The notes beneath the pieces were generated by a model. That model had not been told where the DNA came from, searched no databases, and saw nothing but the letters and a program-made list of their open reading frames with translations. From IMG/VR virus record IMGVR_UViG_3300017917_001151, positions 1-64,000 of that record: 64,000 nucleotides of DNA; one strand, given 5' to 3'. The stretch's first letter is position 1; the number at the start of each line of letters is the position of its first letter. Below, piece by piece: positions 1 through 64,000 of the stretch. A program made the position numbers and the translations under genes. The stretch comes from a virus.

Positions 1-1
1 C

Positions 2-358
2 TTTAATGCTAGAGAAATAGAAAATTTTGTAAAAGAGGGGGTGATTGAAACCAGTCCTCTAGCATATATGCGCGGCAGAACTTTTAAAAATGCGGTCATT
101 ATTGCAGATGAAATGCAAAACGCCACACCGTCACAGATGAAAATGCTGTTGACCCGTCTAGGGCAGGGCAGCAAAATGGTTGTTACTGGGGACTTACAAC
201 AGGCCGATCGACCCAGCAACAACGGTTTGTTAGAGTTCTTACAACTCTACAATAATTTTGAAAACCATAGATATGTCGATCTAGTTAAATTCGACGTACA
301 AGATGTAGAGCGCCACGAGGCGGTAAAGGAGATCTTAGCGATTTACGGTGACACTTAA
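2..358 (+). CDS. phoH: PhoH-family ATPase, C-terminal part (5' truncated by window edge)
   Basis: Motifs YMRGRTF, IIADEMQNAT, LLTRLG, VVTGDLQQAD; frame is open back to base 2. Confidence 0.92.
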   Translation, partial: FNAREIENFVKEGVIETSPLAYMRGRTFKNAVIIADEMQNATPSQMKMLLTRLGQGSKMVVTGDLQQADRPSNNGLLEFLQLYNNFENHRYVDLVKFDVQDVERHEAVKEILAIYGDT

Positions 359-597
359 TCCTTAGGGAGATAGGGGGTCAACCGATCCCCTAATACCCTT
401 TTATAAAATTCTAACATGTCGTCGTAGCCTGCTTCTTTATTGAGGCCGTTTACTACACATTTCTTTTCCTTAAAGTCTAAAATGACTTTAGCGGATTGAA
501 TATGTTTCATTCTGATATTATTTTTAAATTCTGTTACCTCGTCCCACATACCGTTAGGCTTCTTAACATAGGTAACAATCATATAACGTTCACTCAT
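355..597 (-). CDS. hypothetical protein (80 aa)
   Basis: ORF coupled to the upstream deaminase gene; no motif recognised. Confidence 0.65.
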   Translation of the reverse strand: MSERYMIVTYVKKPNGMWDEVTEFKNNIRMKHIQSAKVILDFKEKKCVVNGLNKEAGYDDMLEFYKRVLGDRLTPYLPKD

Positions 598-1108
598 CTA
601 ATTTCTCCACAGTAATTCCAGATTTTTCAAGAAACTTAATACCTTCGTCGCTTCTATAACTATTTCTATAGAACACGCTATTAATTCCAGTTTGGTAAAT
701 TAACTTAGCACAATCTAGGCAAGGGCTGTGCGTAACAAACAACGTAGCACCATTTCCGCTTTCTGTACTCTTTGCTAATTTAGCGATAGCATTTGTTTCG
801 GCATGTAATACTTCTGGTTTAGTTTTTAAACGATATCTGCCTTCTATAACATTTCCGTTGGCATCTTGATAATGTCCAACGTGAGGCCATCCTTCTTCGA
901 TCTCTTCCGGACTTAACCAACCTCCTGCTGAGCACCATTCATAATCTTCACAGTTATTATCCCAACCAGCGGGCATACCGTTATAGCCAATACTAATGAT
1001 ACGATCGTCTTTGACTACGATAGCACCTACATGAAGTCTACGAGCGTGACTAAGTTCCGCAAATGTTTCTGCGGTTTTCATATAAGCGTTTTTAAGTTTT
1101 TGTTTCAT
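590..1108 (-). CDS. dCMP deaminase (ComEB/T4 cd-like)
   Basis: VGAIVVKD, GYNG, zinc motifs HAETNAI and PCLDC. Confidence 0.92.
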   Translation of the reverse strand: MKQKLKNAYMKTAETFAELSHARRLHVGAIVVKDDRIISIGYNGMPAGWDNNCEDYEWCSAGGWLSPEEIEEGWPHVGHYQDANGNVIEGRYRLKTKPEVLHAETNAIAKLAKSTESGNGATLFVTHSPCLDCAKLIYQTGINSVFYRNSYRSDEGIKFLEKSGITVEKLDE

Positions 1109-1595
1109 CTAAAGGATTTCCTTCTGGATCAACTTCTAACCAAGTATGATCGCCCATATATTTTACTCTAACTTGATATACATAATCTTCTGGAGCTCCG
1201 GTAGTCCAATCATTAGGACCATTATGTACTAATAGTGTCTTTTCTTTTCGCTTATCCCATACTAACCAATAACATTGTCCCATAACAACCTGAAACTGAT
1301 ATTCGGCTGCATGTACAGCATCGGTTACATCTAATCTACGTTTGATAGATTCTGCTTGTTTCTGTAAAACAGAAACTAACTCCATAATTCTATTGTATTC
1401 TTGCTGAGCATACATCCTAGCATGATTGATCATTATGTCTTTCTGTTTTTCAACAGGAATGAGATCAAAACTAGGAGCTCCTACTTCTGTAGGATAAGGC
1501 GTAATGTTTTTATTGAAAAATGCTACGAGACTATCATCTATCTTAGCATCGTAGCTGTCTTTTCCTTTAGCAACATTAGAACGATTATCTGACAT
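1092..1595 (-). CDS. conserved hypothetical protein (DUF2452-like)
   Basis: Coiled-coil followed by FQVVMGQCYWL...PNDW; resemblance recalled, not searched. Confidence 0.55.
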   Translation of the reverse strand: MSDNRSNVAKGKDSYDAKIDDSLVAFFNKNITPYPTEVGAPSFDLIPVEKQKDIMINHARMYAQQEYNRIMELVSVLQKQAESIKRRLDVTDAVHAAEYQFQVVMGQCYWLVWDKRKEKTLLVHNGPNDWTTGAPEDYVYQVRVKYMGDHTWLEVDPEGNPLDETKT

Positions 1596-2508
1596 TTAGT
1601 TTAGATAGTTTGACCAATGTTGCTGATAGATTGATCTCTGGATCTACAATCAGTGCATGATCTACTAAACCTTGTTTGATAATTAGGATAGCTTTGTCTT
1701 GATTTTCTTCTGAACCAAAGATTTCTAAGTTATTGTATAACCATACAAACACTTCTTCCATTTCTTCTGCACGTAGTTTACCGCAGAGTAGTTTACGTGC
1801 TTCCGAGATTTTTCCAGCCTTGAAAAGTTCGACCATGTCAAACTTCCAGTCAGCTTCTCCGCTGTCGCCTTTGTTGGGTTGAGCTAGTTTTCCTTCTTGT
1901 ATGTTTTGCTGTACAAGATTGATACATTTACGAAGATCTGGATAAGTTACTTTAACGTAATTGTCTAACGTATCGAGATCAAAGTCTACACCTTCATCAA
2001 CAAGTATAGTGGCTACACGAGCAGTAAACTCTGTAATGTCGGTACGTTCAACGTGAAATCCTTGGCAACGACTGTGGATAGCAGGAATAATTCTATTAGG
2101 ATAGTTACAGGTTAGAATGAATCTAGCAGTGGCGTGATATTCTTCCATAACACCACGAAGTGCTGCCTGTGCGTTTGGTGATAGATAGTCTGCCTCGTCT
2201 AGTAGCACAACCTTAAACGGACCAAAAGGAATCATCTGCACAAAGTTTGTGATCTTATCACGAACATCGTCGACGGAGTTTGTTCGAGATGCGTTAATTT
2301 CTAACACATCATAGTCCTCGATACCTAGTTCGTGAATAAGAATTTTAGCAAGGGTAGTTTTACCGATGCCTGCACTACCACTTAAAAGCAGATGCGGAAT
2401 ACTTTTATCCTTGATCCAGGTCGCGATTTGTTTTCTTTGATGGTCGTCTCTAAACACATATCCATCTACAGACTTAGGACGATATTTTTCTACCCACAAT
2501 TCTTTCAT
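1585..2508 (-). CDS. clamp loader AAA+ subunit (RFC small subunit / T4 gp44-like)
   Basis: LWVEKYRPK, Walker A GSAGIGKTT, INAS, Walker B LLDEAD, SRC motif. Confidence 0.95.
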   Translation of the reverse strand: MKELWVEKYRPKSVDGYVFRDDHQRKQIATWIKDKSIPHLLLSGSAGIGKTTLAKILIHELGIEDYDVLEINASRTNSVDDVRDKITNFVQMIPFGPFKVVLLDEADYLSPNAQAALRGVMEEYHATARFILTCNYPNRIIPAIHSRCQGFHVERTDITEFTARVATILVDEGVDFDLDTLDNYVKVTYPDLRKCINLVQQNIQEGKLAQPNKGDSGEADWKFDMVELFKAGKISEARKLLCGKLRAEEMEEVFVWLYNNLEIFGSEENQDKAILIIKQGLVDHALIVDPEINLSATLVKLSKLNVR

Positions 2509-2672
2509 ACAAGTTCCTCTACGATTCCTAAAATTTCTGCGACGATAAACAATGCTGCGGCCATGAACAAATCTCCAAAGCCTAGCATTAATGCAGCCGC
2601 AATTCTAAGACCGCTTTTAGCAAGACTGACATAAAAATGTCCTTTGCTGGTATCCTTAGGTTGTATTTCCAT
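2505..2672 (-). CDS. small hydrophobic protein (55 aa; not in ORF track)
   Basis: Hand translation MEIQPKDTSKGHFYVSLAKSGLRIAAALMLGFGDLFMAAALFIVAEILGIVEELV; fills the gap, ATGA overlap with clamp loader. Confidence 0.7.
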   Translation of the reverse strand: MEIQPKDTSKGHFYVSLAKSGLRIAAALMLGFGDLFMAAALFIVAEILGIVEELV

Positions 2673-3102
2673 CTTTTAATCCCTTATTAATTTCAGCTGC
2701 AATAACTCGTTGTCGTAATTCGCTGGTTGAAAAATTGTGTTCTCGTTTATTAAAATAAAATTCAATACCGCGTTCAATACATTCCCAACGACCTGTAAAA
2801 TCTTCGTTTTCGTATTCCTGTCCTAGTATTCTAACATTAATAGGATAAGAAAGCAAGATGTTTACAAGATCCTGCTCCGTTTCGTAGACAAGAATTTCGT
2901 CAACATATCTACAGGCTTTGAGCTGTTCATATCTTTCGAAGATACTTTGAACCGGTTTATTTTTAATGCCCGGACGATCAATTGTGGGATCTGTTTGTAG
3001 TCCAACAATTAAATGATCGCATTGAGTTTTTGCTTCTTTGAGCATCATAATATGCCCAGCATGAAACAGATCAAAGGTAGAACAGGTAAATCCTACTTTC
3101 AT
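2656..3102 (-). CDS. cytidylyltransferase (TagD/glycerol-3-phosphate cytidylyltransferase-like)
   Basis: FDLFHAGH (HxGH) motif, LIVGLQTD, C-terminal R..FSTSELR. Confidence 0.88.
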   Translation of the reverse strand: MKVGFTCSTFDLFHAGHIMMLKEAKTQCDHLIVGLQTDPTIDRPGIKNKPVQSIFERYEQLKACRYVDEILVYETEQDLVNILLSYPINVRILGQEYENEDFTGRWECIERGIEFYFNKREHNFSTSELRQRVIAAEINKGLKDGNTT

Positions 3103-3470
3103 TTCTTCACCACAAATTCGTTTAGGTTAGGAGGAGTCCAGCCCAACGGCTTCAAGACCTTTCCGTCCTCACGCTTACGCACTTTGCCTGTTTCACTATC
3201 GATCTTGGCAAAGTTAGTACGCATAACTTCTTTCCAGCCGCCCTCGCCGTCAAAGCCTGCTGAATGAATAGCACCTACTGTAACAACGATAAAATCTAAC
3301 AAAGCATCTAATGTTTCTACTTGATCATTATTGTCGATAGCTACTTTTAATTCTTTCCATTCTTCTTCCATTAAATCAAGATACAATTTAAACTGTTCTT
3401 GATTGAAACTGTCAACACTTTGATCACACGCCCGCATGAATTTTTCTTGATCGCGAAAAGGATTCGTCAT
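3099..3470 (-). CDS. MazG-like NTP pyrophosphohydrolase (DR2231/PRA-PH-like)
   Basis: EEEWKEL...DALLD metal motif and REDGKVLKP tail. Confidence 0.85.
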   Translation of the reverse strand: MTNPFRDQEKFMRACDQSVDSFNQEQFKLYLDLMEEEWKELKVAIDNNDQVETLDALLDFIVVTVGAIHSAGFDGEGGWKEVMRTNFAKIDSETGKVRKREDGKVLKPLGWTPPNLNEFVVKK

Positions 3471-3472
3471 AA

Positions 3473-3718
3473 TTATTCCTTAGATTTTAATATTCTGATA
3501 ATACGCTTTTGTTCTTGTTCTGTCAACCAGTCTTTTTCCAACTCTCCAAAATCTGGAGCATCGTTTAAGGCACGGTCAACAACTTCTTTGAGTAGATATA
3601 GTTCTTTTTTAAGTTCAAAGGCTGTGAACCCGTCCGTATAAGAACTAGAACAATTTCTGGAGAGGTTGTGTATTTGGGACGTAATTTCACCTACGTCCCA
3701 ATTCTTTTTGAAACCCAT
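3473..3718 (-). CDS. hypothetical protein (81 aa)
   Basis: Tightly packed ORF in operon. Confidence 0.65.
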   Translation of the reverse strand: MGFKKNWDVGEITSQIHNLSRNCSSSYTDGFTAFELKKELYLLKEVVDRALNDAPDFGELEKDWLTEQEQKRIIRILKSKE

Positions 3719-4116
3719 TACATGAAGTCTTCTGGTCTGATGTTTATACTAGAACCATTGGAGAATTCTTCTCCGATGTAAACATCATTTGGTCTTTGAT
3801 CTGTTACTGCTAGTACAGAAGCAACTTCTACCTTCTGCACTTCTTTGATGCTTTCGCCGTCATCGATTTTAATCTTACGAGTCCATCGACCGTGTTCAAT
3901 TAAAATCCATTGACCTACTCTAACATCTAATTCGCATTTGTCTCCAATTTTATAAACTTGAGCCCAGCGTGGTTTAACACCGTGTGCTTTTCCGTCATCA
4001 CTTTGAATAATAATGCCGCTAGATGTTTTTTGCTCGCCCATATCCATATTATAAACTAGGATATCTTTAGGCAGGGGACGAACCTGCATTTGTCGTGCTT
4101 CGAATTGTGTAGCCAT
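3718..4116 (-). CDS. GroES/Cpn10-like co-chaperonin
   Basis: VRPL..DILV, EQKTSSGIII mobile loop, VRVGQWIL. Confidence 0.8.
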   Translation of the reverse strand: MATQFEARQMQVRPLPKDILVYNMDMGEQKTSSGIIIQSDDGKAHGVKPRWAQVYKIGDKCELDVRVGQWILIEHGRWTRKIKIDDGESIKEVQKVEVASVLAVTDQRPNDVYIGEEFSNGSSINIRPEDFM

Positions 4117-4124
4117 TTAAGTCC

Positions 4125-4355
4125 TCACTTTTTATTGGCTCTTGTTGCTACTTCTTCTTGAAGTGCGTTAGGATTATTAGCATAGTAATCTGCTAATACC
4201 TGTTCTCGAGTGCGTACAATTTTGCCACCCTCGCCAATCTCGTCACCGCGAGCATTTACTTTCATATTTCCTACAGCTGGTGTTTTTTCAAAGCGTAGAC
4301 TCATTTTTTCCATGTCTACTTCTTTGCCACGCATACTTGTATATGTTCTTCCCAT
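4125..4355 (-). CDS. hypothetical protein (76 aa)
   Basis: ORF with AGGAG SD; AVGNMKVNARGDEIG motif of unknown function. Confidence 0.7.
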   Translation of the reverse strand: MGRTYTSMRGKEVDMEKMSLRFEKTPAVGNMKVNARGDEIGEGGKIVRTREQVLADYYANNPNALQEEVATRANKK

Positions 4356-4356
4356 T

Positions 4357-4818
4357 TTATATCTCCTTGAAGAATTCTTCTATTGGTAAGTTATATTTAA
4401 CACTATCTATCTTATGCACCCCTAATAAAAAGAGCACATAACTGGCCACGCTAGATCCTCGACCTACACCCCAAACTACGTTGTTAGCTCTAAGAGTATC
4501 TACAACATACTTCATCGCCCGCAGTACAGGAATCATATCATTTTTTCGATATAATTCTAATTCTGTAATCAAACGGTCATAATTTTCTTTAGGACATTGA
4601 TTTACCAAAAATCCCTCGATATCCATATTTTTGTATTCGTTGGGTATAAACCAATTTTCTTTATCTATGGTAGTTGGGGGGATTGGATAGTTGAGATGCT
4701 CTTTGTTTATTTGATCTATGTATTTCGATAGATCATCCGAGCAGAGGCAGTGATCTAGTATATCAGGACCGTGCCTGATGACACCTTCTACGAGTTGGTT
4801 TAGAGTGTTAGTCGACAT
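4357..4818 (-). CDS. short DNA polymerase III alpha (DnaE)-like fragment protein
   Basis: RL..EL, GVGRGSSVASYVLFLLGVHKID..KYNL...F matches the DnaE GxGRGS segment; only 153 aa. Confidence 0.8.
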   Translation of the reverse strand: MSTNTLNQLVEGVIRHGPDILDHCLCSDDLSKYIDQINKEHLNYPIPPTTIDKENWFIPNEYKNMDIEGFLVNQCPKENYDRLITELELYRKNDMIPVLRAMKYVVDTLRANNVVWGVGRGSSVASYVLFLLGVHKIDSVKYNLPIEEFFKEI

Positions 4819-5038
4819 TGATCAATTGACCTAAATCATCATCTGCTTGTTTCAATTTCTGAGCGTGCCTCTTTGCGAGTTCTTCTCTATATATTGTAAT
4901 GACAGTTGACAACTGTGTCAAGAGATCTCTGCTGCCCAAACGTGCAGCAGCGTAATATTTTTTGTTCAATTCGATCAGTTTGTTTTCTACATCCTGATCT
5001 TTTAAATCGGATAAATCGCCGACTAGTGGATGAAACAT
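4808..5038 (-). CDS. hypothetical protein (76 aa)
   Basis: Coupled ORF (TAATG junction). Confidence 0.7.
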   Translation of the reverse strand: MFHPLVGDLSDLKDQDVENKLIELNKKYYAAARLGSRDLLTQLSTVITIYREELAKRHAQKLKQADDDLGQLINVD

Positions 5039-5619
5039 TAGCTAAATGTGCCTACGTAATTTAAAAATATAACATCTGCATTATGCTGCCAAACTTCGAT
5101 GATGATAGGATTGGTATCAGACGTTACTGTTAACGTTCCAGGAAATCCGGAAGATTTTTTAATAATTGTGCTACCTGTAGTAGTGAAAGTGATAGTTCTA
5201 GCAGTTCCGTCACCGTATAATTCTAATGTAGCTTTGCCAATTTGCCCCAACCCACTTGCGTCTGCTGCACCTGTTGGAAATTCTATAAAAGATAATGCGC
5301 AACTATTTCCAAACTTAATTATATGATACAATGCTTCTTTGAACGAAACTTCTTGTGTTGTATTTGTTATAGAACCACCGTAGTCTTTCTTTCTAAGATA
5401 AGCATCTTGTAGTGTAAGACTTCCTACAATATTATACAAAAAATCGTTGGATTGATCTGTTCTGGCTACATTATCTTGTAGATCTTCGATTTCAGTTTTG
5501 GCTGCTGAAAAGTTTGTTTTGATAGTATCAAAATTGTCACGGAATGTCTGCGTGTCGTTATCCTGCCCTGCTACAGGGAAGTTTTCATTGATTGCTGCGA
5601 AATTAATATTGCTGGTCAC
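5038..5619 (-). CDS. putative virion structural protein
   Basis: FPVAGQDNDTQTFRDNF N-terminus then coiled coil, beta-rich C-terminus; lies in structural block. Confidence 0.6.
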   Translation of the reverse strand: MTSNINFAAINENFPVAGQDNDTQTFRDNFDTIKTNFSAAKTEIEDLQDNVARTDQSNDFLYNIVGSLTLQDAYLRKKDYGGSITNTTQEVSFKEALYHIIKFGNSCALSFIEFPTGAADASGLGQIGKATLELYGDGTARTITFTTTGSTIIKKSSGFPGTLTVTSDTNPIIIEVWQHNADVIFLNYVGTFS

Positions 5620-8099
5620 GGTAATTTTTCTCCACGTTGCGGAAATGCTAGATATTTATCCTCTATATTTCCTTCTATAATATCTATTATGTATCTGTCA
5701 GCTTCGAAGTCGATAGTTTTAAAATCAAATCCGCTGGCTTTAATTCTTGCCAATACATTAGCAGAATTAGATGGTTTACAGTAACATAATGGTAGTGCTT
5801 TGGTATATCCTGTTTCGTAGGCCGCTGTGTCTTGGATACTACGCATCCAAAGAGGTAAAAACTCTCTATCTCTATCGCCTACATCTTGTATTCTTTTCCT
5901 CATATTCTTGATAGAATTTGGGAATATTCTTTGATGGTCTGAATCACTAACAAATGGTATATCGCTGTCAACTTTGATGGCATCGTAGCTGATTAGGACT
6001 TTGCTATTAATGGTATCCGATAATTCTATAGTACTGCTAATAGATTTACCATTTTTTTCGTAGTCGTCGACAATATCTACATATATCACTTCATATACAG
6101 TTTCTTGTGTAATCGGATCTTTAGCTTCGGCTACTTTTAAATCTCCGAATTTTAATCTTTTGTTGTAATGATTTCTACTCATAGCCTGTACATATTTTAC
6201 AGCTTCAACACTTTCAATACCAGCAAATACTAATACCTTTAAGGATGTTTGAACCCCAAAACTTGGATCACCATATCTATACATATTTTCTGGTCTAAAA
6301 ATTGTAGAATCGGTTATAAAATTGTACCATGTCAATCTTTTGCTTTTTGTCTGGAATGCTTTTAGATATAAATTGGCAAAGGTCTTAGTACTATCGGCTA
6401 TAACTTTAAGATAAAATGTTTTATCTAATACCGAAAAGTTTACACTGTCTCTGGCTCTTATAGTAAAAGTAAAAGTTTTATCGAAAGTGGTTTCCCCGCC
6501 ATCGAACGTTGCATTAAAATTTCTAGAAGTTAATGAACTGTCTTCTGTGGAACTATTCGGTCCGTCGGCATCATATCTTTCGTAGAATCTAGTTAAACCT
6601 GGACCAGCATCATCTGCAAACTGTTTAACCTTTCCTTCTATAAGGCCTGTGGGATAAAATGTCAACCCTGGAGGCAATGATCCGTTGACGAACTCATAAC
6701 CGATCCTTCCGCCATAAAGAAGACTTTCAGCTTCTACATATTTTTGACTTGGTTGATTAGGTTTGATAGTGCCCAGATCACTATCGGAAATCCAATTTAC
6801 AGCACTTTCGATTTCACCAACGACTTCTACACTAAATGTCTTGTCTGCATAAGTCGTGCTTGAATACCAAAAACCTTCATCAGTTGGTACTCGATTTTTA
6901 TGGGCAACAGTACATATATAAACAACATCCTCAAACGTAACAGCATCATTGACGAAATAGTTGTCCGATGCATTCCAAGTTCCTTTATAGTTATATGCTG
7001 TATAGGCTAAAGATGCTGGAAAACTAGTTGCTCTAACAGTGAATGTATAATTTCTAGTAACCCTAGCTTGATAAGGAACCTTTCCTGCAACGTTACCTGT
7101 GATGGTATCTAACTCCATGCCCGGTGGAAGCTCACTAGGTGTTGCATCTGGATTTTGTTCTAGTAGAAAATATGTGATTGTTCCGGTAAGACTAGGCGGA
7201 TCATAGACATCTAAAAATATAGTTACATAGTTGTTGGCTCGGAATCGCCCTAGGTTGCTTTCAGTAATCCAAATAGGAATTCTATAACTAGAAGCATCTG
7301 CTTGGAATATGTTTGTGTCAACTTGAACAATACTGTTGTCTGCCTGTAAAAATTCTTCAGTAACTACATAAATCTTAAACAATCTATTTTCTGTATGTAT
7401 CCCATCAGTTACACCTACTACAAAGTTGTAAACTCTACTTAATCTTCTTGGAGTTCTGCTGGGTTCGTTATAATCATAGGTTACATCGTCGTAGTAAAAG
7501 GTGTCATAACCGTTTGATCTAGCTTCTATATAATCCAACGGAATAATGTCTAAGGGTGCTGTATCATAGCCGCCTGTGGTTTCTCTAGCATACTCTAGGG
7601 CAAAAATAGGATCAGTGAAACCGGAAATAACTCCAGTCTTACTTAGACTTAATCCAGGAGGAAGTAAACCGCCATTTGGTACTAGATAAAATTCTAACTT
7701 ATCACCTGCTATTAAGTCAGTATCATATGCTTCTAATTGAAAATTTACCTGAGCATTATCTAAAACAAAATATGCTTCGCCTTGACCTACATTTAAAAAA
7801 CCTTCTTTGGTTAACCATATAGGTGCATCGGTTCCGTCAACCCCGAGAATAAAAGTTCTATCTTCAATATCTCGTCCGTCATCTGCTCGAATTACAAATT
7901 TATTTTCTGTGTAAACTTTTACTTCTGTAGGAGAACCTTTAATAACACCGCTGGTTAATCTAAGTCCTCTAGGTAAATTTCCTGCTATTAACGAATAGGT
8001 TACTGGACCGACGTCGGAATTAGCCTCTAGGGGGATGTTTACTGTAATTCTTTCAGTAAGTAGACCTAATCTGCCTGCTGGTGTAATCCAGGTAATCAT
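5616..8099 (-). CDS. virion/baseplate-associated protein with Ig-like (He_PIG-type) repeats
   Basis: Four LP(P/R)G(L/M).....G.(I/V).G repeats plus a CBM5/12-like W...Y...D.V.F....Y.C...H segment. Confidence 0.7.
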   Translation of the reverse strand: MITWITPAGRLGLLTERITVNIPLEANSDVGPVTYSLIAGNLPRGLRLTSGVIKGSPTEVKVYTENKFVIRADDGRDIEDRTFILGVDGTDAPIWLTKEGFLNVGQGEAYFVLDNAQVNFQLEAYDTDLIAGDKLEFYLVPNGGLLPPGLSLSKTGVISGFTDPIFALEYARETTGGYDTAPLDIIPLDYIEARSNGYDTFYYDDVTYDYNEPSRTPRRLSRVYNFVVGVTDGIHTENRLFKIYVVTEEFLQADNSIVQVDTNIFQADASSYRIPIWITESNLGRFRANNYVTIFLDVYDPPSLTGTITYFLLEQNPDATPSELPPGMELDTITGNVAGKVPYQARVTRNYTFTVRATSFPASLAYTAYNYKGTWNASDNYFVNDAVTFEDVVYICTVAHKNRVPTDEGFWYSSTTYADKTFSVEVVGEIESAVNWISDSDLGTIKPNQPSQKYVEAESLLYGGRIGYEFVNGSLPPGLTFYPTGLIEGKVKQFADDAGPGLTRFYERYDADGPNSSTEDSSLTSRNFNATFDGGETTFDKTFTFTIRARDSVNFSVLDKTFYLKVIADSTKTFANLYLKAFQTKSKRLTWYNFITDSTIFRPENMYRYGDPSFGVQTSLKVLVFAGIESVEAVKYVQAMSRNHYNKRLKFGDLKVAEAKDPITQETVYEVIYVDIVDDYEKNGKSISSTIELSDTINSKVLISYDAIKVDSDIPFVSDSDHQRIFPNSIKNMRKRIQDVGDRDREFLPLWMRSIQDTAAYETGYTKALPLCYCKPSNSANVLARIKASGFDFKTIDFEADRYIIDIIEGNIEDKYLAFPQRGEKLP

Positions 8100-8111
8100 C
8101 TGGGTCGCTCC

Positions 8112-8687
8112 TTACACTATGGTACCGCAGTCTAGGTCTAGTCGTCCTGGAAGAGTAATGGTTCCAAAATCTAAATTAGATGCTTGAAATGCTACCTGCA
8201 TAGAGTTATTATATTGGCCTGAAATTCTACCAAAGTCGTATGATGTTAAAATATCTGTTACAGGTATTATAGTTTTAAATGAAAGTGTGGAACCAAAACT
8301 AGTCACTTCAATATCTTTTCTGCTAGTAGTAGAACCCGGAGCTGCCGTTCCTGAGATTGTAATCTGCTGATGCGTACTGGCCAGCATACTTCCTGAATCT
8401 GTGTCGAATCTTATAAACGCATCCGGAGCAGTGTTGTTAATTATAACAGTAGTATCTGTTTCATCAAGCAGCATCTTAGTTCCTGCTAGCAGTTTTTTAA
8501 ATTCTAAATTTGTACCTGTTTTCTGTTTAAAAACTCCCACACCGGTAGCGCCAACATTAGAAGCTGTGATAGTTAGTTGAGAATTTAAATCTGTAAAATT
8601 AGCATTTACTTTTTGAAACGCGGTGCGTAGATCATCACCAAGTCCGTCGTTTACTACATTTCCGATATTAATTGTTTGTATGGCCAT
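8112..8687 (-). CDS. virion structural protein with T4 gp9/gp10-like N-terminus
   Basis: INIGNVVNDGLGDDLRTAFQKVNANF. Confidence 0.7.
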   Translation of the reverse strand: MAIQTINIGNVVNDGLGDDLRTAFQKVNANFTDLNSQLTITASNVGATGVGVFKQKTGTNLEFKKLLAGTKMLLDETDTTVIINNTAPDAFIRFDTDSGSMLASTHQQITISGTAAPGSTTSRKDIEVTSFGSTLSFKTIIPVTDILTSYDFGRISGQYNNSMQVAFQASNLDFGTITLPGRLDLDCGTIV

Positions 8688-8705
8688 AATCTGCTCTCTT
8701 TTTAA

Positions 8706-8711
8706 TATTTA
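8706..8711 (-). promoter_or_regulatory. T4-like late promoter box TAAATA
   Basis: cggTAAATA in intergenic gap upstream of 8687. Confidence 0.6.
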
Positions 8712-8714
8712 CCG

Positions 8715-9422
8715 TTATAGTCCGTAGGTAGCTTTGTCATTGTTATAGTTCTGTAGAACCTGTGCTGATGTGAGTTCTACATTGTAGCAATATACTTTAC
8801 CAATTCTACCTTTTAAGTTATTTCCTGCAACATAAGCAGCAATGCTAGCAGTACCTGTACCTGGATGAGCTGTTTTTAATACTGTATAAGTTGAATCTTG
8901 CGAACCGTTGATATACAATGTCATACCGTTGGTAGTACTGAATGTCAGTGTTACATTATACCAGGTGTTTAGGTTTATAGTTGCCACTGAAGGATACGCT
9001 GTAAAACTTCCCCAATCACTGTGTCCGCAGTATATTTTTCTGTCTATGCTAGCCTGTGGACCCATATAGATAAAATGTCCGTCACCACTGAATATGTTAT
9101 TGTCCTGATAACCGTTGAGATAGAACCAGGCTGATTTTGTGTAAGCAGTAGTATTGACTATACCTGTGGTAGCAGTATTGGCGTATTGTCCAGTACCACT
9201 AAATGTAAAATAACTAGGAGTACCCGAGGTATATGTTGGGGAACCGTATAAAGTAAGATTTTGTTCAGGTGCTGCTAGGTCAGTCCAAGTTGTGCCGCTG
9301 CCTGGATAGCTGCTGGCATTGTCTGGATCAAGTCTTAAAACTAGATTTGAAGTAACAATACCAGTAGTAGGTATTACTCGCCTACGACCTAACTTGAAGG
9401 AACCTGTGAACGAACTCAGCAT
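8715..9422 (-). CDS. LamG/concanavalin A-like lectin domain protein (tail-associated)
   Basis: LVLRLD...SYPGSGTTWTDL, WYNVTLT, LYING, YNVELTSAQVLQNY. Confidence 0.85.
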   Translation of the reverse strand: MLSSFTGSFKLGRRRVIPTTGIVTSNLVLRLDPDNASSYPGSGTTWTDLAAPEQNLTLYGSPTYTSGTPSYFTFSGTGQYANTATTGIVNTTAYTKSAWFYLNGYQDNNIFSGDGHFIYMGPQASIDRKIYCGHSDWGSFTAYPSVATINLNTWYNVTLTFSTTNGMTLYINGSQDSTYTVLKTAHPGTGTASIAAYVAGNNLKGRIGKVYCYNVELTSAQVLQNYNNDKATYGL

Positions 9423-9423
9423 C

Positions 9424-11766
9424 TTAGAATCCTGTTATCTGTCCAAGAACAACATATGTTCCAGAGTTGTTTAATATACTGAATGTGACAACATCAGTTC
9501 TGTTAGTGCTAGGTGTAGGTGTTGCATTGCCCTGCCAGTTTATAGTTTGACCAACACCACCGATCTGTACAGCGTCGGGATAATATCCTGTGCCGCCTTG
9601 TGCTATGACTATAGAAACACTGGTAGCATAACCTGCGCCAATATTTAAATTAGTAAAATTAGCAGTCCAGTTAGCATCTGGGCTAGTGTGATAGAAAATA
9701 TGTCCATTAATACAATCGTGTTCTACTGTGCCTGTGGCATCTTGTTTAGTTTGAAATTTTTCAAACACGCCTTTACCTAGAATCACATTGCCTAGAGTAT
9801 CTACGTCAGCACCGAACTTACCGCCATTCTGTACAACTAACCATCCTGGATAGGCTGTGGTAACACCTCCATTGTTTGAAGGCATCGAAGTTCCAATGAA
9901 AACACTGCCTTCTACCGCAGCACTCATTATACCGCTGCCATTCATACCGAATGTGAACAGGCCATTGCTGCTAGTCGATGATGCGTGATATACGCCACCT
10001 TTCTTGTCCCCAACTTGTAAAGCACCTGAAGGACCTTGGTAGATAGTACCAGTACCCCCATTGATGGTCAGTCCTGAATCATTGACAGTCAATGTGCCGG
10101 TCCAGGCTGTGGTCTGTACACTAGCGTCTGGGAATGTTATACCGGTTGTAGCAAAGGTATACTTGTCACCGGTTCCTGGATTAGGTTGTAGCTGAACTTT
10201 TAATCTGTTGGGATCAGATACTACCACAGGATAGAATCCTGATGTAGATGATGCTGCTGCTGTTAGAGTAACTTTGATAACATTAGGATATCCGGGCACT
10301 GGATATTGTGTGCTGCTGACTGTGGTATTGCAGTTAGCGCCAACTACAGTCCAACCGGCAGTTATGTTTTGATTGGTAGTATTGTTGGCAACAAAGAAAT
10401 AGTTTGTACTTTCTGAACTGGTAGAGCTGGTAAAATACCCGTCAGTGTTAAATGTGTATTGATAGTCGCTGGTACCTCTGACCGCAGCATCATCGAATGT
10501 TAGATATCCTGTGCCGGTAAAGGCTGTGGTTTGTACAGTAGAATCCGGAAATGTTATGCTACCATCATTGGCAAATGCCCAAGTATGTGGGCTAGGATTA
10601 TAAGTGTTTATAACCACAGAAGTATTACTGGATAGTGCCACACTATTATTGTCAACACCGGCAATCTCACTGCCGCTCAAAAATAATTGTCCGTCTAGAG
10701 TTGCCGGAAATGTTAGCGTTCCAGTTTTAGCAAATGTCCAAGTAGCAGATGTTGTACCGTCACTAGCTACGATATCTATCGTACTGCCGTTTCCTTTGAC
10801 TTTGATCTTAGTGTTCTGTCCTGCTTCTAACCACAGATTACCTTGGTTGGCAGCACTAGCACGAGCTTTAATTTTTAATGTCCAATCGCTGTGCAAGGTC
10901 ACTTTATGATTGTCAGCGGCTCCGCCAAAGAAGTCTACAACCGGAGTACTGTCATCTTCCGCTCCGGGTAATGTTAAACCGCCACCAGTTTCAAAAGTCC
11001 ATTGATGACTATTAGATCTAACAATAACTGGTGGATCAATACCTGCACCAATCATAACGTGACTGTTCTCTCCACCTAGATATAGCTGTGCGGAACTGTT
11101 GTCTTGTGTGCCACCTGCACGGATATGGATATGACTAGGAGCTGTAGGATCGATAATCAAATATTGATTGCCAGCATATAGATCATTGTCCGGGACTAAT
11201 TCTAATGTTGAATAACCGTTACCGTCACCTGATGCTGTTCCAGCACCTATAATTTTAATACCGCTAAATGTAACATCCCCAGTACCACTGCTTAATAGAC
11301 CTGTCGTATCAGTTAAATCACTAATGTCTGTAGGAGCGTTCGGAATATCTGTATAGGTAATGTTTTGACTGATAGGAACATTATTAACTTTTAATGTATT
11401 AGTTCCTGTTTCTAAACTTAGAGGAACGCCGCCTAGATAAACAGTAGAATTGCTAACATACAAGCTCTTCCACGGCATACTGGCACTACCTAGGTCGCCT
11501 CCATTTGCTGTCTGTGGAAGAATATCTCCACCTACAGATAAGTTGCTGCTAACAGTTACAGCACGATCTATAGTAATAGATGAACTATCGTCTGTGCTAA
11601 TCGTGCTACCTACAAAGGTTAAAGAAGTATCTTGACCTGTATCGCTAAGTCCGATGGCTTCGTAGAGTTCAGTGAAGTTAGCATTTACCTTTTGGAACGC
11701 TGCACGTAGGCTATCGCCTTGTTTGTCATTAGCTGTTGCGCCTACGTTGATTATTTGTTTAGTCAT
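9424..11766 (-). CDS. tail fibre protein (780 aa)
   Basis: gp9/10-like N-terminus (ANDKQGDSLRAAFQKVNANF), Gly/Thr/Ser-rich, repeated ITFPD..VQTTA motifs. Confidence 0.8.
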   Translation of the reverse strand: MTKQIINVGATANDKQGDSLRAAFQKVNANFTELYEAIGLSDTGQDTSLTFVGSTISTDDSSSITIDRAVTVSSNLSVGGDILPQTANGGDLGSASMPWKSLYVSNSTVYLGGVPLSLETGTNTLKVNNVPISQNITYTDIPNAPTDISDLTDTTGLLSSGTGDVTFSGIKIIGAGTASGDGNGYSTLELVPDNDLYAGNQYLIIDPTAPSHIHIRAGGTQDNSSAQLYLGGENSHVMIGAGIDPPVIVRSNSHQWTFETGGGLTLPGAEDDSTPVVDFFGGAADNHKVTLHSDWTLKIKARASAANQGNLWLEAGQNTKIKVKGNGSTIDIVASDGTTSATWTFAKTGTLTFPATLDGQLFLSGSEIAGVDNNSVALSSNTSVVINTYNPSPHTWAFANDGSITFPDSTVQTTAFTGTGYLTFDDAAVRGTSDYQYTFNTDGYFTSSTSSESTNYFFVANNTTNQNITAGWTVVGANCNTTVSSTQYPVPGYPNVIKVTLTAAASSTSGFYPVVVSDPNRLKVQLQPNPGTGDKYTFATTGITFPDASVQTTAWTGTLTVNDSGLTINGGTGTIYQGPSGALQVGDKKGGVYHASSTSSNGLFTFGMNGSGIMSAAVEGSVFIGTSMPSNNGGVTTAYPGWLVVQNGGKFGADVDTLGNVILGKGVFEKFQTKQDATGTVEHDCINGHIFYHTSPDANWTANFTNLNIGAGYATSVSIVIAQGGTGYYPDAVQIGGVGQTINWQGNATPTPSTNRTDVVTFSILNNSGTYVVLGQITGF

Positions 11767-11778
11767 TTACTCGCTCCA

Positions 11779-13851
11779 TTATACCAATGATGCTATTCTT
11801 GTCTGGAAGTCACTAAAGCTAGAACTTGCCGCTACTAACGATTTTAATTCGTTTATATTGATAACTCTACTGCCCTGTAATGTTATGTTTTGCAGGACTG
11901 TTAGATCATTTTCAACTCTAAGGTCACTGTTGAAAGTTGTCTGTACGTCTATGGTTAATCCGCTAGAGTCACTGGTAGAAATTGTACTACCTATAAATTC
12001 TAATACGTTGCTTGAAACCAATTCGCTAGTAGCAGTGTCATACATCAACGGTCTACCGTTAGCAGATGATCTAATAGGGTTAACAAAGAATCCAGCAGCC
12101 GCAGCTTCTAATGCTGCACCGCTGGCATTTAAAACTATAGAACTTGCATTTTGATTAGTAAATCCTGCTCGGTATCCAATAGCAATAGAATAAGCTCCTT
12201 GGTTAGTTTGACCTGCACTCCAACCAATAGCAACTGCTGATGAACCTTGAGTGACCTGAGCAGCAGTATAACCTAATGCAACTGCACCGGTTCCCTGTGT
12301 AGTTGTACCTGCCTGATAGCCCATAGCTATCGCATTAGATCCTTGCGAACTTCCCCCTGCTATCGGACCAATTGCTATCGATTGTGAACCTTGTGATATT
12401 TCTCCAGCGAGATGACCTATCGATATTCCATAAGTTCCTTGTGAGGTTTTTCCAGCCTCAAAGCCAATAGCTACTCCCGATTGTCCTTGTGTATTAGTGC
12501 CAGCTTGATATCCGATGGATATCGCTTGATTGCCTTGTGAAGCACCTCCTGAAAGATATCCGATAGATACTGCTGATGATCCCTGAGAAGTTTTACCGGC
12601 CTCTTGACCAATAGCTACTGCATACGTGCTTTGTGAAGTTTTGCCGGCATCACTACCTAATGCAATTTGTGATTCTGCTGTTCTTAGAGTAGTTGCTGAA
12701 ACATTACCGTAAATGTAGTTAGAGACAGCATCTACTAATGTCGAACTATCATCACCAAACACCGATCCTTTTACATCACCGGTTACATTTCCTGTTAAAT
12801 TTCCAAAGAAACCGTTGCTGGCGAAAACTCTATTTGTTAACCCGTCGATAATTATACTGGAATCGTCACCAAAAACAGAACCTCGTAGGTCGAATACAGG
12901 GTTAACTGAAATTGTTAATGTATCAGTGGTTGTATTTTTTGTAAGGGTAATTCCTTCACCGCTATTAATGTTTAATATATCACTAGTAGCGTCTGCTAAA
13001 ATTCTGTCGAAACCATCTCCGTTAACCTGTATTTGTGCAAATGCATTAACAGCTGGAGCAGAGTTTGTAATTGTTACATCGCCTGTGGCAGAATCTAAAG
13101 AAACAGTAATACCAACACCCGACGAAACACTAAGAATACCTGTATTAGTTATTCTAAGATTATCGCCGGTGCTACCCGAAATATTAATACCTGCACCTGT
13201 AGTTCTTCCTGAAGGTAAGCTGGTAGTTGATTGTAAGCTTCTTACACCAGCATTTGTTATTGTTGCATCACCGTTAACAGTAGATACTGACATTCCTGAA
13301 CCTGCAATCACTGATAAAATACCAGTGTTGTCAATTTCAATGGAATCTGCACCCGAACTTACAGTTAAATTAATTCCTGAACCTGATAATAAATTTAAGG
13401 TATCTCCAAATGTAGTTGCTACAACACTTAAATTATTGTCTACTTGGATTTCTTTGAAGAATGTTTTTTCTGGATCGATAATAAGACTAGTTCCAACCCC
13501 AGTTATAGGATCTCCGCCGATAGTTGAATCGGCTGGAAGATTAACAGTTAATCCTACTCCTTTAATTTGAGCACTACCTGCCCATAGGCCGTTTAGAGGA
13601 TCTGCAACGGTGTGTTCCCCTGCATACACACCTCTCCACTTATGGGCGATATCTCCGATATCGTATAGATTGTCTACTGTAGGTTTTAGATGAGTATCTA
13701 ATGATTCAAAATTAATTGGAGTTAAACCAGAACCATTGCCTACGGTCGCTACTAATATATCAAAATTTTCGTTTATTTTTGTAAACGCATCATGAACATC
13801 ACTCCATAGTAGCGGCGGAGCTCCGACGGTAATATTTGTATTGAATGCCAT
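11779..13851 (-). CDS. tail fibre protein with YadA-head-like repeats (690 aa)
   Basis: AG.GI.V/L repeats, GSVFGDDSS repeats, about 11 AIGxxAG repeats. Confidence 0.8.
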   Translation of the reverse strand: MAFNTNITVGAPPLLWSDVHDAFTKINENFDILVATVGNGSGLTPINFESLDTHLKPTVDNLYDIGDIAHKWRGVYAGEHTVADPLNGLWAGSAQIKGVGLTVNLPADSTIGGDPITGVGTSLIIDPEKTFFKEIQVDNNLSVVATTFGDTLNLLSGSGINLTVSSGADSIEIDNTGILSVIAGSGMSVSTVNGDATITNAGVRSLQSTTSLPSGRTTGAGINISGSTGDNLRITNTGILSVSSGVGITVSLDSATGDVTITNSAPAVNAFAQIQVNGDGFDRILADATSDILNINSGEGITLTKNTTTDTLTISVNPVFDLRGSVFGDDSSIIIDGLTNRVFASNGFFGNLTGNVTGDVKGSVFGDDSSTLVDAVSNYIYGNVSATTLRTAESQIALGSDAGKTSQSTYAVAIGQEAGKTSQGSSAVSIGYLSGGASQGNQAISIGYQAGTNTQGQSGVAIGFEAGKTSQGTYGISIGHLAGEISQGSQSIAIGPIAGGSSQGSNAIAMGYQAGTTTQGTGAVALGYTAAQVTQGSSAVAIGWSAGQTNQGAYSIAIGYRAGFTNQNASSIVLNASGAALEAAAAGFFVNPIRSSANGRPLMYDTATSELVSSNVLEFIGSTISTSDSSGLTIDVQTTFNSDLRVENDLTVLQNITLQGSRVININELKSLVAASSSFSDFQTRIASLV
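12140..12670 (-). repeat. about 11 tandem 16-aa (48-bp) YadA-head-like coding repeats
   Basis: e.g. YAVAIGQEAGKTSQGS / SAVSIGYLSGGASQGN / QAISIGYQAGTNTQGQ; boundaries approximate. Confidence 0.85.
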
Positions 13852-16800
13852 TATGTTCTCCCTACCGCTATTTCTAATAGACCTATATGATCACTATCGT
13901 AATCTTTTAGAGCTTTACCAACTACTGTTCCGACTTTTACATCTCCTACAGCAGCGGTAGCAACTCCTGGAATTCCAGACGTTACCAAGATATCTCCTTT
14001 TTTGATTTTTCCAACAACCTTACATGGAACACGACCTTGCAGAGCGACTAGATTCTTCAATCCCGGACATGCCTCGTACATGGTGTAGGCAGCAGTATTA
14101 GAAACAACACCTGCTACTCTTGTATCTCCTTTGACATTAGAAGTTGTAACTTCTTTGTCTCCGCCAAATACTAGTACGGTTCCGACTTCATAATCCTTAT
14201 CGCCTTCATAGTTTTCTGCTAGGTCGGCGGAGTATGTAGCCTGTAATCTTGATTCGTTTGGACTTGAACCAGTTAATGTCCAACGTCCTGTAATAGTACC
14301 TGCAGTGGTTGTTCCACCAGTAGTAATAGCAGTTACCTGTATACTCGATGCTGTAATTGGAGCGTCTGAAACACCATTCTGTGTTTTGAACTGGTGTAGA
14401 TCGTTCCAATAAGCAGTTTTCTTATCACCAGCTAGTGTGCCGTCTTGGACTAATATACCACCTGTGGTGTTGTAACCGTAGTATCGAATATATCCACCTG
14501 TGGCAATAGTTGCTGTATCAACAGCTATCTGTGTATCGAGTTTGATCTGACTGATGTCAATGATTCTACCACCGAAGTCACCGTTGGCATCACGTACTAT
14601 GATTTCGCCTGCGCCTACAGATGAACTTGATCCTGATGAACCTGCTACAACAGCATAATCAGCATCTGAAGTAAAACTAGCTCCGTTGGTTCTTCTTAAG
14701 AATCCGACTGATGAATACTGATTCTTCTTAATTCCGCCGCCTGTGTCGACCACTGTGCTAAATGGCACCTCAGTTACGTTACCAGAACTTAGAGTAGAAT
14801 TACCGAGTACAGTATTAGAAGCCATCTGCTCGATCCTAGATCGAGTTAGACCGTTGGCTTTAACTGTGACAAAACCATTAGTTACTGTAAACTGTGCTGT
14901 ATCAAAACTTGACAGACCGCTGGCAGCTTGTATTGTAGCAGCAGTACCGCTAGGAGCGGCACTTAATGCTGTAGCAATGGTCATGTTCAACTTGCTTTGT
15001 GCTATGGCAGCATTAGCATTGACTTCTGCGTTATTAACAACACCTGCATTTAATTGAACATCAACGTTGTTTAATGTTGAATCAACACCTGTTCGTAGAT
15101 CAAATGTTAAGTCACCGGTTATACTCGCATTGATTAAGGTATTACCTTCGCCGGTGAAGATCATGAACTGTCCGCCTTGGACATTTGATCCGCCCCAGTT
15201 TTGGAAGTTAGCTAATGTTAGACTTCTAAGGTTAACAGCATCTTGCGGATTAGTTGGGTTAGTAACATTGACAATCTTATTGTTGTCCATGTCAATGATG
15301 CCCTTCATAGGCAATTGACCGCTTAGAGCTAAGAATCCGCCAGTGTATGGAGGAATTAGCTGTGTTGTTTCAACATTAGAACCATCGTGTGATACACCTA
15401 ATCTACGTTCGATATAGATACGTGCTGCGTTTTCTGTAGGAACAGTGTCAGTAGCATTATCTGTAAATCCTGAATCTGTCGAGAATTCAGCGATAGGAAC
15501 ACCACGTTTAAAACCAATACCGTCTAAGTTTGAAAGAGCGATACTTGACGAGAATGTAACCTGTCCAGTACCTTGGTCAACCGCAAAGTAAGGACCAACT
15601 TTAAAGTTACCATATTGGTCTGTAGTTACATAGAAACAACGACCTACGTCTCGTTCTTCTGTTTCTGTATCTGCGTTGAGAGGATTGACAGAAGGCCCGT
15701 AAATTTCTTTTGGATAGTTAGTATCTGCATACGAACCTGTACCGATTTCTAATAAATCGTGTGATGTAACACGAGTTAATGAAATACGAATTGTTAAAGT
15801 TCCTAGTGATCCACTAGATCTAATAGGAACAGCAGCTTTGGCTGTATAACTAGATGACAGTTGGTTGATTGCATTAACCAGTGGTCTGTTTAAGACAACT
15901 CTACCATAAGGAGCATTAGTAATAACTTCCGACTGATAGGTACTGACTATATATTCTTCGCCTAAGAATAAGAATTTAGAACCAGCAACTCTACTAATTT
16001 CAGTTGAGCCAACGGCCACTACTGCGAAAGATGATTCTCCAACGTTACCAGTAACACGCCCTACTCGATGAATACCACTCTGTGATCCAGTTGTATCTAC
16101 CGCAGTTCCTTCAGGAGCGGTACTAATACGGAATGAATTTAAACCTAAACCAGTTGAGAGAACAAAATATCGAGTTAGCGGAGATATACCAGTTGGTAAA
16201 CTTCCAGAAGTTTCAAATTTTATAGCCTGTCCTGCAGTGAATCCATGCGAATTAAGAGTAACTACCGCAGGACTTGCTATAGTGATAGTACAGGTTTGTC
16301 CAGTTGGGTAATCGCTGGTAAATTCACCAGGAGTATAAACTGTAAGATCTACGTAATTATAGTTTTCTCTTAAGTTGGTTAAAGTTAATCCGTCTATGTT
16401 ATACTTGTGAGTTCCTGAACCTACATTGGTAATTGACACAGCAGTACCAGCTTTGTCTAACGATACACTAAATTCAGTGTCGGTTAAATCTGTAGCCAGT
16501 ACATAGTAGGTAAAATCGGCGTTAAGCGGATTTGGTAGAGTACCTGTAGTTTCAAAACCAATAGTATAGTTTTCTAACAGTTTATGTGTTTTAACACCTT
16601 TAATAGTTAGACCAGTTCCGTTTGTAAGAGTAGTGGTTGAGCCACCTGGTGCTGTAGAAACTGTAAATTGATTATATTTAGGTACCGATTTGATATAATA
16701 AGTAGTTCCAGAAGTAAAGCCATTGGCTGTGCTTGTTGGAATGAATTTGTCTCCTACTCTTAGTTTGTGATTACCACTAGTTGTACATACATTAGTGTCA

Positions 16801-19800
16801 ATGGTGGTAACTGTGGTCAATACTTTAAATATCGTAGGAGTTGCTGTGCTGATTAATATTTCGTACGGACCATTTTCGTCTACGGCTGTGGTAAATTGTA
16901 AAACACGATAAACAGAATCATTAGTTTCTCTTAGTTTCAAACCAGTAGATGGTCTAACCGCAACATCTTCTAGTCCACCAGTTAATCTAATAATATTGTT
17001 TAAACGTAGAGTCATCTTAGTACCATCTGGTACTGTGTCAAATAGGCCAGCTCCAGTTCCTCCAGTTCCTGCTGTTAGGTTTAATCTAGCAACACCTGCT
17101 GGAAGATCTGTAGTAGCTACAGATGTTACCGGATATCGATAAATGTCATATCCGTGTTTAATTTCAAGTTCGGCACCGCCTAATGGAGTATAATCGTAGT
17201 TGGTTACATAAATGAATAAACCTTCAACGACGTTTGCATATGCAGGACTTGGAGCATAACAGTCAACTCTCTGTGAAAAGTCTTCGTAGACAGTTGTTGG
17301 TGTCGGCACTTCTAACGGGTCTGCACCTTCGGCAACTAGCGCATAATTACCGTGTGCGCTTGATCCACCGACCGATCTAATTTGACCACCGTTTAGAGAA
17401 TAGTAAGAAATGTGGCAATAGTAAGTGAATATCGAAACAAGTTCTATTAAACCGCCATTGGTAGCAATAGCTCCATATCCAAGGTCGTTGATCTGTGTAA
17501 AGTCGTTGGCCAACATAGATCTGTTACCTGGCATTAATAACTCATATTTGTTTCCGTATTCGTCGACAAAGTCAACGACTTCTTGTTGTACTGCCGTTTT
17601 ATTATTTTGAATAATCGTTCTGGCAGATATGTTGTTTGCAGTGTAACCGCTGGTGCTAGGTGTAGACAATACAACATATGTTTGTGCTGTGGCATAGTTA
17701 TTAGCACTAACCGCATTCTGTACAGAAGTTAACAGTGTACTAATAATTGTAGCTTCTGCCGATGAACCTGCAGAACCTGTAGTTCTTGACAGTGCAGAAT
17801 AACTTACAGCCGGTGCTAGATTCTGAGCAACTCTGCCCATTAGGTAACTTAGATAAGCTATAGCAGCAGAACAACGAGCAGGTTGTCCTGAAGCCAATAG
17901 CATAGCACCGGTAATGTTATTGTAATATTTTAAAGCACTTAATCTTGTTGCAGCATTGCCGCCATAGATTAAATCGTGTATAGTAGATTCAATTAGATAT
18001 AATGTATCTCGTTGAGATTTTGAAATGTTATAGGTATCACCTGTAGCCCAAGGACTAATGTTACCTGCGATCTGTGCATCAATCCAACCTTGCACTTCAG
18101 CTACCATATAATCTCTATTATCCATTAATAGATTATAAGCATTGGTTACGTTTGCAGTTACGCCTGGTGGTAATGTAAATGTTAATGTTGGAGCACCTGA
18201 TGTACCACGATCGATGATGTCAGCAATGGTGGAATTACTTTGGGTAACTGTGGTTTGAATAGTTGGATATGCAGTTAATAAATCATTGACTAAATTATGT
18301 GCTAATGTAATAGCACGTAGAGTAATAGCACGTTGATCGTTGATAACTACCGCAGCTTGGCTCATACGATATGTCAAACCGTTTTGTCTAGTCCAGAAGT
18401 TTGTTCCAAAAACGATATCATAGCCTAGACCATCGAGGATTAAACCTACATCTCGATAACAAGTTGCTGAATCGTAGACAAACACATCATAAGGCCACGG
18501 TGTAGTTTCGTCTAATATAAATGTTGCTGTTGATCCATCTTTGTTATATTCGTAATCTCGAACATAGTTAATTCTATACGCCGTATCAGCTACAATAAAA
18601 GAAGCTGGTAGTTCGGGAAATCTTTCCAACCCAGTTACTAATAGTCTTGTAGGTGTTACTACTGTATCGATAATAAATTCTAAGTTACCTGCAAAACCGT
18701 CAACTAGCATACCTCCAGCAAACACCTGGCGGTCTTTACTTCTAGAGAATGAAGCAACTTCTTGGAAATATGGAGATCTTGAAAGGATCTGTCCTTCGGG
18801 ATCAAGAACGCCCATAAAGCCACCGTGGCCGATCGCTGAGATGGCCTGCCAACGAACAGCATCGTTAGCTAGGAATACGTCCATGTCTTGGTTTTCTTTA
18901 GGATAGTTTACACTTCCTGAACCGTCGATAACATCTTTTAGGGAAGTAATCAGATCTGTTATAACAGCATCAGCACCGACTTCTGACTGATATGCTGGGT
19001 CAATAACCTGAGGATATATGTTATTTTTAGTATTAGTTATGGTTGCATTATTAATAACTTCCTGCATCAGATCTTCAAGATGTGTCAATACAGCTAGATA
19101 TTCTGACAGTTGTGTAGTGATTGCTATTCTTGCACTATTGCTTTCATAATATTTTAAACCTGCAGAAATAGTCCTGTTATATCCTCCGTATTTCAAATCG
19201 AACACAAAAGAATCGACTAATAATCCAACGTCTCTTTTACATAGTGCTTGATTATAGACAAATGTAGGAGTAAACGGTGCTACAGAATTTTGTATATTAT
19301 AATTCATCCATGCAACAATTTCTTCTGACAAGAATGATCGGTTTAGATCTATTAATGCAGCAGCGCCGGTAAACCCTCCTTTATTGTCTATCTTGGGATA
19401 AACCGGCTGACTTGGATTTTGTAAGTAATGATATCCAAATTCTCTAGAAGCATCGGTTACAGGTATTCCGTCTATGACTAAATCTCTGCGGAATTTTTGG
19501 AAGGCCCATGGAGAACTCGATGTTCCTGGTTTTGGTCTAAAAATAACTCTACGGAATTCATCACCAACGATAGACACGTTAGCTGGTACTCTTAGAGGAT
19601 AGTTTTCATAGTACTCGCCACTTTCCACCAAAATAGAAATTTGTATATCTTTAGAAATGTCACCGTATGAAATAGCTTCGCCTAATTCGAAAGTTCCTGA
19701 TTTAATATCAACATCAAAAATTTCGTTACCGTTACTGTCTAATGCTCCTTGGTGTGAAAGGATCTGAGCGAGAGCTCCTGAGTTTTCACCTCTTAGATAT

Positions 19801-21293
19801 AGACCTTCTCGAATATCTCGACCTCTGGCAGCTTCTGCAGTATTAGTTGTTACGTCGCCGGTGAAGTCAGTTCTTTGGCCTGCTGTATAAATTAAGAATC
19901 GAGGAAGGTCAACGTTTAGAGTAGGCAGGGTAGTAAATCCAGTACCTTTGTCAGTAATGGTAATACTAGTAATAACGCCTGCGGTAACAACAGCAGTACC
20001 AAACGCACCAGTTCCGCCACCGCCTGAAATTCTAACAGATACTAAAGAATATCCTGTACCGCCATTGAGAATCGTTACAGAGTTGACTCTATAAGTAACA
20101 TCAAATGTTGCCCCGTCTCCAATCGCTCCAATACCTGCCGGTGCAGCAGATGTTGAGATTACAGTGGCAACAGCAGTCGATCCGGGTAATACTGTGTATG
20201 AACCTGAAGAAATGATCTTGTAAGTTAAGATAGCACCGGGTGTTGTTATGGTAGAAAGAACTTCAATGTAACATCTGCCCCCACCAGTAGGAACAGCACC
20301 GCCCTGTATTTCTAATATATCGCCTGGATAGTAGTTAGTACCAACACTGTTGATATTAACAGTGTCAACGCTCATTCTTAAGAAGCCATCGAATCCAGCA
20401 CCGGAAGTTGGTGATGATTCAATAGCAGATAGGCTACATTCGTTAGCACCATCGCCGTAGGTTAAGACTTTCTTATATGGGCCGATTTGTACTTTAGCAT
20501 CTAAAACTAATTCTTCAGCTTTCTTTAAAGCTGCCTCTAACGTTCTATAAGCATAGGCTAGTGCTCGACCTTGAATAGCTTTTGATACTCCTGGTCTTGA
20601 ATCCTGACCTGATAGCGAAACATATAAGTTTGCCACGCTACCGAAAGCAGAACCGTCAACATATCGTTTGGTAACTGCAATCAATCCGTCGTAAACTTCG
20701 TCGTCACCTGGTTCGGGGTCTCTAGAAAGAATAAGTGGACCGCTCATGCGTCCAAAAGCAGAATCTGCCTGACCTGTTGCAGGATCTATAGCTTCAGTAC
20801 CTGCTCTGGCAATTTTAGAATCTGCATAGGCTTTGTTTACTAATTCGTGTTTGTAAATAGGCTGCAACGGAGTGATAGTAGTACCTGCATCAATAACCCT
20901 CCATTGATTTCCGCCCGAACGTAAGGATAAATCGCCGCCTAGTTGTGGACTAGGATCAGAAGCGATAGAAGCGAAATCTGAATTGATTGTTATTTCGTTA
21001 GGATTTGAAATAAAATCAATGCTAATACCGTTACCTGGTACTAGTCTTTTAAATGTTAATCCGGATTCTGTATTGTTTACAGTTACAACAGGAGTACTAC
21101 CGGTTGCTGGATCGTTTTGGCCAGTATAAGATGCGGGAGCATCGTCAAGTCCTATAAAGGTGAGCTTATCACCTAATCCTAAAGAACTGTATAGTTCGCG
21201 AAAGTTATCATTAACTTTACGGAAGGAATCTCTTATACTATCACCAGTACCATCATTACCTACGGTACCAATATCAATTATTCTACGTGCCAT
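13851..21293 (-). CDS. giant virion/tail protein (2480 aa) with C-terminal intramolecular-chaperone-like domain
   Basis: NDGTGDSIRDSFRKVNDNF N-terminus; GTGY/GGGGTGA beta repeats; H.....G.....G...YY repeats; C-terminal YSADLAENY...VALQGRVPCKVVG. Confidence 0.85.
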   Translation of the reverse strand: MARRIIDIGTVGNDGTGDSIRDSFRKVNDNFRELYSSLGLGDKLTFIGLDDAPASYTGQNDPATGSTPVVTVNNTESGLTFKRLVPGNGISIDFISNPNEITINSDFASIASDPSPQLGGDLSLRSGGNQWRVIDAGTTITPLQPIYKHELVNKAYADSKIARAGTEAIDPATGQADSAFGRMSGPLILSRDPEPGDDEVYDGLIAVTKRYVDGSAFGSVANLYVSLSGQDSRPGVSKAIQGRALAYAYRTLEAALKKAEELVLDAKVQIGPYKKVLTYGDGANECSLSAIESSPTSGAGFDGFLRMSVDTVNINSVGTNYYPGDILEIQGGAVPTGGGRCYIEVLSTITTPGAILTYKIISSGSYTVLPGSTAVATVISTSAAPAGIGAIGDGATFDVTYRVNSVTILNGGTGYSLVSVRISGGGGTGAFGTAVVTAGVITSITITDKGTGFTTLPTLNVDLPRFLIYTAGQRTDFTGDVTTNTAEAARGRDIREGLYLRGENSGALAQILSHQGALDSNGNEIFDVDIKSGTFELGEAISYGDISKDIQISILVESGEYYENYPLRVPANVSIVGDEFRRVIFRPKPGTSSSPWAFQKFRRDLVIDGIPVTDASREFGYHYLQNPSQPVYPKIDNKGGFTGAAALIDLNRSFLSEEIVAWMNYNIQNSVAPFTPTFVYNQALCKRDVGLLVDSFVFDLKYGGYNRTISAGLKYYESNSARIAITTQLSEYLAVLTHLEDLMQEVINNATITNTKNNIYPQVIDPAYQSEVGADAVITDLITSLKDVIDGSGSVNYPKENQDMDVFLANDAVRWQAISAIGHGGFMGVLDPEGQILSRSPYFQEVASFSRSKDRQVFAGGMLVDGFAGNLEFIIDTVVTPTRLLVTGLERFPELPASFIVADTAYRINYVRDYEYNKDGSTATFILDETTPWPYDVFVYDSATCYRDVGLILDGLGYDIVFGTNFWTRQNGLTYRMSQAAVVINDQRAITLRAITLAHNLVNDLLTAYPTIQTTVTQSNSTIADIIDRGTSGAPTLTFTLPPGVTANVTNAYNLLMDNRDYMVAEVQGWIDAQIAGNISPWATGDTYNISKSQRDTLYLIESTIHDLIYGGNAATRLSALKYYNNITGAMLLASGQPARCSAAIAYLSYLMGRVAQNLAPAVSYSALSRTTGSAGSSAEATIISTLLTSVQNAVSANNYATAQTYVVLSTPSTSGYTANNISARTIIQNNKTAVQQEVVDFVDEYGNKYELLMPGNRSMLANDFTQINDLGYGAIATNGGLIELVSIFTYYCHISYYSLNGGQIRSVGGSSAHGNYALVAEGADPLEVPTPTTVYEDFSQRVDCYAPSPAYANVVEGLFIYVTNYDYTPLGGAELEIKHGYDIYRYPVTSVATTDLPAGVARLNLTAGTGGTGAGLFDTVPDGTKMTLRLNNIIRLTGGLEDVAVRPSTGLKLRETNDSVYRVLQFTTAVDENGPYEILISTATPTIFKVLTTVTTIDTNVCTTSGNHKLRVGDKFIPTSTANGFTSGTTYYIKSVPKYNQFTVSTAPGGSTTTLTNGTGLTIKGVKTHKLLENYTIGFETTGTLPNPLNADFTYYVLATDLTDTEFSVSLDKAGTAVSITNVGSGTHKYNIDGLTLTNLRENYNYVDLTVYTPGEFTSDYPTGQTCTITIASPAVVTLNSHGFTAGQAIKFETSGSLPTGISPLTRYFVLSTGLGLNSFRISTAPEGTAVDTTGSQSGIHRVGRVTGNVGESSFAVVAVGSTEISRVAGSKFLFLGEEYIVSTYQSEVITNAPYGRVVLNRPLVNAINQLSSSYTAKAAVPIRSSGSLGTLTIRISLTRVTSHDLLEIGTGSYADTNYPKEIYGPSVNPLNADTETEERDVGRCFYVTTDQYGNFKVGPYFAVDQGTGQVTFSSSIALSNLDGIGFKRGVPIAEFSTDSGFTDNATDTVPTENAARIYIERRLGVSHDGSNVETTQLIPPYTGGFLALSGQLPMKGIIDMDNNKIVNVTNPTNPQDAVNLRSLTLANFQNWGGSNVQGGQFMIFTGEGNTLINASITGDLTFDLRTGVDSTLNNVDVQLNAGVVNNAEVNANAAIAQSKLNMTIATALSAAPSGTAATIQAASGLSSFDTAQFTVTNGFVTVKANGLTRSRIEQMASNTVLGNSTLSSGNVTEVPFSTVVDTGGGIKKNQYSSVGFLRRTNGASFTSDADYAVVAGSSGSSSSVGAGEIIVRDANGDFGGRIIDISQIKLDTQIAVDTATIATGGYIRYYGYNTTGGILVQDGTLAGDKKTAYWNDLHQFKTQNGVSDAPITASSIQVTAITTGGTTTAGTITGRWTLTGSSPNESRLQATYSADLAENYEGDKDYEVGTVLVFGGDKEVTTSNVKGDTRVAGVVSNTAAYTMYEACPGLKNLVALQGRVPCKVVGKIKKGDILVTSGIPGVATAAVGDVKVGTVVGKALKDYDSDHIGLLEIAVGRT

Positions 21294-21323
21294 ATTTTAT
21301 CCTAGAATGAGCAAGTGCTCTAA

Positions 21324-21359
21324 TATTTAGCCCAAAGTTTTATAAGCCTAATGTAAATA
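21324..21359. promoter_or_regulatory. divergent pair of late-type TAAATA boxes
   Basis: TATTTA at 21324-21329 (minus) and TAAATA at 21354-21359 (plus) between divergent genes. Confidence 0.65.
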
Positions 21360-21363
21360 ACTT

Positions 21364-21651
21364 ATGTTCATGAAAATAGAAACACAAGAAAATCAATACA
21401 CTAGGCTCAGTAAGTGCGGCCGTGAACATGTATACAAAAGAAAAAAGACCTTAGCGGTCTTTAGATGTGATAGTTGCGATAGTATTTTTACTAGAGATTT
21501 AAAACACGTTCAGAGAAAACGTTTGAGCAACAATTATTTTCACTGCTGTTCTAATTGTGATGCTAAGAGATTTGCTCAAAGAAAGGGAGTTGAGCAAAAG
21601 AAAATTTGGGATTTACCTGCTAGTACAGAACTACCAGTTGGAAAGTTTTAA
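21364..21651 (+). CDS. Cys-rich putative zinc-binding protein
   Basis: CDSC and CCSNC motifs; basic. Confidence 0.7.
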   Translation: MFMKIETQENQYTRLSKCGREHVYKRKKTLAVFRCDSCDSIFTRDLKHVQRKRLSNNYFHCCSNCDAKRFAQRKGVEQKKIWDLPASTELPVGKF

Positions 21652-21974
21652 ACTCTGAAACTTTCTCCGCAGCCGCAGCGATCGCGCTCGTTGGGATTTA
21701 TAAATTCGAACCCTTCATTTAGACCGTTACGAACCCAGTCTACAGTAAGCCCGTGCATATAAACTAGAGATTTTTGATCAACTAAAACCACAAAATCTGG
21801 ATGAGCAAAATTAGTAACTCCTGGTTCTGAAATGTACTCGTCTACATATTCAAGAGTATAGGCCAAACCACTGCACCCAGTGGTTTTTACACCTAGTCTT
21901 ATGCCAACACCTTTACCTCGACGTTCAAGCAGTTGCTTGATCTTCAGTTGAGCTGTTTCGCTTACGGTAATCAT
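21648..21974 (-). CDS. iscA: iron-sulfur cluster assembly protein IscA
   Basis: TTGCSGLAY and NPN...CGCGESF. Confidence 0.96.
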   Translation of the reverse strand: MITVSETAQLKIKQLLERRGKGVGIRLGVKTTGCSGLAYTLEYVDEYISEPGVTNFAHPDFVVLVDQKSLVYMHGLTVDWVRNGLNEGFEFINPNERDRCGCGESFRV

Positions 21975-22326
21975 CTATAGCAGCCTTAATGGCGTCCTCT
22001 GCAAGAATACTGCAATGTATCTTCACTGGCGGAAGGGCAAGTTCTTCAGCAATTTCGCTATTTTTAATAGTACTCGCTTCGTCCAGCGTTTTTCCTTTAA
22101 CCCACTCTGTAACGAGTGAACTAGAAGCGATTGCGGAACCACATCCGTATGTCTTGAAACGAGCATCTCTAATAATACCATCTTCAACCTTTATCTGTAA
22201 TTTCATTACATCGCCGCAGGCAGGAGCTCCTACCATACCAGTACCAACACTGGTGTCGTTTTTGTCAAAGCTGCCTACGTTGCGGGGGTTTTCGTAATGA
22301 TCTATAACTTTATCGGAATAAGCCAT
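21925..22326 (-). CDS. iscU: Fe-S cluster scaffold IscU
   Basis: DHYENPRNVG, GAPACGDVM, GCGSAIASSS, LPPVKIHCS. Confidence 0.97.
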   Translation of the reverse strand: MAYSDKVIDHYENPRNVGSFDKNDTSVGTGMVGAPACGDVMKLQIKVEDGIIRDARFKTYGCGSAIASSSLVTEWVKGKTLDEASTIKNSEIAEELALPPVKIHCSILAEDAIKAAIDDYRKRNSSTEDQATA

Positions 22327-22887
22327 TTAACCTCCTTGTAGTCTAATATCAACAACTTCCCAATTAATGATACGCCAAATATTAGCAAGATATTTGGCCT
22401 TGTCCTGCTGATAGTCTAGGGCCCATGCGTGTTCCCAGGCATCTATCAATAGAGCAATTTTCATACCTTTGCGGTATTCGTGATTGTGAATAGTATGTAG
22501 TTTACTATCGTAGTCCATATAGATCCAATTAGAACCCTGTGCTGCCATGAACTCTTTTTCAAAAGCTTCTTTGAATTTGTCAAAGCTGCCGTGTACATCA
22601 TCTATCAAACTTTTACTGAGTCCCTCGGGTTTGTTAGCAGCTCTAGGTGGGGTCAAGTTTGCAAAGAAGATGTTGTGCAACATAGCACCACCGTAGTTAA
22701 AATCTGCATCACCCTCGCCTGCATTATAGCGATCAAAATACTTAGATGCTAGACCGTCGTAGTGATATTTGAGAGTAGCTTCACTCATAACAGGATCTAG
22801 CTCGTCTTTTTTGAATTTAAGACGATCTTGACGAATTTCGCGCTTATCAGCGGATTCAGTTAAACTTTTAATAAAATGTAGGGCCAT
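22327..22887 (-). CDS. sod: Fe/Mn superoxide dismutase
   Basis: Metal ligands in YHY, LHNIFF and DAWEHAW; W.IINW tail. Confidence 0.9.
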   Translation of the reverse strand: MALHFIKSLTESADKREIRQDRLKFKKDELDPVMSEATLKYHYDGLASKYFDRYNAGEGDADFNYGGAMLHNIFFANLTPPRAANKPEGLSKSLIDDVHGSFDKFKEAFEKEFMAAQGSNWIYMDYDSKLHTIHNHEYRKGMKIALLIDAWEHAWALDYQQDKAKYLANIWRIINWEVVDIRLQGG

Positions 22888-22892
22888 AACAA

Positions 22893-22908
22893 TATTTACC
22901 GCTAAATA
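22893..22908. promoter_or_regulatory. divergent late-type TAAATA boxes
   Basis: TATTTA at 22893-22898 and TAAATA at 22903-22908. Confidence 0.65.
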
Positions 22909-22930
22909 AAAGTCCTAAGGAGGATATTCC

Positions 22931-23176
22931 ATGTTAAAACTATTGGCAAAACTTTTTGGTGTTAAGAAAGAGGAAACACCTCAAGCAGAAGCACCATACA
23001 AGGTAGAAACCCCTGCACCAGCAGCTGAACCAACACCAGTTGCAGTTCAAGCTACCGAAGCAGCGGTTAAATCTGTTGCTGCCAAAGCTCCGGCAAAAAA
23101 GGCTCCTGCCAAGAAGCCTGCTGCTCCTAAGAAAGAAGCAGCCCCGAAGCGTGGTCGTAAGCCAAAGGCGAATTAA
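22931..23176 (+). CDS. Ala/Lys/Pro-rich histone H1-like protein
   Basis: PAKK repeats, KRGRKPK AT-hook-like tail, strong AGGAGG SD. Confidence 0.75.
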   Translation: MLKLLAKLFGVKKEETPQAEAPYKVETPAPAAEPTPVAVQATEAAVKSVAAKAPAKKAPAKKPAAPKKEAAPKRGRKPKAN

Positions 23177-24191
23177 TCTTTTTCGCTTCTTCGTAGAGTG
23201 CAAAACTGGCTAGATTCTTAGCCTTGCTTTCGCACATGATATCGAAGTTATCCCAGAAACTCAGAGCCCATTCGTTGACTGCTGTGTTCCAGTAGAAATC
23301 GGAGTGCGCTCTGAGTTTCGCTTTTTTATGTCCGGATTCTAAGAGGGTCGGAAGAGCGGGACGTAATCCGGTGGAATGGCCTCTGAGTATATCTTCGCGA
23401 GATACACTGTAGTGGCAAACAGGACGAACGCCGCGCCAACTATCAATAACCTTTTTAACACGATCGTCATTAGGGTCAATGTATTCGCCAGAGTTAATCC
23501 AGTGGTGATGGATGTCCATAACGATTGGAACCACATCAGCGAGTTCCAAACAGGTTTCAAGGTTGTGTGTAATTTCTTCATTTTCGATTGTGAGTGTGTT
23601 TCTAGCTTCGGGGGTTAACCGGCCCAATACAGCACGTATGCCATTTGGTCCCCTACGTCCGGCAATGTGGACATTGATCTTAAAATCTTGGAAAGTTTTT
23701 CCGTAACCCATCCAACGAGCCATGTCCGCATGATATTCAAATTCTTCAATTGATCTGTTTACAATATCGTCGCTATCGCTAGCAAGGACAGTAAACTGGC
23801 CGGGATGAAAAGACAGGCGAACGCCACGCGAGCGAGCCACATCTCCGATCTGCTTAAATCCTCTTTCGCAATAGTTTCGTGTATCGGGAAGCCGCCAAAA
23901 CCAGCTCCAAGTTGGCTCAGTGTAGACAGGGAGTATATCACTACTGAGTCGTACCATTCTAAGATTTTCATCGAGTTCTCCTACTCGTTCGACTAGCAAA
24001 CGTGTGCTTTCGATATTTTGTTCCATTAAGGACCAAAGCTTCTCTACAGCCACGTCTCTAGTTTGTCTATTTAACCAGGCTACAGTGGTAGCGCCGGTAT
24101 TATATTTTTTACAGTCGTCCTTGGGTTTGATCCCATCTACTTGGTCGGGACGGTCGATCCATTTGCAGGCGAAGCCGATTCGTTTAGTCAT
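23127..24191 (-). CDS. uvsE: UV damage endonuclease UvsE/UVDE
   Basis: RIGFAC, RLSSD, RLSFHPGQF, IENEE, DIHHHW, HYS, AHSD, MCESKAK; start moved to MTKRIG (24191) because the promoter overlaps the track start. Confidence 0.93.
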   Translation of the reverse strand: MTKRIGFACKWIDRPDQVDGIKPKDDCKKYNTGATTVAWLNRQTRDVAVEKLWSLMEQNIESTRLLVERVGELDENLRMVRLSSDILPVYTEPTWSWFWRLPDTRNYCERGFKQIGDVARSRGVRLSFHPGQFTVLASDSDDIVNRSIEEFEYHADMARWMGYGKTFQDFKINVHIAGRRGPNGIRAVLGRLTPEARNTLTIENEEITHNLETCLELADVVPIVMDIHHHWINSGEYIDPNDDRVKKVIDSWRGVRPVCHYSVSREDILRGHSTGLRPALPTLLESGHKKAKLRAHSDFYWNTAVNEWALSFWDNFDIMCESKAKNLASFALYEEAKKINSPLAYDHASGLLLS

Positions 24192-24197
24192 AGTATT

Positions 24198-24226
24198 ATT
24201 ATATGACATTTAACGCCAGTTGTCAA
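24198..24226 (-). promoter_or_regulatory. consensus sigma70 promoter for uvsE
   Basis: TTGACA-17 bp-TATAAT on minus strand. Confidence 0.85.
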
Positions 24227-25007
24227 GTACGAATTTATCCTGAACATCTAAAGGATTGGGTTCACCGTGAAACACAGCCACAGCACAATTAGTAGGAATT
24301 TGGACATCGTCTCGAATCGTTCTAAATATTCTACGACCATTGTTTACAGTTAATTCGTCTCTAGATCTAAGTTCCCATTTGTAACTCATGATCCAATCCT
24401 TTGGCCAAAATTTTATTCGATCTCTGGCCAACTTCCAAATCCAATCTTGATCACCCTGGAGGCGTTGTGCGTCTGCGGGTTTTTCTTTAAATTTATTCCA
24501 AATATAACTTTCCGATCCGTGATTCCATGCTAGAACCGAACTGTTAAGATATTGCCAAGAGGGATAGAACTTCCTATTAAAATCGTGTATCCCCATAAAA
24601 GAATCTGTTTTGTGATATGCTAGTTTATCTATATTATTACAGATAACAACATCGAGATCAAAATACAATATGCGTCCTGCTAAAGGTAAGTTAGGATCGA
24701 ACATATGTACTTTGTGCCACCAACCTTTTTGATAGTTGGCATTAGACTGGTATACAGTTCTTACACCGTCGATGGGGTGTTGATCGTCTGTAAGACAGGC
24801 AAATTCATAAGGAACAGTCATATGTCTAGCAACCATGTTGCGTAGACGTTCTACATATTCTCTGCCGTATTTGTTACCAAACCTTACACAAAGAACAGTA
24901 ATTTTTTCATCAGTGATGATTGTTGGAATCTGTTCGATTCGAGAAGCTTCTTTGGCTGCACGTTTTTCTTCTTTGAGACGTTTACGTTCTTCTTTTGACA
25001 ATTCCAT
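24210..25007 (-). CDS. GT-A-fold glycosyltransferase-like protein
   Basis: [19 protein letters not shown] (DxD), NSSV, GDQDW, VFHG.P. Confidence 0.8.
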
Positions 25008-25812
25008 CTATAGCCACCAAATCTTCTAGTATTTCTTTTAATCCGTTTAAGGGTATCATGTTAGGGCCGTCGCTAGGTGCATTGTCGGGATCTTCGTGTG
25101 TTTCCATAAACACTCCTGCGACACAGCCAGTGGCTACAGCAGCCCTCGCCAGGTAGGGCACCATTTTGCGATCTCCGCCTGATTTTTCTCCCATGCCTCC
25201 AGGTTGCTGTACAGAATGTGTTGCATCAAAGATAACGGGATAACCAGTGCTTGCCATAATAGGTAGACTGCGCATGTCCACCACAAGATTATTGTATCCA
25301 TGTGTATAACCTCTTTCACATAACATAACACGATTGTTACCTGTAGAAGCAATCTTCTCGGCAACATTTTTCATATCGTGTGGTGCAAGGAATTGTCCTT
25401 TTTTAACATTAACGGCAAGACCTGTTTCTCCTGCGGCTAATAATAGATCAGTTTGTCTGCATAAGAATGCAGGAATTTGAATTACATCTATGCCTGCATC
25501 TGCAACTAAACTGGCTTGATAACTTTCGTGTATGTCGGTGAGTACCGGTATTCCAAATTCGTGTTTAATAGAATTTAAAATTTTTAAACCTTCGTCTATG
25601 CCAACACCTCTTTTGGTTTTGATACTAGATCTATTGGCTTTGTCAAAACTACTTTTATAAACTAAGTCAATGTCTAATTCATCGCAGATTTCTTTTATAG
25701 AACCTGCTACATGCTCGGCATGATCTTGGCTTTCGATCTGACAAGGTCCAGCTATAAGAAAGATTTTATTTTCGTTGCTGGCGACGATTCTGTTAATATT
25801 AAATGTACGCAT
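24982..25812 (-). CDS. kdsA: KDO-8-phosphate synthase
   Basis: [55 protein letters not shown]; start placed at MRTFNI. Confidence 0.96.
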
Positions 25813-25820
25813 ATTATTAT

Positions 25821-25979
25821 TTACCAGTGTCTTATAACACCAGCAATAATAAAACAATTTGTGATGATATAAGAAAGTACGATAAGAGTTCGGACTAGTG
25901 CCACCTTATCAGCTTCCTGACGAGTAGCACCAGCCTTTTCTCCTAGGGCCTTAGCCCAGATGCGCCATATCTTACGCAT
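25821..25979 (-). CDS. small membrane protein (52 aa)
   Basis: [17 protein letters not shown]...one TM helix; ATG at 25979 overlaps queD end. Confidence 0.7.
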
Positions 25980-26502
25980 CGCCCTCATAGACTGCGGAAT
26001 TACCAGCGTGTTCAAATACTTCAGCTGAACGTAGCTTTACGCCTTGGCCAACTGGATAACGTGCTTCAAAAATACGACCATCTGGATGTGTCCATCCGCG
26101 GCTTTCTTGATAGGCTGTTAGTATTTCGTGCATCGTACGATAAGCTAGCTCAGCAAACTTTTCGCAGCCTACTGCTTCTACAAGACGAAGGTCAGCAACA
26201 CCGCCCTGATCTTGTTTGCCTAGTGCAGCCATTTGTTTGAAAAGATCTAGATGAGGATCATCTAGTGCGATACACAGTGTATGATCAAATTGCCATTCTG
26301 ACCATTCTTTGAATGCTTTGAGTCCACCAAAATCCATGACCCAATTGCGATCATCTAGTGTTTCTGATTCAAAGATTAGTTTGATACCGATGGAATAACC
26401 ATGAAGTAATGAGCAATGGCTATGTGTAGAACGCCACTGTCTAAAGCAGCAACTAAGTCCTCTGTCGTTGCCGTATGTTTTTGTTGAAAGATATTTCGCC
26501 AT
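25972..26502 (-). CDS. queD: 6-pyruvoyl-tetrahydropterin synthase / QueD-like
   Basis: HC..LHGY, WVMDFGGLK, FDH, terminal V.E..NSA; GGAGG SD before ATG 26502. Confidence 0.88.
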   Translation of the reverse strand: MAKYLSTKTYGNDRGLSCCFRQWRSTHSHCSLLHGYSIGIKLIFESETLDDRNWVMDFGGLKAFKEWSEWQFDHTLCIALDDPHLDLFKQMAALGKQDQGGVADLRLVEAVGCEKFAELAYRTMHEILTAYQESRGWTHPDGRIFEARYPVGQGVKLRSAEVFEHAGNSAVYEGDA

Positions 26503-26534
26503 CTCTTGCCTCCTGTAAATCAAGCGAGTAAGTT

Positions 26535-26585
26535 TGATGACATGCAGAATTTATAAAGCGGGTTGAATGCCATGTAAGACCGCTG
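26535..26585 (-). ncRNA. candidate H-type pseudoknot / riboswitch-like leader upstream of queD
   Basis: P1 AGCGG/CCGCU; loop AUGGCAU pairs with downstream AUGUCAU; A-rich linker UUAUAAA. Confidence 0.5.
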
Positions 26586-26620
26586 TGCCTCTGTGTGTAT
26601 ATGTAATTATATTACAATGA

Positions 26621-26628
26621 TATTTATA
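26621..26628 (-). promoter_or_regulatory. T4 late promoter TATAAATA
   Basis: Exact T4 late consensus upstream of the queD leader. Confidence 0.6.
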
Positions 26629-27217
26629 ACGCAAGGAAAGACACATTATTTTTTTGCCATTCCTCGGGCATTTCCCAATCTTGTCTATTACGTATTATAA
26701 ATTGAGCTTTGGAATATTTGAATATCTGACCAATTTGATAAATCCAATAACTGGGATCCACCGGTTTTGAATCTGATCTACTATAGTTAGCGGTACCTTT
26801 ATAGACATTGTTTACAGATTGTCCCATAGGATAAAGATCAAAACCAACCAATTCGATTTCTTTAAACTCTAGAACAGCGGCTAATAAAACAGCATACCCT
26901 CCGCTACCCCAATGATCAGGTTGATCTCTTTTCAGTTCTCCAGTATAAGGAAGTTCCGGTAAGTGTCTTATGTTTTTATTTTTTTGTATTTTTCTAAAAT
27001 AGTGAAACCAATGATCTCTAACATAGATTAGTGTATCCTTGGTAAGAGGATTTTCGGTTGCTTCGGCGGCCATACGCCTATCACAGCAGATTAGATGATC
27101 TACGATCATATCCCTGTGGATAGCGTTGCAGCCTATAAGTGTGTGAGTTTGTCTGTATTGTTCTAAATTAGTATCGCGACGACTTTCACCGTTACCAATT
27201 ACCACGGCCTTGGACAT
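26624..27217 (-). CDS. nucleotide-sugar transferase-like protein (GT29/Maf-like)
   Basis: AVVIGNGESR, IGCNAI, GSGG.A, IELVGFDL. Confidence 0.6.
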   Translation of the reverse strand: MSKAVVIGNGESRRDTNLEQYRQTHTLIGCNAIHRDMIVDHLICCDRRMAAEATENPLTKDTLIYVRDHWFHYFRKIQKNKNIRHLPELPYTGELKRDQPDHWGSGGYAVLLAAVLEFKEIELVGFDLYPMGQSVNNVYKGTANYSRSDSKPVDPSYWIYQIGQIFKYSKAQFIIRNRQDWEMPEEWQKNNVSFLAL

Positions 27218-28047
27218 TATTCAATTCTTCCAAATCCGCTCCAAATGCCAGGACTACCTGACTGTGTACATACCCAACCTATAAATTTTCCAGGATGTGG
27301 ATAGTTGTTCCAAACTATGTCGCCTTCGTTAAATGCACCACCGGATGGAGGTTCGTTGCCGCTAAGGTGTAATTTATCGTTAAATTTAAGAGCACCGTTA
27401 ACGTGTAGTTTACTTCTAGGATCTGGATTTTGAACATTGATGCCTAGACTTCCTATAATAGAAACTTTTGAATCACCTGTAGCAGGATTTCCTAGAGTGA
27501 TATTTCCACCTGCTGTAATAGATATTCTAGGCGTGTTATCAGTGGATAGTTCTAAGTCTGTATAATTGTAAGTGCCAATCCTTGCGGTGTTTATGTCAGA
27601 AGCGCCTATAACTAAATCTACATTTTGGTCGATAAGGTTAATGGTCGCTTTAGGTTGATCAGTCCCTATGCCTAGTCTATCAGTATTAGAATCATATATT
27701 AAGTATTGATTTACACTCAATCCACCGTCGACAATAAGACCTTTTAAGTGTCCAACTTCTCTAAGATTACTTTTTGTAACTGTTGGTCCTAGTTCTTGAT
27801 CATCGAGTAATTTGATACCGTTTACAGAAATGCTTTTACCTTTTGCTAGGTCGAGATTTTCTGATAAAAATATTCTATCTGGTTTACTAAAGTAAACTAG
27901 TTGTTTATTATATCCTTGTCCGGCCCAAAGAATTCCTTTCCCTTCGATGTCGCCTTCGATTTTAATATAGGGAACACTTCCTGTAATGGAAGAACTTTCT
28001 TCGTGTAATTCTTTTATTAGTGTTGCTAATTGTTCAATTTTAGACAT
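27217..28047 (-). CDS. putative virion fibre/structural protein (paralog of 28049-29143)
   Basis: RLGIGTDQP, LHVNG, GDIVWN...GWVCT..G.PG.W; start placed at MSKIEQ. Confidence 0.7.
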   Translation of the reverse strand: MSKIEQLATLIKELHEESSSITGSVPYIKIEGDIEGKGILWAGQGYNKQLVYFSKPDRIFLSENLDLAKGKSISVNGIKLLDDQELGPTVTKSNLREVGHLKGLIVDGGLSVNQYLIYDSNTDRLGIGTDQPKATINLIDQNVDLVIGASDINTARIGTYNYTDLELSTDNTPRISITAGGNITLGNPATGDSKVSIIGSLGINVQNPDPRSKLHVNGALKFNDKLHLSGNEPPSGGAFNEGDIVWNNYPHPGKFIGWVCTQSGSPGIWSGFGRIE

Positions 28048-28048
28048 A

Positions 28049-29143
28049 TTATGAGTTTCCAATCTTACCAAACGGTTCCCATAAGCCAGGAGCTCCTGCC
28101 TGTACACAAATCCAACCCACATACTGATTAATTCTCGGATTTGAATTCCACACTATATCGCCTGAATTATATGCTCCACTAGTAGGATATGTTTCTCCTA
28201 CGGTTTGTAGTTTGTTACTGAATCTCACTGGACCGTTTACATGAAGGTCTACTTCGGGATCCGGTGTTGAAACTCTTATAGATAATTTTCCGTGTACAGA
28301 TACCTGCACAGGAGCTATCTTGGGATTACCTAAATTAATATTTCCGCTAGAGCTAATGATAATTCTAGCTGTGTTATCTGTGCCAATTTCTAAATTATGA
28401 CTGGCATAGGTTCCGATAAATCCTTTTACTGTATCTTTAGATCCGAGTATAAGTTCTACATCGCCTTCTACAATACTGAGTGCGGCATTCGGATCTTCTG
28501 TACCTAGCCCTAGTCTGTTTGTATCTGATCTAAATGAAACGTATTGACTTATAGATACATCACCGTCTACGATTAATCCTTGTAGTCTTCCTACCTGTTT
28601 TAGATTACTTTTTGTAATAGTAGGACCTAATTCTTGTTCATCTATGAGTTTAACATTATTGACGGTTATACTTTTGCCTTTGCCTAAATCTAAATTTTCA
28701 GACACAAAAATTCTATCTGGATTACTAAAATAAACTAATTGCTTGGTGTAACCTTTTCCGGACCATAGCAGACCTTTGCCGTCGAGAACATCTCCGCCGA
28801 ACGATATAGGAACATCTTTTTCAAACTTAATGTCGGCTTTGATTTCTTCTACTTCTAATATCTTAGTTTTTAGGGTGCCGTTTACTGTTAGATTATCTAA
28901 GTTTTCTACAAAAAGATTTTTTGCGTGTACGCCAAATTCGTCTAAGGTTAACTGTGTTTTTGATGCTGTATCTTTGATACCGGTACTGGCAAAATTAGTA
29001 ATAGTACCGCCGTTGATATGATCTCCTGTTAGGGATCTAAGAGGTAATTTACGTGCTATTTCTTTAGCATCGGGAGCACCTCGCTGGGCTATTCCTTGGA
29101 TTTCGTCAGCTAATGCGGCTAGGATTTGGTTGATATTGCTCAT
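28049..29143 (-). CDS. putative virion fibre/structural protein
   Basis: Same motifs as downstream paralog; start at MSNINQ, 7 nt after a TAAATA box. Confidence 0.7.
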   Translation of the reverse strand: MSNINQILAALADEIQGIAQRGAPDAKEIARKLPLRSLTGDHINGGTITNFASTGIKDTASKTQLTLDEFGVHAKNLFVENLDNLTVNGTLKTKILEVEEIKADIKFEKDVPISFGGDVLDGKGLLWSGKGYTKQLVYFSNPDRIFVSENLDLGKGKSITVNNVKLIDEQELGPTITKSNLKQVGRLQGLIVDGDVSISQYVSFRSDTNRLGLGTEDPNAALSIVEGDVELILGSKDTVKGFIGTYASHNLEIGTDNTARIIISSSGNINLGNPKIAPVQVSVHGKLSIRVSTPDPEVDLHVNGPVRFSNKLQTVGETYPTSGAYNSGDIVWNSNPRINQYVGWICVQAGAPGLWEPFGKIGNS

Positions 29144-29150
29144 AGTATTG

Positions 29151-29156
29151 TATTTA
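29151..29156 (-). promoter_or_regulatory. late-type TAAATA box
   Basis: cggaTAAATAcaatactATG, directly after the terminator. Confidence 0.65.
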
Positions 29157-29165
29157 TCCGCCAAC

Positions 29166-29191
29166 AAAAAAGCAGGCCGAAGCCTGCTTTT
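29166..29191 (-). terminator. rho-independent terminator with C(UUCG)G tetraloop
   Basis: Minus strand AAAAGCAGGC-TTCG-GCCTGCTTTTTT downstream of the 390-aa gene. Confidence 0.88.
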
Positions 29192-29208
29192 ACTGAGTAT
29201 TTACTTTG

Positions 29209-30381
29209 TTATTGTACTTTAAGTAGGATAGTATCTTCGTTGATACGTCCGTTGAGCTTAATATCTACTGCTTTAATGTCCTCTAGGAACTTACGCAGAG
29301 CAACTTTACCTGCATCTTTAAATGCTTTGAGTTGTTCTTCTGGCTTACGCAGAGTCTTTTGTACGCTCTTGATCGTGTCGTAGCCAGTGATCGTAGTACC
29401 TTTAACTCCGAGCTCGTTAAACTCACCAGCAACATATTTGCCCAACTTACGAGTTTTGGTATTGTAGATCCAAAGCTCTTTAGCACCAATAATGTCCGTA
29501 GGATTAATAGACACTAGTTTTAGAGTCTGCTCGGTTTTCATGTACTTGAGCTTGCCTACGATCTTCTCAGCAGGTACAGCTTTGCGAGCACGTGGCTTCT
29601 TGTTAACCTTAGCTTCCTGCATGAGCATGTCACAGGCAGTAAGAATATCATTATAGAAAGCTACGATCTTCTTGACCTGTGCTTTGCTCAAATGGCTGTA
29701 ACCTTCTTTGAGCTGATCGCACTTGCCTTCTTGAAGCTCAAGGTATTCATCATACTGACGCTTGTAAACGTCTTTGATAATACGAGCGTGTGCGGCTTTA
29801 GCCTGTTTTCCTTTAAGAAGGTTAAGTACCTTAAATACTTTAGGATCAAAGGATTCTGGATCTGTAGCAAACGATTCGATAGCATCTTCGATTTCTTCAG
29901 TCATCTTATAAGAAGCTTCACGAACACGATCCTGGATGCTAGGCAGTTGGACAGCGGGTTTAACTTCTTGACTGTCTTCGGGCTCTTGCTCGTCATCCTT
30001 GCCTTCTTCAATAATCTTAGCAATTGATTTGCTCAACCATTCTGCGGTACTACGACCTTCGTTAAAGTCTGCACGTTGAGCAGGCATACCTTTAAGGAGA
30101 TTGGCCGCAACTGCACCAACAGTTACAGAACAGCGATTATCTTTGGTATCCTTGAATGCTTTGATAACATCCTTAGGATAATTCTGGCTGCTCATCCAAT
30201 TAATGACTTTGGGCTTGAGTTCTTTACCAGAGCTTTCCAAACGGTACCACTCCATAGAAACTCGGAAGTGTTTATTAAACTGTTCAGCAGTCATCGATTC
30301 GTGATCGTCCCACTTTGGACTTAGATCACGCCCTTTATTCTGACGAATAGCGATAGCTGCTTTTTTGAGTTTAGTTGCCAT
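29209..30381 (-). CDS. conserved hypothetical phage protein (390 aa, Lys-rich)
   Basis: Long ORF with SD, own sigma70 promoter and terminator. Confidence 0.8.
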   Translation of the reverse strand: MATKLKKAAIAIRQNKGRDLSPKWDDHESMTAEQFNKHFRVSMEWYRLESSGKELKPKVINWMSSQNYPKDVIKAFKDTKDNRCSVTVGAVAANLLKGMPAQRADFNEGRSTAEWLSKSIAKIIEEGKDDEQEPEDSQEVKPAVQLPSIQDRVREASYKMTEEIEDAIESFATDPESFDPKVFKVLNLLKGKQAKAAHARIIKDVYKRQYDEYLELQEGKCDQLKEGYSHLSKAQVKKIVAFYNDILTACDMLMQEAKVNKKPRARKAVPAEKIVGKLKYMKTEQTLKLVSINPTDIIGAKELWIYNTKTRKLGKYVAGEFNELGVKGTTITGYDTIKSVQKTLRKPEEQLKAFKDAGKVALRKFLEDIKAVDIKLNGRINEDTILLKVQ

Positions 30382-30415
30382 TTAGATTCACTCCTAACTG
30401 TTTAACAATACTTAT

Positions 30416-30444
30416 ATTATACGGCCAAAAGATCATTTTGTCAA
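30416..30444 (-). promoter_or_regulatory. consensus sigma70 (early) promoter
   Basis: TTGACA-17 bp-TATAAT. Confidence 0.85.
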
Positions 30445-30635
30445 CCTTGTTCAAACCGATCTATCTCAACCAAATCGCCTTCTTCATTTTCTCTGTATAC
30501 TATAGTTTGAAGATATCCTAGGCCTAAATTGGCTTCGGCAATTTCGTATGCTTCTTTCTTACTGCTGGTTGTTTCTAACAGCTCTTCGTGGAACGATTCG
30601 TCCACGCCCCAGACCTCGTAAAGTTCCCAGGTCAT
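30441..30635 (-). CDS. acidic hypothetical protein (64 aa)
   Basis: ORF with upstream AGGAG. Confidence 0.65.
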   Translation of the reverse strand: MTWELYEVWGVDESFHEELLETTSSKKEAYEIAEANLGLGYLQTIVYRENEEGDLVEIDRFEQG

Positions 30636-30657
30636 GATAAATTATTAATCTCCTAAG

Positions 30658-31194
30658 TTAAACAAATTTTTCCCAATCTCCACCGGGCGCCACTGCCCAG
30701 CCAAGACGTTGGAGATCATTCCGAATCTCGTCGGTGATGCAACCTTCTGGTACTAGATCAACTGCAAGTTCTTCGTCGTAGCTCATACCGCCACGGATGC
30801 CAGAACAGTACCAATCTATATAGTCACCTTCCTGTCGCATGTCTGCGATTATGCCTCCGGCATAGCGCCAAGAGCAACTCCATTCCTCTTGTTTAAGCAC
30901 AGGAATAACTTCCAATCTAATAAATCCGTTATTACACATAGCCGCATATAAGTTTTGGGCATAGATTTCGGACGAACGAACTTTCTCCAAAACCCAATCA
31001 GTGGTTAGGAGATCGTACTCCATATTGTTTATTCTGCTTTCGGGATCATCAAATCTTTGATCGTATTGTTTGAGATGTTTCTCAAACATTTCTAGATAAT
31101 CGGGATTAGGTTCTTCACCTTTTTCTTCGCACCGTTCAACATAACCCTCTTTTTGGAAAGTCATTCTTTCAGGACTCTTGCTGATCTTTTTCAT
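30658..31194 (-). CDS. hypothetical protein (178 aa)
   Basis: YAQNLYAAMCNN...SWRYAGGIIAD...YIDWYCSG; function unknown. Confidence 0.75.
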   Translation of the reverse strand: MKKISKSPERMTFQKEGYVERCEEKGEEPNPDYLEMFEKHLKQYDQRFDDPESRINNMEYDLLTTDWVLEKVRSSEIYAQNLYAAMCNNGFIRLEVIPVLKQEEWSCSWRYAGGIIADMRQEGDYIDWYCSGIRGGMSYDEELAVDLVPEGCITDEIRNDLQRLGWAVAPGGDWEKFV

Positions 31195-31669
31195 GGTCGT
31201 AAGGTTCTACGTTTTCTTCTATAACAGCAGTATCACCGTAGCCGTTGGCATCGACTAGATCGATCTTAACTGGTCCTAGGATAGCCACGTGATCGTCCTC
31301 AATTTCCCAATTGTGGTCTCCGTCGTAGAGCCACGCAGTGCCCCAACGTCCTTCGTCATCTTCCTTTTCGCCACGTAGTATAGCTTCGATATCTTCTTTT
31401 TCTTCTTCTGTAAATCCATCACCGAAGTTTACATAAACACCGCAGAGATCGTCTAGCTCACAGCCCCAACCTACCTGCGGATTACAATGCACACGATCTG
31501 TTTCAGTTTTCCATACAGGTTCGTCTTCTTCTCGGAAGGCCTGTCCCCATCGCCATATTTCAGTTACATCAAAACCTCGAATAGTTCCGTCGGGCATACG
31601 CTCGAATACGTCAACAAAATATTCAACAGATTTCTTTTCTAACGGAGTGATGCGATAGAGCTTTTCCAT
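31169..31669 (-). CDS. acidic hypothetical protein (166 aa)
   Basis: Coupled ORF, Asp/Glu-rich. Confidence 0.75.
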   Translation of the reverse strand: MEKLYRITPLEKKSVEYFVDVFERMPDGTIRGFDVTEIWRWGQAFREEDEPVWKTETDRVHCNPQVGWGCELDDLCGVYVNFGDGFTEEEKEDIEAILRGEKEDDEGRWGTAWLYDGDHNWEIEDDHVAILGPVKIDLVDANGYGDTAVIEENVEPYDHEKDQQES

Positions 31670-32163
31670 TATTCTTCCTTGAATTCTACACAGTTACCAT
31701 CTTCGTCTGCAACAACAATCTTAACTTGATTGCCATCGGCATCTTCAATAACAATAGGACCCCAGCACCAAGCTTCGCTTTCGTCGAGCATCCAACCTTC
31801 TTGGTCTTCTAGGACTTCGTAGGCACCTTCCTCGGCGATGAGTTCCTCTAGACGTTCAATCTCTTCTTCGTCCATATCCTCGGGCCATTCCCAATCTTCC
31901 CAGCAGCCGTCATTCATGCCTTCTAGCTCTGAGCTCTCGATATTTGGTCCAGACAGGCTGTACATATTAACACTGTCTTTCTTACCATCGCCACCTGGAA
32001 CGAATTCGAATTCAAACTCTGGCGGATTATCATCAGTGGTCTCTACATAAAAACTAGCCCAACGGAAACCAGTCTTGCGACGGATAGTCATGCCATCTTT
32101 GACATAGAGCTCGTGTTCTTCACAGGACTTTTTATAGTAGGTTGATACTTTCCAATTAGCCAT
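31669..32163 (-). CDS. acidic hypothetical protein (164 aa)
   Basis: Coupled ORF, very Asp/Glu-rich; weak similarity to neighbour. Confidence 0.75.
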   Translation of the reverse strand: MANWKVSTYYKKSCEEHELYVKDGMTIRRKTGFRWASFYVETTDDNPPEFEFEFVPGGDGKKDSVNMYSLSGPNIESSELEGMNDGCWEDWEWPEDMDEEEIERLEELIAEEGAYEVLEDQEGWMLDESEAWCWGPIVIEDADGNQVKIVVADEDGNCVEFKEE

Positions 32164-32506
32164 TTTTCTTCTCCAGACGTTGTTTACGGAATGCCTTTGA
32201 ATCTTCGATTGCCTTTTTTAAAGTTTCTGCATAGTTAAGAGCTGTCTGCTCGTTCATTGTCAGAACTGTTTCATGCTGTAAGTAACCTTTGGTTAGCAAT
32301 GTCCAAATTTGTTTAAACCGATTTATTGACCACCAAGGGCTTTTTACATCAGCATAAATTGTTACAGTGATGCCTGTGTCCTCTGCTTCTACCCACAGAT
32401 TGTGTGAGTGATCGGGTTGTCCACAATCACATACAACGTGGTAAGACTTGGAATCTCCCCAGTCGTTGCTTTTTAGAATACCTTCTGCAGGTGTTTGCAA
32501 TTTCAT
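32156..32506 (-). CDS. hypothetical protein (116 aa)
   Basis: CDCG..DHSH motif; coupled ORF. Confidence 0.7.
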   Translation of the reverse strand: MKLQTPAEGILKSNDWGDSKSYHVVCDCGQPDHSHNLWVEAEDTGITVTIYADVKSPWWSINRFKQIWTLLTKGYLQHETVLTMNEQTALNYAETLKKAIEDSKAFRKQRLEKKNG

Positions 32507-32766
32507 TGTAGAGTTCTACCTTTTGCGTTTTGTTCTTGTTGATCTAATCGTTCTAACATCTCGATGTCGTCTTCATCGAGATCATCTAGGTCCAGAGGAC
32601 GAGCATTCTTTTGAAACTCGCCGCTTTGAAACATTTCTTTGATCTGTGCAACTAGTTCGTCGAGTTCTTCTTGGGTACCTTCGAAATTGTCAAAGCAACC
32701 GGGAGCGAACTGGATCTTAAGTTCTTTAACTTCGTCTGCTGTAAGGTCTTGTAATTTTTTAGTCAT
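32503..32766 (-). CDS. acidic hypothetical protein (87 aa)
   Basis: FAPGCFDNFEGTQEELDEL; coupled ORF. Confidence 0.7.
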   Translation of the reverse strand: MTKKLQDLTADEVKELKIQFAPGCFDNFEGTQEELDELVAQIKEMFQSGEFQKNARPLDLDDLDEDDIEMLERLDQQEQNAKGRTLQ

Positions 32767-32975
32767 AGTGTTTTTACCTGATCTCGTTTATCGTAGATGC
32801 TTTGGACTATCTTTTGATAATCTTCTTCGTCCATGATTGTTTTATAAAAAGTTAGTCCTTGGATTACTAGGATTGATGCTATTTCTAACGCACTGTGTTC
32901 TTCCAACATAATACGGTTAAAGGCCATATATTTTTCGTATAGGTCTTCTACACCTTTGCCTTCTTCAAACAGCAT
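32763..32975 (-). CDS. hypothetical protein (70 aa; start re-assigned to MLFEEG)
   Basis: Upstream part of the track ORF overlaps a better ORF in another frame. Confidence 0.55.
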   Translation of the reverse strand: MLFEEGKGVEDLYEKYMAFNRIMLEEHSALEIASILVIQGLTFYKTIMDEEDYQKIVQSIYDKRDQVKTL

Positions 32976-33132
32976 CTCTGGTCCTTTGATGTTTATACTC
33001 TCTTTTAAGCCACCACTTAAATTTACTAAAATATTCTTCGTAGGTGTACTTAGGAATATTAGTTTGAAAATGTTCTTCACAATTTTCATACCAAAGTTCT
33101 CGAACCCAAGTTCTAAAAGCAGAAGATTTCAT
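32965..33132 (-). CDS. small Trp/Tyr-rich protein (55 aa; not in ORF track)
   Basis: Hand translation MKSSAFRTWVRELWYENCEEHFQTNIPKYTYEEYFSKFKWWLKREYKHQRTRDAV; starts immediately after the upstream stop. Confidence 0.7.
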   Translation of the reverse strand: MKSSAFRTWVRELWYENCEEHFQTNIPKYTYEEYFSKFKWWLKREYKHQRTRDAV

Positions 33133-33133
33133 T

Positions 33134-33943
33134 TTATGTCCATAGTGATTGACGAACCTTAATAAGACGAATCATCATTTCTTCGTCCTCTTTATCATAT
33201 TGTGCTTCCAACTCACGGCTCTTGTCAAGAGCTGTGCGGCACATTTCGGCTTCTTCTGAAGTCTTATCTTCCATATCTAGAAGATGATAGCCCTTTTCTC
33301 TGCGCATATTGCAGTAGGCAGTCCACCCGCTGGCATCGTGTACATCGGGACGATTTGGATAAACTTCTTTCCACCAAGTGTAGAGTTCTAGGATTTCTCG
33401 GGCAGCTTTGGCCTGATAGGTAGGTTCAGGAGTTTGACCTTCTTCGATAAAGTCTTTGTTGGTCAAAGTCATCGCCCATTTTAAGTGTTCGATGCCTGCT
33501 TCCGGACAACGCCATTGACGATACCAACGGCGCCACCAAGGGTAATTATACTTTTTACGGGCAGCTTCGTCCCAAAGACAGTGATGCCACGCCTGTTCTA
33601 TTTCAACGAATTCAACAAGTTCGTTAAAAAGGCATGGCAGGAATCGATTCCCAACATCGCACCAAGTGCCACGGTGGATATCGCGAGGGTGAGCAGAAAG
33701 ACAATGAGTGCGAGTAATAAAGCGATTGTTGATATAATATCGAACATTATCGATCCTTTCTGGTATCCAACACCAAACGTTTTGGATATAATCCAATCCT
33801 TCTTCAGCCAGCCACCAACGAATGGGGTACTTGGCTTTAGCAGCCTTTTCCCATTCAGACCACTCCTTGCCTGTACCGCACTGAAGCTTAGTGGTGCCGC
33901 GGATCCAATCCGCAAATTTTGAACAAGTCCAATAATTTCTCAT
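33134..33943 (-). CDS. Trp-rich hypothetical protein (269 aa)
   Basis: First ORF after a consensus sigma70 promoter. Confidence 0.8.
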   Translation of the reverse strand: MRNYWTCSKFADWIRGTTKLQCGTGKEWSEWEKAAKAKYPIRWWLAEEGLDYIQNVWCWIPERIDNVRYYINNRFITRTHCLSAHPRDIHRGTWCDVGNRFLPCLFNELVEFVEIEQAWHHCLWDEAARKKYNYPWWRRWYRQWRCPEAGIEHLKWAMTLTNKDFIEEGQTPEPTYQAKAAREILELYTWWKEVYPNRPDVHDASGWTAYCNMRREKGYHLLDMEDKTSEEAEMCRTALDKSRELEAQYDKEDEEMMIRLIKVRQSLWT

Positions 33944-33970
33944 ATAATTTTCTTTCTGTCGAACACTTTA

Positions 33971-33999
33971 ATTATACTAGAAATTTAAAAACCTGTCAA
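33971..33999 (-). promoter_or_regulatory. consensus sigma70 (early) promoter
   Basis: TTGACA-17 bp-TATAAT. Confidence 0.85.
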
Positions 34000-34016
34000 T
34001 ATGATTCAAAAACGAC

Positions 34017-34400
34017 TCAAAATTTTCTTTGGTAGCCTGCTAGATTGAGCATGATTGAATACTGCTCATAGGCTTTTTGGACAGCAGGATTTGTATTACG
34101 ATAGTATGACTCTTCTCGTTCCTTTTCCATTAGGATTTGGAACATATCAACTTCGCCCTGACTGTGCCGTTGCATCCTAAAGAAACGTCGTTCGAGTTCA
34201 ATTAGAGCCCTTAGACGACCTTCAGGGATTTCCATAGTAAACACTCTTTCAGTTTCGTACTCAATAACATCGTTTCTTATGATATCAGCACGTTCTGGAT
34301 CTGTAAAGAACTTAGGAGGATGATACCGTGCCCTACGCTTTTGATCGTTTAGGACACGGACCTCGTAGTTTTCACAAAAATCTTTTAGTTCTTCATTCAT
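34017..34400 (-). CDS. hypothetical protein (127 aa)
   Basis: Coupled to thyX; C-terminal NPAVQKAYEQY. Confidence 0.7.
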   Translation of the reverse strand: MNEELKDFCENYEVRVLNDQKRRARYHPPKFFTDPERADIIRNDVIEYETERVFTMEIPEGRLRALIELERRFFRMQRHSQGEVDMFQILMEKEREESYYRNTNPAVQKAYEQYSIMLNLAGYQRKF

Positions 34401-35079
34401 GTGACACTAGACTTTCCGTCATAGGAAATATAGCAGCGATGGCCTTAGCACAGGCTAGAGCAACTAGCTGATGTTCTTTTTGTGTACCGTTACCTGAACG
34501 TAGTTCAATGAAGTGTACCCACGAACGCAGTGTACCGTTCATATACAGTTTGCTTTCGATATTGCCTTCTGGTAGTACTGAGCGAGCCTGTTCTTTTGCT
34601 ATGCCGTTCGTGACAGCCCAAGTGTAGGCTTCACGAGAGGCTCTAATAACAGCCTGTTGTTTTTCTTCCCATAAACGTGCAAGCTCTCTCTGCTCAGGGT
34701 CTGCCAGGTCCAATTCGACAGAATTCTGTCTGTTTTTTGTGTCCTGCAATCGTGCTTCTCTAGTGACGAAGTTAAGATCTTTTGTAGGGTCAGCGTATCG
34801 TTGACTAAATTCCTGGAAGGAAAAACTTCTGTGTCGAAGAATTTGTCTTGCGATATCTCTGGTGGTGGTGATTTCCACACACGCTGATACCATTTCAAGG
34901 GGGCTCCAGTGGGCGTGTTTGACCAGGTATCGAATAAGTTTCTCTGATGTTTCGGAGTTAAATTGATTGCTTGGATTGCTGACACGGGCGCAGTACGCGA
35001 TGAGTTCCTGTGCATCATCGATGCCCAAGTCTGCAAATTCTTTTGTTGGTTGTGAATAGGATACGAGTCGAACATCCAT
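34393..35079 (-). CDS. thyX: FAD-dependent thymidylate synthase
   Basis: HWSPLE, ThyX motif RQILRHRSFSFQEFSQRY, EQARSVLP, TQKEH. Confidence 0.97.
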   Translation of the reverse strand: MDVRLVSYSQPTKEFADLGIDDAQELIAYCARVSNPSNQFNSETSEKLIRYLVKHAHWSPLEMVSACVEITTTRDIARQILRHRSFSFQEFSQRYADPTKDLNFVTREARLQDTKNRQNSVELDLADPEQRELARLWEEKQQAVIRASREAYTWAVTNGIAKEQARSVLPEGNIESKLYMNGTLRSWVHFIELRSGNGTQKEHQLVALACAKAIAAIFPMTESLVSHE

Positions 35080-35525
35080 TATGATTCCTTTAATATCTTC
35101 ATTAACTTCTCTTTTTCGAGAAGATCTTTTTCTAGCTCTATATATTGTTGCCTAAGTTCTTTAAGTTTTTCCCAACGACCTTCTAGTTCGGGATTGGGTT
35201 TAAGAATGCCTAGACGCTCTTCGATTTTTTCTATAGCTTCGGTTAAACTTTTCCCGCCTATCTTTATATCAGCACCTTCTTTCATAGTCAGTCCGTCAGC
35301 ATCAATATGTACATTAGAAGGTTGATAATATTGACTAGATGTCCAACTAACAGTGCTAGAAGTTCCTGACGATAGTGTATAACCATTAGTAGGTAAGGTC
35401 ACCGAACTAGTCGTCCATGTAGAAGGATCTAAAGTAATAGTATCAACGCCGGCACCACCTATAGAATAACTGGTGCCAGCGCCGTAACCTGAACCAAGAA
35501 CAACTGTGTTGTCTTGATCGGACAT
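35079..35525 (-). CDS. hypothetical protein (Ser/Thr-rich N-terminus, coiled-coil C-terminus)
   Basis: IEERLGILKPNPELE..W..LKEL; start placed at MSDQDN. Confidence 0.7.
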   Translation of the reverse strand: MSDQDNTVVLGSGYGAGTSYSIGGAGVDTITLDPSTWTTSSVTLPTNGYTLSSGTSSTVSWTSSQYYQPSNVHIDADGLTMKEGADIKIGGKSLTEAIEKIEERLGILKPNPELEGRWEKLKELRQQYIELEKDLLEKEKLMKILKES

Positions 35526-35526
35526 A

Positions 35527-35724
35527 TTACTTGCCTGCTGCTTTGGCTTCTTTGCGGGCGTTCTTTTCTTCGGTGATTTCATTACGACGAGCCTTTACTA
35601 GTTTGGCTACCTCTTGTAATGCCTTACGAGCACGAGTACCTGCTGCGCCGTTGCCTGATGTAAATTTAGCATCTTCTGCTAGAAACTCTTCAAACTGTGA
35701 TTTTAATTGTTCTACTGTTGACAT
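35527..35724 (-). CDS. histone H1-like (Hc1-type) small basic protein
   Basis: KF..GN.AAGTRARKAL.E..KL.K..R.EI. Confidence 0.8.
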   Translation of the reverse strand: MSTVEQLKSQFEEFLAEDAKFTSGNGAAGTRARKALQEVAKLVKARRNEITEEKNARKEAKAAGK

Positions 35725-35745
35725 ATATTATTTCCTTATAATAAT

Positions 35746-35857
35746 TGGTGTGGTCGGTAGGTTTCGAACCTACAAAGGCTGCGTCTAAGACTGCGCCCCA
35801 TCACCAGCTTTTCCTTTCGGAAGAAGCGGCAGGTCTGCCAATTCCACTCACGACCAC
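35746..35857 (-). ncRNA. atypical 112-nt tRNA-like RNA (Leu-like D-loop and A discriminator, no canonical anticodon arm)
   Basis: 7-bp acceptor GTGGTCG/CGACCAC plus ACCA; D-loop GGAATTGGCAGA; T-arm GTAGG-TTCGAAA-CCTAC; two extra hairpins in between. Confidence 0.8.
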
Positions 35858-35863
35858 AAGTGT

Positions 35864-35892
35864 ATTATATAACCTTGTTTGTTGAAACACAA
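35864..35892 (-). promoter_or_regulatory. sigma70-type promoter for the tRNA-like RNA
   Basis: TTGTGT-17 bp-TATAAT ending about 6 nt before the RNA 5' end. Confidence 0.65.
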
Positions 35893-35904
35893 CCCCTTAG
35901 TGAT

Positions 35905-35910
35905 TAAATA
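35905..35910 (+). promoter_or_regulatory. late-type TAAATA box heading the radical SAM island
   Basis: TAAATA 10 nt before ATG 35921. Confidence 0.6.
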
Positions 35911-35920
35911 GTAGCATATT

Positions 35921-36901
35921 ATGTCTACCAATTTTCAAGAAATTCCATTTCAAAACATAGTTCGATTTGGTCAACGAACAATGTTAACCAAACCCTTGTT
36001 TGCCGTAAGTTGGATCCTAGGTAGGTTCTGCAACTACAAATGTAGTTATTGTTGGCCATATGCAAGGTCAGACAAACCTGATCACGAAAGTTTAGAAACT
36101 TACAAATCTACTATCAACGAAATCAAAAGACAGGCTAGACAAAATGGATTCACAGAATTCCACTGGAGCTTTAGTGGCGGCGAACCAACCGCTTACAAAC
36201 ATTTAAATGATCTCATCAAACACCTCGACGAACAGGAAAGTCCTTACCAAAGTGTTCACATGACTACTAATTTGAGTCCCGGTAGTAGTTGGTGGAAAAC
36301 ATGGTGTAACAATACTAGCTTATTGCAAAGAAGAAGTATTACTGCTAGTTTTCACGAGGAATTTGCCAAAGAGACAGAGTTTGGAGACAAGTGTCTGCAA
36401 CTGTTAAATGAATATGTACACGTGACTATCAATCAGGTTATGGTTCCGGAAAAATTTTACGAAACATATGAACAGTGCCAACGATTTCATAAGAGGGGTA
36501 TTAATGTTACTCTTAAACCACAAAGTGATCCTACAGCCAGTTTTATTGTAGATGGCTACACAGAAGATATGATTAATCTTATGCAAACAGGATTTCCTCA
36601 GGAATCATTTGGAGAAGAAGTTTATCAAATAGCGTTATACGACACAGAAGGTAGAGAATATTTGTTTGACCAGGCAGAACGATTTAATACTTTTGGATTC
36701 AATAAATTTCAGGAATGGTCTTGTAATTCTGGATATCAAAGTGTTATAATAAGAGGCAACGAAGTTAAGCGTTCTTATAGCTGCCACGATCAGCCGTTAG
36801 GAAATATTTTAACAGGATTTAATTTGTTCGCTGAACCTAAAAAATGTATCACACCTAGTTGTGTTAGTTCAGCAGACAGTAAGATACCAAAATGCAAATA
36901 G
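35921..36901 (+). CDS. radical SAM enzyme with C-terminal twitch/SPASM-like Cys domain (family A)
   Basis: CNYKCSYC, SGGEPT, TTN; C-terminal W.CNSG...C...C...C. Confidence 0.92.
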   Translation: MSTNFQEIPFQNIVRFGQRTMLTKPLFAVSWILGRFCNYKCSYCWPYARSDKPDHESLETYKSTINEIKRQARQNGFTEFHWSFSGGEPTAYKHLNDLIKHLDEQESPYQSVHMTTNLSPGSSWWKTWCNNTSLLQRRSITASFHEEFAKETEFGDKCLQLLNEYVHVTINQVMVPEKFYETYEQCQRFHKRGINVTLKPQSDPTASFIVDGYTEDMINLMQTGFPQESFGEEVYQIALYDTEGREYLFDQAERFNTFGFNKFQEWSCNSGYQSVIIRGNEVKRSYSCHDQPLGNILTGFNLFAEPKKCITPSCVSSADSKIPKCK

Positions 36902-37482
36902 ATACAGAACATTTACATCACTGGATGCAGGCAATACGCCAAAGTCCGGATCCTATGCGTACTATGGACGCATTCTGGTCGGGGCAACTTAAAAGCAAAG
37001 AGTGGTTGATCACAAATCTACGTAAGCACGTTAACAAGTTTGTTACTGTAGATATTCATGGAGGTTGGGTAGGAGTATTGGCTAGTATGCTGTTCCAGAG
37101 CGATGTTCCTATTCTTAATATTCGTAGCATAGACATAGATCCTAATTGCGAACCAATCGCTATCAATATGAACAAGATAGAAGAGATGGTGGGAAAATTT
37201 CAGGCAGTAACATCTGATATGTGTACCGTTAGCAGTAATGCTGATGTTGTTATCAATACTAGCTGCGAACACATAACACAAGAACAATATGATCTATGGC
37301 TGACTGGTCTTCCTCATGATAGGTTATTGGTACTACAGAGCAACAATTATAACATTCCAGAGCACGTTAGAATAGCCAATGACCTAGAAGAATTTAAACA
37401 ACAATGCCATGTTAGTGTGTTATGGGCAGGTGAACTAGAACTACCATTGTATAAGCGGTTTATGATTATAGGAAAAAAATAA
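36892..37482 (+). CDS. class I SAM-dependent methyltransferase-like protein
   Basis: IHGGWVG, SIDID, DM, DVVINTSCEH. Confidence 0.7.
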   Translation: MQIDTEHLHHWMQAIRQSPDPMRTMDAFWSGQLKSKEWLITNLRKHVNKFVTVDIHGGWVGVLASMLFQSDVPILNIRSIDIDPNCEPIAINMNKIEEMVGKFQAVTSDMCTVSSNADVVINTSCEHITQEQYDLWLTGLPHDRLLVLQSNNYNIPEHVRIANDLEEFKQQCHVSVLWAGELELPLYKRFMIIGKK

Positions 37483-37505
37483 TATGTAATCATATTATTG
37501 ATAAA

Positions 37506-38498
37506 ATGGAATTAATTGAAATAAAACAAGACGGATGGGATCCAGAAACATTGTGGGTCGAACTAACTATCGGAAATATCTGCAATTTTAAATGTTGGTA
37601 TTGTTTTCCGGGGTACAACGACGGCAGTATAAAGTGGCCGGACTACGATCTGTTGATTTCTAATCTTTCTCATTTGTTGGATTATTATCAAACACATACA
37701 GATAAGAAAAAATTTGCTATTCATTTATTAGGTGGCGAAATTATTTTTTGGAAGAGATTCGTCGACCTTTCTAAATTTTTAAAAGAAAATTATAACTGTG
37801 TAATCATATTAACAACAAATGCTTCTAAAAATATAGATTGGTGGGAAGAATCTGTTGGATGGTTAGACATTGTTCATATAAGTGTTCATCATGAATTTTC
37901 AAATCCTAAACATATAATCGATGTAGCAGATTTTTTATACGACAAAAAAGTAGAAGTTGAGGTAAATGTATTCATGGATCCCTTTAAATGGGAAACATGC
38001 GCCGACATAGTTGAAGCGTTGAAAAACAGCAAAAATGTTTGGGATATAAATTACAAAGAAATCCAATTTGATATACATAGAAGATATAACAAAGACCAAG
38101 ATGAGTTACTCAATAAAGTAAACGCAAGGTCGTCAAACAAAGACAAAAAATTTGTCATAGCACCGATGTCTCATAGACATTTTGTAAAAGGTGTTGATGT
38201 TAACGGAAAAGAACAATCCTACGGATTTAATGATTTACTTTCTCAAAGAAACAACGAATTTAAAGGTTGGGACTGTAATGTTGGAGTAGATTGGATTGCC
38301 GTTCATGCAGACGGAACAGTTTCTGGAATTTGTAGAAATGGTTTATACAAAGATGGAAAAACTTATAATATTTTTGATCTAAATTTTAAAGAACAGTTCA
38401 ACCCATCTATTACCAGTTCTATTTGTACAACTGATCGTTGTTGGTGTATATTTGAAGTTAATATGCCTAAAAGAAAAATCATACCAATTTTATCATGA
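37506..38498 (+). CDS. radical SAM enzyme (family A)
   Basis: CNFKCWYC, LGGE, TTN; FKGWDCNVG...C...C....CWC. Confidence 0.92.
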   Translation: MELIEIKQDGWDPETLWVELTIGNICNFKCWYCFPGYNDGSIKWPDYDLLISNLSHLLDYYQTHTDKKKFAIHLLGGEIIFWKRFVDLSKFLKENYNCVIILTTNASKNIDWWEESVGWLDIVHISVHHEFSNPKHIIDVADFLYDKKVEVEVNVFMDPFKWETCADIVEALKNSKNVWDINYKEIQFDIHRRYNKDQDELLNKVNARSSNKDKKFVIAPMSHRHFVKGVDVNGKEQSYGFNDLLSQRNNEFKGWDCNVGVDWIAVHADGTVSGICRNGLYKDGKTYNIFDLNFKEQFNPSITSSICTTDRCWCIFEVNMPKRKIIPILS

Positions 38499-40045
38499 AG
38501 CATCACGTTTTATTTTTTTCATTATCCGGTAAACGATGGGAACGAGCTCTATGGTCTCATAGAGTCGCTACCTTTTTGCGAATGAACGATTGGGATGCCG
38601 AAGTAATTGATTTTGCTTCTTTTTGGAAACTAATAGAACTTCAAGAACTTGTTAGAAGTCGTGTCTCGAATAAAACTGTGATGTTTTGTTTTGGAACTGC
38701 ATTTTTAAATCCGTGGAGCCCCTATATGAATGAATTTATAGCGTGGCTTAAAACAGAATATCCAACCATTCCTGTGGTAGTGGGTGGAAATAATGCATTG
38801 GTAACTCCTGCTGTTGGTGTAGATTATTGGGTTGACAGTTATGGAGAGAACGCTGTTCTTTCTCTTTGCAGACACCTTATTGGAACATTAGGCGCACCTT
38901 TACTAACTGATCCCGCATTCTTCGGTTCAAAGAAAGTTATTAGAGGACTTTATCATTATCCTAGTGCTCCGTTAGACAGTTATCTAGTAGATTACGAAGA
39001 ACGTGATTTCATGAGTCCCTATGAATGTCCTCAGATAGAAACTGCACGTGGTTGTATGTTTAGTTGTTCTTACTGTAACTTTCCTATTATAGGACAAGCT
39101 AAAGACGTAAGTGTGAGCAAAGAAGAATTTAAACGTCAGATGCAGACAGGCTATGAAAAGTGGGGTATTAAGAATTGGCGGGTAATGGATGAAACATTTA
39201 ATGACCGTCCAGAGAAATTGCAAAAGTATGCAGACGCAGTAGACGAGCTAGGATACAATCCGTGGATATGTGGTTTTGCTCGCGGCGACCTAGTTGTTAA
39301 ACATCGAGAGCATTGGGACACTTATATTAGATTAGGATTCCTTGGCCACAGCATGGGCATTGAAACTTTTAACAAAGAAGCAGGTCGACTTGTACGCAAG
39401 GGCATGGATCCAGATAAACTTAAAGAAGGTCTGCTAGAATTTCAAGCATACACAGACATACATGCACCTAGACGTTATAGGGCAAACATACAAATGATCT
39501 GTGGTATCCCGGGTGAAAGTACCGAATCATGGAACGACTCGTTGCAATGGCTCAACACATATTGGTTAAGACAAAGCGCCAGCGCACATATACTAGAAGT
39601 TCCAGATTATGATGAAACATTAACTAACCAAAGTCGTTTTACTAAAGAATTAGTTAGCAATGGTCTAATTAAATTAGATTCTAGGCAGAATCCCGGATAT
39701 GAAGTTTCTAAAGATAATAACGGAAATGTAATATTTAAATCTACAACCCCACGTGGAGGCGGCGTTGGTTCGACTAGAAACGATGTTGTGATATGGAAAC
39801 ACAACAATATGGATTGGTATCAGGCTCAGCAACTAGTAAGTGATTTTTATTCTGAAAACGGATTTAAGGGTCTTAGAGGCTGTAACCCTTTTCTATCAGA
39901 TAGGTTATTTCCGTATTACCAAACAGATGTCTATGAAGATGTATACGATATTAGATTAAGTGATATTGATACAGCTGATCAAAAATATAATGACATTCTA
40001 CAAAATTATATTAACAAAAAGTTAAGTTGGAGTCCCAGTGTTTAA
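38495..40045 (+). CDS. B12-binding-domain-type radical SAM enzyme (family D)
   Basis: N-terminal Rossmann-like domain with VVVGG; RGCMFSCSYC; DETFND; GIET; GIPGES. Confidence 0.88.
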   Translation: MKHHVLFFSLSGKRWERALWSHRVATFLRMNDWDAEVIDFASFWKLIELQELVRSRVSNKTVMFCFGTAFLNPWSPYMNEFIAWLKTEYPTIPVVVGGNNALVTPAVGVDYWVDSYGENAVLSLCRHLIGTLGAPLLTDPAFFGSKKVIRGLYHYPSAPLDSYLVDYEERDFMSPYECPQIETARGCMFSCSYCNFPIIGQAKDVSVSKEEFKRQMQTGYEKWGIKNWRVMDETFNDRPEKLQKYADAVDELGYNPWICGFARGDLVVKHREHWDTYIRLGFLGHSMGIETFNKEAGRLVRKGMDPDKLKEGLLEFQAYTDIHAPRRYRANIQMICGIPGESTESWNDSLQWLNTYWLRQSASAHILEVPDYDETLTNQSRFTKELVSNGLIKLDSRQNPGYEVSKDNNGNVIFKSTTPRGGGVGSTRNDVVIWKHNNMDWYQAQQLVSDFYSENGFKGLRGCNPFLSDRLFPYYQTDVYEDVYDIRLSDIDTADQKYNDILQNYINKKLSWSPSV

Positions 40046-41090
40046 GTTTGATCAATTAGAACAAATCCATTTAGAGATTACAAATAATTGTCAGGCGTCT
40101 TGTCCTATGTGTACAAGAAACATTAACAGCGGATTAGAGAATCCATTAATTAAAATACAGAATTGGACACTAGGCGACTTTAAGACCATAATGTCTGAAG
40201 AAGTATTGAAACAAATTAAGAGTTATTATTTCTGCGGAAACTTTGGTGATCCGATCATTAATAATGACCTTATTGAAATGTGTAGGTATACAACAGAAGT
40301 ATCTCCAGATGTTCGAGTCGCTATTCATACAAACGGTGGCGCAAGAAGCAAAGCATGGTGGACACTATTAGCTCACGCACTTCCAAAAAATCATTCAGTG
40401 ATGTTCGCCATAGACGGGTTAGAAGATACTCATCAGCTGTATAGGGTAGGAACGACCTATGACGATGTTGTTGAAAATGCTCGTGCTTTTATTCTAGCAG
40501 GCGGTAATGCCGAATGGGTGTTTATTAAATTTAAACACAACGAACATCAGGTAGACGAAGCAAGACGTAGAGCTAACAAATTAGGGTTTTCTAAATTTAC
40601 ATTAAAAAATAGTAGACGTTTCATTGTAGAACCTTTTGTAAAAGTATTGGATAGAAACGGAAACTTAACACACGTCATTGAACCTTCAACTGAAACTCCT
40701 CTGAAGTTTATCGATAGAAAAATAATAGATTCTTATAAACAGATAGTTGATAGTTCTGTCATAAGTTGCGAAGTCCAAAAAAATAAAGAAGTGTATATAG
40801 ATGCTTACAAAAATTTATATCCGTGTTGTTGGTTAGGCAATGTACCTTATAGTTCTGGAAATTTAGAATTCGAAGTACAGAAAGAAACTAAACAACAGCA
40901 TCTAGAACTTGTAAAAAAATTAGGAAATACTAATACGATAGATAGATCTATAAAAGACATTATCAACAGTAACGAATATCAAACTGTTTGGCATGATTAT
41001 TGGAACATAAACAAACTAATTGTTTGTGCTAGAACCTGTAGTGTCAACACTAGTTTTTCTAAACCAAAGGATCAATTCGTATGCGAATAA
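40038..41090 (+). CDS. radical SAM enzyme with C-terminal twitch-like domain (family B)
   Basis: CQASCPMC, CGNFGDP, HTNG, IDG; YID...YPCC...C..TC. Confidence 0.92.
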   Translation: MFKFDQLEQIHLEITNNCQASCPMCTRNINSGLENPLIKIQNWTLGDFKTIMSEEVLKQIKSYYFCGNFGDPIINNDLIEMCRYTTEVSPDVRVAIHTNGGARSKAWWTLLAHALPKNHSVMFAIDGLEDTHQLYRVGTTYDDVVENARAFILAGGNAEWVFIKFKHNEHQVDEARRRANKLGFSKFTLKNSRRFIVEPFVKVLDRNGNLTHVIEPSTETPLKFIDRKIIDSYKQIVDSSVISCEVQKNKEVYIDAYKNLYPCCWLGNVPYSSGNLEFEVQKETKQQHLELVKKLGNTNTIDRSIKDIINSNEYQTVWHDYWNINKLIVCARTCSVNTSFSKPKDQFVCE

Positions 41091-41926
41091 AAATTGCTCC
41101 TGAATACTCTGCAGACTATTTAGAAATAGAACGACCACAACCATTGTCGGACAATCTTTTAGAAAAGACAATACAAGATGTAATGTCTGGAAAAATTAAT
41201 TCTAAGTTTGATTTAGTCTACGACGAATTTAAAAAAGAAATGCCAGGGTGGTTATTAAAAAGTAGAGTAAATCATTTAACCGGATTAGATACCTTTACAC
41301 GTTTAGACATTATAAATGGTTGCACTCAGTTTATCGACAACCTGTATATGCAGGGACCTGTGCAAGTACTTCGCGGTGATTATAGATACCACCAAAGATT
41401 AGGATTAGCGTATGTTAAGGATGTGGGCTCGCTGATTCCAGATATTCCTTTAATCGTAGCAATGCCGTTTCCTAGCATTGGTGCTCCACATCAAGACATG
41501 GAGGAAATACTATATGAATGCAAACTTAAAAATATTAAAGTGCATATTGATGGTGCTTGGATCAGTTGCTGCAGGGATATTAATTTTGATTTTAGTAATG
41601 AAGTTATTAGATCCGTTGGCATCAGCCTTAGTAAAGGTCTTGGTTTAGGTTGGAACAGAATAGGCTTACGTTGGACTAAAGACACTGAAGCAGATAGTAT
41701 TACAATCATGAATGACTTTAACATGAACCTACGTGCTACTGCTATGATCGGTCTTCACTTTATTCGAAATATAGAAGTAGATTATCTTTGGAATACACAC
41801 AAAGATAGATACTATAAAGTTTGTAAAGATTTTGAGCTAACACCTACTAAGGCTATATATCTAGCATTAAAAGATAATCAACCAGTCGGTGTTAGCCCAT
41901 TAATAAGATATTTAGAAAATGAGTGA
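41081..41926 (+). CDS. fold-type I PLP-dependent enzyme-like protein
   Basis: HIDGAW, SLSKGLG (Schiff-base Lys), RIG. Confidence 0.7.
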   Translation: MRIKIAPEYSADYLEIERPQPLSDNLLEKTIQDVMSGKINSKFDLVYDEFKKEMPGWLLKSRVNHLTGLDTFTRLDIINGCTQFIDNLYMQGPVQVLRGDYRYHQRLGLAYVKDVGSLIPDIPLIVAMPFPSIGAPHQDMEEILYECKLKNIKVHIDGAWISCCRDINFDFSNEVIRSVGISLSKGLGLGWNRIGLRWTKDTEADSITIMNDFNMNLRATAMIGLHFIRNIEVDYLWNTHKDRYYKVCKDFELTPTKAIYLALKDNQPVGVSPLIRYLENE

Positions 41927-43304
41927 AAAGATCAAAAGCTACATTAAGTTAATTGAAGAACGTACAGGTTCTCCTACGTTCTGTGTTTTGCCATGGGTGC
42001 ATATGGCTACCAGACCAAATGGAGATTGCAGATTATGCTGTGTAGCTAATGCCAGCGGTGCTCAAACGGGCGACCATGCAGTTGGCCTCGTTAGAAAAGA
42101 AAATGGACGACCAGCTAACTTCGGAGTAGATACACCCGTTGAAGCATTTAATAATGAGTACATGAAGAATGTAAGATTAACGATGCTAGATGGAAAAGTT
42201 CCTGCAAGTTGTACAAAATGTTTTGAAGAAGAAAGCAACGGCGTTGTTAGTAAACGTTTGTGGGAAATGTACGATTGGAACAATGATGGCTTTGACTTTA
42301 ATAAGGTCATCGATGAAACAGCAGAGGACGGAACAGTTCCTCCTGTAATTAGATACCTGGATCTAAGATTAGGTCATACCTGCAATTTGAAATGCGTTAT
42401 GTGTAGTCCTCATGACAGCAGCCGTTGGGTACAAGATTATGACAAGGTTATGTCATCAGTTAAAAGTCCTATCGTATTAAAACAAATTAATTGGGACGGA
42501 AACGAATTTAACAATTACTGGTATGAAAAGCCAGAATTCTGGGACGATATATTTGCACAGATTCCAAACATAAAGAAACTATACTTTGCAGGCGGCGAGC
42601 CTTTGATGATTAAAGAACATCAAAGATTCTTAGAAGAAATTATTGCTAGAGGATATGCAAAAGAAATAAGTCTAAGATATAACTCTAATGGTATATTGTT
42701 AACAGAAAAAATGATAGAGTTGTGGACTAATTTTAAACACGTAAAGTTTAATGTTAGCATTGATGCCGAGGGTGATCGTAATTACTATATTCGTTATCCT
42801 ACAGAATGGAATGATGTAATCCGTGTGTTGAAACGCTTAGACGAAACACCCGATAATATTTCTTCTAGTATTGAAGTAGCAGTCCAGGCATTGAATGCAG
42901 AGCATTTACCTGACTTTGCTAAATTTGTTTTAGGACAAAATTTTAAAAAAGTCAATAAACATTATCTATCAGAGTATCAAGCAGGTGGCGGAATATTCAG
43001 TATGCACCTGTTATTCATTCCTACATTTTTATCTGCACGTATTCTTCCTAAGGAACATAAAGAACGTATTCGTAAAAAGTTTATGGAATTTAAACAATGG
43101 CTATGGGACAACTATAGACAAGACGATGACTTCTGGGTCAATAATCCTTACGGCTGGGCACGTTGGGAAGCCATATTAAAATTTATCGAAGCAGAAGATC
43201 ACAGTTATATGCTTCCAGACTTTAAAGATTATTTTAACAATTTAGATAATATCAGAAGTTTAAATGCATCAACAACATTTCCGGAGTTAGGAGATATACT
43301 TTGA
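41919..43304 (+). CDS. radical SAM enzyme with N-terminal twitch-like domain (family C)
   Basis: FCVLPW...LCC...CTKC, then CNLKCVMC, AGGEPL, NSNG, SID. Confidence 0.93.
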   Translation: MSEKIKSYIKLIEERTGSPTFCVLPWVHMATRPNGDCRLCCVANASGAQTGDHAVGLVRKENGRPANFGVDTPVEAFNNEYMKNVRLTMLDGKVPASCTKCFEEESNGVVSKRLWEMYDWNNDGFDFNKVIDETAEDGTVPPVIRYLDLRLGHTCNLKCVMCSPHDSSRWVQDYDKVMSSVKSPIVLKQINWDGNEFNNYWYEKPEFWDDIFAQIPNIKKLYFAGGEPLMIKEHQRFLEEIIARGYAKEISLRYNSNGILLTEKMIELWTNFKHVKFNVSIDAEGDRNYYIRYPTEWNDVIRVLKRLDETPDNISSSIEVAVQALNAEHLPDFAKFVLGQNFKKVNKHYLSEYQAGGGIFSMHLLFIPTFLSARILPKEHKERIRKKFMEFKQWLWDNYRQDDDFWVNNPYGWARWEAILKFIEAEDHSYMLPDFKDYFNNLDNIRSLNASTTFPELGDIL

Positions 43305-44338
43305 AACCTATTAAGATAGTGTCAACTCAACGAGAAAACTTATTAGATATTCGTTGGACTCCTAACAATGTTTGCAATTTTAAATGCCGATATTGCTTTC
43401 CTAACAGTAATACAGGAGAGTATACTAGTCCAAAAGATCTTGATTTAATCGTTAACAATTTTAATTTTTTATTAAAAGAATACAAAGAAAAGTTAGGTAA
43501 GACCAGAACACATTTAAAAATTGCAGGAGGAGAGCCTACTCTATGGAAAGATTTAGATGTGTTCATCGAACGTATTAAAAAAGAAAACGAAGTATATGTG
43601 TCTTTGATCACTAACGGTTCTAGAACACTTCGTTGGTGGAAAGAACACGGGCACATGTTTGATAATGTACATTTAACACATCATGTTGCACAGGGTAAAT
43701 TAGATCATACGATAGCTGTTGCTGATACCATGTATGACTTTGGTAAGAAGATTACTGTTAAGGTGTTAATGGATTTAGAATGTTGGGACGAATGTGTCGC
43801 CGCAGTTGAATATCTAAAAACAAATAGCAGAAACAGATTCTTAATAATGGTTGGTGAAGTTATCGAACCGGAAGTATCCGACCTAGCAGGCATTAGAGTT
43901 GTCAACGCAGAAGATTTAAAGTATACACAAGATCAAAAGAAGTATCTCAGTAAAGGTCTAAGACGGATTCCGGGACCGTGGTGGTTCTGGAAAAATAGAC
44001 ATTTGATCACCTCTGGTGAAATTAGATTGTATGAAAGCGTGGCTACCTTAGAAGATGGTACTACGATCAAAGCAAAATCAGAAACTTATATTAATAAAAA
44101 TTGGAATAACTTTAAAGGTTGGAGTTGTAATATAGGCATTGAAGGTATCTTCATTGATTGGAAAGGAGATATCAAAGGTTCATGCAACGAACACCTATTT
44201 GGATTAGACTACGATTACAACATATTAGATTCTGACTTTTCAAAAAAATTTAATTTAAATCCTGTTCCTGCAATCTGCACAAAGTATAATTGTCTTTGCA
44301 CACCAGAGACACATATATCAAAGGTTAAACTTAGTTAA
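43301..44338 (+). CDS. radical SAM enzyme (family A)
   Basis: CNFKCRYC, AGGEPT, TNGSR; FKGWSCNIG...C...C....CLC. Confidence 0.92.
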   Translation: MKPIKIVSTQRENLLDIRWTPNNVCNFKCRYCFPNSNTGEYTSPKDLDLIVNNFNFLLKEYKEKLGKTRTHLKIAGGEPTLWKDLDVFIERIKKENEVYVSLITNGSRTLRWWKEHGHMFDNVHLTHHVAQGKLDHTIAVADTMYDFGKKITVKVLMDLECWDECVAAVEYLKTNSRNRFLIMVGEVIEPEVSDLAGIRVVNAEDLKYTQDQKKYLSKGLRRIPGPWWFWKNRHLITSGEIRLYESVATLEDGTTIKAKSETYINKNWNNFKGWSCNIGIEGIFIDWKGDIKGSCNEHLFGLDYDYNILDSDFSKKFNLNPVPAICTKYNCLCTPETHISKVKLS

Positions 44339-45223
44339 CGGTATATCAGCGGCACATGTACACCAGTCTCGTGTGCATATAACTGGATCGCTAGGAGCAA
44401 CAAACGTACCTTGGTATATGTTGCCTAGGCTACCACCTACCCTACAGGTAGCACGATGCACTTCCCCATTCCAATTAATCATGAGGCTTTCGAGACCGGC
44501 GTTACATGTCCATCCCTTGAATTGATTTAGATGTTTCTTAATAACATCGTTGGCATGAAAATAAACAGGTTCTTCGTTATGATTATGAATCACAGTATTT
44601 GGTTTTGCGGTTGACTCATGATCTAATATCCATTGTAGATCTTTTCCGTCGTATCTAAGGTCGTCGAATACGTTATGATCTCCCTCGGTCCATCGTATTC
44701 TACGAACAGCATACTTAATACCTATTTCGTTAAATTTGTTAACCACAGTTTTTACCTTAGGCATATAACTGTGATGAGCCATTACATTAACAAAGAAATC
44801 ACGTTCTGTGCTATCATAAAATTTTAATATCGTGTCGACGATTCTTGTGTAATCGTGTTCAAAGTGTAGACTGAAAACGAGATGATTAAAATACATTTCG
44901 TTATCTAAATACCAACGATATCCCCTAGTGCCATTTGTTGTAACATTAACCCAGAACACATTTTTACGTTTTAGGTAATCAAACAAATCTTCGATGTCCG
45001 GATGTACACAGGGCTCACCTCCGGTTAGACTAATGCGTAAAGGTTTACCTATTTCGCACAATCTGTCTACAGCAGATTCTAAAACATTGATGTTTGTATG
45101 AGGACTAAAATTATCATGAATACTGCTAGGACAATAACTGCAATCGTAGTTACAACGTTTACCTAGATTCCATTCTATCTTAATTTGGTCTTGGTGCGGC
45201 CATGAACTTGTAACCTTATACAT
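44318..45223 (-). CDS. radical SAM enzyme (family A)
   Basis: CNYDCSYC, TGGEP, TTNG; FKGWTCNAG...C...C....CTC. Confidence 0.92.
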   Translation of the reverse strand: MYKVTSSWPHQDQIKIEWNLGKRCNYDCSYCPSSIHDNFSPHTNINVLESAVDRLCEIGKPLRISLTGGEPCVHPDIEDLFDYLKRKNVFWVNVTTNGTRGYRWYLDNEMYFNHLVFSLHFEHDYTRIVDTILKFYDSTERDFFVNVMAHHSYMPKVKTVVNKFNEIGIKYAVRRIRWTEGDHNVFDDLRYDGKDLQWILDHESTAKPNTVIHNHNEEPVYFHANDVIKKHLNQFKGWTCNAGLESLMINWNGEVHRATCRVGGSLGNIYQGTFVAPSDPVICTRDWCTCAADIPLTKFNL

Positions 45224-46481
45224 AGGGCCTAAACTCCGGTGTCACATCAACAAATGATTGATCTCGAGTCATATCTAACCTGCGATTAAATTCAATACAG
45301 TCATGCCAGCGATGGCTTTCATTTTCTGAGTTTAAGAAATTAATAACTCCTTGTATTTGTCCGTAGGTTAAATTTTCTAACATAGGATGTTCTTTAACTA
45401 GTTTAAAATCTTTAACACGAGATTTAACTTTTTCTAATCTTTCTATGGCCACTAGTTGAAGTTCTCGAGGCATCACTTGTATAGATAAAACATCGGGATA
45501 TCTAACCATATTTGTATAGAATACTATTCCTAGATCATCTAAGAAATATTCTACCATTTTATCTAATATCATGATGTTGCTGACCTGAACAGCAACAGCA
45601 CCTACTATACGACTGATGTTTGGTATAGTTTGTATTTGCTTGATGTTGTTGATAAGTTCGGCCCAACTAGCATTTCCTCGTATGTATTCATAACTAGTAC
45701 CGATACCGTCAATGCTTACATTAACTGCTACTGATTTAAATTTAGGCCAATATTGCCAAACAGTTCGATTATTTTTTCCTAGCATACTCAGGTTAGTAGC
45801 ATACTTAATTTCAATTTGATGACCGTATGGTGCTAACATATCTAATATGCGATAATGTTGCGGATCCATTAAAGGTTCACCGCCTGCAAATTCTACTCGA
45901 CGAAAATGCGGTAAATTATTTTCTAAGCTAGACCACCAATTGGGATTATCTTCAAATTTATCTAATAGAGGCTTACGCTCTAAGTTATGGTCTTCTACTA
46001 GATTATAAATTACTTTACCTGTGTCTTTATAAAAATCTTTTACCTCTGACCAATCGTTCCAGCTCGTACTATCTCCTGGATGGCACATACGACACTTTAA
46101 ATTACACAGGTTATTAAGTTTTAATTCCATTGTAGGAATTTCAAACGGCATTGTGAAATCGCTGCGCATGGATTCTGTTGCTCGTGGATACAACTTAATA
46201 CGTGCTTCTGGTATCTCGCCCTTAACGTGGCGCTGCCGTAGACTTTCTACTCCCTGATCCTCTAAACTAAAACATGGTTCGCACTCTGGCGGACGATATC
46301 CTGTAAGAACCTGCTTACGGATACGTTTCATATTATCTCCGTTCCAGATTTCTTCTAATGTTTCATTTTGTATCCATCCAATGGGATGACTGCGACAGCA
46401 TACCTGAATGGCTCCGTCTTCTCTAGTTGCAAGACCAGTAAACGGATGCATACAGAATGTAGGAGGATTAATGTTGTTCAA
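45216..46481 (-). CDS. radical SAM enzyme with N-terminal twitch-like domain (family C)
   Basis: FCMHPF...VCC...CEPC, then CNLKCRMC, AGGEPL, SIDG. Confidence 0.93.
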   Translation of the reverse strand: MNNINPPTFCMHPFTGLATREDGAIQVCCRSHPIGWIQNETLEEIWNGDNMKRIRKQVLTGYRPPECEPCFSLEDQGVESLRQRHVKGEIPEARIKLYPRATESMRSDFTMPFEIPTMELKLNNLCNLKCRMCHPGDSTSWNDWSEVKDFYKDTGKVIYNLVEDHNLERKPLLDKFEDNPNWWSSLENNLPHFRRVEFAGGEPLMDPQHYRILDMLAPYGHQIEIKYATNLSMLGKNNRTVWQYWPKFKSVAVNVSIDGIGTSYEYIRGNASWAELINNIKQIQTIPNISRIVGAVAVQVSNIMILDKMVEYFLDDLGIVFYTNMVRYPDVLSIQVMPRELQLVAIERLEKVKSRVKDFKLVKEHPMLENLTYGQIQGVINFLNSENESHRWHDCIEFNRRLDMTRDQSFVDVTPEFRPYV

Positions 46482-47196
46482 TTGCCCACGCCCTCTCTTT
46501 ACACCAAAAACATGTTCCGCAGATTGGAACTTCTTGACCTTTTGTATATGTCATATAATTTATATTATCTATCTCACCTTCGCAGCTTCGAGTAAGGTTG
46601 AATAGATCCATGATGTCAAGCCTTTTATATTGTTTCAATACCCAAGACTTATCGACGAACCTAAAAGGATGACTCGCTACTACTCCCATATGTATCATAT
46701 ATTCTAAATGTCTATTGTTGTTATTAGGTTCTATATCTCTTTCAGACATTCCACCTAGATCAACTAAAGGATTTTTAGTTACAGCATTATAGTATGCATC
46801 TATATTTTGAGATTTACAAATATATTCAGCATAGGCACGTTGCTGTATATTATCTCCACTTACATGTTTTCCGTATTCGTCAACTAGATTTGGCCCCATG
46901 TTAGCATATTCTAATTCCGGAGCAATAAAATTTGTATGCCTTTTAAATTTGGTATGATAGAATCTTTGAAACAGCCAACCGAATACTTTATCGGCATCGT
47001 GTTGTTGCCACGGTTTGGTTTTCCAACATCTAACATGATTCACGATATGAATAGTAGTATCGGTTTCACGAGTTAGATCACACAGTAGATAGGCCAACAA
47101 TGCAGAATCTGCACCACCACTAAGAGCGATGCCTATGTTTTTCCAATTACGATTGTAAGGAATTTGGACGCCTTCTATGTCGTGGAAATAACTCAT
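46468..47196 (-). CDS. QueC-like PP-loop ATP pyrophosphatase
   Basis: LSGGADS PP-loop; TRSC...CGTCFWCKER Zn site. Confidence 0.8.
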   Translation of the reverse strand: MSYFHDIEGVQIPYNRNWKNIGIALSGGADSALLAYLLCDLTRETDTTIHIVNHVRCWKTKPWQQHDADKVFGWLFQRFYHTKFKRHTNFIAPELEYANMGPNLVDEYGKHVSGDNIQQRAYAEYICKSQNIDAYYNAVTKNPLVDLGGMSERDIEPNNNNRHLEYMIHMGVVASHPFRFVDKSWVLKQYKRLDIMDLFNLTRSCEGEIDNINYMTYTKGQEVPICGTCFWCKERAWAIEQH

Positions 47197-47200
47197 GAAA

Positions 47201-47230
47201 TATTTAACCTATAAACTACGCATATAAATA
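47201..47230. promoter_or_regulatory. divergent late promoters
   Basis: TATTTA at 47201-47206 (minus), TATAAATA at 47223-47230 (plus). Confidence 0.7.
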
Positions 47231-47235
47231 TTTTT

Positions 47236-47907
47236 ATGCTTACTAAACTCAATTATACAGTATCTAGAGAATTAATACAAGAAGCACTTAGTAATATACC
47301 ATCTGACGATTTTAGATTATCTATCAACGAGCCCACTGGTAGTTTTTTCTACGACCCGTGGGAAGTTAAGCAGGAATTTAAAGATACTGTTTGGGACAGA
47401 CTATTATCAACGTTACCTTTTGCAGTAGGCGAAGCAAGAATAATCATTTTAAAATACGGAACCTGTTATCAGAGCCACGGTGATATTGACGACAGATATC
47501 ATCTTAATCTTAGCAGCCATTACGCATACCTAATAAATTTAGAAACCGAAACAATGTATCCCTTGTCGGCCGACGGCAATTGGTACGAGATGAATGCAGG
47601 ATCGAGACACAGTGCTGCAAATTTTGGATACACAAATAGAATTCAATTCGTTGTTAGAAAGCTATTGACTAGAAATAATTTGTCTAATCCTGTTAGCATT
47701 AAAATGTCATACGTGGGTTCGGATAAAGATAGTGTGAGGTTTATATTTGATGACACAATAAGTCCTTGGTTAAACAAAGCAAACAAACAACAAATAATAA
47801 CAGATTTTAATTTTGCACATAATGACGTGAGATTTAAAATAGAAAAAGAAAATTTAACAGATATAGAAAAAATACTCCCAACAGACTTTAGGATTGAATT
47901 ATTATGA
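47236..47907 (+). CDS. Asp/Asn beta-hydroxylase-like 2OG-Fe(II) oxygenase with C-terminal extension
   Basis: HGD...RYH...G.WY.M....HSAAN.G...R. Confidence 0.78.
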   Translation: MLTKLNYTVSRELIQEALSNIPSDDFRLSINEPTGSFFYDPWEVKQEFKDTVWDRLLSTLPFAVGEARIIILKYGTCYQSHGDIDDRYHLNLSSHYAYLINLETETMYPLSADGNWYEMNAGSRHSAANFGYTNRIQFVVRKLLTRNNLSNPVSIKMSYVGSDKDSVRFIFDDTISPWLNKANKQQIITDFNFAHNDVRFKIEKENLTDIEKILPTDFRIELL

Positions 47908-48578
47908 GTGATTGGTCTTATTGCTACAAAATAAAAGATGGAGAGAAAGAAACTACGAATCTGTTATACACTCCTATGAAAAATAATATAGGCGATACAC
48001 TTTGCATGAAATGGGATCTAAGCGAACCTTATCAGACCAATGAAAGTTTAGATGAAGAATTAATAGATTTCTTTTTTGAAAGAGAAGTAAAATATATCAA
48101 CATTTTTAAAGACAAGCCCTGGACTCCGGAAATTAAAAAAATAGATTTAGAAAGTAAACACGTATTCTTAGAATGGAATAACGAATCTATAAACGCTATC
48201 ATAAATGACCCTACTAGAAATTTAGATAACGAATGCCCGACTTGGAAAGAACAAATTTTTAAAATTTTACAAGACATAGACGATATGGGCTACTACAAAT
48301 TAGCATTGTATCCTCATTGCTTTTTTATTAACAAAAACGGAATCATAAAGACTATTGATTTTTATTCGGTTATAGAAAAATCCAATCCTTTTATAGAAAG
48401 AAAATTAATACAAGGAATGATAGGCAAAGATTCTACCGGCAGATTTGATCAGGCAACTAACATAGGAGTAATTAATTTTAAAACATTTTTTGAAATAACA
48501 ATGTTGAATCATCTCGGTAAAACATGGATAACTGATAATCCATTTCCAGAATTTTACAGGAGATTAAACAATGATTGA
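47904..48578 (+). CDS. protein-kinase-like fold protein (degenerate catalytic loop)
   Basis: LCMK, FERE, P.I..ID, FLEW, IKTIDFY (DFG-like). Confidence 0.55.
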   Translation: MSDWSYCYKIKDGEKETTNLLYTPMKNNIGDTLCMKWDLSEPYQTNESLDEELIDFFFEREVKYINIFKDKPWTPEIKKIDLESKHVFLEWNNESINAIINDPTRNLDNECPTWKEQIFKILQDIDDMGYYKLALYPHCFFINKNGIIKTIDFYSVIEKSNPFIERKLIQGMIGKDSTGRFDQATNIGVINFKTFFEITMLNHLGKTWITDNPFPEFYRRLNND

Positions 48579-49062
48579 TTGGAATTCAGTTATCGATAAT
48601 TTAACAGATGGCAGTGTTGTTACTGTAGATCCTGCGAGATGGAAAATGTCTAATCCTGAATATACAGAAATGTTAAATCTTTGGGAATCGAATAACTTTA
48701 ATACAGCCAGCGTGAAGTGGACAAACTATTATAGTTATGGAAATATAGAATCGCAGATAGCAAACGAATTAAGTATTACTCCTTTACGCAGCTGGATCAG
48801 TTGTGTTGAGCCGGGATATATGACCGGATATCATTATGACATCGACGATAACGAACAGGAATATTTAAAAAATGGACCTATTAAACGATATTCTGTATTC
48901 ATAAGCGAACCGGAGGTAGGTCATGTTTTTATACTAGGAAAAGAATATTACTATAATAAACCTCAAGGAACTATTCTTAAATGGGGACATTACAGAGATT
49001 GGCACAACGGAATCAATGGTGGATTTAAAAAGAAATATATGTTCCACATCTTAGGATATTAA
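48571..49062 (+). CDS. 2OG-Fe(II) oxygenase-like protein
   Basis: EPG...HYD, RYSVF, GHVF, WHNGING. Confidence 0.72.
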   Translation: MIDWNSVIDNLTDGSVVTVDPARWKMSNPEYTEMLNLWESNNFNTASVKWTNYYSYGNIESQIANELSITPLRSWISCVEPGYMTGYHYDIDDNEQEYLKNGPIKRYSVFISEPEVGHVFILGKEYYYNKPQGTILKWGHYRDWHNGINGGFKKKYMFHILGY

Positions 49063-49063
49063 T

Positions 49064-49747
49064 ATGCTAATTCCGTTGACTAACATAACCTATGATATCC
49101 AAGAAGCGATAGATTATTATGAAACTCTTAAGAGAGATCATAGTGATCTAATGTGGACTAAAGATGAAATGACAGATTATTTGTCTCCCGAGGAGATGGT
49201 CATAACATCGAACAACAACAAAAATTTAGATACCCAATATCAAATGTTTCTAGCGGCAGTTGATTATAAAGAGCCTTTTACTAGTTGGACTAAAGAAAAA
49301 TGTTTAGAAGTAAGCAATAATAGATTTAGGGAAATGACCAAGGGCGTCAAGATGTGGAACATAAAATATTACGACAACGGAGTAGCCCATCCTAAACTAG
49401 ATCGTCAACAGGAGTTGCAATTTGGAATAGCAAAAAAAATTATAGATATATTTCCCGAAGTAGATGTATTTGAGTTATTAGTTAACCCTGTAGGAACGAA
49501 ATATAACAGGCACACAGACGATAGCGATTCTATAAGAATTATTATTCCGATAATATCTGATCAAGGAGCAGTATGGCATTTTGATGATGCAGATAACGTG
49601 ACTCAGTATCCCGGAAATGCTTATCTTCTGTTAAAAGAATTTCCGCATGCCACAGATGTATTTGGTCCTAATAAAAGAGTGTCTATGCATTTTTTAATAG
49701 ATGCTAAACATAGGGACTGGGTACAATCTTTAAAATTGCATATCTAG
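49064..49747 (+). CDS. Asp/Asn beta-hydroxylase-like oxygenase (family G)
   Basis: HTD, RIIIPI, PGNAY, PHAT, R..MH. Confidence 0.75.
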   Translation: MLIPLTNITYDIQEAIDYYETLKRDHSDLMWTKDEMTDYLSPEEMVITSNNNKNLDTQYQMFLAAVDYKEPFTSWTKEKCLEVSNNRFREMTKGVKMWNIKYYDNGVAHPKLDRQQELQFGIAKKIIDIFPEVDVFELLVNPVGTKYNRHTDDSDSIRIIIPIISDQGAVWHFDDADNVTQYPGNAYLLLKEFPHATDVFGPNKRVSMHFLIDAKHRDWVQSLKLHI

Positions 49748-49755
49748 GATATCGA

Positions 49756-50844
49756 ATGTTTTCATTTAGCGAATTAGAACAAGTACAAATCGAAATTACA
49801 AATAGATGCCAGGCTAGCTGTCCCATGTGTCTAAGAAATATACATGGAGGAATCGAAAATCCTTCATTGATTCCCAATGACTGGACCTTAGATCAATTTA
49901 AGAAAATTTTTAATTCAGAAGTTCTTGATCAAATTAAAAATGTAATTTTTTGTGGAGACTTTGGGGATCCTATTCTAAATAACGATCTAATTGACATGTG
50001 TCAATACGTAAAAGAAAATAGTACCGCAGGCATTCAGATCCATACCAACGGAAGTGCTAGAAATCTATCATGGTGGAAAGAACTTGCCGCTGCAATGCCA
50101 ACTAATCATATAATAGAATTTGCCTTAGACGGGCTCGCCGATACTCATGCTTTGTATAGAATTGGCACAGATTATCATAAAATTATTCAGAATGCTAAAG
50201 CATTTATGGATGCCGGCGGCAAAGCACGTTGGATGTACATTAAATTTAAACACAACGAACATCAGGTCGACGAAGCTCGCAGTGTTGCTAACGAGCTAGG
50301 ATTCGAATCATTCCTTGTTAAGACTAGTAAAAGATTTGGAAAGAAATTTCCTGTCCTTGATAAAACAGGAAACGTAACGCACTACATAGAACAACCTATC
50401 AGTAGTAATATTAAACCTGTTGAATTTGTCGATTTAAAAGATTATAAACAATGGCAAATTGATGTTAGTTGTTTTGCACTAGAATCTAAAGAACTATACA
50501 TAGATGCGAACGGTTACCTAATGCCCTGCTGTATAATAGGTTCTTTCCTTTATGCAAATTATGATACGATGTTATATGAAAAATATAATCTCTTAGACAG
50601 CACAAGCATCACAGGCCTTGCTAGAGAAGTACAATTAGAAGTATTTGATTTAATCGAAGAATTTGGAGGCTTCGGTAAATTAGATGCAAACATTCATGGA
50701 ATCAAACAAATAATGCAGCAACGTATCTGGCAAGAGTTAGTTCAAAAAAAGTGGAAAGAACGATCACTGTCACCCTGTAAAATTTTATGCGGGTCGAGCT
50801 CTCCGTTCATTAAAATACATGAACAGATAAACTATCAATCATAG
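49756..50844 (+). CDS. radical SAM enzyme (family B, paralog of 40038)
   Basis: CQASCPMC, CGDFGDP, HTNG, FKHNEHQVDEAR shared with 40038; YID...MPCC...C..LC. Confidence 0.93.
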   Translation: MFSFSELEQVQIEITNRCQASCPMCLRNIHGGIENPSLIPNDWTLDQFKKIFNSEVLDQIKNVIFCGDFGDPILNNDLIDMCQYVKENSTAGIQIHTNGSARNLSWWKELAAAMPTNHIIEFALDGLADTHALYRIGTDYHKIIQNAKAFMDAGGKARWMYIKFKHNEHQVDEARSVANELGFESFLVKTSKRFGKKFPVLDKTGNVTHYIEQPISSNIKPVEFVDLKDYKQWQIDVSCFALESKELYIDANGYLMPCCIIGSFLYANYDTMLYEKYNLLDSTSITGLAREVQLEVFDLIEEFGGFGKLDANIHGIKQIMQQRIWQELVQKKWKERSLSPCKILCGSSSPFIKIHEQINYQS

Positions 50845-51672
50845 ATAGTTAAATGTTGCTCGGTGAACTAGTCTAGAAGACATTTTTGAAAATGCTAGCC
50901 TTCTATGGACACCTAGCCATTGATCGCTAATTGATACATCGCCATCTTCCCAATCGTGGCGATAACAATATTTTTCCTGTGTGATAAACTTAAACAAAGG
51001 AATCGCGATTTCTAAACTTTCTTCTCTAGACATTCCTACAAATCGTTCAAACTGATCTATACTCAGATGTATCCCAACTTTTCCGATATGATTTTTATAA
51101 ACTAACGGAACCGGTTTGTCCTCATAAACAGTTCTGTTATCGAAACTTTCTTGAGATCGCATAACACTATGATTTACTCCGCCGTAAAATATACCTTGTA
51201 GATTATTAATTTTTTCTTTTGTAGAAGAATCTAAATCATTATAGGCCAACACAGTATTATTCCATTCAGTTATAGATCCGCTAGTTCCTTGAACAGCATA
51301 CAAATATGCTATGCTAGATTTTCCTCTAACATGAGGTGATTCGTTGTGCCAAAGTCCTTCTTCGTCGTGCCCGGCTACTCCCGGTTCTCCGGTTTCATTT
51401 TTTTCTCCGGTGACTCTTTGTATGTAACCTTCTTGATCTAGATTAAAACGTTTTGATAGAGGATGATTTGGTTCATATAATTTATGTGGATCGGGCCACA
51501 TCTTTATAAATTTTATTTCATCTTCTATACTAAGATTTTGATTCTTTATTTTTACACAGGTATAATTTGCACAAAGGTTAGATAAGAGTTCGATGTCTGC
51601 AGGAGTGGCAGCTTTTACGTCAAAGTCTTCTACAATCACAGTCCATCCGTTGTTGTGTAATTTATATTTCAT
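50839..51672 (-). CDS. TauD/TfdA-family 2OG dioxygenase
   Basis: WHNE, H.W..GD...D....VHRR, R..HR. Confidence 0.85.
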   Translation of the reverse strand: MKYKLHNNGWTVIVEDFDVKAATPADIELLSNLCANYTCVKIKNQNLSIEDEIKFIKMWPDPHKLYEPNHPLSKRFNLDQEGYIQRVTGEKNETGEPGVAGHDEEGLWHNESPHVRGKSSIAYLYAVQGTSGSITEWNNTVLAYNDLDSSTKEKINNLQGIFYGGVNHSVMRSQESFDNRTVYEDKPVPLVYKNHIGKVGIHLSIDQFERFVGMSREESLEIAIPLFKFITQEKYCYRHDWEDGDVSISDQWLGVHRRLAFSKMSSRLVHRATFNYL

Positions 51673-52189
51673 CGTAGTAGGTAATTTGTAATGTATATCG
51701 TATATTGTTTGAAGTATTAATTACTCCGTGAACGCACATAGGGTCTGACCATTCATATACGTCTCCGGCTTTATAACCAGTAAGCATTGTGTTATCGTAG
51801 ACAAATATGTGACCCGGTTCCCAGTCTTGTAAAAATAAAGAATACCTTACAGGATTGTTTACTTCAATTAAATGAGGATCTATGTGCATGGCCTGTTGTT
51901 CACCGGGAAGAAGTTTAACAAACCACCATGCTGTAACTTTTCTAGTTTTGGGAAGTACAGGAAGTGTAACTTCGAATCCCTGCATATCTTTACTCTTAGG
52001 ATTGAACTGATGAAATACCGGACCATTATTTGAATACACAGGTCTTGCACGTTCTTTGTATTCTTCTAATAAAGGATGACCAGTCCAGCGTTCTGGTTGC
52101 CACACAGGAACCTGATCCCCATCATTTAAACTTAAATGATTTAATATTTCAGGAGTAATCCAAGAACGGTAGTTACCTATGTAATCCAT
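51662..52189 (-). CDS. 2OG-Fe(II) oxygenase-like protein (family F)
   Basis: WWFVKLLPG, HIDPH, DWEPGHIF, HGVIN, RYTLQ. Confidence 0.8.
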   Translation of the reverse strand: MDYIGNYRSWITPEILNHLSLNDGDQVPVWQPERWTGHPLLEEYKERARPVYSNNGPVFHQFNPKSKDMQGFEVTLPVLPKTRKVTAWWFVKLLPGEQQAMHIDPHLIEVNNPVRYSLFLQDWEPGHIFVYDNTMLTGYKAGDVYEWSDPMCVHGVINTSNNIRYTLQITYYDEI

Positions 52190-52755
52190 TAATATCCTGC
52201 TTCCTTATTAGGAACTAAAAATTCACCGTCGATCTTATCTTGCATTGAGATTTGTAATGAATAACGTATCACATGACTAGTATTAATAACAGCATGTTCC
52301 ATCAACGGACTATCCCATTCGAAGAGATCACCTGCCTTATAATCAGAAATAGTTTTGTTATTGTAGATAAAAATATGTCCTGGTTGCCAATCTTGTAGGA
52401 ACATTGTATATCTGACAGGTCTTATAGAAGTATACAGATGTGGATCTTGATGGACTGTTTGATATTGCCCAGGTTTTAATTTAACAATCCACCAGAAAAT
52501 TTCATTTCGAGTTTCTGGAAGCTCTGGTAAATCAATAGGATCATCTCTAAAAGGATCTGAAACTCTAAAGTATTGTTGAAAAGTATTGTCTTTGTGTTTT
52601 TCGTAGACTTTAATTTTTTCAATGTACTGACTTAGTGCAGGATGGCCTTCCCAGCGACCTGCGCTGTGTAATTTTGTAACTCCCGATTCGTCATGCTCCA
52701 TCCTTGATAGTAGGTCAGGAGTAAACCACCAGCTATAATTTCCTTTAAATTTCAT
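52189..52755 (-). CDS. 2OG-Fe(II) oxygenase-like protein (family F)
   Basis: WWIVKLKPG, HQDPH, DWQPGHIF, HAVIN, RYSLQ. Confidence 0.8.
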   Translation of the reverse strand: MKFKGNYSWWFTPDLLSRMEHDESGVTKLHSAGRWEGHPALSQYIEKIKVYEKHKDNTFQQYFRVSDPFRDDPIDLPELPETRNEIFWWIVKLKPGQYQTVHQDPHLYTSIRPVRYTMFLQDWQPGHIFIYNNKTISDYKAGDLFEWDSPLMEHAVINTSHVIRYSLQISMQDKIDGEFLVPNKEAGY

Positions 52756-53123
52756 AGTTGATCACCGTCGCATAGTCTAATTTCTAACATACTGGAAGTT
52801 GTATATCCTATGTTAGCACAACTGTAAATTACTTCAGGATCTTTATCTAGTTCGTAAAGATCTCCCGCTTTGTAATCAGCAAGCATAGAACTATTATAGG
52901 TAAAGATGTGTCCAATCTCCCAGTCAGTTAAAAACATAATATACTTTACAGGATTTGGCGAGTTGGAAATAAAAGAATCTTTATGTGTAAGTTCGTATCT
53001 GCCTGGCTCAAATGTGCTAATGACCCAAGAAGAACTTTGTCGAGTTTCGGGTAACGGGGGTAATTCTATATCGTTAACATCATCTTTTGGAATTAAATCT
53101 TTATAATTTCCAATATATTTCAT
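52752..53123 (-). CDS. shortened/degenerate family F oxygenase-like protein
   Basis: HKD and DWEIGHIF kept; distal His replaced (YSCAN) and 2OG Arg lost. Confidence 0.68.
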   Translation of the reverse strand: MKYIGNYKDLIPKDDVNDIELPPLPETRQSSSWVISTFEPGRYELTHKDSFISNSPNPVKYIMFLTDWEIGHIFTYNSSMLADYKAGDLYELDKDPEVIYSCANIGYTTSSMLEIRLCDGDQL

Positions 53124-53150
53124 GATTAAGGTATCCTATTATCTACTTCA

Positions 53151-53160
53151 TAAATATTTA
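53151..53160. promoter_or_regulatory. palindromic bidirectional late box TAAATATTTA
   Basis: Overlapping TAAATA on both strands between divergent genes. Confidence 0.65.
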
Positions 53161-53188
53161 ACGTAGATATAATAAGGGATATGGTAAA

Positions 53189-53743
53189 GTGGAATCGATG
53201 TTTTATAAACTAAACATAGAAATAGATATTCAAAAAGCTCAAGACTATTACCGAATATTAGAAGAACAACATCAAGATAAAAAATGGACCTCCCCACTCG
53301 GCGATAAAACTATCTACGGTTGGTCTCTACATATCATGAACGGAGAGAGTGGACCTTTTGGTTTTTATGATATGGAAACTGAACCCCTCGGAGTTGAAAA
53401 CTATTATAGGTCTGAACTCTGCTTCGGGTGGGCAGAAGAAATATTAAATTTATTTCCTTATGGTTACAGAGCAGGCCTTGGTGTTAGCCCTGCAGGTACC
53501 GTAGTTCCTCCGCATGTTGACTTCAACTGGGCAGATATGATGAGATTACATATTCCTATCCACACCAACGAAAAATATATCTGGCATACTCATGAACCAG
53601 ATTTACATATGGAACTCGGCAGTGTGTATCTAGTTGATACATCTAATGTACACTCGACTACCAACGGCGGCGATACAGCGAGAGTACATTTAGGTATGAA
53701 CATACCTAGAAAAAACTTCGACGATATTAAGAAGTTCTTATAG
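53189..53743 (+). CDS. Asp/Asn beta-hydroxylase-like oxygenase (family G)
   Basis: PPHVD, RLHIPI.TN, GSVY.VDT..VHSTTNGG..ARVHL. Confidence 0.85.
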   Translation: MESMFYKLNIEIDIQKAQDYYRILEEQHQDKKWTSPLGDKTIYGWSLHIMNGESGPFGFYDMETEPLGVENYYRSELCFGWAEEILNLFPYGYRAGLGVSPAGTVVPPHVDFNWADMMRLHIPIHTNEKYIWHTHEPDLHMELGSVYLVDTSNVHSTTNGGDTARVHLGMNIPRKNFDDIKKFL

Positions 53744-54242
53744 TATAAGTGGAAAAATGAAAAGTTAGCCTAGTAGTATTTCCGATATTACAGGCACAGT
53801 GAATTGCCTGAGGATCTGGATAACAATAGATATCGCCTTTCTTATAATTTACTAGGGTTTGATCTTCGTACATAAAAATATGTCCTGGCTCCCAATCTTG
53901 TAATGCCATCCAGTAACGTTTAACATCATAAAACTCCGGATCATAAGTATGTGGATCTCTATGAATAGGCATAAAGTTTCCAGGTTTCATTTTAATAAAC
54001 CACCACATATGATCTTTGTCGTTATCAAACGGCAGTTCTAACGATAGAGGAAATGAATCATTATCGTTTGTATAATGATACCAATAGACCTGACTAAGGT
54101 CGTAGCCATGTTCTTTGGCTTTTCTAAATTCTTCTGAATCAGGATTATGACCACCACCCGGTCTAGGTATGCCAGGATTGTTTAATACATATTCAAGATA
54201 CTCGTCTTTGATCCAGTCTGCAAAGTTCCCAACGTACATCAT
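53727..54242 (-). CDS. 2OG-Fe(II) oxygenase-like protein (family F)
   Basis: WWFIKMKPG, HRDPH, DWEPGHIF, HCACNIG, RLTFH. Confidence 0.8.
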   Translation of the reverse strand: MMYVGNFADWIKDEYLEYVLNNPGIPRPGGGHNPDSEEFRKAKEHGYDLSQVYWYHYTNDNDSFPLSLELPFDNDKDHMWWFIKMKPGNFMPIHRDPHTYDPEFYDVKRYWMALQDWEPGHIFMYEDQTLVNYKKGDIYCYPDPQAIHCACNIGNTTRLTFHFSTYTIRTS

Positions 54243-54823
54243 TATTTTATTCTTCCTGTAATCTTTTTTGTAAGTTCAAAATCTGATCTTCTGATATCAA
54301 ACACCATGCCAACACCGTCTTCACTGCCTTCATTTATAAATTCATGTTCTTCGCCGATGTCGATTATATAAACATTTCCGGGCTGTAAGTCTGCTACACC
54401 TTCTTTAGTGATCCATTTGATAGTAGGATTGTTTATGAAAGGTATCCATCCTCTCATAGCATCTCTTTCTTCGTTAGAATCAGCATGAGGAGGTGCATAT
54501 ACTCCGGGCGGTGTGACTCCAACAGCAAATCGATATGCCATAGGAAACAGGTCCATTAACGCTCTTCCGAAACCAAACGCTGCATCTGTATCGTGATAGT
54601 TTTCTTTGCCCATTAATTCAACACTTCTATATAGACCGTATGGCTTTTTAGGATCTTCGCTTTTCGGAATAGATAAAGACCAACCGTAAATGTCTTTGAT
54701 AGTTTCAAAAGCAGGTTGATCCGGCATGTTCCATTTAAGATAGGGACATGTTTTTTCTACTTCTCTGTAATATCTAATTCCGTCCTCTGGATCAAATGTA
54801 ACATCTAACTTAGTAACTATCAT
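54242..54823 (-). CDS. Asp/Asn beta-hydroxylase-like oxygenase (family G)
   Basis: YGWSL, PPHAD, PGNVY..D...HEFINEG. Confidence 0.8.
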   Translation of the reverse strand: MIVTKLDVTFDPEDGIRYYREVEKTCPYLKWNMPDQPAFETIKDIYGWSLSIPKSEDPKKPYGLYRSVELMGKENYHDTDAAFGFGRALMDLFPMAYRFAVGVTPPGVYAPPHADSNEERDAMRGWIPFINNPTIKWITKEGVADLQPGNVYIIDIGEEHEFINEGSEDGVGMVFDIRRSDFELTKKITGRIK

Positions 54824-55443
54824 AATAAATCCTTATAGTCAAATAGTTCTTCTGGTGTATCGTAAATTTTCTTTTCTTCTTTTAATCTAACAATAAACAC
54901 CATACGAGTATTTGGTCCGTAGTTCACAGAAGTATGATATATGTCTGATTTAATAAAAGTTATTTTATCAATTGTTGTAGAACCTATAGGTTCTAAATTT
55001 AATTCTGGATTGGCAAATGAAACCCAAAAATTATAAGGCGGCTCTGGACGAATTCTATTAACAATTATTTCGTTATCGTCAGATACATCTTCATTTCTAA
55101 ACCAATAATTAGTTGTTTCTTGAGTATTAGCTATAGGAATAACTATTACCCATTGGTTAGCAATCATCCTATCTTCCGGTACCTTACCGTTATCTTTTTT
55201 AAGACCGTCGATGTGAGTCATTAGACTTTTATTTCCGGGCAAAAAACATGAACTTGTTTCTACTACTTCAGTAAGGCATCTCGAAAAAACAAAATCATGC
55301 AAGGTTGGAAAATTAGAATAGTCCATTTGCACGAAATATTCTTCTTCTGCATCCGGCCTAAGGATAGAATTTTTATCAATATATTCTAATACTTCTCGTT
55401 GTATTTGTTCGAGCTGAGGAACGTTTATTTTTTGATAAAGCAT
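54820..55443 (-). CDS. 2OG-Fe(II) oxygenase-like protein
   Basis: THIDG...IPI...YHTSVN....R. Confidence 0.72.
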   Translation of the reverse strand: MLYQKINVPQLEQIQREVLEYIDKNSILRPDAEEEYFVQMDYSNFPTLHDFVFSRCLTEVVETSSCFLPGNKSLMTHIDGLKKDNGKVPEDRMIANQWVIVIPIANTQETTNYWFRNEDVSDDNEIIVNRIRPEPPYNFWVSFANPELNLEPIGSTTIDKITFIKSDIYHTSVNYGPNTRMVFIVRLKEEKKIYDTPEELFDYKDLL

Positions 55444-56246
55444 TAGTATGTGTCCAAGTGATCTATGCCTAACTTTTTACGGAAATCTTCTGTAAATTTT
55501 CCATCAATGCGTAGACTGTAACTTTGTTCCATGATACGTTCTCCACCATGCCAGTCTACATCATTCCACCATGCAGCTCGTGTATTGAGATATGTTTTGT
55601 TTTTTGTTTCGGGATCCCACAGATAGAATGCTTTCTTAGTGTTAGGACGTATGTGTATAAATTCGTTGCGATGAGGCGTAACAACATTAACACCATTCTT
55701 GGCATCTAAGTCTCGGTGTTCGAAAGGAATACCGTCTGCCTCGCAATGAAAGAATATAACACGGCCGATGTCTACAAAGATAGTACCTACTAGACTTTCA
55801 ACCCACTTAACGACATTAGGAAAGTACTCCGCTTCGGGTGTAAGTTTACGTGGTGCAGTTCGATCATCCCACGAACCTTCTTCCCATAGGTAATAATAAA
55901 TGTATGGATCATAAGACCCCATAGCCATCTTTAGATAGCGTGTAAAGACATTGCGTTCTTGAAAGTTCTTAAAGTCTTTAGGCATAAGTTTCATGCCTGC
56001 TTCCTTTATAGGATCGCTGTCGGGCAGTGCCATGAACTCCTGCATGGCTTCGTAGATGGGCTTCCAGTGTACACGATAACTCATATCGTCGAAGGTAAAT
56101 CCAGGAGCCATCCAAGTGCCTTCTTTGGCATGCTGTCTAGCTAATGCAAAACCTGTAAGGATTTCCGGCTGCATTTTTTCAAAGGCAGACATGTCAATAT
56201 ACGGTTCCATGTCTATATATGTGTTGCCGTTAATTCCCTTAATCAT
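55443..56246 (-). CDS. putative Fe(II) oxygenase-like (cupin) protein
   Basis: EHRD...WHGG...SLRIDG facial-triad-like spacing. Confidence 0.6.
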   Translation of the reverse strand: MIKGINGNTYIDMEPYIDMSAFEKMQPEILTGFALARQHAKEGTWMAPGFTFDDMSYRVHWKPIYEAMQEFMALPDSDPIKEAGMKLMPKDFKNFQERNVFTRYLKMAMGSYDPYIYYYLWEEGSWDDRTAPRKLTPEAEYFPNVVKWVESLVGTIFVDIGRVIFFHCEADGIPFEHRDLDAKNGVNVVTPHRNEFIHIRPNTKKAFYLWDPETKNKTYLNTRAAWWNDVDWHGGERIMEQSYSLRIDGKFTEDFRKKLGIDHLDTY

Positions 56247-57795
56247 TATTTTTCCTATCTTCTAACATTTTTATAAGTCTTGGGTAATAATCTAATTCAA
56301 CAATTTCATAAACTACTTGCTCAGGTATGTATGATTCTAGATTAAATTTAGTTCTCAATCTTGAAACCTGGAATCCCATAACTTTCATAAAATGTCCTAG
56401 GTATTGAGGTCCAAATATTTTCTTTTGTATTTCTACAATTTTTTCGTGATACTCAACTGCTAGCCTTTCTGCTTGATTCCTATCACGGATATCTCCAGTA
56501 TCTTTTTCAGTTTTCTCCCATAGGCCACCGTGAAAATCGATATGCTCGTCTGATAGCTCCTCGCTGGAAAATTTATATCCAAAATCGCTAATTCTATTAT
56601 CCATATCTGATACGAATATTCTATATGGATCGTGTTTTCTATTTTCTAATGACAAAAATAAAGGATTGATATTTGCGAAGTCTATGTAGTTGTGTCCTTC
56701 TTCTTCGTACCAAGAAATAAAGTTCTCAAAAGATTCAGTTGTATCGTTAGGTAGACCTACAATTAAATTTGCCACTACCATAACATCTTTGCCCCAACAT
56801 TCTTTAGCGATTTTCAAAGCCTGAATCTTTCGATCTCTCGACCCGCCTTTTTTAATAATTTTAGCTGTTTCTGGGTTCCATGTTTCTAATCCGTACATCA
56901 CATACTTAACACCAATCTTTTTCAATAGAGGCGCCATTTCAGGGTGGGCACCTATTAGATCGATTCTTGTATACGCAGCGAAATCGGGTTGGAAAGGAAG
57001 TTTCTCTATAACTTCGCTGAGTAGTTGAAGTTTATATACACTGTCATTAAAGGTATCGTCAACAATGAAGTAGGTAGTTACTCCCCATTTTTCATAATTA
57101 GACAACAGTTCATTATAAACAACTTCTTGATATTTTAGATAATCTATTGTTTTAGATCCTATCATAGGAAATGAACAAAATGCGCACTTAAAAATACAGC
57201 CTCTAGCGAATTCAACTGACAGTAATTCCTCAGCGTGTATTAAATCGTATTCAGTATATTCAATAGAAGAAGCATTAAAGTTAAAGTCCTTGGCCTTAAC
57301 ATCATGACTAATGATTCTAGGCAGGTTAAAGAAAGGTATAGACATACTGTCTAAGTAAGTTTCAATTTGACCTTCACTATAGCCAATAAAAATGTTGTCA
57401 ATTGATTCCTGATCTATATACTTGTGCGCAGTAAATCCACCTAAGATTATTTTTACATTAGGATTTATTGATTTAATATAATCTGCGAAGGGTTTTACGT
57501 TTTTATTTTTAAAATTAATGCTGACTGATTTTTCTTTCCAGTCGTCCGTATCAGGAAATATATCTACCTGAGAATCAAACCAGTTGGCACTAAAACCAAC
57601 AATTAAGGTTTCTTGGTCTACAGACAAATCGATAATGTTTTTAAACTTTTCCCAGTTCAGTGCAAACGAATAATTTACAACTAGTGTTTCATAGCCTTTA
57701 TTTCTGATGGCCGAAGCAATACTGTATGTTCCGGCAGATCGTGTAAAGCCGAACCTTACTTCCGAGTCGCTGAATAAAATAACTTTAAATGTCAT
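56239..57795 (-). CDS. B12-binding-domain-type radical SAM enzyme (family D)
   Basis: RSAGTYSIA, IILGG, RGCIFKCAFC, DDTFND, GLET, GLPNDT. Confidence 0.9.
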   Translation of the reverse strand: MTFKVILFSDSEVRFGFTRSAGTYSIASAIRNKGYETLVVNYSFALNWEKFKNIIDLSVDQETLIVGFSANWFDSQVDIFPDTDDWKEKSVSINFKNKNVKPFADYIKSINPNVKIILGGFTAHKYIDQESIDNIFIGYSEGQIETYLDSMSIPFFNLPRIISHDVKAKDFNFNASSIEYTEYDLIHAEELLSVEFARGCIFKCAFCSFPMIGSKTIDYLKYQEVVYNELLSNYEKWGVTTYFIVDDTFNDSVYKLQLLSEVIEKLPFQPDFAAYTRIDLIGAHPEMAPLLKKIGVKYVMYGLETWNPETAKIIKKGGSRDRKIQALKIAKECWGKDVMVVANLIVGLPNDTTESFENFISWYEEEGHNYIDFANINPLFLSLENRKHDPYRIFVSDMDNRISDFGYKFSSEELSDEHIDFHGGLWEKTEKDTGDIRDRNQAERLAVEYHEKIVEIQKKIFGPQYLGHFMKVMGFQVSRLRTKFNLESYIPEQVVYEIVELDYYPRLIKMLEDRKNND

Positions 57796-58855
57796 CTTTT
57801 CTGTGTCCGTAGTTGTCTATATATTCTTGAGGAATAGTATCCCATAAATTTAAACCTTTATTCACTGCACAATCTCGAAGTATAACTTGGTGTACTAACG
57901 GAGATCTTGGTTTTCCTGGTAGTATATCAGCCATGGCTTCGGTCTGAACTTCTAGTAAGTCCAATGTTTTAGCATCAGGCCACTGAATTATTTTAACAAG
58001 GATTCCGTTAATTGTCATTGGATAGTGTGCCCTATTGCCGGTGTAGGGATCAAATCCCACCTGCCATTTATTTTTTTCAGCAATACGGTTAGCTTCCTTC
58101 ACTAGATCAGATAAAAAGATTTTCGGACCTCCTGGATAACGACCAATGTCTGCTCCGCATCTTACTCTATATTGTTCACATATACCTGTACCGAATTGTT
58201 GTATTTCTTCTAAGCAATATTCCATCTGATCTAATGTTTCTAATGTATAACTAACATTCTTAATACGAAGACCAACGTCTTGCATATTCTTAATGCCTTC
58301 CATCTGCTTCATACGAACAGTGCGTCCTTGGTAATCGGGGTGGTTAAGGCCGATAGTCCACATGACATTTTTTAAGTCTTTAAACTGTTCTACATATTCT
58401 CTTTCGGATAATCTAACTCCGTTGGTTAGAATCATGATGCCACGAGGCTTACCGGGCAATGCTTGTATTGCTTTAATAAACTCAGGAAGGTCTTTTCTTA
58501 CAGTCGGCTCTGCTCCACACAGGGCTACAGGAAAACCGTCATCTGGCCAACTTTTAATAATGTTTAAAAAATAATCTATAGGCTTATCTTTGCTCATATT
58601 GTCCGGTTCTTGATAGCAGTTTGGACAATTTAAATTGCAACGATTGGTGATATCAATGAGATAACTTTGTAGTGCTTCTCTCGGATAGTTATAATTTAAA
58701 TAAAAGTCTGCATCTGGTTCAACTAGATGTTCACTGTATCCGTGATGTTTGCAGGTTTTACCTAACCAAATTTGACCGTCGCGGTGAAACCTTGTAGCAG
58801 GTACATGCCTGTAACAATTCTCACATACTGATAATGTGTCTTCTAGTTTAATCAT
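57785..58855 (-). CDS. radical SAM enzyme with N-terminal CxxC...CxxHG metal site (family E)
   Basis: CENC...KTCKHHG; CNLNCPNC; GAEPT; LTNG. Confidence 0.9.
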   Translation of the reverse strand: MIKLEDTLSVCENCYRHVPATRFHRDGQIWLGKTCKHHGYSEHLVEPDADFYLNYNYPREALQSYLIDITNRCNLNCPNCYQEPDNMSKDKPIDYFLNIIKSWPDDGFPVALCGAEPTVRKDLPEFIKAIQALPGKPRGIMILTNGVRLSEREYVEQFKDLKNVMWTIGLNHPDYQGRTVRMKQMEGIKNMQDVGLRIKNVSYTLETLDQMEYCLEEIQQFGTGICEQYRVRCGADIGRYPGGPKIFLSDLVKEANRIAEKNKWQVGFDPYTGNRAHYPMTINGILVKIIQWPDAKTLDLLEVQTEAMADILPGKPRSPLVHQVILRDCAVNKGLNLWDTIPQEYIDNYGHRKDDI

Positions 58856-58871
58856 GTGGGTTCAAAAAATT

Positions 58872-58885
58872 CATAAATATTTATG
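58872..58885. promoter_or_regulatory. palindromic bidirectional late box CATAAATATTTATG
   Basis: 14-bp perfect palindrome containing TAAATA on both strands between divergent genes. Confidence 0.7.
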
Positions 58886-58911
58886 GTATAAAATATACTA
58901 AAGGAGCCTTT

Positions 58912-59475
58912 ATGAAAGTTGCTATAACAGGACATACCAGTGGTATTGGTTTGTCATTAGCTGAAAAGTTTTTAGAAAATAAATGTGAAGTTGTTGGATT
59001 TAGCCGATCTAACGGATTTGATATTGGAAACGAGGCTCACAGAATGGAAATTCTTAACAAGATAGATGACTGTGATGCATTTATCAATAATGCCTTCCAC
59101 GATGACGGACAATTAAAACTGTTAGAAGGTGTTATGAAAAGATGGGAAGGAGCCAATAAACACGTTGTTAACATCTCGAGCGTTATTGTTTTGATGCCCG
59201 AAAACAATTTTGTGCAATGGCCAAAGGTTCACAGTTATAGATCTGCGAAGTTAAATCTAAATAATTTTGCAAGAAATTATAAGGGTAGTGTTAGATTACT
59301 CAATGTTCTTCCCGGAATTGTAAAAACAAATTTTTATTTAATAGATGAGAATCCAGAAGCAATGGTTAATGCTATGGATGTGTCTTTTGTTACAGATAAA
59401 ATTATAAACGTTTTTTTCAATGAGGGTTATGCAACAAAACAGATCGTGATTTCAAAAGCAACTCAAGGATTATGA
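58912..59475 (+). CDS. short-chain dehydrogenase/reductase
   Basis: TGHTSGIG, INNA, NISS, YRSAK, PG.V.T. Confidence 0.9.
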   Translation: MKVAITGHTSGIGLSLAEKFLENKCEVVGFSRSNGFDIGNEAHRMEILNKIDDCDAFINNAFHDDGQLKLLEGVMKRWEGANKHVVNISSVIVLMPENNFVQWPKVHSYRSAKLNLNNFARNYKGSVRLLNVLPGIVKTNFYLIDENPEAMVNAMDVSFVTDKIINVFFNEGYATKQIVISKATQGL

Positions 59476-60947
59476 TTAAAAATTTTCATTCTATAATTTT
59501 TAATATGGGGGCTTTGGGCGAATACATTAAAGGTAGAACGTCTGGAGCTTATCGTATTGCCACAGAACTACGAACACAAGGTTGGGACGTGGAAGTTGTA
59601 GATTTCTTTTATTTTTGGAAATTAGAAGAATTAAAAGAATTATCCAGAAATAGAATCAATAAGAACACGAAGTTTATAGGCTTTAGTCATATTTTCAGTG
59701 ACTGGCCAGAACTAGCTGAAGATTATACTACATGGGTAAAAGAAAATTATCCCGATATTAAGATTATCTTTGGCTGCAATGCTTATAAAAATTTTAATAC
59801 AAAAAACATAGATTATTATGTTGCCGGTTATGGAGAGTTGGCTTTACTTACATTATTAGAATATCTGTTTAGCAACGGAACTAGACCTATAATAACTCCC
59901 ATCGACGGCAACAGAGTCATTGAAGCACAAAAATATTATACTGCAACTCCTTGGAGAGAACCAAGCATCTTCTATGAAGATAGAGATTTTATCAAAGATC
60001 ACGAATGGCTTGGTATTGAGTTTAGTAGAGGATGTAAATTTAAATGTGCCTATTGTAATTTCCCTGTACTAGGTGTGAGAGGAGATTACGGTAGAAACCT
60101 TGACGGTGCGAAACTTCAATTACAAGATGCATACGATAGATTCGGTACAACGAAGTATCTAATCAGCGACGAAACATTTAACGATAGAACAGAAAAAATT
60201 ACTAAGATTGCCGACATGATCGAAACCTTAGAGTTTCAACCGTTCTTTGCATCGCATATTAGAGCAGATTTATTAATATCTAGGCCGCACGAAAAAGAAG
60301 AACTTCTGAGAATGAATACTTTATTCCATTTTTATGGAATAGAATCTTTTAACTACGAGTCTGCCAGAGTATGTGGCAAAGGTATGAAGTCTGAAAGACT
60401 AAGAGAAGGTGTTATTAACATTAAAAATTTCTTTAAAAATAACGGCACAGGTTATTATAGAGGCACCATCGGCCTTATTGCAGGTCTTCCATACGAAACA
60501 GAAGAGTCAGTTATAGATACGATTAAGTTTTTGAACGAGCATTGGAAAGGCGAAAATGTGATGTTAAATCCTCTAGACATTTATAAGTCGTCTTTGGCCA
60601 ACGTTTCTATATTTGAAGAGAAGTTTGACGAGTTTGGTTATCGAGTGATGACTGAAGTTCCGGAAGAATATAGAAACGGATCTAGAGAGTTAGCGACCGG
60701 ACCTCGATTTACTCCTAATTCTGTTATATGGGAAAATGATCACACCAACTATTATAGGATTAGAGAAATCGTTTCTAAGTTAAGAGATACATTTGACGAT
60801 GTATATAGACTTGCCTGCTTTGAATTGTCCAATGACTTTTCTGATAAAGGACTGGAACATACACTAACTATACCATATAGTACATTTGGTGGCGAGTATC
60901 AAACAGCGTTTGTGGAAAATTATAAGAAACAAAAATTAGGATTATAA
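59472..60947 (+). CDS. B12-binding-domain-type radical SAM enzyme (family D)
   Basis: RTSGAYRIA, GYGE, RGCKFKCAYC, DETFND, GIES, GLPYET. Confidence 0.9.
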   Translation: MIKNFHSIIFNMGALGEYIKGRTSGAYRIATELRTQGWDVEVVDFFYFWKLEELKELSRNRINKNTKFIGFSHIFSDWPELAEDYTTWVKENYPDIKIIFGCNAYKNFNTKNIDYYVAGYGELALLTLLEYLFSNGTRPIITPIDGNRVIEAQKYYTATPWREPSIFYEDRDFIKDHEWLGIEFSRGCKFKCAYCNFPVLGVRGDYGRNLDGAKLQLQDAYDRFGTTKYLISDETFNDRTEKITKIADMIETLEFQPFFASHIRADLLISRPHEKEELLRMNTLFHFYGIESFNYESARVCGKGMKSERLREGVINIKNFFKNNGTGYYRGTIGLIAGLPYETEESVIDTIKFLNEHWKGENVMLNPLDIYKSSLANVSIFEEKFDEFGYRVMTEVPEEYRNGSRELATGPRFTPNSVIWENDHTNYYRIREIVSKLRDTFDDVYRLACFELSNDFSDKGLEHTLTIPYSTFGGEYQTAFVENYKKQKLGL

Positions 60948-62069
60948 AAGTCTTTTAGGTTTCTTTGCAGGACTTTCAAACTTGTATTCTAACTCGCTAA
61001 TTTCTATAGGTCCGGACCAATTCTTTTTCCAATAGTTGCTTTCAAACTTTTCTTTTAGCACGTAGTGGTCCGGGACTATATCAAGACGTTTCATTTTATT
61101 ATTTGTAAACGCATCTCTTAATATAACCTGATGAATGTAATTAGTAATCGGACCTTCGTTAAACGCTGCCCAAGGTCCGTTGTTTAATTCTTCCATATCT
61201 GCACTTCTAACATCGGGCCATTGGATTACACGAATATTCATACCCTTCCAGTTGTACATATTATGATATAAATTTTCTTCTAGGGGTGTATGAACAAGCT
61301 CGTCGCCTAACAGTTTCTTCAATGCTTTAACTGTAGTGCTTAGATAATTCCTTCCGCCGGTGCTACGACCAATGCTGGCACCCATTCTAATTCTAACTAG
61401 ATTAACTTTGTCTCTACCTATCTTATCTAATTCTTCTAATATCTCAGGTAGGTGATCTAGATCCTCGAGGGTATAACCTATACCATCTAGTCGGCCGTGT
61501 TCTTTAATGTTCTCTATACCGCGAAGTTGTTTTTCGTGTACTTTTTTACCTTGATATGTCCAATGATTTAAACCTACAGCCGGTAATATAGTACGTCCGG
61601 TGAGTAGTTCTTTTGCCCAGTCGTTGTCGGCAAATCTAAGACCGTTGGTTAACATTCTAACTTTTCCAAAGTCATCTGCTAATTTGTGACTCAATGGAAT
61701 AATTTCTGAATATAGAGATGCTTCTGCTCCGGCAAGAATAGGAATAAACCCTTCTGGAAACATTTCAGGTATTCTAATTAAACTACTCATAGGACTGTCT
61801 ATGTATTTGTTATCCGGAAGTTGATAACAATGAGGACAGTTTAACTGACACTTGTTTGTTACTTCAAACATAATCGAAACAAATTCACTTTCGTCGGTTT
61901 TAGAAAGACCGTAATAGTATTCCAAATCAATTTCAACTACTTCTTCCATGATGCCGTGCTCTGGACATTTTTTAGATAACCAAATTTTATCATCTCTTTC
62001 AAAGACAACACCTGGAATGTGTCGATAACATTCATTGCAAAGACCGACTGTATTGTGTATAAATTTCAT
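60942..62069 (-). CDS. radical SAM enzyme with N-terminal CxxC...CxxHG site (family E)
   Basis: CNEC...KKCPEHG; CQLNCPHC; LTNG; HQVILRD shared with 57785. Confidence 0.9.
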   Translation of the reverse strand: MKFIHNTVGLCNECYRHIPGVVFERDDKIWLSKKCPEHGIMEEVVEIDLEYYYGLSKTDESEFVSIMFEVTNKCQLNCPHCYQLPDNKYIDSPMSSLIRIPEMFPEGFIPILAGAEASLYSEIIPLSHKLADDFGKVRMLTNGLRFADNDWAKELLTGRTILPAVGLNHWTYQGKKVHEKQLRGIENIKEHGRLDGIGYTLEDLDHLPEILEELDKIGRDKVNLVRIRMGASIGRSTGGRNYLSTTVKALKKLLGDELVHTPLEENLYHNMYNWKGMNIRVIQWPDVRSADMEELNNGPWAAFNEGPITNYIHQVILRDAFTNNKMKRLDIVPDHYVLKEKFESNYWKKNWSGPIEISELEYKFESPAKKPKRLL

Positions 62070-62074
62070 AGCAT

Positions 62075-62093
62075 TATTTATGGCCTATAAATA
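62075..62093. promoter_or_regulatory. divergent late promoters
   Basis: TATTTA at 62075-62080 (minus), TATAAATA at 62086-62093 (plus). Confidence 0.7.
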
Positions 62094-62097
62094 GTTG

Positions 62098-62844
62098 ATG
62101 TTTAAAATATTTGATAACTTTTTCACCGAAGAAGAGTGTAATACCGCTGCTGAATATGTAAAACAAAAAGAATCTTCATGGTATAAATGCCCGTGGACCG
62201 GTATGTATATTCTTGGAAATAGTTTGTTTCGTAAAATTACATTTACAGAATCTGGAATAGACTACGGAAATTATTTTGAGATTGGATCTATAGATTCGCC
62301 TGCCTCACAAATTCTTAAAAATAAGTTAACAAATAATTTTAATAAAGTTGAATTTGTGAATGGCCTTAGTAAGCCCGGATTTCAAATTATTAAATTAAAC
62401 GAAAGCAAAGATCCTAGCGTCTGGCATTACGATGATATGATTACTTGTTTTCCTTTTGAAAAATATTTCAAAGACTACACAGGAAATTTTAATGAATATT
62501 TTGATCAAAAATTAATTTTTACAGTGCTGTTAAGCGATGGACACTATACTTTCGACTACTATCCCGAAACGTTATCAGAGTTTGGAAAAGATTATAAAGA
62601 AGCACGTAACACAAGTCCTATATGTCCCCAGCATCGAAATCTAATAGGAGACGACTGTGCAAATCCGGATTGTACATTAAAGGAATTTAAAACACTTTAT
62701 TATAAAAAGGGTATGATGTTATTGCAAGACGAAAGATATTTGCATCGAGTCGGACTAGTAGATTTAAATGGTACTAGTGATCTTAGAATAACTTTGCAGG
62801 GATACGGTCTTGTTAAGGACGATATTCTTTATTTGATATGGTGA
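62098..62844 (+). CDS. 2OG-Fe(II) oxygenase-like protein
   Basis: FDNFFTEEEC start, WHYD, LHRVG, RITLQG; Cys insert C..H......C....C. Confidence 0.78.
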   Translation: MFKIFDNFFTEEECNTAAEYVKQKESSWYKCPWTGMYILGNSLFRKITFTESGIDYGNYFEIGSIDSPASQILKNKLTNNFNKVEFVNGLSKPGFQIIKLNESKDPSVWHYDDMITCFPFEKYFKDYTGNFNEYFDQKLIFTVLLSDGHYTFDYYPETLSEFGKDYKEARNTSPICPQHRNLIGDDCANPDCTLKEFKTLYYKKGMMLLQDERYLHRVGLVDLNGTSDLRITLQGYGLVKDDILYLIW

Positions 62845-63488
62845 ACAATCAATTTGTTGTATCGGATGTTTTCATCAGGTCCGCAGCTCAAAGAAATAAC
62901 ATTATAATTATAATCTTTAGTTTGTTCTAAGACTTCATCTTTAGTATAAGATGCCATAAATGATCGTTTTGTATCTGTAATATACTTTTCATCGAACATT
63001 GGCATCATTAGATTAAACAGATTATCTAAAGAAGAAATTTCATCGGGTCTTTCTAAGTCTACTACAAATACATTATCGCTGAGATTCTTAACAGTTTTCC
63101 AAAGGTTTTCGGTGTCGTTAATATGATGTAAAACTCTATTAATTAAAACACCGTCGTAGTTCCCTGTTGCAGATAACAGATCACCTTTTATAATTTTTAT
63201 TCTATCCGACAGGTTGTTATTTTTAATATTCTCCTCGGCTAGAGAAATCATAATATCTGACATTTCATAGCAATCAAATGTAAGGTCGGGAAATTCTAAA
63301 CACAATGCGATTACAAAATTACATGGGCCGGAGCCAAGGTCTGCAATTTTACCAGCTGTCACATTAAAATAATTTTTATATAAGGTTATGTAGTCGACTA
63401 GATCGTATGAATTTATAAGAGATTGATTATAAAAGTTGCAACCTTCAATGTCGGTCATTAAATCATAATCTTCTGGAATGCGTTTCAT
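62829..63488 (-). CDS. class I SAM-dependent methyltransferase
   Basis: IADLGSGP, GD, YD.V....VLHH, DL.RP. Confidence 0.9.
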   Translation of the reverse strand: MKRIPEDYDLMTDIEGCNFYNQSLINSYDLVDYITLYKNYFNVTAGKIADLGSGPCNFVIALCLEFPDLTFDCYEMSDIMISLAEENIKNNNLSDRIKIIKGDLLSATGNYDGVLINRVLHHINDTENLWKTVKNLSDNVFVVDLERPDEISSLDNLFNLMMPMFDEKYITDTKRSFMASYTKDEVLEQTKDYNYNVISLSCGPDENIRYNKLIVHHIK

Positions 63489-64000
63489 CTATATTTCTCC
63501 GGTAATGTATCGAATAAAAATTGCTGTTCATTAAACGATCTATCTCTTAATATAACCTGATGTAGTAAAGGACTCATTGGCTTTCCTGGAATCATATCAG
63601 CATAGGATTCAGAAAATGTTTCGTTAAAATCTATGGTCTTAACGTCGACCCATTTGATTAGTCTATGAACTAAGCCGTTGATCCTTACTAAGAAGTGTGT
63701 TCGATTACCCTCTATAGGATCAACGTCCCACGTCCATCCTTTTATTTTACAGAGTTTCTCTGCTTCTTTTACTAGATCTGATAGGTATAACTCCGGACCG
63801 TGGTCTTCGGGAGTCCTTCCTATATCTACTCCGACCTGTATCCTTGCATTGTCACATATACCTTTTCGATTCCATTCTTGTATTTCTTCTAAAACAAAAT
63901 CAAGTTGTTTAAGATCTCCGAGGGTGTATGTAAAATTTTTTATTTGCAGACCTAATTCAACACAATTTTTAATACCTTGTTCTTGTTTGCTTCGAATAAC
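63485..64000 (-). CDS. C-terminal part of a third family E radical SAM enzyme (5' beyond window; not in ORF track)
   Basis: Hand translation ...KQEQGIKN...YTL...LEEIQ...DIGR...YLSDLVKEA...GNRTH...PGKPMSPLLHQVILRD... aligns with the 57785 protein. Confidence 0.88.
   Translation of the reverse strand, partial: VIRSKQEQGIKNCVELGLQIKNFTYTLGDLKQLDFVLEEIQEWNRKGICDNARIQVGVDIGRTPEDHGPELYLSDLVKEAEKLCKIKGWTWDVDPIEGNRTHFLVRINGLVHRLIKWVDVKTIDFNETFSESYADMIPGKPMSPLLHQVILRDRSFNEQQFLFDTLPEKYR

What the first reader, a model, noticed from the sequence alone, without database searches (positions are those of the whole stretch)
35746..35857. tRNA-like RNA with a GAAA-capped hairpin in place of the anticodon arm
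Seen: perfect acceptor stem, encoded CCA, canonical T-arm and Leu-type D-loop. The anticodon position holds GCTT(C)TTCC-GAAA-GGAAAAGC, a GNRA tetraloop rather than a 7-nt loop. A second hairpin, GGCGCAGTCTTAGACGCAGCC, follows and contains CTTAGAC, resembling a displaced Leu(UAG) anticodon loop. The RNA is 112 nt, has its own sigma70-type promoter and lies back-to-back with the radical SAM island. Known: bacterial LeuRS relies largely on A73 and tertiary structure rather than the anticodon. Inference: an aminoacylatable non-decoding RNA (aminoacyl donor or scaffold for the island), a decoy for anticodon nucleases, or a Y-RNA-like tRNA mimic.
Basis: partly seen in the sequence, partly recalled or inferred. 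Interest (0 to 1): 0.75.

Follow-up and report, generated by a model that had tools for sequence, protein, structure and literature searches.

The report
Anticodon-less leucine-tRNA mimic of phages
A giant uncultured freshwater phage makes, from its own strong promoter, a 112-base RNA shaped like a leucine tRNA whose codon-reading loop is replaced by a capped hairpin, so the cell can probably handle it as a tRNA although it cannot translate; its job is still unknown.

Summary
Window 35857..35746 (minus strand) encodes a 112-nt RNA with a 7-bp acceptor stem, A73, encoded CCA, a canonical T arm and a Leu-type D arm. A GAAA-capped, roughly 11-bp helix stands where the anticodon arm should be, and there is a 25-nt extra arm.

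It is not a decayed gene. I found it in about 116 IMG/VR phage contigs (69 distinct full-length sequences). Six of seven helices show compensatory changes: 96% and 93% of cells paired in two alignments, and 0 of 500 shuffles reached the observed values. A TATAAT box lies exactly 6 nt before G1 in 70 of 78 distinct upstream regions.

No copy has a usable anticodon loop. The best ordinary-tRNA matches to the family model are phage tRNA-Leu genes.

The RNA usually heads the Hc1/ThyX operon but can be separated from it and from the radical SAM island. There is one copy per genome, and some relatives lack it.

Best reading: a trans-acting, non-decoding tRNA-body mimic, possibly chargeable. Its function is unresolved.

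Other agents of this scan reported the same family on other genomes. I found no paper describing it.

The parts
35864..35892 (-). Sigma-70-type promoter. The -10 TATAAT lies at 35869..35864, followed by 6 nt (ACACUU) before G1. The -35 TTGTGT lies at 35892..35887 with a 17-nt spacer.
   Evidence: Sequence. A -10 with at least 5 of 6 matches occurs in 77 of 78 distinct homologous upstream regions, and it lies exactly 6 nt before G1 in 70 of 78. The window's -35 matches only 3 of 6, so the strict scan does not list it.
35746..35857 (-). The whole tRNA-like RNA, 112 nt (RNA position i = 35858 - i)
   Evidence: Model R1 scores it 114.9 bits.
35851..35857 (-). Acceptor stem, 5' strand GUGGUCG (RNA 1-7)
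   Evidence: 100% of cells paired; 4 of 7 pairs show changes on both sides in A4 and 3 of 7 in A5.
35831..35850 (-). U8, G9 and the D arm (RNA 8-27). Pairs A10-U27 and G11-C26, and G13-C25 with U12 bulged. Loop GAAUUGGCAGA with G18G19.
   Evidence: U8 in 69 of 69 and GG present in every listed D-arm string. The two outer pairs are invariant. The third pair is C-G in the short form. G-C with a bulge in the long form is my reading of the sequences. The D loop matches phage tRNA-Leu.
35803..35830 (-). Arm 2, in the anticodon-arm position (RNA 28-55). A 3-bp base (G28.U55, C29-G54, C30-G53), bulged U52, then an 8-bp helix with bulged C35, capped by the GAAA tetraloop (RNA 40-43).
   Evidence: The base pair covaries (CG 27, GU 7, GC 4) and 5 of 6 hairpin pairs show compensatory changes; 6 of 6 do in A5. 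Loop classes in 69 distinct sequences: GNRA 22, YCAUA-type 34, CUAG-type 7, others 6.
35800..35802 (-). Linker G56 A57 U58. G56 stands where tRNA position 45 would be.
   Evidence: G in types A and B, A in type C. Its role as the 10-25-45 triple is inferred from the standard tRNA fold.
35775..35799 (-). Arm 3, in the variable-arm position (RNA 59-83). A 5-bp outer helix GGGGC/GCCUU, a 3x3 internal loop GCA/GCA, a 3-bp inner helix GUC/GAC and a UUA triloop.
   Evidence: The outer helix has 3 pairs and the inner helix 3 of 3 pairs with changes on both sides, with 100% of cells paired. The apex is Y-N-U-A-R in 69 of 69 distinct sequences.
35757..35774 (-). U84 (tRNA position 48) and the T arm GUAGG-UUCGAAA-CCUAC (RNA 84-101)
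   Evidence: U48 in 69 of 69. T loop UUCGAAA in 41, UUCGAAU in 22, other UUCRnnn forms in 6. One T-stem pair shows compensatory change.
35746..35756 (-). Acceptor 3' strand CGACCAC, discriminator A73 (35749) and encoded CCA (35748..35746)
   Evidence: A73 in 69 of 69; CCA in 67 of 69, with one CAA and one CCG.
35527..35745 (-). A 21-nt spacer with the Shine-Dalgarno AAGGA (35737..35733), then the Hc1 histone-like gene (35724..35527). This is the first gene of the operon that the RNA precedes.
   Evidence: Pfam Hc1, E 2.9e-16. No terminator-like site lies between the RNA and the gene. 67 of 80 Hc1-anchored loci carry a full-length copy of the RNA just upstream on the same strand.

Best explanation
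Shown: this is a member of a conserved, phage-only family of non-decoding tRNA-like small RNAs that most likely arose from a class II tRNA-Leu gene of these giant phages. The RNA keeps everything needed to fold into the tRNA L-shape and to present a tRNA 3' end:
- a 7-bp acceptor stem, A73 and an encoded CCA;
- U8, G18G19 and U48;
- the T loop.
The anticodon stem-loop has become a closed, rod-like helix of about 9-11 bp with an interchangeable cap (GNRA in this window). The variable arm has become a long two-part helix with an invariant N-U-A triloop.

Inferred:
- Host sigma-70 RNA polymerase starts transcription at or next to G1, so no 5' leader has to be removed.
- The 3' end is cut at CCA by the host tRNA 3'-maturation enzymes, which releases a stable, abundant RNA from the front of the Hc1/ThyX transcript.
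- The released RNA acts in trans as a tRNA body. It occupies proteins that recognise the acceptor end, elbow and core of a tRNA(Leu)-like molecule (possibly LeuRS, which may charge it) and never enters decoding.
- I favour a competitor or decoy role early in infection over an amino-acid-carrier role.

Rough odds: real non-decoding tRNA-Leu derivative 0.9; released and trans-acting 0.65; charged by LeuRS 0.4; decoy or titration as the purpose 0.3.
For: Family and structure:
- Two pattern scans and one protein-anchored scan of IMG/VR gave about 116 contigs with the element (counted by hand from the table). There are 69 distinct full-length sequences.
- On 38 distinct sequences, 96.2% of cells pair, 17 of 32 pairs change on both sides, and the covariation score is 0.340 against 0.133 in shuffles (0 of 500 reach it). 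Slid controls score 0.082 or less.
- The set found through the neighbouring protein rather than through the RNA gives 93.4% paired, 16 of 32 pairs compensatory, and 0 of 500 shuffles.
- The many G-U pairs fix the strand.

No decoding:
- ARAGORN calls none of the copies.
- By my single-sequence folds of arm 2 of all 69 distinct sequences, the loops are mostly 3-5 nt (GNRA 22, YCAUA-type 34, CUAG-type 7, others 6). The pair closing the loop covaries as a Watson-Crick pair.

TRNA core kept: A73 69 of 69, CCA 67 of 69, U8 69 of 69, U48 69 of 69, T loop UUCRnnn in all.

Leu origin:
- The best ordinary-tRNA hits of model R1 are tRNA-Leu(UAA) at 41.1 and 39.0 bits and tRNA-Leu(UAG) at 34.7 bits.
- The D arm matches phage tRNA-Leu.
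- 2 of 69 copies keep CUUAAUU at the tip of arm 2. I read this as a remnant of a Leu(UAA) anticodon loop.

Own gene, not just a leader:
- A -10 box lies 6 nt before G1 in 70 of 78 upstream regions.
- In L072 and L076 the element sits inside tRNA arrays directly upstream of tRNA-Ser, and in L070 among oxygenase genes, with no Hc1 gene found within those loci.
- There is one copy per record in 5 of 5 records, including a 353-kb genome that is 98% complete and also has three ordinary tRNA-Leu genes.

Accessory: 11 of 80 Hc1 loci lack it, four of them with the same promoter feeding Hc1 directly, and a 95%-complete 335-kb relative has none.

RNA libraries: contigs of relatives in RNA-labelled freshwater and river runs bridge Hc1 and the element (X1 record 1, X3 record 15). 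One 116-nt contig ends exactly at the CCA (X16 record 10).
Against: - No experiment or raw-read data show the RNA's ends, abundance, charging or partners. The runs laid were contigs from RNA-labelled libraries that can contain DNA. Other contigs run on past the CCA (X16 records 11 and 12), so read-through transcripts also exist if these are RNA.
- No terminator separates the RNA from Hc1, and 67 of 80 Hc1 loci have a full-length copy directly upstream. A cis role is therefore not excluded.
- No partner protein was found. There is no class Ia aaRS, Ro/TROVE or CCA-adding enzyme in 5 of 5 phage records.
- The operon proteins have no PHROG hit, and apart from Hc1 and ThyX no Pfam hit. The two sent to the ESM Atlas (269 and 127 aa) matched only unnamed viral clusters.
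- The LeuRS identity rules are recalled from the E. coli literature, and the host is unknown.
- Acceptor-stem similarity to tRNA-Leu is mixed. It is the best match in L076 (11 of 14), but in L072 tRNA-Arg (12 of 14) and tRNA-Lys (11 of 14) beat tRNA-Leu (9 of 14). In G001 the best ordinary hit is tRNA-Tyr at 27.7 bits.
- The decoy idea has no direct support.
Confidence: 0.6

Rival explanations
1. Cis-acting 5' module of the Hc1/ThyX operon. The tRNA-shaped leader stays on, or is clipped off, the mRNA. It serves as a 5' stabiliser or as a processing signal (tRNA punctuation) that sets the mRNA's 5' end. The free RNA itself has no job.
For: 67 of 80 Hc1-anchored loci carry a full-length copy immediately upstream on the same strand. 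No terminator lies between them. RNA-library contigs bridge the element and Hc1. A small conserved hairpin follows the CCA in most relatives.
Against: - The element occurs with no Hc1 gene found in the locus in L070, L072 and L076, inside tRNA arrays in two of them.
- Four relatives use the same promoter for Hc1 without it.
- A stabiliser or cleavage mark would not need A73, CCA, the D arm, U8/U48, or two long arms with conserved length and an invariant triloop.
Confidence: 0.15
2. Dedicated aminoacyl (leucyl) carrier or scaffold for the neighbouring radical SAM / 2OG-oxygenase island. The RNA is charged by host LeuRS and used by an island enzyme for non-ribosomal chemistry.
For: - The element lies back-to-back with the island here and in most relatives.
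- In the three loci where it is not next to Hc1 it is still within about 0-6 kb of homologues of island genes: L070 among 2OG oxygenases, and L072 and L076 near radical SAM, PP-loop and oxygenase homologues.
- A73, CCA and the Leu-type core are kept.
Against: - The island exists without the RNA. L137, L145, L152 and L106 keep the divergent radical SAM gene and Hc1 but have no element.
- Records without an R1 hit still carry radical SAM genes: 11 hits in G005, 7 in G007 and 9 in G009.
- No aminoacyl-tRNA-dependent transferase family was seen among the 20 window proteins and 6 L070 proteins scanned with Pfam, or among the 8 window proteins scanned with NCBIfam.
- The LanB/PEARL domain search was empty but had no positive control.
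- The adjacency may simply be conserved synteny around the tRNA array.
Confidence: 0.1
3. A working but unusual decoding tRNA. Candidates: tRNA-Lys(CUU) with a 36-nt intron (relaxed ARAGORN), tRNA-Leu(UAG) read from CUUAGAC, or a CAU anticodon on the arm-2 loop of relatives.
For: - ARAGORN with introns allowed and the threshold lowered to 80% draws tRNA-Lys(CUU) with a 36-nt intron.
- The window contains CUUAGAC.
- About half of the relatives have C-Y-C-A-U-A-G at the tip of arm 2, which resembles a Met/Ile2 anticodon loop (recalled).
Against: - The intron model's stem and loop letters are not conserved in the homologues.
- CUUAGAC is paired: three covarying pairs plus a triloop.
- In the YCAUA class the closing C-G covaries as a Watson-Crick pair, the position that would be U33 is C in most copies, and the arm is 3-4 bp too long.
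- The window's own arm-2 cap is GAAA.
- Default ARAGORN finds nothing in the window, the 20 loci or the 5 loci.
Confidence: 0.02
4. Y-RNA-like tRNA mimic working with a Ro/Rsr-type protein, or a decaying pseudo-tRNA.
For: The tRNA-like shape lacks an anticodon. One clearly decayed, 5'-truncated copy exists (L131, 49 bits).
Against: - No TROVE gene in 5 of 5 records, with the controls ringing.
- No Rfam hit other than tRNA-Sec at E 0.48 and an RBS-type chance hit.
- The 5' and 3' ends form an acceptor stem with CCA, the opposite topology to YrlA (recalled).
- Decay is excluded by the covariation, the fixed promoter spacing and the roughly 116 contigs.
Confidence: 0.03

Closest known systems
Class II tRNA-Leu of bacteria and phages (within Rfam RF00005), including these phages' own tRNA-Leu(UAA/UAG/CAA) genes
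   Same: The 7-bp acceptor stem, A73, encoded CCA, a 3-bp D stem with an AAUUGGYAGA-type loop, U8, U48, the T arm, and a fifth (variable) arm. tRNA-Leu gives the best ordinary-tRNA scores with the family model.
   Different: There is no 7-nt anticodon loop and no anticodon. The anticodon arm is a closed helix of about 9-11 bp, and the variable arm is 25 nt with an internal loop and an invariant N-U-A triloop. The gene is solitary, lies 24 kb from the tRNA array in the complete genome, and has its own promoter that starts at G1. ARAGORN and Rfam do not call it.
tRNA-like domain of tmRNA (SsrA)
   Same: A tRNA top half (acceptor, T arm, CCA) without an anticodon, and a long helix where the anticodon arm would be. 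tmRNA is handled and charged like a tRNA without decoding (recalled; passages of PMC2481249 and PMC3985003 seen in the search listing).
   Different: The element is 112 nt, has no mRNA-like tag frame and no pseudoknots. Position 3:70 is G-C, not the alanine mark G3.U70 (37 of 38 in A4, 44 of 44 in A5). It has a full D arm. ARAGORN's tmRNA search is negative.
T4 small stable RNAs RNAC and RNAD (species 1 and 2)
   Same: Phage-encoded small stable RNAs linked to the tRNA gene region and still of unknown function (passage of PMC9697503). That they fold in part like tRNAs is recalled, not checked.
   Different: BLASTN of the element against 50,697 phage records found no match. Structures could not be compared here.
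Bacterial Y RNAs (YrlA) with Ro/Rsr
   Same: A non-coding RNA with a module that mimics the tRNA D/T-arm elbow (recalled; a passage of PMC7824862 mentions a tRNA-like partner of ROT/TROVE proteins).
   Different: In YrlA the ends form the Ro-binding stem and the tRNA-like part is internal (recalled). Here the ends form the acceptor stem with CCA. No TROVE gene is present in the phage records.
mascRNA / MHV68 viral tRNA-like RNAs and plant-virus tRNA-like structures
   Same: Non-decoding tRNA shapes that the host's tRNA enzymes recognise. Some are cut out of longer transcripts and some are aminoacylated (recalled).
   Different: Those are eukaryotic systems with unrelated sequences. Plant TLS elements are 3'-terminal pseudoknotted parts of viral genomes. 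None has this five-helix class II layout.

Membership tests
Canonical tRNA (Rfam RF00005 / ARAGORN cloverleaf) | 7-bp acceptor stem, discriminator base and CCA end | tested here: met
   100% and 99% of acceptor cells paired. A73 in 69 of 69 and CCA in 67 of 69.
Canonical tRNA (Rfam RF00005 / ARAGORN cloverleaf) | D arm with G18G19, T arm with a UUCRA loop, U8 and the position-48 tertiary base | tested here: met
   U8 69 of 69, U48 69 of 69, T loop UUCRnnn 69 of 69, GG in every listed D-arm string.
Canonical tRNA (Rfam RF00005 / ARAGORN cloverleaf) | 5-bp anticodon stem with a 7-nt loop, U33 and an anticodon | tested here: not met
   Arm 2 has 8-11 bp in 67 of 69 sequences, and its loops are mostly 3-5 nt by single-sequence folds. 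The closing pair covaries.
Canonical tRNA (Rfam RF00005 / ARAGORN cloverleaf) | Detected by the standard finders at their thresholds | tested here: not met
   ARAGORN finds 0 in the window and calls no element copy in the 25 loci scanned. Rfam gathering gives 0. The best clan hit is tRNA-Sec at 18.2 bits against 47.
Class II tRNA-Leu | A73 discriminator | tested here: met
   69 of 69.
Class II tRNA-Leu | Leu-type D arm (3-bp stem, AAUUGGYAGA loop) and a long variable arm | tested here: met
   Compared with the phages' own tRNA-Leu genes. tRNA-Leu is the best ordinary hit to R1 in L072, L076 and G003, but tRNA-Tyr is best in G001. Arm 3 is supported by covariation.
Class II tRNA-Leu | Leu anticodon (NAG or NAA) in a 7-nt loop | tested here: not met
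   Only a CUUAAUU remnant in 2 of 69 sequences. The window has GAAA.
Class II tRNA-Leu | Leucylation by LeuRS | not testable with these tools
   Needs an aminoacylation assay. No phage-encoded class Ia synthetase was found.
tRNA-Sec (RF01852) | Family score; 8/5 or 9/4 acceptor/T helices; UCA anticodon | tested here: not met
   18.2 bits against a gathering score of 47. The helices are 7/5, there is no anticodon, and the discriminator is A73.
tmRNA | Tag reading frame, pseudoknots and G3.U70 | tested here: not met
   ARAGORN's tmRNA search is negative. The RNA is 112 nt. Position 3:70 is G-C in 37 of 38 and 44 of 44 sequences.
Y RNA / YrlA | A Ro (TROVE) partner gene, and a Ro-binding stem made by the RNA's two ends | tested here: not met
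   No TROVE in 5 of 5 records, with the controls positive. The ends form an acceptor stem plus CCA. A host-encoded Ro cannot be excluded.
T4 RNAC/RNAD | Sequence or structure similarity to the T4 RNAs | tested here: inconclusive
   BLASTN against the phage collection found no match. No structural comparison was possible.

The most novel reading that the evidence does not exclude
The RNA is charged with leucine by the host synthetase but is invisible to the ribosome. The phage uses this private pool of aminoacyl-tRNA-like molecules outside translation. One possibility is as the amino-acid carrier for the adjacent radical SAM / 2OG-oxygenase island. The other is as an RNA anti-defence decoy that soaks up host toxins acting on the acceptor or CCA end of class II tRNAs. 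In either case the invariant N-U-A triloop of arm 3 would be the handle for a dedicated partner.
Probability: 0.15. Interest if true: 0.9.

Novelty: new variant of a known kind. Interest (0 to 1): 0.7.

Why it matters
Non-decoding tRNA mimics with known jobs are few (tmRNA, Y RNAs, viral TLS elements). This one is a whole class II tRNA body with only the decoding tip removed. It is conserved with clear covariation in more than a hundred giant-phage contigs, it is transcribed from a near-consensus promoter that starts at its first base, and standard tRNA and RNA-family finders miss it.

It would be a clean natural test case for which tRNA functions survive without an anticodon: maturation, charging, EF-Tu binding, and recognition by toxins or modification enzymes. 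It may also reveal a new way for phages to manipulate or evade tRNA-directed host systems.

Four full-text searches found no description of it. A 2023 catalogue of candidate viral structured RNAs (PMC10690425) might contain it unnamed in supplements that I could not open.

Tried and rejected
- BLASTN (word 11) of the element with its flanks against 50,697 phage records found no match.
- Rfam at gathering scores found nothing. In permissive mode it gave only tRNA-Sec (E 0.48) and a chance match of the DUF2815 RNA motif to the ribosome-binding-site region.
- Relaxed ARAGORN produced an intron-bearing tRNA-Lys(CUU) model. I rejected it because its stem and loop are not conserved.
- Primer or antisense idea: no second site of 12 nt or more, identical or complementary to any part of the RNA, exists in the 82.8-kb record. 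There is one 11-mer.
- Loop-loop kissing between arms 2 and 3: by inspection of the alignments the two loops do not covary.
- Partner enzymes in G000, G001, G002, G003 and G005: class Ia aaRS, TROVE and the CCA-adding enzyme family are all absent, with positive controls ringing. The LanB/PEARL C-domain search was empty, but nothing rang in the controls either, so it shows nothing.
- The PP-loop protein at 46468-47196 matches only the PP-loop motif of TilS, far below cut-off. It is no evidence of a tRNA link.
- PHROGs gave no hit for 10 of 10 neighbouring proteins. The ESM Atlas gave only unnamed viral clusters.
- Acceptor-stem comparison with co-resident tRNAs gave a mixed answer.
- Cellular genomes: the T arm + acceptor + ACCA pattern had 0 matches in the species-representative genome collection. 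Without CCA there was 1 match, an ordinary 77-nt tRNA in a MAG contig.
- Sequencing runs: 17 RNA-labelled runs held only 2-4 of 50 sampled words, which is too small a share to name a habitat. In the four runs laid, stretches without cover mean nothing, and contigs cannot show RNA ends or levels.
- The strict promoter scan does not list the window's promoter, because the -35 matches only 3 of 6.
- I did not attempt a gene-content comparison of element-bearing and element-free genomes. Only one near-complete genome of each kind was at hand, and almost no gene has an annotation.
- Supplements of PMC10690425 were closed and may list this RNA as an unnamed candidate.
Full report
**What is at the coordinates.** Read on the minus strand from 35857 to 35746, the window encodes a 112-nt RNA. 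Its parts, in order:
- acceptor 5' strand GUGGUCG, then U8 and G9;
- a D arm with the loop GAAUUGGCAGA;
- a long hairpin, GCC-GCUU(C)UUCC-GAAA-GGAAAAGC-(U)-GGU;
- three linker bases;
- a second long arm, GGGGC-GCA-GUC-UUA-GAC-GCA-GCCUU;
- U, then the T arm GUAGG-UUCGAAA-CCUAC;
- acceptor 3' strand CGACCAC, A73 and CCA.

A perfect TATAAT box sits at 35869..35864, 6 nt before G1. The -35 matches only 3 of 6, which is why the strict consensus scan does not list this promoter. That scan also finds no terminator between the RNA and the next gene.

Downstream on the same strand, 21 nt after the CCA, starts a 65-aa Hc1 histone-like protein (Pfam E 2.9e-16). It is followed by an unknown 167-aa protein and ThyX. 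Upstream and divergent begins a run of radical SAM genes.

Default ARAGORN finds no tRNA or tmRNA in the window. Rfam finds nothing at gathering scores, and in permissive mode gives only tRNA-Sec at 18.2 bits, E 0.48. The single-sequence fold is only modestly better than shuffles (z -2.25; 6 of 200 shuffles fold as well). One sequence alone would therefore not settle anything.

**The genome.** The window belongs to an 82,851-base IMG/VR virus record that CheckV rates 23% complete, so it is a fragment of a phage of about 350 kb. The record has ten ordinary tRNA genes at 79-83 kb, far from the element.

**A large family with covariation.** An exact search for the 25 bases from the T loop to the CCA found 46 viral contig stretches. 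A degenerate pattern running from the D loop to the T loop, which leaves the acceptor free, found 61 stretches. Of the 33 new ones, 24 are the same element and 9 are unrelated.

I built covariance model R1 from 22 distinct sequences with a hand-set structure. It scores 71 of 80 sources at 83.9 bits or more. The nine unrelated stretches score nothing, and ordinary tRNAs score 41 bits or less.

On 38 distinct sequences:
- 96.2% of pair cells are standard pairs;
- 17 of 32 pairs show changes on both sides, in 127 cells;
- the covariation score is 0.340 against 0.133 ± 0.007 in shuffles (0 of 500 reach it), and 0.082 or less when partners are slid by 1-3 columns.

Because that alignment was fitted to the model, I repeated the count on an independently found set. 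The best 80 of at least 583 viral contigs that encode a relative of the neighbouring Hc1 protein were searched with R1. This gave 68 matches with 44 distinct rows: 93.4% paired, 16 of 32 pairs compensatory, and 0 of 500 shuffles.

Every helix except the D stem has compensatory changes. In the D stem two pairs never vary. The third is C-G in the short form. In the long form it is, on my reading, G-C with a bulged U.

The many G-U pairs place the structure on the tRNA-sense strand.

Counting contig names, about 116 IMG/VR contigs carry the element. They give 69 distinct full-length sequences of 107-116 nt.

**Anatomy, corrected.** The layout is that of a class II tRNA, with five helices around one core.

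The tRNA core is kept:
- U8 in 69 of 69 and U48 in 69 of 69;
- GG in every D loop;
- T loop UUCRnnn in all;
- A73 in 69 of 69;
- CCA in 67 of 69;
- pair 1:72 is G-C in 52, G-U in 15 and A-U in 2.

Arm 2 stands where the anticodon arm should be. It has a 3-bp base whose first pair covaries (C-G 27, G-U 7, G-C 4), then a 1-3-nt bulge, then a 6-8-bp hairpin, for 8-11 bp in all in 67 of 69 sequences.

Its cap falls into interchangeable classes: GNRA tetraloops in 22 (the window's GAAA is one of these), Y-C-A-U-A-type loops in 34, CUAG-type in 7, UUUUU in 2, and others in 4. No class offers a usable anticodon loop.

The YCAUA class looks like a Met/Ile2 loop (C-U-C-A-U-A-G). However, its closing C-G covaries as a Watson-Crick pair, the would-be position 33 is C in most copies, and the arm is several base pairs too long.

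Two sequences (L076, L132) keep CUUAAUU at the tip of arm 2. I read this as a remnant of a tRNA-Leu(UAA) loop.

Arm 3, in the variable-arm position, has a 5-bp outer helix, a 3x3 purine-rich internal loop, a 3-4-bp inner helix and a triloop. Both helices covary. The apex reads Y-N-U-A-R in 69 of 69 sequences, with U and A invariant and Y pairing with R: CGUAG 20, CUUAG 17, CAUAG 11, CCUAG 10, UAUAA 7, UGUAA 4.

The invariant U-A is the one sequence-specific feature outside the tRNA core. I take it as the likeliest contact point for a partner.

The relaxed-ARAGORN model of tRNA-Lys(CUU) with a 36-nt intron is not conserved in any relative.

**Origin.** Among ordinary tRNAs, R1 scores best on tRNA-Leu(UAA) (41.1 bits in L076, 39.0 in L072) and tRNA-Leu(UAG) (34.7 in G003). 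In G001 the best is tRNA-Tyr at 27.7 bits, ahead of Ser and Leu(CAA).

The D arm is nearly that of the phages' own tRNA-Leu genes.

Acceptor-stem similarity is mixed. tRNA-Leu(UAA) is best in L076 (11 of 14), but tRNA-Arg (12 of 14) and tRNA-Lys (11 of 14) are ahead of tRNA-Leu (9 of 14) in L072.

A duplicated class II tRNA, most likely tRNA-Leu, is the best-supported ancestor.

**A gene in its own right.**
- In 78 distinct upstream regions a -10 box with at least 5 of 6 matches is present in 77. It lies exactly 6 nt before G1 in 70. Transcription therefore most likely starts at or next to G1, and no 5' leader needs removing (inference from the usual sigma-70 start distance).
- There is one copy per record in 5 of 5 larger records, including a 353-kb, 98%-complete genome. 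There the element lies alone at 90 kb, while a 29-gene tRNA array with three tRNA-Leu genes lies at 58-66 kb.
- In the main clade the element always heads the Hc1 / unknown / ThyX operon.
- Of the 80 Hc1-anchored loci, 67 have a full-length copy, one has a 5'-truncated decayed copy behind a terminator (L131), one is cut by the contig end (L154), and 11 have none.
- Four of those 11 (L106, L137, L145, L152) keep the same GGTTATATAAT-type promoter, which feeds Hc1 directly, and also keep the divergent radical SAM gene.
- A 335-kb, 95%-complete relative has no copy anywhere.
- Conversely, in three more distant contigs the element has no Hc1 gene in its locus. In L072 and L076 it lies inside tRNA arrays immediately upstream of tRNA-Ser(GCU), and in L070 among 2OG-Fe(II) oxygenase genes.

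The RNA is therefore an accessory, separable module and not an obligatory part of the Hc1 leader.

**The radical SAM island.** The element is back-to-back with the island in most loci. In L070, L072 and L076 homologues of island genes lie within 0-6 kb of it.

But the island occurs without the RNA. Records without an R1 hit have 11, 7 and 9 radical SAM hits, and L137, L145 and L152 keep the neighbouring radical SAM gene without the element.

No aminoacyl-tRNA-using enzyme family appeared among the proteins I scanned. The link may be synteny around the tRNA array. A functional tie is not excluded, but it is not supported either.

**Expression.** Seventeen RNA-labelled runs hold a few words of the stretch. 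In the four I laid, all as assembled contigs at 85% likeness or more, relatives' contigs cover Hc1 and the element:
- one 568-nt contig spans Hc1 and the whole element and stops about 7 nt upstream of G1;
- another bridges Hc1 and the element's 3' part;
- a 116-nt contig ends exactly at the CCA;
- two others run on past the CCA.

This fits transcription of the region, both as a unit and as a short species. Contigs cannot prove ends, however, and such libraries can contain DNA.

**Partners and relatives.**
- The phage records encode no class Ia synthetase, no Ro/TROVE protein and no CCA-adding enzyme, with positive controls ringing.
- The neighbouring proteins have no PHROG family, and the two sent to the Atlas matched no named cluster.
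- The element is absent from 50,697 deposited phage genomes by BLASTN.
- Its T-arm/acceptor pattern is absent from the species-representative genome collection.
- The nearest cultured phage found through Hc1, Synechococcus phage S-SRM01 (62.7% identity), lacks it.

**How it most likely works.**
Shown: a conserved, single-copy, promoter-driven RNA with a complete tRNA core and 3' end, and no decoding loop.

Inferred: it is made early by host RNA polymerase, freed at the CCA by host tRNA 3'-end enzymes, and folds into an L-shape with two long rods. It then acts in trans on proteins that read the tRNA body. A73, the Leu-type D arm and the invariant core are what E. coli LeuRS is known to need, while the anticodon is not needed (recalled). 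Charging is therefore plausible.

I favour a competitor or decoy function over an amino-acid carrier, for four reasons:
- the RNA is accessory among close relatives;
- it sits behind a near-consensus host-type promoter;
- its non-core tip diversifies freely;
- no dedicated enzyme travels with it.

This is the weakest step of the argument. A pure cis role is less likely, because a stabiliser or cleavage mark would not need A73, CCA, the D arm, or two arms of conserved length with an invariant triloop.

**Comparison and novelty.** The element works like a tRNA body without a decoding function, as do the tRNA-like domain of tmRNA, Y RNAs, mascRNA and viral TLS elements. It fails the defining features of each of those families and of canonical tRNA (see the membership table). 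T4's RNAC and RNAD are the nearest phage precedent and are likewise of unknown function (passage of PMC9697503).

Four full-text searches found no description of this family. For PMC10690425, PMC11662646, PMC9697503 and PMC7824862 I saw only the passages returned by term searches.

Other agents of this scan reported the same family on other genomes, with the same verdict and no function. I reached my reading before seeing their notes and tested it independently.

Noticed in passing
L081:11003-11094 (record G001); also L072:1566-1655 and L083:4305-4396: ARAGORN calls a 90-92-nt tRNA-Ile(UAU) with a long variable arm, a 6-bp anticodon stem, a small D arm and G1.U72. A class II-like isoleucine tRNA is unusual.
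   Followed up: partly
L072:1452-1528, 2447-2523, 2856-2932, 3006-3082: Four tRNA-Leu genes of only 77 nt, that is, without the long variable arm that bacterial-type tRNA-Leu normally has. They sit beside an 87-nt class II tRNA-Leu(UAA) in the same array.
   Followed up: no
Relatives, the 20-70 nt between the element's CCA and the Hc1 start (for example L004, L006, L007, L010); window 35725-35745 is a shorter version: A small hairpin whose stem changes in a compensatory way (UACU/AGUA, CUAC/GUAG, UUCUA/UAGAA), with a conserved AUAAGUA followed by ACAUAAC. It may be an mRNA 5' stabiliser, a protein site, or a T4-late-like promoter box.
   Followed up: partly
window 35718-35745, + strand: A promoter-like site, TTGACA-16-AATAAT (11 of 12), pointing antisense through the element towards the radical SAM genes. 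Its TTGACA is the reverse complement of the conserved Hc1 start codons.
   Followed up: no
L131:2328-2437: A decayed copy of the element. The 5' acceptor strand and half of the D arm are replaced by a terminator-like hairpin and a run of T. It scores only 49 bits.
   Followed up: partly
L073 (about 1070-1215): An unrelated tRNA-like gene whose acceptor and T arm are separated by an insertion of about 100 nt that begins with a hairpin right after the D arm. It could be an intron-bearing or expanded tRNA.
   Followed up: no
window 35527-35724 (-): The Hc1 histone-like protein is very conserved (78-97% identity) and is encoded on at least 583 viral contigs. The closest cultured match is the 'histone H1' of Synechococcus phage S-SRM01 at 62.7%.
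   Followed up: partly
L070:2675-5431: In this distant relative the element is embedded in a row of small 2OG-Fe(II) oxygenase genes followed by two glycosyltransferases. This echoes the oxygenase array at window 47-56 kb.
   Followed up: partly
window 30658-35582 (-) and 36892-37482 (+): Ten of ten neighbouring proteins, including the conserved 167-, 127-, 269- and 196-aa ones, have no PHROG family. Apart from Hc1 and ThyX none has a Pfam family. This phage group is essentially unannotated.
   Followed up: partly
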